In this document: positions 1 to 20,000 of the stretch, piece after piece | How positions within the stretch are numbered: the stretch's first letter is position 1 | Layout: the number at the start of each line of letters is the position of its first letter | From: an uncultured Methanosarcinales archaeon | GTDB taxonomy: Archaea > Nanobdellota > Nanobdellia > Woesearchaeales > CAXGTL01 | Direction of reading: 5' to 3' | Assembly (NCBI GenBank): GCA_964535955.1 | Contig: CAZHVK010000008.1 | Span: 52,435 to 72,434, forward strand | DNA length: 20,000 bases | Position numbers and translations under genes: made by a program | Notes under the pieces: model-generated | The model's input: only the letters and a program-made list of their open reading frames with translations | Told to the model about the DNA's origin: nothing | Database searches by the model: none

Positions 1-1000
1 AATTATGCAAATAAACCCTAAAACTATCCACATATGGAGAATTCCTTAATTTTTTTAATGATCTTGATATGACAAGTCTTATTCCTTCCCTTGTCAAGTC
101 ATAATTTGCCTTGATTTCTTTTAAAGTTCTTTGAATTCCATCTCTTAAACCAAATCTCAACCTCATTATTTCAGCATCCCTCTCAGATAAATACTTTGAT
201 AAGAAGCCTTCCACCTCAGACTTTAGTGCCAATTTGATTGCTGCATCCTCAGTACCCAACCTATTGTCTTTAACAAAATAATATTTTGATACAACACCTT
301 TACCATCTTTTACTTTCTTGTCCAATGAATCACAAGTCTTATCATATCTTATTAATTCATTAAACCTTTCTTTAGAAATGTTTATTTCATGCGCCAGCTC
401 ATGATAATTAGGCTTTCTAAAATGTTTTCTAATGAACTTATTTTCAGTCCTAATCAGTTTGCCAATCAACTCGTAAATCCAAGTAGGAATCCTTATAGTT
501 CTGTCAGAATATATAATCTCATTAACAATCGCATTTCTTATTGACTTTCCTGCAAGATGAGATAGCTTTTTATTGAATTCAATCTTATATTTTCTTGCAC
601 ATCTTAGCAAAGCAATGTTTCCCTCTTGAATCAAATCAAGAAAATCCAGTTTTCTAGTATCATACTCTTTTGCTATTTTCACAACCAAAGGCAAATTATT
701 AGCAACTAAATCCTCTTCTGCTTCCTTGCTAAACTGCTTCTCCTTTCCTAATCTTAACTCTTCCTCAAGACTAAGAACTCTTACTTCTGGAAAACTAGTT
801 ATATATAACTTAAGGTTACTTTCCAAAAATTCTTTATCTTTAACATCATCTTCTTTTTTAGAATCAAATTCATCCCAATATTCAACATAATTAATATCTT
901 TGCGCAAGCTTGTACAAAATCTTTCTATTTTCCCATCAATATCAGAATCTAGAATAAGTAATGCAATTTCTGGTTCATATGCTGTTTGTACGTATTCCAT
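1..1000 (-). CDS. Sigma70-family (RpoD/RpoS-like) RNA polymerase sigma factor homolog, divergent copy A; 333 codons in window, stop lies beyond position 1
   Basis: Not in ORF track; translated by hand from ATG at 1000: MEYVQTAYEPE...SNLKLYITSFPEVRVLSLEEELRLGK (region 1.2)...LVANNLPLVVKIAKEY..RKLDFLDLIQEGNIALLRCARKY (2.1/2.2)...RTIRIP...RKPNYHELA (3)...LSERDAEIMRLRFGLRDGIQRTLKEIKANYDLTREGIRLVISRSLKKLR (4)...RVYLHN. Confidence 0.92.
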   Translation of the reverse strand, partial: MEYVQTAYEPEIALLILDSDIDGKIERFCTSLRKDINYVEYWDEFDSKKEDDVKDKEFLESNLKLYITSFPEVRVLSLEEELRLGKEKQFSKEAEEDLVANNLPLVVKIAKEYDTRKLDFLDLIQEGNIALLRCARKYKIEFNKKLSHLAGKSIRNAIVNEIIYSDRTIRIPTWIYELIGKLIRTENKFIRKHFRKPNYHELAHEINISKERFNELIRYDKTCDSLDKKVKDGKGVVSKYYFVKDNRLGTEDAAIKLALKSEVEGFLSKYLSERDAEIMRLRFGLRDGIQRTLKEIKANYDLTREGIRLVISRSLKKLRNSPYVDSFRVYLHN

Positions 1001-1025
1001 TTATATATTAGTTTATATTAAAGGA

Positions 1026-1040
1026 TTTATATATTTTACT
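1026..1040 (-). promoter_or_regulatory. Archaeal BRE-TATA promoter of sigma copy A (probably leaderless mRNA)
   Basis: Minus strand reads agtaaaa-TATATAAA, then 25 nt to the ATG at 1000; similar geometry to the archaeal genes in the window. Confidence 0.6.
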
Positions 1041-1042
1041 GA

Positions 1043-2113
1043 TTAATTATATTTCCAGAAATCAAAGAACTTTTTTCTGAACATTGGACAAGCTCTTAAT
1101 TTTCTAATTGCCTTTGCCTCAATCTGTCTTATTCTTTCCCTTACTACTCCATACTGCTCACCAATACATTGTAAAGTCCTAGGGATTCCATCTTTCAAGC
1201 CAAATCTTTGCACCATCACATCAACTTCTTTCTCAGATAAATAATGTTTTTCATTAAAAAAATAATCATACATACTTTTTCTTAGAACTGCATGATTGAC
1301 AGCATTATCAACATTAAAATTTTTGTTTTCTATAAAATCTGACAATGTTTCACCTCCCTCATAAATATAATTTAAAGAAAGACATTTATGATTAGCTTTC
1401 ATCAGTGTTTCTACTCTTTGTGGTTTATATCCAGAAGCTTGTGCAATCTCTAGATAAGTGGGTTTTCTTTTTAGTTTTTTTTCTAATTTTCTTTCATGTT
1501 GCAGTAATTGTGAAATTACTTGTACAGATTGAGCAGGTATTCTAATAGTTCTTGATTGTTCTTCAATAGCCCTTACAATTGATTGTCTAATCCTATATGG
1601 TGCATATGTTGAAAATTTGTAACCAAATTTATAATCCCATTTTTTAACAGCTTTCATCAGACCTTTATTACCTTCTTGAATAAGATCATTCCATTCTAAA
1701 CCTCTATTTTTAAACATTTTAGCAACATGCACTACTAAACAAAGGTTTGCCTCTGTAAAATCATTCTCTGCTTGTTTACTTCCTTGTTCAATTCGTTTTG
1801 CTATTTTTTTTTGTTCTTCAAACTCCCTTATACATGATTTTTTCATTATCTCTGTTCTGTATTGTGAAAAAGAATTTGTATAGTCAATGTCTGGGTTTTG
1901 TTTTTCTTTCTTGTTATCTTGTGTTATCTGTTCAAATATATCATTATGTATTTCATTATCATGCTTTTCATTAGATTTTGTCTTTTTTTCTTGTTGTTTA
2001 TTTATATTATATTCAAGAAGTTCTAATTCTATATTGTCTATTGATGTCTCTAGATTGACATTACACTTAAGATCAATATTCACCTCTTTTGTCAATGTTT
2101 GTGTTTTATACAT
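1043..2113 (-). CDS. Sigma70-family (RpoD/RpoS-like) RNA polymerase sigma factor homolog, copy B, 356 aa
   Basis: EANLCLVVHVAKMFKNRGLEWNDLIQEGNKGLMKAVKKWDYKFGYKFSTYA, RTIRIP, RKPTYLEIA, TLSDFIE and RFGLKDGIPRTLQCIGEQYGVVRERIRQIEAKAIRKLR match sigma70 regions 2, 3 and 4. Confidence 0.95.
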   Translation of the reverse strand: MYKTQTLTKEVNIDLKCNVNLETSIDNIELELLEYNINKQQEKKTKSNEKHDNEIHNDIFEQITQDNKKEKQNPDIDYTNSFSQYRTEIMKKSCIREFEEQKKIAKRIEQGSKQAENDFTEANLCLVVHVAKMFKNRGLEWNDLIQEGNKGLMKAVKKWDYKFGYKFSTYAPYRIRQSIVRAIEEQSRTIRIPAQSVQVISQLLQHERKLEKKLKRKPTYLEIAQASGYKPQRVETLMKANHKCLSLNYIYEGGETLSDFIENKNFNVDNAVNHAVLRKSMYDYFFNEKHYLSEKEVDVMVQRFGLKDGIPRTLQCIGEQYGVVRERIRQIEAKAIRKLRACPMFRKKFFDFWKYN

Positions 2114-2140
2114 AGTAATTTTGAGAAATCTAATTATTTG

Positions 2141-2156
2141 TTTTTAAAGTTTTTGG
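2141..2156 (-). promoter_or_regulatory. Archaeal BRE-TATA promoter of sigma copy B
   Basis: Minus strand reads ccaaaaac-TTTAAAAA, then 27 nt to the ATG at 2113. Confidence 0.6.
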
Positions 2157-2204
2157 TTATAGGACTAAAGATTTATATATACCAAAAGATTAAAAGGTAA
2201 TATA

Positions 2205-2531
2205 ATGAAATTTAAGGATTATAAATTAAAAATACATAATGTTGAAAAACATGTTAGATTAAATCCTGTAATGAAAACAAAAAAAGATTATGATGAAGAA
2301 ATTCTTAGATTAAATGAATATTATGAAAAGATAAGGACTTATGAAAAAGAAGTAGAAGAGGACAAGGATCTGACAGACAGTGAAAGAGAACAATTGGTAA
2401 TGTACTTAGGAGCTGTAAAAGACAAGATTGTTGATCAATTTAATAAAGTTACAGCTTTAGGTGATAAAATTATTAGAAAAAAGTTAGAAAAAGAGAATAA
2501 ATGGGTGCCTGTTTTTGAAAAAGCTGCTTAA
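2205..2531 (+). CDS. Hypothetical helical/charged protein, 108 aa, divergent from sigma copy B
   Basis: Clean ORF with upstream TTTATATA box and K/E-rich composition; no family recognised. Confidence 0.75.
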   Translation: MKFKDYKLKIHNVEKHVRLNPVMKTKKDYDEEILRLNEYYEKIRTYEKEVEEDKDLTDSEREQLVMYLGAVKDKIVDQFNKVTALGDKIIRKKLEKENKWVPVFEKAA

Positions 2532-3289
2532 GTGTGATTCATTTTCCATTTCTTCCTAAAAAACTTCAAAGCTTTATTTCTAAATTTAGAATCATTTATT
2601 TTTATAGTTATAGGTTCATCCCCCCACATACTTATCAAAACATGATCCTTAAATATCATCAAACCCCATGGAAAAACTTCATCAGTGTACTTAACTTTGT
2701 ATGTTTTTTTAGTTGTATACAGCTTTTCCCATTCTTTTTTAGATTCTTTTGGTGCTAAACCTTTTAAAATAAGTTTTTTATCTTTAGCAATTGTATCTAA
2801 TTGTAAAAAAAGATTATGAAGTTTTTCATCTTTTTGAAATTCTTTTGGTTGAGATATGAAAGGTGCTTCACTACCTTTTCTAGTATTAAAATAACTTTCC
2901 ATAAAAGCAGTTTTAAACCCTTTTCTTCCTTCATATATCTCTGCACTTGACTTTTTTGCTTGAGATTTAATTGATTTTAGTTTAGGTAAACTTTTTTTAA
3001 TTGTTTTTAGCTTTTTATCTAACACATTTTTCTGTTCCTGCACAAATCCAGTAAATACGTCAGGCTCTGCTGCATTATAATGCTTTATCTTACCTATTAA
3101 TACAAATGTCACAAGACCTTTTTCAATCAACTTATTGACATTATTATGAACAACAGATGATTGTAGATTTGTTTTTTTGATTATTTCACCGACTTTAGAT
3201 TGTCCTAATTCTAATAAAATTAAGTAAATCACAGCCTGAGCATGTGTCAAACCAATATTCTGCAATAATTCTATATCATTTCGATTCAT
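2528..3289 (-). CDS. TrmB-family transcriptional regulator (N-terminal winged HTH plus effector domain)
   Basis: LLQNIGLTHAQAVIYLILLELG..KVGEIIKKTNL..SVVHNNVNKLIEKGLV...HYNAAEP, followed by EIYEGRKG, typical of TrmB-like proteins. Confidence 0.88.
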   Translation of the reverse strand: MNRNDIELLQNIGLTHAQAVIYLILLELGQSKVGEIIKKTNLQSSVVHNNVNKLIEKGLVTFVLIGKIKHYNAAEPDVFTGFVQEQKNVLDKKLKTIKKSLPKLKSIKSQAKKSSAEIYEGRKGFKTAFMESYFNTRKGSEAPFISQPKEFQKDEKLHNLFLQLDTIAKDKKLILKGLAPKESKKEWEKLYTTKKTYKVKYTDEVFPWGLMIFKDHVLISMWGDEPITIKINDSKFRNKALKFFRKKWKMNHT

Positions 3290-3310
3290 ACTCTCCTAAG
3301 AAAGGAGAGT
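3290..3310. promoter_or_regulatory. Palindrome ACTCTCCT-N5-AGGAGAGT between TATA box and start codon of the TrmB-like gene (candidate operator)
   Basis: Perfect 8-bp inverted repeat at 3290-3297/3303-3310; minus-strand TATA box at 3314-3321. Confidence 0.45.
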
Positions 3311-3374
3311 TAGTATATAAATATTACTATTTGTTACTATTTTTTTATTACAAACTGCTTGAGATAGAGACAAA

Positions 3375-4226
3375 ATGGATTATAGAGACAAGATAAAATT
3401 TGCAGATGAAAAAAGTCCTGAATTTATTAAGAATATGGATTATTTTTTTAGAAATTCAAATGAGGATGTACAAATTACAACTGATTTTTTAAAAGAATTC
3501 AGGAAAAGATACAAACAACCAAAAACTAAGTTAGATTGGTTAGATGTTGGCACAGGACCTTGTGTTAAACCAATCATGATTTTAGAAGGAAGTAATAGAA
3601 ATAGTGGTTTGATAAATGATTTCAATGAAATATATATTGATGTTATTGAGCCTGAAGAATCTTGGCACGATATTTTTACACACAATCTTAATGAATTAGG
3701 ATTATATTGGTTAATAACAAATATTTTTAGTTCAACATGGGAAGATTTTGATCAAGATAAAAAGTATAATTTAATTACTTTTTTTCATTCAACATATGGG
3801 ATTGATCCTGAATCATTAGGAAAAGTGCCAAATATATTGCATGAAGGTGGAATTGCATGCATTATATTAGAAGATCCTGAATCTGCATTGTATAAAATTA
3901 AACAAAGAGTTAGTTCTTATATCAATTTAAGAGAAACAGTTTCATTTTCAAAAGAGATCTCTGATGTATTAAGTCAAAAAGGAATTTATCATGAAATTCA
4001 AAAAAATGAATCTAAGAGAATGCTTTATGTTGATGATCTATTGAAAGATGATGATATAACACAATTATCATTTTTATTACAGACAAAATTAGAGAATCAT
4101 GATAAAAGAATACAAAAAAAAGTATTAAATGAAATGAAAGATGAATTAAATAAACATATTAAAGAAGATCAAAATAGGAAAAAATATATAGAAACACCTG
4201 ATGAATTTATATGGGTCTATAACTAA
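3375..4226 (+). CDS. Class I SAM-dependent methyltransferase, 283 aa
   Basis: Motif I WLDVGTGP, acidic end of beta-2 (IDVIEP), TWEDF, YNLITFFHSTY, LHEGGIACII. Confidence 0.82.
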   Translation: MDYRDKIKFADEKSPEFIKNMDYFFRNSNEDVQITTDFLKEFRKRYKQPKTKLDWLDVGTGPCVKPIMILEGSNRNSGLINDFNEIYIDVIEPEESWHDIFTHNLNELGLYWLITNIFSSTWEDFDQDKKYNLITFFHSTYGIDPESLGKVPNILHEGGIACIILEDPESALYKIKQRVSSYINLRETVSFSKEISDVLSQKGIYHEIQKNESKRMLYVDDLLKDDDITQLSFLLQTKLENHDKRIQKKVLNEMKDELNKHIKEDQNRKKYIETPDEFIWVYN

Positions 4227-4236
4227 CTGCAGAATT

Positions 4237-4740
4237 TCACTCAATCAAATCAACTATATAATCACATTTATATTCTTGAATAATTGTTCCTACATCATAG
4301 AATTTTATCACATTAGAAAATTTAGATCTAATAACTCTTAAGACATCATCGAATTCTTTGAAATCTTTTGAACAAATTGCAATTGCTAGATCCCATTTAC
4401 CAGTCATCTTATTTACATAGATAATATTCTTATGCTGGGTTAAAAACCCAATAAATTTATCTTCAATTTCTGGAGTAAAATTAGACAAGCTAAACAAAAC
4501 ATAAGTATACATTGGATAACCTAATTTAGATGGATTCAAAAAAGCATGATACATACGAACAACCTTCAGATCTTCTAATCTTTTGATTCTATATTTTACA
4601 ACATCTCTTTGTAATTTTGTTTTTCTAGCTATCTGGCTAATAGATTGTCTTGCATTAAGCTGCAATTCTTTTAAGATCTTTTTATCTTTTTTATCTAACT
4701 TAACCTTTTCTCCAAACTCAATCAATGTATTTTTATGCAT
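4237..4740 (-). CDS. Lrp/AsnC-family transcriptional regulator
   Basis: LDKKDKKILKELQLNARQSISQIARKTKL..DVVKYRIKRLE HTH; LNPSKLGY; MTGKWDL RAM domain. ATG at 4740 preferred over TTG at 4749. Confidence 0.93.
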   Translation of the reverse strand: MHKNTLIEFGEKVKLDKKDKKILKELQLNARQSISQIARKTKLQRDVVKYRIKRLEDLKVVRMYHAFLNPSKLGYPMYTYVLFSLSNFTPEIEDKFIGFLTQHKNIIYVNKMTGKWDLAIAICSKDFKEFDDVLRVIRSKFSNVIKFYDVGTIIQEYKCDYIVDLIE

Positions 4741-4834
4741 AATATCCAAAATGGATGAAATAATATATAAACTTTTCTATTTTGGTGGAAAAATAGGACA
4801 TAAACATTTATATTATTAAGTTTATCATTTGACT

Positions 4835-5104
4835 ATGATGAAAGCAAATATACCACCTTGGCTTTGTTGGCTAATTGGAATATTGACCATAATTCCACTA
4901 TCAATTGATTCTGGAAGACAGTTTTATTTAGAAAATAAACTATATAATCAAATAGAAATAGTAGCAGACACCAATAATGATAATAGAACCAGCGTAGATG
5001 AATGGGCTGAAGTCTATAAAAAGTTAGGAATTTATTTTAATGATCTTGATCCAAAAGACCTTACAATAAAAGAAATGCAAAAATATTTATCAAGAAATAA
5101 CTAA
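4835..5104 (+). CDS. Small membrane-anchored/secreted protein with EF-hand-like loop
   Basis: N-terminal hydrophobic stretch WLCWLIGILTIIPLSI; DTNNDNRTSVDE fits a DxDxDG-like loop; TATA box upstream. ATG at 4835 preferred. Confidence 0.6.
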   Translation: MMKANIPPWLCWLIGILTIIPLSIDSGRQFYLENKLYNQIEIVADTNNDNRTSVDEWAEVYKKLGIYFNDLDPKDLTIKEMQKYLSRNN

Positions 5105-6528
5105 CCAACCAACTTCCTAACAACATCAACAATCTTTCTACCATCAGCCTTACCTTTTAACTTTGCCATGACTTTGCCAATCATTGCATTGAATGGTAAT
5201 CCTTTATTCTTGTCTATGATTGTCTTGACTTCAGACTCTAAATCAGAATCAGACATCAAATAATAGTTTGCAATAATATCTTTGACAGGCTTATTTTCCA
5301 CCAAGATCTTTTCCACTGAATCTTTTGAAATCTTTCCATCATTAAGCTCTTTAAACAATGTCTTGAAATCATCATTGGTAGGATGAATGTCTTTTTTATG
5401 TTTTTTTGATAACATTTTTGGTAATGAGATAAGGACTTCACCGATAAAACTTGGTTTTATGTTTGTGTGTTGTTCTGCTAATTGTTCAAATAATTTGTGT
5501 TTCTTAGCTTTTGTCAATGCTTTTGCTAAATCCTTACCGAGTTTGTGTTTTTTTTCAAGTTTTTCAGAAATATCATCAATTAATTCTGGTAATTCTAGTT
5601 TAGATGTGTCTGGTTTGTATGTTGGCAGGTCTGTCTCTGGATACATCCTAGCACCGCCAGGCATTGGTCTTAAGTAGGTAGAAGTGTAATCTTTTTTAAC
5701 ATTCCGCACGTGTGCATGTGTTTTTGTGTTTTGTTTTATTTCTTCTAATTGTCGCAAAACTTCATTTTCAATTGCTTTTGGTATTGATCTTATGTCTTGG
5801 AAACCTTTTACTTCTACCCTTGGATGACCTTTGATTGAAACATTTAGATCTTGCCGAATTGTGCCAAGACCTCGCCTAACACCTTCAACTGACCTGCATA
5901 TCATACCAATCTTTTGTGCAACTTCTTGTGCATGCATATTATCTTTGATATCAGGGCCTGTTGCAATCTCAATCAAACCAATTCCTAGTCTTGAAATGTT
6001 CCACAAAGTATAGTCTTCATGGTCTTGAATCTTTTTAGCTGCTTCTTCTTCTAATAAAACAATTGGTATTGTAACACGACCTTTTGATGTATCAATATAA
6101 CCATTTGTTGCGATAAGTGCTGTTCTTTGAAAACCTGACACATTAGAACCATCTATTACTGTTTTTCTCATGACTTGTATTTCATCAACAATCTTTGCAT
6201 TTAATAACAAAGCAATCTTTAGTGCTGTTTCTAGACATTTTGGATTTACTTGATGAGGTGGTTCTTCATCCATTTCAATCAAACAATTTGTGTCATTATA
6301 TGCTTCATAAACATGATATTTTTTTCTTTTTTGTTCATATGCAGCAGCTGTGTCAATTTTACCTGTCTCTCCAACAACTGCTCTGAGTTCTCTTTGAAAT
6401 GTATAATCTGGTTTATCATCTCTAATAACAGCAGAACATTTACAGAATAGTTTTTTTCCATCAAACTGTTGATGTGCTTCAATTCCACATAGGAATCCTA
6501 ATTTTTGGTAATCAAGTTGTTCTGACAT
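5101..6528 (-). CDS. gatE: Glu-tRNA(Gln) amidotransferase subunit E (short form)
   Basis: GFLCGIEAHQQ..KKLFC, DEEPPH, MRKTVIDGSNVSGFQRTAL, LEEEAA, RRGLGTIRQDLNVSI, RPMPGGARMYPETD, C-terminal Yqey-like domain. Confidence 0.95.
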   Translation of the reverse strand: MSEQLDYQKLGFLCGIEAHQQFDGKKLFCKCSAVIRDDKPDYTFQRELRAVVGETGKIDTAAAYEQKRKKYHVYEAYNDTNCLIEMDEEPPHQVNPKCLETALKIALLLNAKIVDEIQVMRKTVIDGSNVSGFQRTALIATNGYIDTSKGRVTIPIVLLEEEAAKKIQDHEDYTLWNISRLGIGLIEIATGPDIKDNMHAQEVAQKIGMICRSVEGVRRGLGTIRQDLNVSIKGHPRVEVKGFQDIRSIPKAIENEVLRQLEEIKQNTKTHAHVRNVKKDYTSTYLRPMPGGARMYPETDLPTYKPDTSKLELPELIDDISEKLEKKHKLGKDLAKALTKAKKHKLFEQLAEQHTNIKPSFIGEVLISLPKMLSKKHKKDIHPTNDDFKTLFKELNDGKISKDSVEKILVENKPVKDIIANYYLMSDSDLESEVKTIIDKNKGLPFNAMIGKVMAKLKGKADGRKIVDVVRKLVG

Positions 6529-6570
6529 TCTTATTTACTACATAAGCCCATGTTCTATTTAAAAGTTACT

Positions 6571-7245
6571 TTAAAATTTAAGATATCCAATCTCTATGAG
6601 CTTTTTTGTTATCTCATTCTCAATGATCAAGCATGATAAGTTTCTGTTACAGATCAGTTCCAGATAACTTTCATTACCTGTCTCGAGATAAAGATTAAAA
6701 AACACAGGACAAAGACCTCCATCTGAAAAAGGAATTGGTGATTTAATCTTGAATTTACGCATTGCTTCGTTTTTTGACATATGTCCAAGCTTAATATCTC
6801 GAAATCTTAGATTTTTCATAAGATATTCTGCTTTTTGTCTGTCAGAAGCTTGTTTAAGAAGATTCTTTGTCATGTTTTCATCAAATTTTTTATAATAAGC
6901 TAAAATGTCTTGTAAACATTCTTCTTGTGTTTCTCTATTTGTTTGTGTTAAACAGAGTTCATGCACAGCCCTGTCAGCATATATTGCATCTGTGCGTGGA
7001 TCTCCTGGTTTTACTTTTCTTACAACCTGGATAATCATTCCTTTATCAAAGATTCCATAAACAACAGTGTTCATCTTGTCATAATTCCAGCTGACACCTA
7101 GATCACTATCACTTTCAGCTGTTTCTGCATCACCTATTACATGTTCTGCATAGAATTCTCTATCACCAAAATAAAGATCTTCTGACTTGTATAATAATAC
7201 ATCATAAACATCATGTCTTTCAAAAATTCTATCTTTATAAGACAT
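6571..7245 (-). CDS. Hypothetical protein, 224 aa
   Basis: Long ORF with GAGGTGA Shine-Dalgarno (plus strand tcacctc 7250-7256) and TATA box upstream; no family recognised. Confidence 0.75.
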   Translation of the reverse strand: MSYKDRIFERHDVYDVLLYKSEDLYFGDREFYAEHVIGDAETAESDSDLGVSWNYDKMNTVVYGIFDKGMIIQVVRKVKPGDPRTDAIYADRAVHELCLTQTNRETQEECLQDILAYYKKFDENMTKNLLKQASDRQKAEYLMKNLRFRDIKLGHMSKNEAMRKFKIKSPIPFSDGGLCPVFFNLYLETGNESYLELICNRNLSCLIIENEITKKLIEIGYLKF

Positions 7246-7325
7246 CTTATCACCTCAAACCTTAGTAAGAAATTTTGTCTGAGTTTATAAAATTTTATAT
7301 TGTAAAATAGTAGTGAAACTTTGAG

Positions 7326-7449
7326 AATAATAGTTAAACTCTTTCGTTCGCATGCTCAATGTTTTTATCATGATCAATTGACCATCAGTTAAGTTTTACA
7401 ATCCTAATAATTGCTCACTGGCCTTACAGGCAAGAGTTTAACTATTATT
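7326..7449. repeat. Perfect 18-bp inverted repeat with 88-nt spacer
   Basis: aataatagttaaactctt (7326-7343) is the exact reverse complement of aagagtttaactattatt (7432-7449); weaker outer arms agtgaa/ttcact and tgtaa/ttaca. Confidence 0.9.
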
Positions 7450-7519
7450 TGTAAATTCTATGTTCACTTCTACCTAATTATTACAAATGCTTATATAAGA
7501 ACTATTAATCCCACCACTT

Positions 7520-9382
7520 ATGAACAATCTTCTATTCCCATACAAAAAAATAAGACCAATACAAACTGATTTGATAAAAGATATCAGACATTGTATTGAA
7601 AATAAGTCTCATGCTATTCTACATGCACCTACTGGATTGGGTAAGACAATTGCTTCACTTGCACCAACATTAAAATATGCAATTGATAATGATCTTACAA
7701 TCTTTTTTTTGACTTCTAGACATACACAGCATTTGATTGCTTTAGAAACACTGAAATTGATAAAAGAAAAGTTTGATGAAAAGATTGTGTCTGTTGATAT
7801 TATCGGAAAAAAGCATATGTGTCTGCAGCCTGGTATGCAGATGTTTAGTTCATTTGAGTTTTCAGAATATTGTAAAAAATTGCGTGAAGATAACACATGT
7901 GATTTTTATAAAAATATAAAAGTAAAAAATCAAGTCACAAAACAATGTAAGATTTTATTAGATCAATTAACACCACAATTACCATTGCATGTTGAAGATA
8001 TGATGAAAGAATGTGATAAATGTAATGCATGTCCTTATGAAATTACTATTGAACTTGGAAAAAAAGCAAATATAATAATCTGTGATTATTATTATATATT
8101 TAGTCCAAGTATTGCAAAAACATTTTTTATGAAAACAAATAAAAGTTTTGAAAAATCAATTGTAATTGTTGATGAAGCGCACAATCTTCCTTTTAGGATC
8201 AGAGATCTGTTGACAAAAAGATTAACAACAATCATGTTAAGAAGATCAATTTTCGAAGCAAGGAAGTTTGGTTATGATGAAACTGTTCAGATGCTTGATA
8301 TGTTGAAAGATATTCTTGATAATTATAGTGATAGGTTGAAAAAGGATGATGAGCTTTTAGTTGAACGAGATGAATTTATAAAAAAAGTTGAATTGACAAT
8401 TGAATTTGATCAATTGATAGCTGATCTGGAATTTATTGCATCTGATATAAGAGAAAAACAAAAACGAAGTTATATTGGTGGGGTTGCTGATTTTTTGCAA
8501 AAATGGAGTGGTGGTGATGAAGGTTTTGCAAGGATTGTTAGTAAAATAAAGTCTAGGAAGTTTGGTGAGATTACAAGTATTTCTTATCGTTGTCTTGATC
8601 CTAGTCTAGTAACTTCTGATGTGATTGACAAAACATATTCAACAATTTTAATGTCAGGAACATTGACACCAACTTCTATGTATCGTGATCTTTTGGGTTT
8701 TCCTGAAAACACTTTTGAACGTGTTTACAAAAGTCCTTTTCCTACAGAGAATAAATTAAGTTTAATTATTCCTAAGACCACAACAAAATTTACAATGAGA
8801 AATGAAAAAATGTATGAAGAGATTGGTAAAGTCTGTGCAGAAGTTGTTAATATTGTGCCAGGTAATTGTGTTGTGTTTTTCCCCTCGTACTACCTACGAA
8901 ATGAAGTCAATAAGTTTTTTACTAATGTTTGTAAAAAGACCACATTTATGGAAGAATCAGATTTAACAAAAACAGAAAAACAAGAATTGCTTGAGAAGTT
9001 TAAAGAATATAAAGATGTGGGTGCTGTTCTGTTAGGTGTGATGGGTGCTAATTTTGCAGAAGGTATTGACTTGCCAGGTGATCTATTAAAATGTGTTGTT
9101 GTTGTTGGTCTGCCATTACGAAGACCTGATCTAGAAACTAGGGAATTGATTAAGTATTTTGATGACAAGTTTCAAAAAGGATGGGATTATGGTTATTTGT
9201 TTCCTGCTATGAATAAATGTTTTCAGTCAACTGGCAGGTGTATTCGTTCTGAGACTGATCGGGGAGTAGTTGTTTATCTAGATGCTAGGTATAAATGGCA
9301 GAATTATTATAGATGTTTTCAAGAACAAGTTCAGACAAGTGAAGATTATGTTAGGTTGATTAAGGAGTTTTTTGGTGAATGA
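7520..9382 (+). CDS. xpd: XPD/Rad3/DinG-family Fe-S ATP-dependent DNA helicase
   Basis: Q motif RPIQ, Walker A APTGLGKT, Fe-S cysteines (HMC, YCK, TCD, ACPY), DEAHN, SGTL, AEGIDL, QSTGRCIRSETDRG. Confidence 0.93.
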   Translation: MNNLLFPYKKIRPIQTDLIKDIRHCIENKSHAILHAPTGLGKTIASLAPTLKYAIDNDLTIFFLTSRHTQHLIALETLKLIKEKFDEKIVSVDIIGKKHMCLQPGMQMFSSFEFSEYCKKLREDNTCDFYKNIKVKNQVTKQCKILLDQLTPQLPLHVEDMMKECDKCNACPYEITIELGKKANIIICDYYYIFSPSIAKTFFMKTNKSFEKSIVIVDEAHNLPFRIRDLLTKRLTTIMLRRSIFEARKFGYDETVQMLDMLKDILDNYSDRLKKDDELLVERDEFIKKVELTIEFDQLIADLEFIASDIREKQKRSYIGGVADFLQKWSGGDEGFARIVSKIKSRKFGEITSISYRCLDPSLVTSDVIDKTYSTILMSGTLTPTSMYRDLLGFPENTFERVYKSPFPTENKLSLIIPKTTTKFTMRNEKMYEEIGKVCAEVVNIVPGNCVVFFPSYYLRNEVNKFFTNVCKKTTFMEESDLTKTEKQELLEKFKEYKDVGAVLLGVMGANFAEGIDLPGDLLKCVVVVGLPLRRPDLETRELIKYFDDKFQKGWDYGYLFPAMNKCFQSTGRCIRSETDRGVVVYLDARYKWQNYYRCFQEQVQTSEDYVRLIKEFFGE

Positions 9383-9443
9383 ATTCTTTACCATATTGAA
9401 AACAAAGGTCATATTTAAATATTAGGTTGTTTTTCTATATATT

Positions 9444-9713
9444 ATGGGATTTGATGAATATAATTTTGATAATGTTGTTGATGATCTTAGATACAATATA
9501 CAAGAATGCATAGATTATTATAGAAATACTGATAATGATAAACCTAAGAATTATACTACTTTTATGTTATTTTTACAAATTTTAAAACACGAACATGGTG
9601 TAGAAGATCCAAGTAATGTGGAAATAATGAATTCTTTTAAAAAAAAACCTTGTAAAACTAAAGAAAAACAAGCTTTGCAAGACAATGTAATAGATTTGTC
9701 AGAATACTTATAA
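9444..9713 (+). CDS. Hypothetical protein, 89 aa
   Basis: ORF with TTTAAATA box ~22 nt upstream and a hairpin downstream; no family recognised. Confidence 0.6.
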   Translation: MGFDEYNFDNVVDDLRYNIQECIDYYRNTDNDKPKNYTTFMLFLQILKHEHGVEDPSNVEIMNSFKKKPCKTKEKQALQDNVIDLSEYL

Positions 9714-9729
9714 AGTATTCTGAGCATGA

Positions 9730-9750
9730 TCAAGAATCTGCGATTCTTGA
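9730..9750 (+). terminator. Perfect 9-bp hairpin downstream of the 89-aa ORF (terminator-like or binding site)
   Basis: tcaagaatc-tgc-gattcttga; no following U-tract, so the function is uncertain. Confidence 0.35.
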
Positions 9751-9908
9751 CATAACTTCTAGATTAAAGCAATAAAGTTTCATACTTTTGAAAAGTGGTG
9801 ACTATTAAATTCTTAACTTATATGTTCTGTATGTGACAATATACTGTTTTGTATACTAAATTACAAATATACACTTTCGTAACATTTATATACTAGTATA
9901 ACATAAAA

Positions 9909-10376
9909 GAATGTATAACAAATGATCATTAACAAAGCTAATGATTGTTAACATTCATAAAAAAGGGGCTCTGTTTATAATTCTAATAATACCACCCCTC
10001 ACACTCATATAACTCGAGCCCCTTATTATTTTCACATAATCATTAATTCATATAGGCGAAGAAAAAAGTAATAAGTTGTTCATTAATGCAGATCAGGAAT
10101 ATGAACAATGAAACGAGTTGAATCTGACCTGAAACCAAAAAGCTACTTAGACCAGCTCTTTACTTGATAGGACCTTGGAGAAAAAAGAGGTGTAAAATAA
10201 ATTAGTATGAGGTGATGCAATAGTAACTTTGATGACTAAATGCTTTTTTTGGGCAAGGCATTTATGAAAAGTAGTTAATTAACATTTTAATTGCCCTATA
10301 TTTTTTTTTAACCTGGGTGAGTATAAGTTTGACTTGGTGCTGGGCTGTTACCTTGTAAACTTCACAAAAACTCACC
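9909..10376 (+). ncRNA. Candidate structured RNA or long leader made of consecutive hairpins; no known family recognised
   Basis: No long ORF. Stems: 9909-9956 (gaatgt/acattc, taaca/tgtta, atcatta/taatgat), 9963-10024 (aaggggctc/gagcccctt), 10076-10108 (ttgttcat/atgaacaa), 10156-10189 (ctcttt/aaagag), 10237-10264 (taaatgcttt/aaggcattta), 10316-10376 (ggtgagt/actcacc, aagttt/aaactt). BRE-TATA cgtaaca-TTTATATA with TATA at 9885-9892. Confidence 0.55.
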
Positions 10377-10408
10377 AAATATTTTTTTTAAAAACAAAAA
10401 CAAGAAAA

Positions 10409-10543
10409 ATGGAAGACACTGTATTTGGATCAATAATATTTAGCACAAATCTTATCTTAATAGTTCTGAGTTTATTCATAACAATGCATTATACTAAGAA
10501 TTACAAATTACTAAAAGAAATAAAAGAGGTGATTACAATCTAA
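10409..10543 (+). CDS. Small single-pass membrane peptide, 44 aa
   Basis: MEDTVFGSIIFSTNLILIVLSLFITMHYTKNYKLLKEIKEVITI: ~20-aa hydrophobic helix followed by a basic tail. ATG at 10409 preferred over TTG at 10334, which lies inside a hairpin. Confidence 0.5.
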   Translation: MEDTVFGSIIFSTNLILIVLSLFITMHYTKNYKLLKEIKEVITI

Positions 10544-10756
10544 AGAATGAATTTTTGATCGAACTAATTGTTTTAAGGACACAAAAGGTTGATTTCTTTA
10601 ATCTGTTTTATATAGGTTAATCTAATTTTCTTACAAGTTCTTCAATACAATAAACAAAAATAATACATGAATACATAAAATTTTAAGTATTCTGTCTAAT
10701 TCTGAGATTTAATAAATTAGCAAAGATTTATAAACATTACACAAAAACAAAATAAC

Positions 10757-11782
10757 ATGTTAACAAAACAAGATTATGATGATATAAGAAAAGAATTAGA
10801 CAATTGTCATCACCCTGTATATTTTTATGATGATGATGCAGATGGTTTATCTAGTTTCTTATTATTCTATAGATATGTAAGAGAAGGCAAAGGTATTATT
10901 CTTAAAACACATCCAAATGTGGATATGAAATTCATTGATAAAGTCAAATATTATTTTCCTGATAAAATATTTATACTAGATATTGTAAGAACTGAACAAG
11001 AATTTATTGATAAAGTAAAAACACCGATTATATGGATTGATCATCATGGTCCTATTGAAAGAAGAGGTGTAAAATATTATAATCCTTTGTTAAAAGAACC
11101 TAAGAAAAACATGCCTACTTCTTATTTATGTTATAAAGTTGTTCAACAAGATCTGTGGATTGCAATGGTTGGTATTGTAGGAGATTGGACATTGCCAAAA
11201 GATTTAGGTGAAAAGTTCTCTGAAAAATATCCTGATCTGCTTCCACCTAATGTGACTGACCCGGGTGTAGCAATGTTTGAAACTAAACTTGGCACACTTA
11301 TACAAATTTATGAGTTTTGTATGAAAGGAAAAACATCTGAAGTAAAGAAATTCATAAAGATATTGACAAGAATTAATGATCCTTATGAAATTTTGCAAGG
11401 CAAGACACCAAGAACTAAATTGATTATGAGGCATTATAAGAAGATTAAAAAAGAATTTGATTCATTGAAAAAAGAGATTAAGGTTGATAAATCATCACCA
11501 TTAGTTGTGTTTCAATATCATGTTAATAGAATGAGTCTATCTGGTGAACTTTCTAATTATGTATTATACAAATATCCTAAAAAGCTTACAATAATTGCGC
11601 GTGAGAAAGGTGGTGAAATGAAATGTTCTTTAAGATCACACAAGTATAATGTAAGAGAGATTATGGCAAAAGCTTTGATTGGTGTTGAAGGTTTTGGTGG
11701 TGGACATATAGAAGCATGTGGTGGTGTGATTAAGAAGTATGATTGGGATAAGTTCTTGGATAAGGTTAGGGAACAATTATAG
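10757..11782 (+). CDS. DHH/DHHA1-family phosphoesterase (RecJ/NrnA-like nuclease)
   Basis: DDDADG, ILD, IDHH, GIVGD, SLRS, GGGH motifs; TATA box 22 nt upstream. Confidence 0.92.
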   Translation: MLTKQDYDDIRKELDNCHHPVYFYDDDADGLSSFLLFYRYVREGKGIILKTHPNVDMKFIDKVKYYFPDKIFILDIVRTEQEFIDKVKTPIIWIDHHGPIERRGVKYYNPLLKEPKKNMPTSYLCYKVVQQDLWIAMVGIVGDWTLPKDLGEKFSEKYPDLLPPNVTDPGVAMFETKLGTLIQIYEFCMKGKTSEVKKFIKILTRINDPYEILQGKTPRTKLIMRHYKKIKKEFDSLKKEIKVDKSSPLVVFQYHVNRMSLSGELSNYVLYKYPKKLTIIAREKGGEMKCSLRSHKYNVREIMAKALIGVEGFGGGHIEACGGVIKKYDWDKFLDKVREQL

Positions 11783-11836
11783 TAAACTAATATACAATTA
11801 GCAACATTTATATACTTGCTAGTATTTAATGTTCTT

Positions 11837-12226
11837 ATGGTTATACTTTTTGATCAATTTAATATGCCTGAAGATGTTTTTGAGATAATCTTTTCTACAG
11901 AACAACAAGTTATAGTTGCAAAAGAACTAATCAAATATATGAAAGAGAATGAAGGTGAAATTAATAAAACAGAGATGAGTGTGTTTGCAACACAATTACA
12001 TGAAGGTGGATGGGTTACTGAGCTTGATAAGCCTGGGTATAAAGGCAAAAAGGTTAAGTTAAGTTATAATAAACGTCAGTTTTATGATAGAATTCTAACG
12101 CCAATGAAAGGTATGGGTATAGTAGATTATGATATTTATAAAAAAACCTATAGAATAAGTAATAAGTTTGAAAAAAACATGACACACATAGGAACTTTAT
12201 GGCGAATTAAATCAAGAATGGATTGA
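11837..12226 (+). CDS. Hypothetical protein, probable winged-helix fold, 129 aa
   Basis: ATG at 11837 (MVILFDQF...) lies ~22 nt after TTTATATA; SYNKRQFYDRILTPMKGMGIVDYD...TYRIS looks like a recognition helix plus wing. Confidence 0.75.
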   Translation: MVILFDQFNMPEDVFEIIFSTEQQVIVAKELIKYMKENEGEINKTEMSVFATQLHEGGWVTELDKPGYKGKKVKLSYNKRQFYDRILTPMKGMGIVDYDIYKKTYRISNKFEKNMTHIGTLWRIKSRMD

Positions 12227-12454
12227 TTGATAAGTTTAATTAAAATGTGATGAAGATTGGTTTGTTGTGGTTAAGACTGTTTAGGTGAATGCCAACCAAG
12301 TTCGAATAAGTGTTAGTGTGGAAGAAAGCTCAAGTTTTGTTGCGGTTATACTTGTATAATTTAGCATATTAACTGATTGTTTTCATAACGCTGTTGTCAG
12401 CATTACCTTGCTATCACTTGCGAAGGTCTTGGGATTGGTGTTGAGGTAAAGATT

Positions 12455-12676
12455 ATGAAAGAAAAAAGCTTATGTACAGCATTATGTGAAGCTATTAGTA
12501 AATGTCGTTTTAGGATTTCAGAAGAAGAACTTAGAAAAAGGACTTCAGAGGAAAACAGTGAGTATGATAATAGAAGGTGTGAACCATTTTTAAGAATAAG
12601 GGATAAAGAAGAGTTTGAAGATGACATTGGTCAGTATATGATGGAATGTAGTGTTGAGGATTATTTAAGAGCTTAA
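12455..12676 (+). CDS. Hypothetical protein, 73 aa
   Basis: GAGGT Shine-Dalgarno at 12443-12447; acidic with scattered Cys; no family recognised. Confidence 0.65.
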   Translation: MKEKSLCTALCEAISKCRFRISEEELRKRTSEENSEYDNRRCEPFLRIRDKEEFEDDIGQYMMECSVEDYLRA

Positions 12677-12709
12677 GTATGGTTGAATTATAAAAAAAGA
12701 GGTAATAAT

Positions 12710-13396
12710 ATGATTAAGTTGATAATATTCGACTTTGACGGAACCTTAATAGATTCTAAAAAAGCAAACTTAGCTGTTGCTAGGTTTACATTAAAACATT
12801 TTAATCAGATGTATAAAGGAAAAGATATGAGTCTGTGGCATAAGTTAGCAACAAAAGAAAGTATCAAATCTTTTTTTCCAATATTCAAGAGAAAAAGAGC
12901 ATTTAAATTTATACAAAATCATAGAAAGGATTTCTTTCACCTAATGAGATTGAATAAGAATGTTATGTATATTCTTAAGTATTTGAAGAAAAAAAAATAT
13001 AAGATGGCAATTGCAACAAACAGAGCAAAAACAACTTATGATTTAGTAGAGCAGTTTAAATTAGGTAAATACTTTGATTTCATAGCAACTGCTGGTATGA
13101 TAAGAAAACATAAACCATGGCCGCATCAGATTAATTATGTTATTAGGAAGATGAATAAGATAATGAGAAAGGGCAGGGGTAAGAAAAAAAGAGTAGGAAA
13201 AAATAAAAAGAAGGAAATAAAAGTAAAAATAAGAAAGGATGAAGTTCTCTATATAGGTGATTCATTTACTGATTCTATAGCTGCTCACAGAGCTAAAGTC
13301 AAGTGCGTTATATATAAGAATAATAGGTTAAAAGCTGATTATCATATTATGAATTTTAAGAAGTTGAAGAAGATATTGAAAGAATTGGATAAGTAA
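12710..13396 (+). CDS. HAD-superfamily hydrolase (phosphoglycolate phosphatase-like), unusually basic
   Basis: IIFDFDGTLIDS, IATN, KPWP, YIGDSFTD motifs; GAGGT SD before ATG 12710. Confidence 0.9.
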   Translation: MIKLIIFDFDGTLIDSKKANLAVARFTLKHFNQMYKGKDMSLWHKLATKESIKSFFPIFKRKRAFKFIQNHRKDFFHLMRLNKNVMYILKYLKKKKYKMAIATNRAKTTYDLVEQFKLGKYFDFIATAGMIRKHKPWPHQINYVIRKMNKIMRKGRGKKKRVGKNKKKEIKVKIRKDEVLYIGDSFTDSIAAHRAKVKCVIYKNNRLKADYHIMNFKKLKKILKELDK

Positions 13397-13421
13397 TTCT
13401 TATTGAATTGATTTTGATTCA

Positions 13422-14015
13422 TTAAAGAGATAATTTTCTAACCAATATTTCTGCATATTCTTCATCATTCTCCTTTATTATCTGTAAATACTTCTTGCCT
13501 AATTCAATACTCTTTTCACAATCAGAATTACAAGGAAAATGGCTTAATAAAACATAGTCTTGTTCTCTTTTTGATAAATTAGTATAAGGATTAGTTGGTT
13601 TTTGTTCTGGATTTGGGTTTTGTTCTGAAAAATGATTGCAAAAGTAATCAACACAGCATTCTGGGTAGCCTAAGATTAAGCCCAAGTTCTTATGATCTTG
13701 TGTAATCTCATAATAAGATGCTAAGTATGCTGATTTTTTATCTAATGATAAGTATACAAAGTACATGCCATCAACATTATCTTCACCAACTCTCATGCCC
13801 TTGTTGGAAAAAGGTTCACCCTTATCAGACAATAATACCTTGAACTTTGATTTAACTAGAAATATATTGTTCTTTTCACAAAATTCTATAACTTTACCTA
13901 ACTCAGACTCATAAAACCCTTGTCTAACCACTTTCTTAGCTCCAGACAATAACAATAAGATCTCTTGAGACTTTGTTCTTGTGCTGAATATTGGCTTTAG
14001 GTCATATATATGCAT
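13422..14015 (-). CDS. DUF483-like protein
   Basis: LGLILGYPECCVDYF and SHFPCNSDC motifs, recalled as characteristic of the archaeal DUF483-type family. Confidence 0.7.
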   Translation of the reverse strand: MHIYDLKPIFSTRTKSQEILLLLSGAKKVVRQGFYESELGKVIEFCEKNNIFLVKSKFKVLLSDKGEPFSNKGMRVGEDNVDGMYFVYLSLDKKSAYLASYYEITQDHKNLGLILGYPECCVDYFCNHFSEQNPNPEQKPTNPYTNLSKREQDYVLLSHFPCNSDCEKSIELGKKYLQIIKENDEEYAEILVRKLSL

Positions 14016-14144
14016 ATTTTAATACATTTATAGGAATTATAAATAATTAACTAATTAAAAACAAAAGCTTTTTATACTAGTAATAATCTGTTAAGTTAGA
14101 TTTAGATAGTTATGAATTTAATTAGATAAGGGGGTTGTATTATT

Positions 14145-14435
14145 ATGGTTCAAAGAATAGGGGGACCTAGAAGAAAAACAAGACATAAACTTAAGAAACC
14201 TACTAGAAGAAAAGGTAAAATCAGTTTAACAGAGTTTTTTAAAGAATTGAAAATAGGTCAAAAAGTAATATTAAAAGCAGAGCCAGCATATCAGAAATCA
14301 CTTTATCATGGTAGATTTCATGGAAATGTTGGAGAAATTGTTGGCAAAAAAGGTAAATGTTATTATGTGAAGATTAATGATAAAGGAAAATTAAAAAAAT
14401 TGATAGTACACCCAATACACCTTAAAGTTGTATGA
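14145..14435 (+). CDS. rpl21e: 50S ribosomal protein eL21 (L21e)
   Basis: RRKTRHKLKK..R.KG, HGRFHGNVGEIVGKKGKCYYV, LIVHPIHLK. Confidence 0.96.
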   Translation: MVQRIGGPRRKTRHKLKKPTRRKGKISLTEFFKELKIGQKVILKAEPAYQKSLYHGRFHGNVGEIVGKKGKCYYVKINDKGKLKKLIVHPIHLKVV

Positions 14436-14508
14436 GAAAAGTGGAGTTGAATGAATATGTATACAAATTTTAATTTGTATGCTACGAACAAACAGGAGGG
14501 AAGTGAGT

Positions 14509-14874
14509 ATGAATGTAAAAATATTATCAGAAGATACAATATCTATGATTGAATTAAGAAAAGAGCTTAATAAAATCGAAGAAAAAGACAAAGAATTAAA
14601 CTTTAGAGCAAACAAAACTAAAGATTATTTGAATAATTTTATGGTTTTAGATGAAAAACAAGAAAAAGAACTAATAAAAAAGATAAAAGAATTAAAAATT
14701 CCAAGACTTAAAGAAAAGCATATTATAAAAATATTAGACATATTACCAAAAAAAATAGAAGAATTAAAACCAATATTACAACAATTTATTATTACAATAA
14801 GTAATGATAACTTGAAAAAAATAATTGAAATAGTAAAGTCTGTTGTTCCTAACAATACAAAAAAAAAGAAGTGA
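14509..14874 (+). CDS. rpo4: DNA-directed RNA polymerase subunit F (Rpo4)
   Basis: KILSEDTISMIEL..EL..IE....ELNFRANKTKDYL, IIKILDILP; conserved position between rpl21e and DUF655; GGAGG SD before ATG 14509. Confidence 0.9.
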   Translation: MNVKILSEDTISMIELRKELNKIEEKDKELNFRANKTKDYLNNFMVLDEKQEKELIKKIKELKIPRLKEKHIIKILDILPKKIEELKPILQQFIITISNDNLKKIIEIVKSVVPNNTKKKK

Positions 14875-14881
14875 GGTAAAT

Positions 14882-15442
14882 ATGGAAGGAAGATCTAAAG
14901 AGGAAGTTGCAATTGTTTTGGATTTTTTGCCAAATGGATACCCATTTGATAAAAGACCAAGTCATAGAAAAACCGCAATAGCGCAAGCTCTGGGTAAAGA
15001 ACATTTTGTTTTATTAGAATTAGTTCCTAAAAAAGATGTTTTTCTACAGCCTTATGAAGAAGTTTATATTGGTGAAGGAAAAAGAGACAAAATTCATCAT
15101 ATTATTGGAAAATTGTCTATTGAAAAACTAACAAAAACAGGAACATCAGAATTAGAGTTTGTTATAAAAGATCTTGTTAAGAAAAATGAAAACAAGTTTG
15201 TTGATTATTTTAACAAATCGCGACCTTTAACAACAAGAATGCACCAGCTTGAATTACTACCTGGATTAGGTAAGAAGCATATGTGGCAAATACTTGAGGA
15301 AAGAAAAGAAAAACCGTTTGAATCATTTAAAGAGATTAAAAAAAGAATAAAATTAATGCCTGACCCTGAAAAAATAATAATAAAAAGAATTATTTCTGAA
15401 ATAAAAGGTAAAGAAAAACACAGAGTTTTTGTTGATATGTAA
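14882..15442 (+). CDS. DUF655 putative nucleic-acid-binding HhH protein
   Basis: EEVAIVLDFLPNG, AQALGKEHFVLLEL, VYIGEGKRDKI, TTRMHQLELLPGLGKKHM; synteny with rpl21e-rpo4; GAGGT SD before ATG 14882. Confidence 0.92.
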   Translation: MEGRSKEEVAIVLDFLPNGYPFDKRPSHRKTAIAQALGKEHFVLLELVPKKDVFLQPYEEVYIGEGKRDKIHHIIGKLSIEKLTKTGTSELEFVIKDLVKKNENKFVDYFNKSRPLTTRMHQLELLPGLGKKHMWQILEERKEKPFESFKEIKKRIKLMPDPEKIIIKRIISEIKGKEKHRVFVDM

Positions 15443-15462
15443 AAGTTAAGAGAAAGATATAA

Positions 15463-15618
15463 ATGAAATGTAATATCTGTAAAAACAAGATACAAGAAAC
15501 TTTCTTAAATAAAATAATTGGTACTGTTGTTAAGGATTCTAAAGGTAAAAAACATAGTATTTGCTTTGAATGTCAGAAAAAGTTTAAAAATAAACAAGAT
15601 ATTCTTGATACATTATGA
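15463..15618 (+). CDS. Small C4 zinc-binding protein, 51 aa (below ORF-track cutoff)
   Basis: MKCNICKNKIQETFLNKIIGTVVKDSKGKKHSICFECQKKFKNKQDILDTL with two CxxC pairs; stop overlaps next start (ATGA 15615-15618). Confidence 0.8.
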   Translation: MKCNICKNKIQETFLNKIIGTVVKDSKGKKHSICFECQKKFKNKQDILDTL

Positions 15619-16319
15619 TTGAATTAGACAAAATTAGTTCTTTAGAACAATTATGGAAATATATAGAAAAGATTACAAAAGAAAATTATCCTGATAATGA
15701 ATTACAACCGATATTAGGCGGAGGAAAAGTTAGTTATGATGAATCAAGTGGACCAAAATTCATGATTGTGTTTATAAATCCTACTAAAAGAAATATTAGT
15801 TCTAATCATGAATGGTTAGGTAAGAGGTATCCATTTATTGGAAGAAAAAGACCATGGATTGAGTTTGAGAAAGCTGGATTGGTTGATGATGAAAGGGTTA
15901 TGAATTATATATTGAATAATGAAAATAATTGGAGTTATGAATTTACTGATAAGATGTGTGATTATTTAGCAAGTAAAGATTTATTTGTAACAAATATTGT
16001 GAAAAATACTGGTCAAAATGCAGACCTGCCAAAAGCAGACAAAATTAAATTATATCTTCCTAGTTTTCTTAAAGAAATAGAACTAGTTGATCCCAAATAT
16101 ATAATAACATTTGGTCTTATACCATTTGGAGCTTTGGTTAATGAAAAGATTAAATTAAAAGAATATCATAAAGAAGTTGTTAAAACAGGCAAAGTAAAAC
16201 TCTATTCAATAACAATAAACAATAAAAACTATAAAGTAATACCTTGTCTTTATCCAATTGGAAGAGGTAATCCAAGGCAAGCTGTGGAAATGTTGAAGAT
16301 TATTAAAGAATTGGATTAA
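15615..16319 (+). CDS. Uracil-DNA glycosylase-like superfamily protein, atypical motifs
   Basis: KFMIVFINP, PFIG, LFVTNIVK, LKEIELVDPKYIITFG, VIPCLYP follow the UDG family-4-like fold pattern. Confidence 0.8.
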   Translation: MIELDKISSLEQLWKYIEKITKENYPDNELQPILGGGKVSYDESSGPKFMIVFINPTKRNISSNHEWLGKRYPFIGRKRPWIEFEKAGLVDDERVMNYILNNENNWSYEFTDKMCDYLASKDLFVTNIVKNTGQNADLPKADKIKLYLPSFLKEIELVDPKYIITFGLIPFGALVNEKIKLKEYHKEVVKTGKVKLYSITINNKNYKVIPCLYPIGRGNPRQAVEMLKIIKELD

Positions 16320-16343
16320 TGCCCCACAACAAACAATCACATC

Positions 16344-16462
16344 GCCCCTGTAGCTTAATGGCTAGAGCAGCACTCTCGTAAAGTGCAGGTTGCAGGTTCA
16401 AACAGACTCACTGGCGTTTGATACTTTCAACGCTAGGAGCATTGAAAATCCTGCCAGGGGCT
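16344..16462 (+). tRNA. tRNA-Thr(CGU) with 46-nt intron at 59/60 (16403-16448)
   Basis: Acceptor GCCCCTG/CAGGGGC; anticodon arm GCACT-CT-CGT-AA-AGTGC; T stem GCAGG/CCTGC; BHB helix ttca/tgaa with bulges aac and aat restores TTCAAAT; U73. Confidence 0.93.
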
Positions 16463-16549
16463 TATACTTCTTCTCATATATTTCAATATAGAAATATTTA
16501 TAAAATCATTAGAAAACATATATTATATATACATTTGGGGGTTATATTT

Positions 16550-17491
16550 ATGGAACAAGAAAGAGCATTAGAAAAAAGATTAGACCAAACTGAAAGTTTA
16601 AAAAAATTATTACTATTAGAGCAAGATACATTAGATCAATATATAGAATTCTTAACAAAAGAATATCTTAATGATGACTTTTTTGAAAGAGCAAGAAAAA
16701 ATGAAGAATATGAACCAGAAGCAATTAGGCTTTTTGAAGACTTTGTTAAATATAAAGGCAATGATGAAAAAAGAATAAAAGATATTGCTGATGATGAAGA
16801 ATATATAAATAAAATGTGTAATGGATTAAAAACAAGCCCTATTATTGAAAACATTATTGAAGCATTGGACTTGTTTGAATTTTATCATTTTGTATTTGAA
16901 AAATCTCATACACTAGAAAAAGCTAATATAACTAATTATTCATATTCTGTTCCTGCAGATATATTTACTAAATTTGATATAAGTGTTTCAGAAAAACAAG
17001 GTCCAGATATTGTAACTAGTGTTGATATCAGTCCATTAGATACTGATTCTAAAAAAGAACTTATTGAATATGTAGTAGCACATTATGAAAGAAGAAATGG
17101 AATATGGTTATCTGATTTAAGCCAAAATAAGATATATATTGCTTGGGAAAGTATATTTGAAGCATATAATGAAAATCCTGTTCCTTTAATCAGGACAAGG
17201 TGTCCATTTGTTGCTCCAATCAATTTATTTGCTCCGTTAAGAAGAGCAGAACCATTAAGTGATATGCTTGGTGTAGATTTTAATATAGAAGAAGATGATA
17301 AATTTAAGGAAAGATTTAAAATATATTCTAAATTCTATGAAAAATACAAAAAAAATCCAACAAATTATTATTCAATATTTTCAGATTTTTGTAAAGCAAT
17401 AGATAGAATGGAAAACCCTACAATACCAAGAAAATTATATAATGTTTGTTATAGTGGATTTAGAAAGATCTTTAGTCGCAGGGATAAATAA
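16550..17491 (+). CDS. Hypothetical protein, 313 aa
   Basis: ATG at 16550 after a GGGGG SD-like run; the ORF-track start at 16418 lies inside the tRNA; no family recognised. Confidence 0.75.
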   Translation: MEQERALEKRLDQTESLKKLLLLEQDTLDQYIEFLTKEYLNDDFFERARKNEEYEPEAIRLFEDFVKYKGNDEKRIKDIADDEEYINKMCNGLKTSPIIENIIEALDLFEFYHFVFEKSHTLEKANITNYSYSVPADIFTKFDISVSEKQGPDIVTSVDISPLDTDSKKELIEYVVAHYERRNGIWLSDLSQNKIYIAWESIFEAYNENPVPLIRTRCPFVAPINLFAPLRRAEPLSDMLGVDFNIEEDDKFKERFKIYSKFYEKYKKNPTNYYSIFSDFCKAIDRMENPTIPRKLYNVCYSGFRKIFSRRDK

Positions 17492-17493
17492 AT

Positions 17494-18435
17494 CTATTTA
17501 TTTTTTTGTGATTTTTTCTTGTTTTTTGCCTTTTTAACTTCTTTTTCTAATTTAAGTTTTATAATAAGTTCTTTATATCTGTTTCTTATTGTAACTTCTG
17601 TAACGCCTGCAACATCTGCAACTTCTCTTTGTGTTCTTTTTTCACCATGAATCAAAGATGAAATATATAAAGCTGCAGCTGCTATACCACTAGGGCCTTT
17701 ACCAGATGTTAATTCTAATTTCTGAGCTTTTTCTAAGAACTCAATTGCTTTGGTTTGACATTCTGGACTTAATTTTAATTTGCTTGAAAACCTACTGATA
17801 TAATCAACAGGATTAGTAGGTAAAACAAAAATTTTTAGTTCTCTTACTACAAACCTATAGATTTTTCCAATTTCTTTTTTTTCAATACCTGATGCAGAAG
17901 ATAATTCCTCTAATTTTCTTGGCATTTCATGGATCTTGCAAGCAGCATATAGAACAGCAGAAACAACAGATTCCATTGATCTTCCACGAACCAATCCTTT
18001 TTGTGCAGCTGTCTTATATATACGAGCTGCTTCTTCTTCGATAGCTTTTGGTAATTTTAAAATAGATGAAAATCTTTTTATTTCTGATAATGAAAATCTA
18101 AGATTCTTCTCAAGACCAGAATTACCAATATATTGCTGTTTTCTCAATCTTATCATTTTATATTTATCTTTACCTTTTAATTTACTAATATCTGCTTTAC
18201 TTCCAATTTCAGTACGTAAAGGATCAAAGTCTAAATCAGAAATAGGTGATCCTGTTCTTCTTTTTGCTGCATCTGCACCACTATTTTCACCAAACTCACG
18301 CCATTCTTGACCATGATCTATAACCTTATCATCAATAACTAAACCACATTCTTTACAAAGAATCTGTCCTTTATCTTTATCATAATAAATTTTCTTTCTT
18401 CCGCATTCTGGACATTTTTCTATGAAACCTGACAT
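17494..18435 (-). CDS. tfb: Transcription initiation factor IIB (TFB), diverged paralog
   Basis: CPECG..CKECG Zn ribbon, EWREF, GLVRGRS, TQREVADVAGVTEVTIRNRYKEL. Confidence 0.95.
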   Translation of the reverse strand: MSGFIEKCPECGRKKIYYDKDKGQILCKECGLVIDDKVIDHGQEWREFGENSGADAAKRRTGSPISDLDFDPLRTEIGSKADISKLKGKDKYKMIRLRKQQYIGNSGLEKNLRFSLSEIKRFSSILKLPKAIEEEAARIYKTAAQKGLVRGRSMESVVSAVLYAACKIHEMPRKLEELSSASGIEKKEIGKIYRFVVRELKIFVLPTNPVDYISRFSSKLKLSPECQTKAIEFLEKAQKLELTSGKGPSGIAAAALYISSLIHGEKRTQREVADVAGVTEVTIRNRYKELIIKLKLEKEVKKAKNKKKSQKNK

Positions 18436-18483
18436 TTCAAATATTCCCTCATAATTTTTTATTAAAAAATAAGAAAACTAATT

Positions 18484-19419
18484 TTATCTTCGTCTTTTCT
18501 TTTTCTTAGTGTTTTTAATTTCTTTTTCTAGCTTGAGTCTTTCTAATAATTCCTTATAACGGTTCCTTATTGTAACTTCTGTAACACCTGCTACATCTGC
18601 AACTTCTCTTTGTGTTCTTTTTTCACCATGAATTAGCGCACTAACATATAATGCTGCTGCAGCTATGCCAGTAGGTCCTCTTCCTGATGTTAGTTCTACT
18701 TCTTGTGCTTTTTCTAGAATTTCCATTGCACGAGATTGTGATTCTGCACTTAATTTTAATGCACTTGCAAATCTTGCAATATAATCAGCAGGATTACTTG
18801 GTAAAATTGAGATTCCTAGTTCTCTTGTAACAAATCTGTATGTTCTGCCTATTTCTTTTTTCTCAATACCAGATGCTTCTGATAATTCATCTAATGTTCT
18901 TGGTACTTCATGACGCCTACATGCTGCGTATAATGCTCCTGATACAACAGATTCCATTGATCTTCCTCTTACAAGACCTCTTTGTACAGCCATTCTATAA
19001 ATACGAGCTGCTTCTTCTTCAACACTTCCTGGTAATTTTAGATAAGAAGATACTCTTTTTAATTCTGATAATGCTAATTTTAAGTTTCTTTCTATTGCAG
19101 TTGATATTCTTGACTGCCATTTCCTAAGTCTAAAGAATTTGTTTCTGTTTTTTCCAGCTAATTTAAATAAATCTGATTTTTGACCAATCTCTGTTCCTAG
19201 CCCCATATCAAACTCTGTATCAGAAATTGGTGCGCCTGTTCTTCTTTTAGATGCATCTGCGCCAGCATTTTCACCAAATTCACGCCATTCTTGACCAAAA
19301 TCAATCATCTTGTCTTCAATAACAAGACCACAATCTTTACAAATAACTTCTCCTTTTTCTTTATTATGAAATAGATTTATTCCGCCGCATTCTGGGCATT
19401 TTTTAACAAAGTGTGTCAT
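18484..19419 (-). CDS. tfb: Transcription initiation factor IIB (TFB), canonical copy
   Basis: CPECG..CKDCG, EWREF, RLRKWQ, ERNL, GLVRGRS, PRTLDEL, SGRGP, TQREVADVAGVTEVTIRNRYKEL. Confidence 0.97.
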   Translation of the reverse strand: MTHFVKKCPECGGINLFHNKEKGEVICKDCGLVIEDKMIDFGQEWREFGENAGADASKRRTGAPISDTEFDMGLGTEIGQKSDLFKLAGKNRNKFFRLRKWQSRISTAIERNLKLALSELKRVSSYLKLPGSVEEEAARIYRMAVQRGLVRGRSMESVVSGALYAACRRHEVPRTLDELSEASGIEKKEIGRTYRFVTRELGISILPSNPADYIARFASALKLSAESQSRAMEILEKAQEVELTSGRGPTGIAAAALYVSALIHGEKRTQREVADVAGVTEVTIRNRYKELLERLKLEKEIKNTKKKKRRR

Positions 19420-19618
19420 AGTATTTTCACCTACCTATATTTATTAAAACAAATATTACAATTAATCTATTCAACCCCTAGTTTTTTATGAGTGATTAAT
19501 AAGTTCAATAACTTTATATAGGTAAAGTAATAATCCTTTATAAAGGTTTCGGTTTTTTAGAAACATTTATATATGGGAGAAAGACTTAAATAGAAGTTTT
19601 ATATCTCTTTTGTTTATT

Positions 19619-19774
19619 ATGATAAAAGATTCTATTCCTAAAGATGTGTTTGATGTTTTAGCTTGTCCTAAGTGTAAAAAAGGGTTAAAATATGTAAATA
19701 ATAAGAAATCTCTTCAATGTAAGGGTTGTAAAGCTAAATATGTGATAAAGGATGGAATTCCTTTGTTGTTGTGA
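19619..19774 (+). CDS. trm112: Trm112-family methyltransferase activator, 51 aa (below ORF-track cutoff)
   Basis: MIKDSIPKDVFDVLACPKCKKGLKYVNNKKSLQCKGCKAKYVIKDGIPLLL carries the LACP.CK..L...C..C...Y.I.DGIP.LL signature. Confidence 0.9.
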   Translation: MIKDSIPKDVFDVLACPKCKKGLKYVNNKKSLQCKGCKAKYVIKDGIPLLL

Positions 19775-19800
19775 GAATTCTTTTGTTTTAATTAAAAAAA

Positions 19801-20000
19801 CGCTGACGCCCGGACTTTCCTTTTACCAGTTCTGATAAAATTTTGAACCGGGATCTCGAGTCTTCGCCACGAGCTCTTCTTCGCTCTGCTCGAAGATATC
19901 CCGAAGGAAACTGGCTTGCCTGATTCTTAGTGATTGAACACTCAAGGCTTACACTTACTTATTAGGTAATCAGCGCAGTACCAGGTTGTGCCACGTCAGC
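19801..20000 (-). tRNA. tRNA-Ser(UGA) interrupted by four introns (19970-19949, 19940-19917, 19897-19855, 19841-19815)
   Basis: Spliced product is 84 nt: GCTGACG TG GCACAACCTGGTACTGC G CTGGC CT TGA GA GCCAG TTTCCTTCGGGATAT CCCGG TTCAAAT CCGGG CGTCAGC G. It has a long variable arm and G73 (serine identity); each junction has a BHB-like motif; a T-run follows. Confidence 0.9.

Follow-up and report, generated by a model that had tools for sequence, protein, structure and literature searches.

Tandem sigma-70-family paralogues without the tryptophan dyad in a Woesearchaeota archaeon

The window, by which we mean the whole 20,000-nucleotide stretch of DNA analysed here, opens with two genes for sigma-70-family paralogues, termed copy A and copy B (Table 1). 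The genes are adjacent and in tandem with a spacer of 42 nt, both open reading frames are intact, and the two products share 32% identity. Copy A is complete, because its stop codon straddles base 1 of the window. The host is a small marine archaeon of the Woesearchaeota (DPANN), and the pair is located between secDF and a gatB-like gene on a contig of 72 kb and even G+C. Mis-binning can be excluded, and the sigma genes truly reside on a DPANN archaeal contig, because archaeal genes occupy either flank of the pair, the locus is syntenic with two further assemblies of the genus, contigs of other samples bridge the A-B junction, and the nearest relatives of the RNA polymerase (RNAP) of this genome are from Candidatus Woesearchaeota.

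Positions 1-2300 of the window were found in eight DNA datasets from two marine or seawater metagenome studies and in 0 RNA datasets. Contigs of four runs are identical to the window wherever they overlap it (0 variants), and a depth spike at 1618-1694 derives from rpoD-like contigs of other organisms. A TATA-like element of its own precedes each sigma gene at a leaderless distance. The function of these elements is putative, because AT-rich words are common at a genome G+C content of ~30%. No anti-sigma factor was found near the pair. No defence system was found either; the sole model match, to MzaA, arises from shared sigma domains (217.8 bits; cut-off 800).

Table 1. Features of the sigma gene pair in window coordinates. 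Roles of the TATA-like elements are putative and read from the sequence.
Feature	Position	Strand	Evidence or remark
Copy A, sigma-70-family paralogue, 333 aa	2..1000	-	ORF; Pfam, PDB match, AF2
Diverged region 4.2 helix-turn-helix of copy A, TLKEIKANYDLTREGIRLVISRSLKKLR; R586 to G, Q589 to L	44..127	-	identity 0.42
Copy A RTIRIP	485..502	-	6/6
Copy A Lys152-Ser153, replacing W433-W434	542..547	-	alignments
Copy A DLIQEGN, region 2.2, residues 122-128	617..637	-	7/7 identical to bacterial motif
TATATAAAT, TATA-box-like element	1025..1033	-	25-33 nt upstream of copy A ATG, in 42-nt A-B spacer
Copy B, sigma-70-family paralogue, 356 aa	1043..2113	-	ORF; Pfam, PDB match, AF2
Copy B region 4.2 helix-turn-helix TLQCIGEQYGVVRERIRQIEAKAIRKLR; R584, E585, R588, Q589 equivalents kept	1094..1177	-	identity 0.71
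Copy B RTIRIP, at the 2.4/3.0 junction	1535..1552	-	6/6
Copy B Pro172-Tyr173-Arg174 (CCA TAT AGG), replacing T432-W433-W434 of E. coli sigma-70	1592..1600	-	alignments, DNA read
Copy B DLIQEGN, region 2.2, residues 143-149	1667..1687	-	7/7 identical to bacterial motif
TTTAAAAA, archaeal TATA-box-like element	2141..2148	-	28-35 nt upstream of copy B ATG
Second TATA-like element, TATATAAA-like	2171..2180	-	upstream of copy B

Pfam comparisons assign both proteins to the sigma-70 family. Copy B exceeds the cut-offs for Sigma70_r2, r3 and r4 (50.7, 32.4 and 45.2 bits), as does copy A for Sigma70_r2 and r4 (39.9 and 38.6 bits), with r3 just under its cut-off (23.5 against 25.3 bits). Copy A also scores 68.6 bits against the NCBIfam superfamily model TIGR02937 (cut-off 42.9). 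In phmmer searches of the PDB, the best solved-structure match was SigA of B. subtilis for copy B (7ckq_F, E 4.7e-57) and SigA of M. smegmatis for copy A (5tw1_F, E 5.3e-38). AF2 models have a mean pLDDT of 85.0 for copy B and 83.1 for copy A, in which residues 60-333 are mostly above 85.

Neither copy qualifies as a group-1 sigma factor. The equivalog model TIGR02393 (RpoD_Cterm; cut-off 354) gives 225.8 bits for copy B and 160.3 bits for copy A, and the RpoD, RpoS and SigB models among the NCBIfam matches listed all score below their cut-offs for both copies. Models of group-3 families also fall far short, with SigBFG at 96.4 bits for B and 70.2 bits for A (cut-off 234). W433 and W434, which are invariant in group-1 primary sigmas, are represented by Tyr-Arg in copy B and by Lys-Ser in copy A. 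Regions 1.1 and 1.2 (PF03979 and PF00140), both of which are carried by the bacterial matches of the two copies, gave no Pfam match at E <= 0.01 in A or B, and the 1.2-like segment of each aligns only weakly. Judged from their sequences and predicted structures, A and B are intact, foldable paralogues of the sigma-70 family, with a weak 1.2-like segment followed by regions 2, 3 and 4.

Motifs in region 2 were placed by HMMER alignments to the solved SigA chains and by MAFFT alignment with E. coli RpoD from NC_000913. At the site occupied by FSTYATWWIRQAI in E. coli sigma-70, copy B reads FSTYAPYRIRQSI and copy A reads LSHLAGKSIRNAI. W433 is replaced by Tyr and W434 by Arg in the copy B segment KFSTYAPYRIRQSI, and by Lys and Ser, respectively, in the copy A segment KLSHLAGKSIRNAI at 527-565. 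These alignments confirm the observation, made in an earlier note on this DNA, that the dyad is lost from both copies while DLIQEGN and RTIRIP are intact; the positions it gave were right within a few bases, the RTIRIP of copy A lying just below its start at 510. Neither copy has a Trp at the dyad, as that note held, but the loss takes two distinct forms, in that position 433 is still aromatic in copy B but not in copy A. The aromatic residues Y425, F427 and Y430 are likewise all kept in B and all lost in A (K, L and L). Copy B retains the -10 readers Y425, F427, Y430, R436 and Q437, whereas across 527-574 copy A carries Lys for Y425, Leu for Y430 and Asn for Q437, and it also lacks T440, R441 and Q589.

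The dyad had been taken as a proxy for promoter melting, an equation that does not hold. The dyad positions of E. coli FliA and RpoH read QR and HW, respectively, in our alignment; the relevant part of one source ranks wedge activity as WW > HW > QR (PMC10216364), and according to a section of another (PMC12784957) group-3 sigmas conserve an Arg at the W434 position and are still able to form open complexes. Loss of the dyad is not equal to loss of melting, because such Trp-less group-3 sigmas still open promoters. This Arg is present in copy B (Arg174) and absent from copy A (Ser153), and by alignment the Tyr-Arg of copy B is a group-3-like state. A truly non-melting appearance is limited to copy A, in which Y425, Y430 and Q437 are lost as well. 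The earlier description of the pair as non-melting DNA-binding adaptors fits copy A fairly, given its exact region 2.2 motif, its missing dyad and its poorly conserved region 2.3, and fits copy B less well, given its group-3-like dyad.

We compared conservation by region as identity to a bacterial group-1 consensus. Copy B scores 0.74 in region 2.2, 0.74 in region 2.4 and 0.71 in region 4.2, much like E. coli RpoS, and it retains the whole 4.2 recognition helix with all four of the -35-reading residues R584, E585, R588 and Q589. In copy A, region 2.3 falls to 0.19, by far the lowest value of domain 2, whereas region 2.2 and region 2.4 each reach 0.58. These values bear on the proposal of the earlier note that selection has kept only the core-binding surface, so that the proteins would act as dominant-negative or anti-RNAP factors that sit on the polymerase clamp without opening DNA. 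The exact DLIQEGN in both copies despite the lost dyad, and the contrast between regions 2.3 and 2.2 in copy A, speak for such factors, and for copy A the claim that region 2.2 outlasted the melting region stands. In copy B, conservation extends beyond region 2.2, as regions 2.4 and 4.2 are equally conserved.

The proposal also presumes a bacterial core enzyme, and the genome has archaeal RNAP only. Outside the sigma slot, the chromosome consists of ordinary archaeal DNA. No bacterial beta-prime or core enzyme was found in the genome. The host polymerase has one Rpb1-type locus, split into 856 and 374 aa and scoring below the bacterial rpoC cut-off, and the transcription set comprises split Rpo1 and Rpo2, TBP, two TFB and TFE. 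Sigma docking in E. coli is described in PMC8321222 as requiring three beta-prime residues, R275, E295 and A302, whose mutation breaks holoenzyme formation. Host Rpo1N has Ile247, Leu267 and His274 at the aligned positions, and all three residues are unchanged across 29 Rpo1N sequences from the order. By sequence alignment, then, the host polymerase lacks the cognate clamp-helix surface of a sigma-core holoenzyme, differing at all three of the docking positions, which also tells against the core-binding role assigned to the pair. When this is set beside the open complexes formed by Trp-less group-3 sigmas, a dominant-negative or anti-RNAP function appears improbable.

The mismatch at the clamp could instead point outward. 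If A and B acted on the bacterial RNAP of a partner or neighbour, the unchanged core-binding motif would be explained, as DLIQEGN is the bacterial motif although the host clamp helices differ at the docking positions, and copy B shares 47% identity with bacterial RpoD but no more than 37% with any homologue from archaea. However, the slow evolution of RpoD, evident from tree branch lengths, accounts for that closeness equally well. A Pfam survey of the genes next to the sigma pair revealed neither a signal peptide nor any secretion system or delivery module, and we found no evidence of bacterial association for these archaea. We regard action on a foreign polymerase as highly improbable.

An order-wide census placed the dyad in context. 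Among 109 region-2 domains scored for the dyad, from 69 genomes of the host's order, WW is present in 56, one Trp in 30 and none in 23; loss of WW is not a feature common to the archaeal homologues, a point that the earlier note had raised as a check. The dyad appears relaxed across the order in comparison with Y430, which 88% of the 110 recovered domains retain. DLIQEGN is exact (7/7) in three of the 23 Trp-less domains, namely A, B and one other, and RTIRIP (6/6) is exact in A and B alone. In these alignments, a Trp-less dyad combined with exact motifs is an uncommon combination rather than chance noise.

Comparison within the genus reveals rapid change at the locus. Between this genome (G000) and congener G003, the sigmas are 30-37% identical, compared with 65-85% for nine of the 11 syntenic flanking proteins, 43% and 52% for two small upstream ORFs, and 87% for Rpo1N. 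Congener G001 has a single sigma at the locus, and no sigma was found in G002, whose assembly is 94% complete. Across the order, a Sigma70_r2 match is patchily distributed (77 of 201 genomes), and tandem sigma arrays occur in 12 of 74 sigma-bearing genomes. The sigma slot is fast-evolving, strain-variable and accessory. Protein searches covered 5.8 billion proteins, with the 8,000 candidates sharing most words scored in each search. Among these candidates, the only relative of copy B above 47% identity is an entry identical to it, and the only relative of copy A above 38% is a strain variant identical save for a 9-aa in-frame deletion. In quick trees, one of them built without six long-branch rows, A and B group with the copy of G003 that bears WW (SH-aLRT 90 and 88), and the branching order within this trio lacks support (14).

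Such a pattern might arise if the genes had been transferred from bacteria to archaea long ago and were now decaying or neutral passengers, with the dyad lost by drift in functionless genes. Divergence that is very fast compared with the flanks, the patchy distribution that includes a congener in which no sigma was found, and the lack of close relatives of A or B among the scored candidates would all agree with this history. Drift is harder to reconcile with two intact, full-length ORFs whose domains all fold at pLDDT > 90 in AF2, with exact DLIQEGN and RTIRIP, with the entire 4.2 recognition helix retained in copy B, with a sole observed indel variant that is in-frame, and with a TATA-like element for each gene at a leaderless distance. 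On balance we consider functionless passengers unlikely.

A and B might alternatively be true sigmas for the archaeal RNAP, docking on the Rpo1N clamp coiled-coil and both initiating and melting at a small private regulon by a hybrid bacterial and archaeal route. Both copies have full sigma architecture and confident AF2 folds, copy B retains the -10 and -35 readers, and in the absence of a bacterial RNAP region 2.2 and Y430 are conserved, as is WW in half of the homologues of the order. The clamp coiled-coil is homologous across the domains of life, with 16 of 46 residues identical when counted on the alignment. On the other side, the beta-prime residues that contact sigma are not conserved in the host, and the coiled-coil gives no sign of co-adaptation, because it is invariant in genomes with and without sigma genes; the genes themselves are dispensable within the genus. 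A complex prediction pairing domain 2 of copy B (residues 75-196; 32-row alignment) with an Rpo1N clamp fragment (205-340; 29-row alignment) scored 0.29 and 0.12, below the mark of 0.32, in runs made without controls, and so counts neither for nor against docking. Promoter-motif enrichment was absent at both scales. Positions 1-3400 of the window held no excess of -35/-10-type promoters (20 found, 18.8 +/- 3.8 expected), there were 47 upstream of 1,214 crude ORF calls genome-wide against 54.2 +/- 6.4 in shuffles, and upstream of the same ORFs TTGACA came 11th among 180 permutations and its positional profile was flat. This reading seems unlikely to us.

The interpretation that we favour, and to which we give about an even chance, is that A and B are known DPANN-type sigma paralogues in a variable slot, serving as accessory regulators, with copy B a promoter binder of weakened melting ability and copy A a non-melting adaptor. 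Copy B would derive from a group-1 sigma, with Tyr-Arg now in place of the wedge dyad, and its retained DNA readers suggest that it most likely binds promoters in a sequence-specific manner, with melting weakened rather than abolished. In copy A, canonical capture of the -10 non-template strand would no longer be possible, because the dyad, Y425, Y430, Q437, T440, R441 and Q589 are lost; this protein is most likely a non-melting DNA-binding or adaptor paralogue. Both may operate as accessory transcription regulators beside the archaeal basal machinery. Melting would be performed by that machinery, and constraint on the dyad could be relaxed in this lineage for that reason. The presence of WW in half of the archaeal homologues argues for continued constraint related to melting in many lineages, and relaxation may therefore be specific to this one. 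Counting against the accessory-regulator interpretation are the exact DLIQEGN, a beta-prime-binding surface in bacteria that is unexplained without polymerase contact, the lack of -35/-10-type promoter enrichment, and the docking residues, which are all different in host Rpo1N.

We also considered whether A and B work on the archaeal RNAP as a hybrid initiation module of two parts, which would explain the unchanged region 2.2 despite the absent docking residues. Copy B would then read a -35/-10-like promoter with a group-3-style wedge, and copy A would be its non-melting partner or competitor. We assign this arrangement only a slim chance. If true, these archaea would be able to bypass or modulate TBP/TFB by a sigma-dependent route, and the tandem sigma arrays of the order could represent paralogue sets of such modules.

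These results narrow the question of what role bacterial sigma factors play in archaea that have archaeal RNAP only. With half of the homologues of the order retaining WW and copy B in a group-3-like state, the Trp dyad is an unreliable marker of function loss, and the DNA-reading helices of copy B are conserved as well as its supposed core-binding helix. As the host clamp helices lack the three E. coli docking residues, the exact DLIQEGN needs another explanation. The sigma genes occupy a hyper-variable slot, often as tandem arrays, and the contrast between A and B offers a natural pair for comparing binding and melting.

Sigma-70-family genes of DPANN archaea were reportedly described by Rinke et al. 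in 2013. The portions of two later papers that concern them report such genes as well, as fam00359 in Castelle et al. 2021 (PMC8204110) and also in PMC6126073. The pair described here resembles these genes in having the full sigma-70 domain set in archaeal Woesearchaeota chromosomes, no anti-sigma factor nearby and a patchy distribution. It differs in that two paralogues are in tandem and neither has a Trp at 433 or 434, a minority state (23 of 109 domains) that is rarer still in combination with exact DLIQEGN and RTIRIP. Group-1 sigmas (SigA 7ckq_F and 5tw1_F, and E. coli RpoD) are the best sequence matches of B and A, with near-identical region 2.2 and RTIRIP at regions 2.4/3.0 and, in copy B, region 4.2. 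Unlike them, A and B lack the W-dyad and a Pfam match to regions 1.1 and 1.2, fall far below the RpoD_Cterm cut-off, and reside in a host without bacterial core. Copy B resembles the group-3 factor sigma-28 (FliA) in having no Trp wedge and an Arg at the W434 position (AVQRIRG in FliA, APYRIRQ in B), but A and B are RpoD-like overall, copy A lacks the Arg, and no FliA model is among the best 25 NCBIfam matches for either copy. Sigma-32 (RpoH), with its HW dyad, has lower melting power and sharpens promoter specificity, according to the part of PMC10216364 that treats it. It is similar to copy A in its low region 2.3 identity (0.25 for RpoH, 0.19 for A) and differs in retaining W434 and using a bacterial core, whereas A has neither Trp. 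Sigma genes of this kind thus have precedents in these archaea, and a change at the dyad is ordinary for alternative sigma factors.

At positions 2-2113 of the window a Woesearchaeote carries two neighbouring minus-strand genes, termed copy A and copy B, for sigma-70-family paralogues that are intact and foldable. Copy A is complete, because its stop codon spans the first base of the window. Both proteins match the Pfam models for sigma-70 regions 2, 3 and 4, with the sole exception of region 3 of copy A (23.5 bits versus a cut-off of 25.3), and the best match with a solved structure is in each case SigA, a primary sigma factor (7ckq_F for copy B, E 4.7e-57; 5tw1_F for copy A, E 5.3e-38). Copies A and B share 32% identity. 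AlphaFold2 models, computed from alignments of 32 and 39 rows, have mean pLDDT values of 85.0 (B) and 83.1 (A) and are confident from a 1.2-like segment to the C-terminus, with low confidence confined to the N-terminal 15-50 residues. The stretch of copy B encoding DLIQEGN attracts a pile-up of metagenome contigs (>1,000-fold word depth); these belong to other organisms, presumably as rpoD, with 5-7 mismatches over ~35-50 bases, and the coverage there is not this organism's.

Features of the window and their coordinates
Feature	Positions	Strand	Description
Copy A	2-1000	-	333 aa ORF
Copy A codons 433-434	542-547		W433K, W434S
Copy B	1043-2113	-	356 aa ORF
Copy B codons 432-434	1592-1600		T432P, W433Y, W434R
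DLIQEGN-coding stretch of copy B	1618-1694		metagenome contig pile-up
Insert between copy B and GatB-like gene	2205-4749		~3 kb
Insert ORF			108 aa, coiled-coil-like
Insert gene			TrmB-type regulator
Insert ORF			283 aa, no Pfam match; GTG-type SAM-binding-like motif
Insert gene			Lrp/AsnC regulator
Stretch between XPD-type helicase and DHH/DHHA1 genes	9383-10756		~1.4 kb
Rfam tRNA match	16344-16416	+	29.7 bits (gathering score 29)
TFB gene	17494-18435	-	tandem
TFB gene	18484-19419	-	tandem
Archaeal genes in the rest of the window			ribosomal protein L21e; RNAP subunit Rpo4/F; XPD-type helicase; TrmB-type and Lrp-type regulators; GatB/GatE family

The RpoD sequence of E. coli (from NC_000913), whose numbering is used here, served as the reference for aligning both copies. 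Region 2.3-2.4 reads KFSTYAPYRIRQSI in copy B and KLSHLAGKSIRNAI in copy A, and DLIQEGN (region 2.2) and RTIRIP (region 2.4/3.0 junction) match exactly in both. The earlier note had read the sequence correctly in describing the Trp dyad (W433/W434) as absent with both motifs intact, but its statement that both copies lost the dyad merges two different states. Copy B retains Y425, F427, Y430, R436 and Q437, and its residue at 433 is still aromatic; its wedge is group-3-like and its DNA readers are intact. Copy A carries Lys at 425, Leu at 427 and 430, Asn at 437, Val at 440 and Asn at 441; its -10 capture surface is eroded.

Loss of the dyad does not by itself entail the loss of promoter melting that had been proposed. 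The same alignment shows Gln-Arg in E. coli FliA and His-Trp in RpoH at 433/434. The section of PMC10216364 on wedge residues describes the W-dyad as common among group-1 sigmas and other residues as serving other sigmas, with wedge activity in the order WW > HW > QR and a role in tuning specificity. Sigma-28, as portrayed in an excerpt of PMC12784957, lacks both tryptophans yet still forms open complexes; a conserved Arg takes the place of W434 in group-3 sigmas and contacts base -12. A missing dyad is not diagnostic of non-sigma function.

Archaeal sigma genes of this kind are already known. The first are credited to Rinke et al. 2013 in a passage of PMC6126073, and the portion of PMC8204110 on the sigma-70-class family fam00359 calls it 'particularly prevalent in Woesearchaeota' among DPANN, excludes mis-binning, reports that anti-sigma factors were not found and regards the mechanism as unclear. 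Sigma70_r2 matches occur in 19 of 41 relatives and in 77 of 201 genomes of the order, a tally that takes in three unpublished genomes omitted from the counts that follow. A region-2 profile built from the alignment described above and run on open frames of the matched loci yielded 110 distinct domains from 69 genomes, 109 of them scorable at 433/434. WW is present in 56 of the 109, Trp at 434 only in 22, at 433 only in eight and at neither in 23, including A and B. Nine of these 23 could not be aligned over RTIRIP and probably never had the dyad, because most are short and several carry an ECF-like 2.2 motif. Among the Trp-less domains, DLIQEGN is matched at 7/7 positions only by A, B and one other, and RTIRIP at 6/6 only by A and B. 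Tyr predominates at position 430 (88% of the 110 domains), and only two Trp-less domains, copy A being one, lack an aromatic residue there. Dyad loss is thus neither general to these archaea nor shared among the homologues, and on this census its combination with exact DLIQEGN and RTIRIP is real, uncommon and specific to this lineage.

Adjacent same-strand sigma genes, judged by match coordinates, occur in 12 of 74 sigma-bearing genomes. In the pairs of the congener G003 and of G035, another genome of the order, one copy is WW and the other dyad-less (SG and SK), and three arrays, including that of the host genome, G000, have no WW copy. Loci L081 (G042:C3:16554-21345) and L105 (G181:C6:8394-12886) hold arrays of four and three sigma-70-family genes in a row on one strand, with graded wedge residues (WW, WW, WH, WH in one; WW, WQ, DW in the other). 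Separately, archaeal-bin sigma genes of 463 and 563 aa at L003 (G017:C67) and L004 (G031:C3) fall on short branches within the bacterial RpoD clade, one of them sister to a Patescibacteria RpoD (SH-aLRT 99), which suggests that they were transferred recently or, in the case of G017 (6% contamination), that the contig is foreign.

The sigma genes lie ~52-54 kb into a 72-kb contig, flanked by aRF1/SecF/SecD on one side and the GatB-like gene on the other, and share the G+C content of the remaining genome. Identity between G003 and G000 is 65-85% for 9 of 11 syntenic flanking proteins, 43% and 52% for two small ORFs upstream, and 87% for Rpo1N, but only 30-37% when the two sigma genes that G003 has at this site are compared with A and B. 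The congener G001 has one sigma gene at the site, and none was found there in G002 (94% complete), whose neighbourhood is rearranged. In G003 (locus L040, G003:C24 9233-12868) and G001 the sigma gene directly abuts the GatB-like gene; the insert is present in G000. No close relatives of A or B were found among 5.8 billion proteins with 8,000 candidates scored per search: the single match to copy B above 47% identity is an identical entry, and the single match to copy A above 38% is a variant of A with one in-frame 9-aa deletion. In quick maximum-likelihood trees A and B fall together with the G003 copy that has WW (SH-aLRT 90 and 88). These trees do not settle the branching order within the trio, and one loss of the dyad and two independent losses are both possible. 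The sigma slot is fast-evolving and dispensable, as drifting relics would be; set beside two intact, foldable proteins, this explanation appears improbable.

The remainder of the window consists of archaeal genes, and metagenomes containing its DNA are marine or seawater. With an Rfam score just at threshold and no ARAGORN call, the tRNA match may represent a tRNA that is atypical or degenerate; in the ~1.4-kb stretch no ORF exceeds 89 aa and nothing matches Rfam at gathering score. The two TFB genes (69% identical over 298 residues) are the only ones found genome-wide, so that basal factors are duplicated besides the two sigma homologues. The assembly (1.49 Mb, 31 contigs, completeness 100%, contamination 1.8%) also has TBP and TFE-alpha-like genes, and its sole Rpb1-type locus, which is split (856 + 374 aa) and adjoins a split Rpo2, scores under the bacterial rpoC cut-off. 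Among named records, those with the sequences nearest to its Rpo1N bear the titles Candidatus Woesearchaeota or Nanoarchaeota. The transcription machinery of this genome is archaeal only, and action of A and B on a bacterial polymerase is very unlikely indeed.

Residues 264-309 of E. coli beta-prime align without gaps to Rpo1N 236-281 (16/46 identical by manual count). In results quoted from PMC8321222, substitution of R275, E295 or A302 of beta-prime renders holoenzyme formation deficient; the host has Ile247, Leu267 and His274 at these positions, invariant in 29 Rpo1N of the order with or without sigma genes. The claim that the core-binding region was kept therefore holds for the exact region 2.2 motif, but the host surface that would correspond to its bacterial partner differs at these three positions. 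That A and B are true sigma factors for the archaeal RNAP, which the motif would favour and the clamp residues would not, seems unlikely.

The elements TTTAAAAA, 28-35 nt upstream of the copy B ATG, and TATATAAAT, 25-33 nt upstream of the copy A ATG within the 42-nt A-B spacer, stand at the spacing at which leaderless genes would have an archaeal TATA box, which is only a hint of such a role because these words are frequent at ~30% G+C. Pairs of bacterial-type -35/-10 elements show no excess over positions 1-3400 (20 against 18.8 expected) or, genome-wide, upstream of 1,214 ORFs from crude calling (47 against 54.2 +/- 6.4 in shuffles), the latter a test that would miss a small regulon. We give about an even chance to a reading in which A and B would be accessory regulators of transcription, sequence-specific and acting alongside the basal machinery of the archaeon, to which melting would be left; copy B may retain weak melting and copy A would have none.

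Identity to the bacterial group-1 consensus by region, with approximate boundaries following the E. coli literature
Region	Copy B	Copy A
2.1	0.48	0.52
2.2	0.74	0.58
2.3	0.62	0.19
2.4	0.74	0.58
3.0-3.2	0.21-0.33	0.16-0.32
4.1	0.34	0.45
4.2	0.71	0.42

Conservation was earlier thought to be focused on region 2.2. In copy A region 2.3 does stand out as eroded against 2.2, but in copy B the DNA-reading helices of 2.4 and 4.2 are kept equally well, and counterparts of R584, E585, R588 and Q589 are retained. A clamp-blocking (dominant-negative or anti-RNAP) factor, one of two roles that the earlier note offered, would be consistent with the exact motif and the eroded region 2.3 of copy A; the DNA readers kept in B, the purely archaeal polymerase and its altered clamp positions make it decidedly improbable. 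Overall, the observation of the earlier note stands and its interpretation is borne out in part. Archaeal sigma factors in general are a genuine puzzle. Among known systems, the Tyr-Arg of copy B, with Arg at the W434 position, resembles the group-3 (sigma-28) state, and its profile is near that of E. coli RpoS (0.68, 0.69, 0.68 and 0.58 for regions 2.2, 2.3, 2.4 and 4.2); the eroded region 2.3 of copy A resembles that of RpoH (0.25).

What the first reader, a model, noticed from the sequence alone, without database searches (positions are those of the whole stretch)
1..2156. Tandem bacterial-type sigma70 genes embedded in an archaeal chromosome and driven by archaeal promoters
Seen: two adjacent co-oriented ORFs with sigma70 regions 1.2, 2, 3 and 4 in RpoD/RpoS order. 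They share a contig with gatE, rpl21e, rpo4, two TFBs and BHB-intron tRNAs, have similar AT richness, and each has a BRE-TATA box 25-27 nt before the ATG. Established: archaeal RNAP initiates with TBP/TFB/TFE and does not use sigma factors. Inference: these are domesticated, duplicated and diverged genes rather than contamination, implying an undescribed role. Options are a sequence-specific regulator, a factor that binds the archaeal RNAP clamp and competes with TFB/TFE/Spt5, or an effector acting on a bacterial partner's RNAP. Copy A is absent from the ORF track because its stop lies outside the window.
Basis: partly seen in the sequence, partly recalled or inferred. Interest (0 to 1): 0.9.

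Follow-up and report, generated by a model that had tools for sequence, protein, structure and literature searches.

The report
Fast-evolving sigma-factor relics in a DPANN archaeon
Two neighbouring genes in this small symbiotic-type archaeon descend from a bacterial sigma factor but have changed so much that they probably no longer work as one; such genes in these archaea are already in print, and their job is still unknown.

Summary
Two co-oriented minus-strand ORFs, sigA (2-1000, 333 aa) and sigB (1043-2113, 356 aa), carry Sigma70 regions 2, 3 and 4. They lie on a clearly archaeal contig with GatE, XPD, L21e, Rpo4, DUF655 and two TFBs.

This is not a chimera. Two independent Woesearchaeota-type MAGs with 83-85% identical GatE carry one or two sigma-like genes directly after gatE. 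Codon usage matches the neighbouring genes.

The five archaeal copies form one side of a branch (84/85) and share a Cys that bacterial sigmas lack. Their branches are 3-10 changes per column against a median of 0.8. They are 28-36% identical where neighbouring orthologues are 65-94% identical. Rough dN/dS is about 0.5-0.8 against 0.12-0.29. The frames are nevertheless kept open (0 of 4000 neutral simulations).

The DLIQEGN helix survives in 4 of 5 copies. The Trp pair is lost in 3 of 5, including both window copies.

Sigma-70 genes in 38-39% of Woese-/Pacearchaeota genomes were reported in 2021, so this is a new member of a known kind. My best guess is a sigma-derived regulator working inside the archaeal cell, possibly on the RNAP clamp. 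That guess is unproven.

The parts
1043..2113 (-). sigB: an intact 356-aa gene derived from sigma-70. Sigma2 maps to about 1547-1753, sigma3 to 1319-1516 and sigma4 to 1091-1240. An N-terminal stretch of about 95 aa has low confidence and no family.
   Evidence: ORF. Pfam r2, r3 and r4 above gathering. Best NCBIfam model RpoD at 238 bits against a 572 cut-off. AF2 model pLDDT 83.5. Foldseek top hit SigA 9a58_A, E 3e-20.
2..1000 (-). sigA: the more degenerate 333-aa paralogue. Sigma2 maps to about 515-709, sigma3 to 305-472 and sigma4 to 41-190. Its stop codon is cut by the window edge.
   Evidence: ORF. Pfam r2 and r4 above gathering, r3 at 23.5 below 25.3. Identical to the stored 333-aa protein P0243. 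Keeps 55 of 93 near-invariant sigma columns.
2141..2148 (-). TATA-like box TTTAAAAA, 27 nt before the sigB ATG, preceded by an A-rich stretch. No Shine-Dalgarno motif, so a leaderless or short-leader transcript is likely.
   Evidence: Sequence. The same box type and spacing occur at 8 of 22 genes of the window. L002 s1 has TTTAAAAA with a 22-nt gap.
1026..1033 (-). Loose TATA-like element TATATAAA in the 42-nt sigB-sigA spacer, 25 nt before the sigA ATG. sigA may instead be co-transcribed with sigB.
   Evidence: Sequence. No strict YTTAWAWA match.
119..193 (.). A 75-nt stretch of sigA (region 4.1) that is 73% identical at the DNA level to sigB 1169-1243. This is a trace of paralogy.
   Evidence: Direct repeat D1.
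2205..5104 (.). Variable block of five genes between sigB and gatE: a 108-aa protein, a TrmB-like regulator, a 283-aa protein, an Lrp/AsnC regulator and a 91-aa protein. None has a match in the four loci of close relatives compared.
   Evidence: Pfam. No BLASTP match at E <= 1e-5 in L001, L002, L023 or L027.
5101..6528 (-). gatE (short, 475-aa form). It is the conserved anchor next to which the sigma-like genes lie in the relatives.
   Evidence: NCBIfam GatE 496.7 against a 456 cut-off. 85% identical in L001 and L002, and 83-84% over the partial copies in L023 and L027.

Best explanation
SHOWN. sigA and sigB are intact chromosomal genes of a Woesearchaeota-type DPANN archaeon. They descend from a bacterial group-1-like (RpoD/SigA-type) sigma-70 gene. 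They belong to a small archaeal clade of sigma-derived genes that sits in a variable spot downstream of gatE, with one or two copies per genome and none at that spot in one close relative. The clade evolves several times faster than its neighbours, yet the frames are kept open by selection.

INFERRED. These proteins no longer act as bacterial initiation factors. Both window copies have lost the Trp pair and other residues used for -10 recognition, melting and the extended -10. sigA has also lost -35-reading residues. What survives is the sigma2/sigma3/sigma4 fold, the region 2.2 helix DLIQEGN (the surface that docks bacterial sigma on the RNAP clamp helices), the RTIRxP motif and, in sigB, the canonical region 4.2 helix-turn-helix.

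MOST LIKELY MECHANISM. They work inside the archaeal cell as accessory transcription regulators expressed from archaeal promoters. sigB would bind DNA through sigma4. One or both copies would dock on the homologous clamp coiled-coil of the archaeal RNAP (Rpo1N), where TFE and Spt5 bind, and so modulate initiation. I give the clamp-docking version about 0.25-0.3 and a DNA-binding-only regulator about 0.2. Both fall within this explanation.
For: IDENTITY AND RESIDENCE.
- Pfam and NCBIfam assign both proteins to the sigma-70 family. The AF2 model has pLDDT 83.5 and its best PDB matches are all sigma factors.
- The contig is archaeal. Composition is host-like.
- The sigma HMM was run over all ORFs of the 80 GatE loci. 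It hit only L002 (two tandem genes right after gatE), L023 (one gene, 2 nt after the gatE stop) and a weak sigma4-only ORF in L003.

ONE ARCHAEAL CLADE.
- The 5 archaeal copies form one side of a branch, with support 84/85 and in 84% of 200 bootstrap trees.
- A Cys in 'KCxSL' is present in 5 of 5 copies, where the bacterial consensus has Pro.
- An AU test does not reject sigA+sigB as a clade. The constrained tree is 4.35 lnL better, p-AU 0.568.
- A 75-nt stretch is 73% identical at the DNA level between the two genes.

FAST BUT SELECTED.
- End branches are 3-10 against a median of 0.8.
- The copies are 28-36% identical, against 65-94% for the 12 neighbouring proteins that have a match in L001 or L002.
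- NG86 dN/dS is 0.46-0.82, against 0.12, 0.14 and 0.29 for GatE, XPD and hyp224.
- None of 4000 neutral simulations keeps either frame open at 0.25 or 0.5 substitutions per site.

LOSS OF SIGMA-SPECIFIC RESIDUES.
- 93 columns are >=90% identical in 129 bacterial-type representatives. sigB keeps 71 of them and sigA keeps 55. The representatives themselves keep a minimum of 83% and a median of 98%.
- The Trp pair becomes YR in sigB and KS in sigA. The Thr of 'AITRAI' becomes Val in both.
- 'VHMvE' of region 3.0 becomes AQSvQ in sigB and TWIyE in sigA.
- Region 2.2 is kept at 12 of 12 columns in sigB and 8 of 12 in sigA. DLIQEGN is present in 4 of 5 archaeal copies and RTIRxP in 5 of 5. RERIRQ is kept in sigB and in L002 s1.

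PROMOTERS..

CLAMP DOCKING (weak evidence).
- I ran complex prediction with sigB residues 78-200 against residues 1-345 of M. jannaschii Rpo1N. The verdict was weak support: score 0.49, best of 3 controls 0.27.
- The tool's mark was reached by 116 of 157 solved complexes and 2 of 215 mismatched pairs. At 0.60 or under it was reached by only 18 of those 157, and by both mismatches that passed.
- The runs agree in >=68% of contacts and the partner's pLDDT is >=76. My own alignment was used, so the counts hold only roughly.
Against: - No direct evidence of expression, DNA binding or RNAP binding exists here.
- The complex score is weak. It used a stand-in Rpo1N from another archaeon. It may only echo solved bacterial sigma-beta' complexes. 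The control that kept the sigma fragment still scored 0.27.
- DLIQEGN is not universal in the clade; L023 has DLEQVGY. It could also be kept for folding reasons alone.
- The canonical -35 motif TTGACA is not enriched in the window: 17 matches against 19.75 expected.
- A dN/dS of 0.5-0.8 also fits weak constraint or a conflict-type role. The estimates are rough, because dS is near 1 and the alignments are at about 33% identity.
- The archaeal clade in the tree joins very long branches, so long-branch attraction cannot be excluded (warning). In the larger tree that lacked the relatives, sigB paired with an unnamed 518-aa protein, P0291, at 96/85.
- Orthology among the copies is unresolved. The dS of 1.06 and the shared termini point to sigB = L002 s2. 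The motif pattern and gene order point to sigB = L002 s1.
- Whether this genome also holds bacterial-type rpoB/rpoC could not be checked.
Confidence: 0.5

Rival explanations
1. Conflict or partner-directed protein. The sigma-like proteins are fast-evolving weapons or decoys. One version is a melting-deficient 'poison sigma' that occupies the RNAP of a bacterial (or other) partner, prey or competitor. Another is a factor in virus-host conflict.
For: - Evolution is very fast: dN/dS 0.46-0.82 against 0.12-0.29 for neighbours.
- Copy number varies and the genes are present or absent at a variable locus among close relatives.
- The core-binding helix 2.2 is kept while the melting residues are lost, as a dominant-negative protein would need.
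- Language-model look-alikes include clusters that are 60% viral. The best PHROG is a phage sigma family, phrog_351, E 2e-54.
Against: - By my reading of the translations, neither N-terminus has a hydrophobic signal-like or membrane stretch (no predictor was run).
- No secretion, phage, integrase or defence genes were seen nearby. PHROGs gave nothing for 4 neighbouring proteins, and no such gene is named among the Pfam hits.
- In L023 the gene is fused into the gatE transcription unit, 2 nt after the gatE stop.
- The PHROG and atlas matches are what any sigma-70 would give.
- The MzaA anti-phage model scores 217.8 against a cut-off of 800.
Confidence: 0.15
2. Still a working sigma factor. The organism, or a bacterial-type polymerase it also encodes, uses sigB and sigA for promoter-specific initiation in the bacterial manner.
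For: - All three globular sigma domains are present and confidently folded.
- sigB keeps the Gln of region 2.4 and the RERIRQ recognition helix of region 4.2.
- Two relatives, L002 s2 and L023 s, keep the Trp pair.
Against: - The Trp pair is 100% conserved in 129 of 129 representatives, yet it is lost in both window copies. Region 3.0 keeps only 2 of 6 near-invariant columns in each.
- Scores are far below every RpoD, RpoS and RpoH equivalog cut-off.
- Region 1.1 and region 1.2 models do not match.
- TTGACA is not enriched.
- Nothing bacterial-type was seen on the window. The loci of the relatives were compared with the window's genes and scanned for sigma only, not for polymerase genes.
- It is established knowledge that archaeal RNAP initiates with TBP, TFB and TFE (review PMC7289017, passages read).
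Confidence: 0.08
3. Functionless relics. The genes were acquired from bacteria and are drifting toward loss.
For: - Branches are extremely long and near-invariant residues have been lost.
- dN/dS is high.
- The genes are absent from the syntenic spot in L001.
- In L003 only a sigma4 fragment-like ORF remains.
Against: - Five full-length open frames exist in three genomes that are about 0.9 synonymous substitutions per site apart.
- 0 of 4000 neutral simulations keep either frame open in this AT-rich DNA.
- dN/dS is below 1 in all 6 sigma pairs tested.
- Conserved motifs persist: RTIRxP, FGL and the Cys in 5 of 5 copies.
- Promoter boxes are retained.
Confidence: 0.07
4. Assembly chimera or bacterial contamination joined to an archaeal contig.
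For: The sigma genes lie at the very edge of the window. No read data were available.
Against: - The same arrangement next to gatE occurs in two other MAG records.
- Both proteins are listed on 6 contigs, the longest 73,689 bases.
- GC3 and codon usage match the neighbours.
- No bacterial protein is closer than 47% identity to sigB or 38% to sigA among 5.8 billion clusters. The exhaustive search of 1.84 billion representatives found nothing above the general RpoD continuum.
Confidence: 0.02

Closest known systems
Sigma-70 family genes of DPANN archaea (family fam00359 of Castelle et al. 2021, PMC8204110)
   Same: - These are sigma-70 domain genes on archaeal contigs of Woesearchaeota and related groups.
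- Table S3 gives the family in 0.39 of 196 Woesearchaeota, 0.38 of 90 Pacearchaeota, 0.38 of 37 Aenigmarchaeota, 0.16 of 25 Diapherotrites and 0.15 of 13 Micrarchaeota genomes.
- Mis-binning was excluded, no anti-sigma factor was found and the function was left open.
   Different: - That paper gives presence only.
- Added here: a tandem pair, its placement beside gatE in close relatives, a very high evolutionary rate, and the pattern of lost and kept functional residues.
- I could not see the family's sequences, so I could not test whether sigA and sigB fall inside it.
Bacterial group 1 (primary) sigma factors RpoD/SigA
   Same: - Same domain order of sigma2, sigma3 and sigma4.
- Best sequence matches: B. 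subtilis SigA 7ckq_F at 197 bits and RpoD NCBIfam models.
- Best structural matches are also sigma factors.
- The region 2.2 helix is kept, and in sigB the region 4.2 helix as well.
   Different: - Scores are far below the equivalog cut-offs: 238 against 572 for sigB, and 160 against 354 for sigA.
- No region 1.1 or region 1.2 model match.
- The Trp pair and region 3.0 residues are lost.
- 76% (sigB) and 59% (sigA) of near-invariant columns are kept, against at least 83% in all 129 representatives.
- The host is archaeal and the promoters are of the archaeal type.
Archaeal TFB and TFE, the native initiation factors
   Same: - If the clamp-docking idea is right, the sigma2 domain would use the site on the clamp coiled-coil that TFE and Spt5 use. 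This is recalled from the literature; I did not read it here.
- The review seen notes only very limited sequence similarity between sigma-70 and TFB.
   Different: - These are not homologues in any practical sense.
- The window has two ordinary TFB genes of its own, at 17494-18435 and 18484-19419.

Membership tests
Sigma-70 family (Pfam) | Region 2 domain (PF04542) above the gathering score | tested here: met
   sigB 50.7 bits and sigA 39.9 bits, against a cut-off of 24.
Sigma-70 family (Pfam) | Region 4 domain (PF04545) above the gathering score | tested here: met
   sigB 45.2 bits and sigA 38.6 bits, against a cut-off of 24.1.
Sigma-70 family (Pfam) | Region 3 domain (PF04539) above the gathering score | tested here: inconclusive
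   sigB scores 32.4 against 25.3, which meets the cut-off. sigA scores 23.5, just under it.
Group 1 primary sigma (RpoD/SigA) | Equivalog-level score to RpoD/SigA models | tested here: not met
   Best for sigB is 238.2 against 572. Best for sigA is 160.3 against 354.
Group 1 primary sigma (RpoD/SigA) | Regions 1.1 and 1.2 present | tested here: not met
   No PF03979 or PF00140 hit at E <= 0.01. Most bacterial hits carry PF00140, and many also carry PF03979.
Group 1 primary sigma (RpoD/SigA) | Invariant Trp pair and the -10 / extended -10 reading residues of regions 2.3 to 3.0 | tested here: not met
   The Trp pair is 100% conserved in 129 of 129 representatives. It is YR in sigB and KS in sigA. 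Region 3.0 keeps 2 of 6 near-invariant columns in each copy. The functional roles of these residues are recalled, not read here.
RpoS / RpoH / SigB-F-G subfamilies | Score above the NCBIfam cut-off | tested here: not met
   For sigB: rpoS 198.2 against 378.7, rpoH 109.6 against 323.1, SigBFG 96.4 against 234. sigA scores lower on all three.
DPANN sigma-70 genes (Castelle et al. 2021) | A sigma-70 domain protein encoded on a contig whose other genes are archaeal (DPANN) | tested here: met
   The nearest GatE loci are Woesearchaeota, Nanoarchaeota and Pacearchaeota MAGs.
DPANN sigma-70 genes (Castelle et al. 2021) | Clustering in their protein family fam00359 | not testable with these tools
   Only the family's summary row is in Table S3. 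No member sequences were available.
MzaA (sigma of the MZA anti-phage system) | Score above the NCBIfam cut-off | tested here: not met
   217.8 (sigB) and 149.3 (sigA) against a cut-off of 800. PADLOC was not run.
Phage-encoded sigma factors (phrog_351) | Sequence match plus viral gene context | tested here: not met
   The match is present, at E 2e-54 and 2e-40. None of the 4 neighbouring proteins scanned matches any PHROG. The gene neighbourhood is chromosomal.

The most novel reading that the evidence does not exclude
A bacterial sigma factor has been re-tooled in a DPANN lineage into a new class of archaeal RNAP-binding factor. Its sigma2 domain would dock on the Rpo1N clamp coiled-coil through the conserved DLIQEGN helix. 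Its sigma4 domain would tether the complex to specific DNA sites. This would give these reduced genomes an extra, fast-evolving layer of promoter control at the site used by TFE and Spt5. According to the review read, these genomes lack TFE-beta.
Probability: 0.25. Interest if true: 0.85.

Novelty: new member of a known kind. Interest (0 to 1): 0.5.

Why it matters
Sigma factors and the TBP/TFB/TFE system are textbook markers separating bacterial from archaeal transcription. Sigma-derived genes kept under selection in archaea are therefore a natural experiment in moving an initiation factor between the two systems.

The loci found here give concrete, comparable proteins for binding and transcription assays. 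There are three genomes and five copies. Each copy has lost a different combination of DNA-melting and -35-reading residues.

If the proteins dock on the archaeal RNAP clamp, that would be a new regulator class. It would also bear on the debated deep relationship of sigma with TFB and TFE. If they are only DNA-binding regulators, the case is an ordinary, if striking, example of domain recycling after gene transfer.

Tried and rejected
- SCAN OF GENOME_CONTIGS WITH sigB. 72 pattern matches were found, but none encodes a relative. This species is therefore not among the representative genomes.
- SEARCH FOR CLOSER RELATIVES. I tried the word-indexed search with sigB, with sigA and with a profile of the 5 archaeal copies, and the exhaustive HMMER search with a sigA+sigB profile. 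Beyond self clusters and P0409 (which is L023 s), only the general RpoD continuum came back. The two apparent outliers, P0244 and P0245, are duplicated or chimeric ordinary RpoDs.
- CLUSTER LOOK-UPS FOR NAMES. They gave almost none. P0291, which paired with sigB in the first tree (96/85), stays of unknown origin. It lacks the clade's Cys.
- TTGACA ENRICHMENT. None: 17 matches against 19.75 expected.
- FLANKING REPEATS. No att-like repeats around the sigma genes or the variable block. Apart from the sigA/sigB paralogy repeat D1, only short, low-identity, AT-rich matches appeared.
- PHAGE CONTEXT. None.
- PROTEIN ATLAS. Only generic sigma clusters; no structure search was possible.
- ORTHOLOGY AMONG THE FIVE COPIES. 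It could not be settled.
- tRNA INTRONS. Not found.
- LITERATURE. Five searches found no paper other than Castelle et al. 2021 that deals with sigma factors in DPANN.
- NOT AVAILABLE. 


Full report
WHAT IS THERE

Positions 1-2156 hold two co-oriented minus-strand ORFs. sigB runs 1043..2113 and is 356 aa. sigA runs 2..1000 and is 333 aa, with its frame reaching the window edge. sigA is identical to a stored 333-aa protein (P0243), so only its stop codon is cut off.

Pfam finds Sigma70 regions 2, 3 and 4 in both proteins. The exception is region 3 of sigA, at 23.5 bits, just under the 25.3 cut-off. No region 1.1 or region 1.2 model matches. The best NCBIfam models are RpoD/SigA-type but far below the equivalog cut-offs: 238 against 572 for sigB and 160 against 354 for sigA. 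The two proteins are 32% identical to each other.

An AlphaFold2 model of sigB, built from a 35-row alignment, has mean pLDDT 83.5 and pTM 0.55. Helical sigma2, sigma3 and sigma4 are confident, while the N-terminal 95 residues or so are weak. The listed PDB matches are all sigma-factor chains. The best is SigA 9a58_A, E 3e-20.

THE CONTIG IS ARCHAEAL AND THE GENES BELONG TO IT

The other genes include TrmB-like and Lrp/AsnC regulators, XPD, a DHH phosphoesterase, ribosomal protein L21e, Rpo4, DUF655, a UDG-family protein and two TFBs. GatE scores above the NCBIfam cut-off.

GC3 is 0.25 for sigA and 0.18 for sigB. Codon-usage divergence from the pooled other genes is 0.066 and 0.052. Both measures lie inside the ranges of the 17 other genes, which are 0.12-0.29 and 0.046-0.157.

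I scanned 22 ORFs for promoter boxes. These were the ORFs of 89 aa or more, after I dropped 8 shorter ORFs that lie antisense inside longer ones. A YTTAWAWA box ending 18-34 nt before the start codon occurs at 8 of the 22 (observed gaps 22-27 nt), sigB included (TTTAAAAA, gap 27). The pattern's frequency over the window is 0.0013 per position. sigA has no strict box. It has only TATATAAA, 25 nt upstream, in the 42-nt spacer, so it may be co-transcribed with sigB.

RELATIVES

sigB has no relative above 47% identity and sigA none above 38% in the 5.8-billion-cluster collection. All listed hits have the domain set of ordinary RpoD, and every hit that carries a name is bacterial.

An exhaustive HMMER search of 1.84 billion representatives with a sigA+sigB profile gave 690 and 566 bits for the two self clusters. 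After that came a continuum starting near 240 bits. The two higher hits are duplicated or chimeric RpoDs.

A scan of representative genomes with sigB found nothing. A scan with the neighbouring GatE returned 80 loci. Three records have 83-85% identical GatE:
- L001.
- L002, titled Candidatus Woesearchaeota.
- L023 and L027, which come from one further MAG.
The next best loci are 41-54% identical. They are mostly titled Woesearchaeota, Nanoarchaeota or Pacearchaeota. The window therefore comes from a Woesearchaeota-type DPANN archaeon.

I ran a sigma HMM over every ORF of 60 aa or more in the 80 loci. It hit only these:
- L002, with two tandem genes directly after gatE: s1 at 4140-5087 (315 aa) and s2 at 5224-6306 (360 aa).
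- L023, with one gene of 294 aa starting 2 nt after the gatE stop.
- L003, with a weak sigma4-only ORF.
L001 has a TFB gene after gatE and no sigma-like gene within 10 kb.

The five window genes between gatE and sigB have no match in L001, L002, L023 or L027. The sigma-like genes therefore occupy a variable spot beside a conserved anchor. Both L002 copies have TATA-like boxes: TTTAAAAA with a 22-nt gap and CTTAAATA with a 33-nt gap.

ONE ARCHAEAL, FAST-EVOLVING CLADE

I built a tree of the 5 archaeal copies with 30 bacterial-type proteins, chosen by me from the set used for the earlier tree. The five form one side of a branch, with support 84/85 and in 84% of 200 bootstrap trees. Their end branches are 3-10 changes per column against a median of 0.8. 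The program warns that long branches meet, so the grouping alone is not proof.

Shared derived residues support the grouping. A Cys in 'KCxSL' of region 3.2 is present in 5 of 5 copies, where the bacterial consensus has Pro. Shared position beside gatE supports it too.

For the window pair, an AU test does not reject sigA+sigB as a clade. The constrained tree is 4.35 log-likelihood units better than the free tree, p-AU 0.568. A 75-nt stretch is 73% identical between the two genes.

An earlier 54-row tree without the relatives placed sigB beside an unnamed 518-aa protein, P0291, at 96/85. P0291 lacks the Cys, and its origin is unknown.

Between the window and L001 or L002, 12 neighbouring proteins are 65-94% identical. 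The sigma-like proteins are 28-36% identical.

Rough Nei-Gojobori estimates:

| Pair | dS | dN/dS |
|---|---|---|
| GatE, window vs L002 | 0.95 | 0.12 |
| XPD, window vs L002 | 0.91 | 0.14 |
| hyp224, window vs L002 | 0.73 | 0.29 |
| sigB vs L002 s2 | 1.06 | 0.60 |
| four other sigma pairs | 1.3-1.7 | 0.46-0.54 |
| L002 s2 vs L023 s | 0.85 | 0.82 |

These values are rough because dS is near saturation and the alignments are at about 33% identity. The frames are nevertheless maintained. In 4000 neutral simulations each at 0.25 and 0.5 substitutions per site, neither frame ever stayed open.

WHAT IS KEPT AND WHAT IS LOST

I aligned sigA and sigB with 129 single-stretch representatives out of the 150 listed. 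I dropped the 2 self clusters and 19 multi-stretch proteins. 93 columns are at least 90% identical among the 129. sigB keeps 71 of them and sigA keeps 55. The representatives themselves keep at least 83%, with a median of 98%.

Kept:
- The region 2.1 core.
- The region 2.2 helix: 12 of 12 columns in sigB and 8 of 12 in sigA. DLIQEGN is present in 4 of the 5 archaeal copies; L023 has DLEQVGY.
- RTIRxP, in 5 of 5 copies.
- The FGL motif of region 4.1, in 5 of 5 copies.
- RERIRQ of region 4.2, in sigB and in L002 s1.

Lost:
- The Trp pair, which is 100% conserved in the representatives. It is YR in sigB, KS in sigA and SG in L002 s1. It is kept in L002 s2 and L023 s.
- The Thr of 'AITRAI', which is Val in both window copies.
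- Region 3.0 'VHMvE', with 2 of 6 columns kept in each copy.
- In sigA, also the Tyr and Gln of regions 2.3 and 2.4 and two residues of the region 4.2 helix, which reads REGIRL.

The functional meaning of these residues is recalled from the bacterial literature and was not read here. By that recollection, region 2.2 docks on the beta' clamp helices. The Trp pair and neighbouring aromatic residues handle -10 melting. Region 3.0 reads the extended -10 element. Region 4.2 reads the -35 element. The region boundaries and E. coli numbering I used are also recalled.

MECHANISM

What is shown: these are selected, host-adapted, sigma-derived genes of an archaeon.

What I infer: they are not bacterial-style initiation factors any more, because both window copies lack residues that no ordinary sigma in the sample lacks. 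The most likely role is an accessory transcription regulator inside the archaeal cell. It would use the sigma4 helix-turn-helix (intact in sigB), the conserved region 2.2 surface, or both.

Bacterial beta' clamp helices and the archaeal Rpo1N clamp coiled-coil are homologous. From memory, TFE and Spt5 bind that coiled-coil. I therefore tested docking with sigB residues 78-200 against residues 1-345 of M. jannaschii Rpo1N. The verdict was weak support:
- Score 0.49, with the best of 3 controls at 0.27.
- The tool's mark was reached by 116 of 157 solved complexes and 2 of 215 mismatched pairs.
- At 0.60 or under, the mark was reached by only 18 of those 157, and by both mismatches that passed.
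- The runs agree in at least 68% of contacts, and the partner's pLDDT is at least 76.

This prediction used a stand-in polymerase and my own alignment. It may simply echo solved bacterial holoenzymes. I count it as a small nudge only.

The canonical -35 hexamer TTGACA is not enriched in the window: 17 matches against 19.75 expected.

The rivals are a conflict or partner-directed protein, a still-working sigma, decaying relics and an assembly chimera. Each is laid out with its evidence in its own section.

WHAT IS KNOWN

Castelle et al. 2021 (PMC8204110) reported sigma-70 genes (fam00359) in DPANN. I read the passage on sigma factors and the family's row in Table S3. The paper calls the genes 'particularly prevalent in Woesearchaeota', excludes mis-binning, finds no anti-sigma factors and leaves the mechanism open. 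Table S3 gives the family in 0.39 of 196 Woesearchaeota, 0.38 of 90 Pacearchaeota and 0.38 of 37 Aenigmarchaeota genomes.

Five full-text searches found no other paper on the subject. A 2018 review of archaeal transcription, of which I read passages, does not mention archaeal sigma genes. It does state that TFE-beta is absent from DPANN.

The kind is therefore known. New here are the tandem pair, its relatives beside gatE, the extreme evolutionary rate and the residue pattern.

LIMITS

- Orthology among the five copies is unresolved.
- The donor lineage cannot be named from these trees.

Noticed in passing
window 17494-18435 and 18484-19419 (minus strand): Two tandem full-length TFB genes. The close relative L001 shows one TFB in the locus I fetched; it is 94% identical to the second window copy and 68% to the first. 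This may be a recent TFB duplication, or a loss in the relative.
   Followed up: partly
window 5101-6528: GatE is only 475 aa, against a model length of 622-630. It matches the model in two stretches, as if an internal domain were missing. The 28 best-matching loci (mostly Woesearchaeota, Nanoarchaeota or Pacearchaeota by title) match over spans of similar length, whereas most other archaeal loci span about 1800-1900 nt.
   Followed up: no
window 2205-5104: A block of five genes, including TrmB-like and Lrp/AsnC regulators, has no counterpart in the loci of the close relatives. Together with the two sigma-like genes, 4 of the 7 genes in 1-5104 are predicted DNA-binding or transcription proteins.
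   Followed up: partly
L003 7969-8442: In another Nanoarchaeota MAG, a small ORF about 6 kb from gatE looks like a stand-alone sigma region 4. It scores E 2e-6 against a general sigma HMM but only 0.021 against the archaeal-clade HMM.
   Followed up: no
L002 6303-6665 and L023 1493-1831 (minus strand): Just downstream of the sigma-like genes in both relatives lies a small protein of 112-120 aa. By eye it starts with a hydrophobic stretch resembling a signal peptide and ends in a conserved 'KRYFKWEF'-type motif. What lies in the equivalent place left of the window is unknown.
   Followed up: no
L001, L023, L027 record titles: These records are titled 'uncultured Methanosarcinales archaeon'. Yet their GatE and many neighbouring genes are 65-94% identical to this window and to a record titled Woesearchaeota. 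The title taxonomy looks wrong.
   Followed up: no
window 9713-10757: A stretch of about 1 kb has no ORF of 80 aa or more and no Rfam match at E <= 0.1. The only RNA gene found in the window is one tRNA at 16344-16416, barely above the gathering score (29.7 against 29). ARAGORN misses it.
   Followed up: partly
proteins P0121 and P0241: Population variants exist. One sigA variant has a 9-aa deletion in the acidic N-terminal part. One sigB variant has a single Val-to-Asp change in region 2.1. Both are otherwise identical to the window's proteins.
   Followed up: partly
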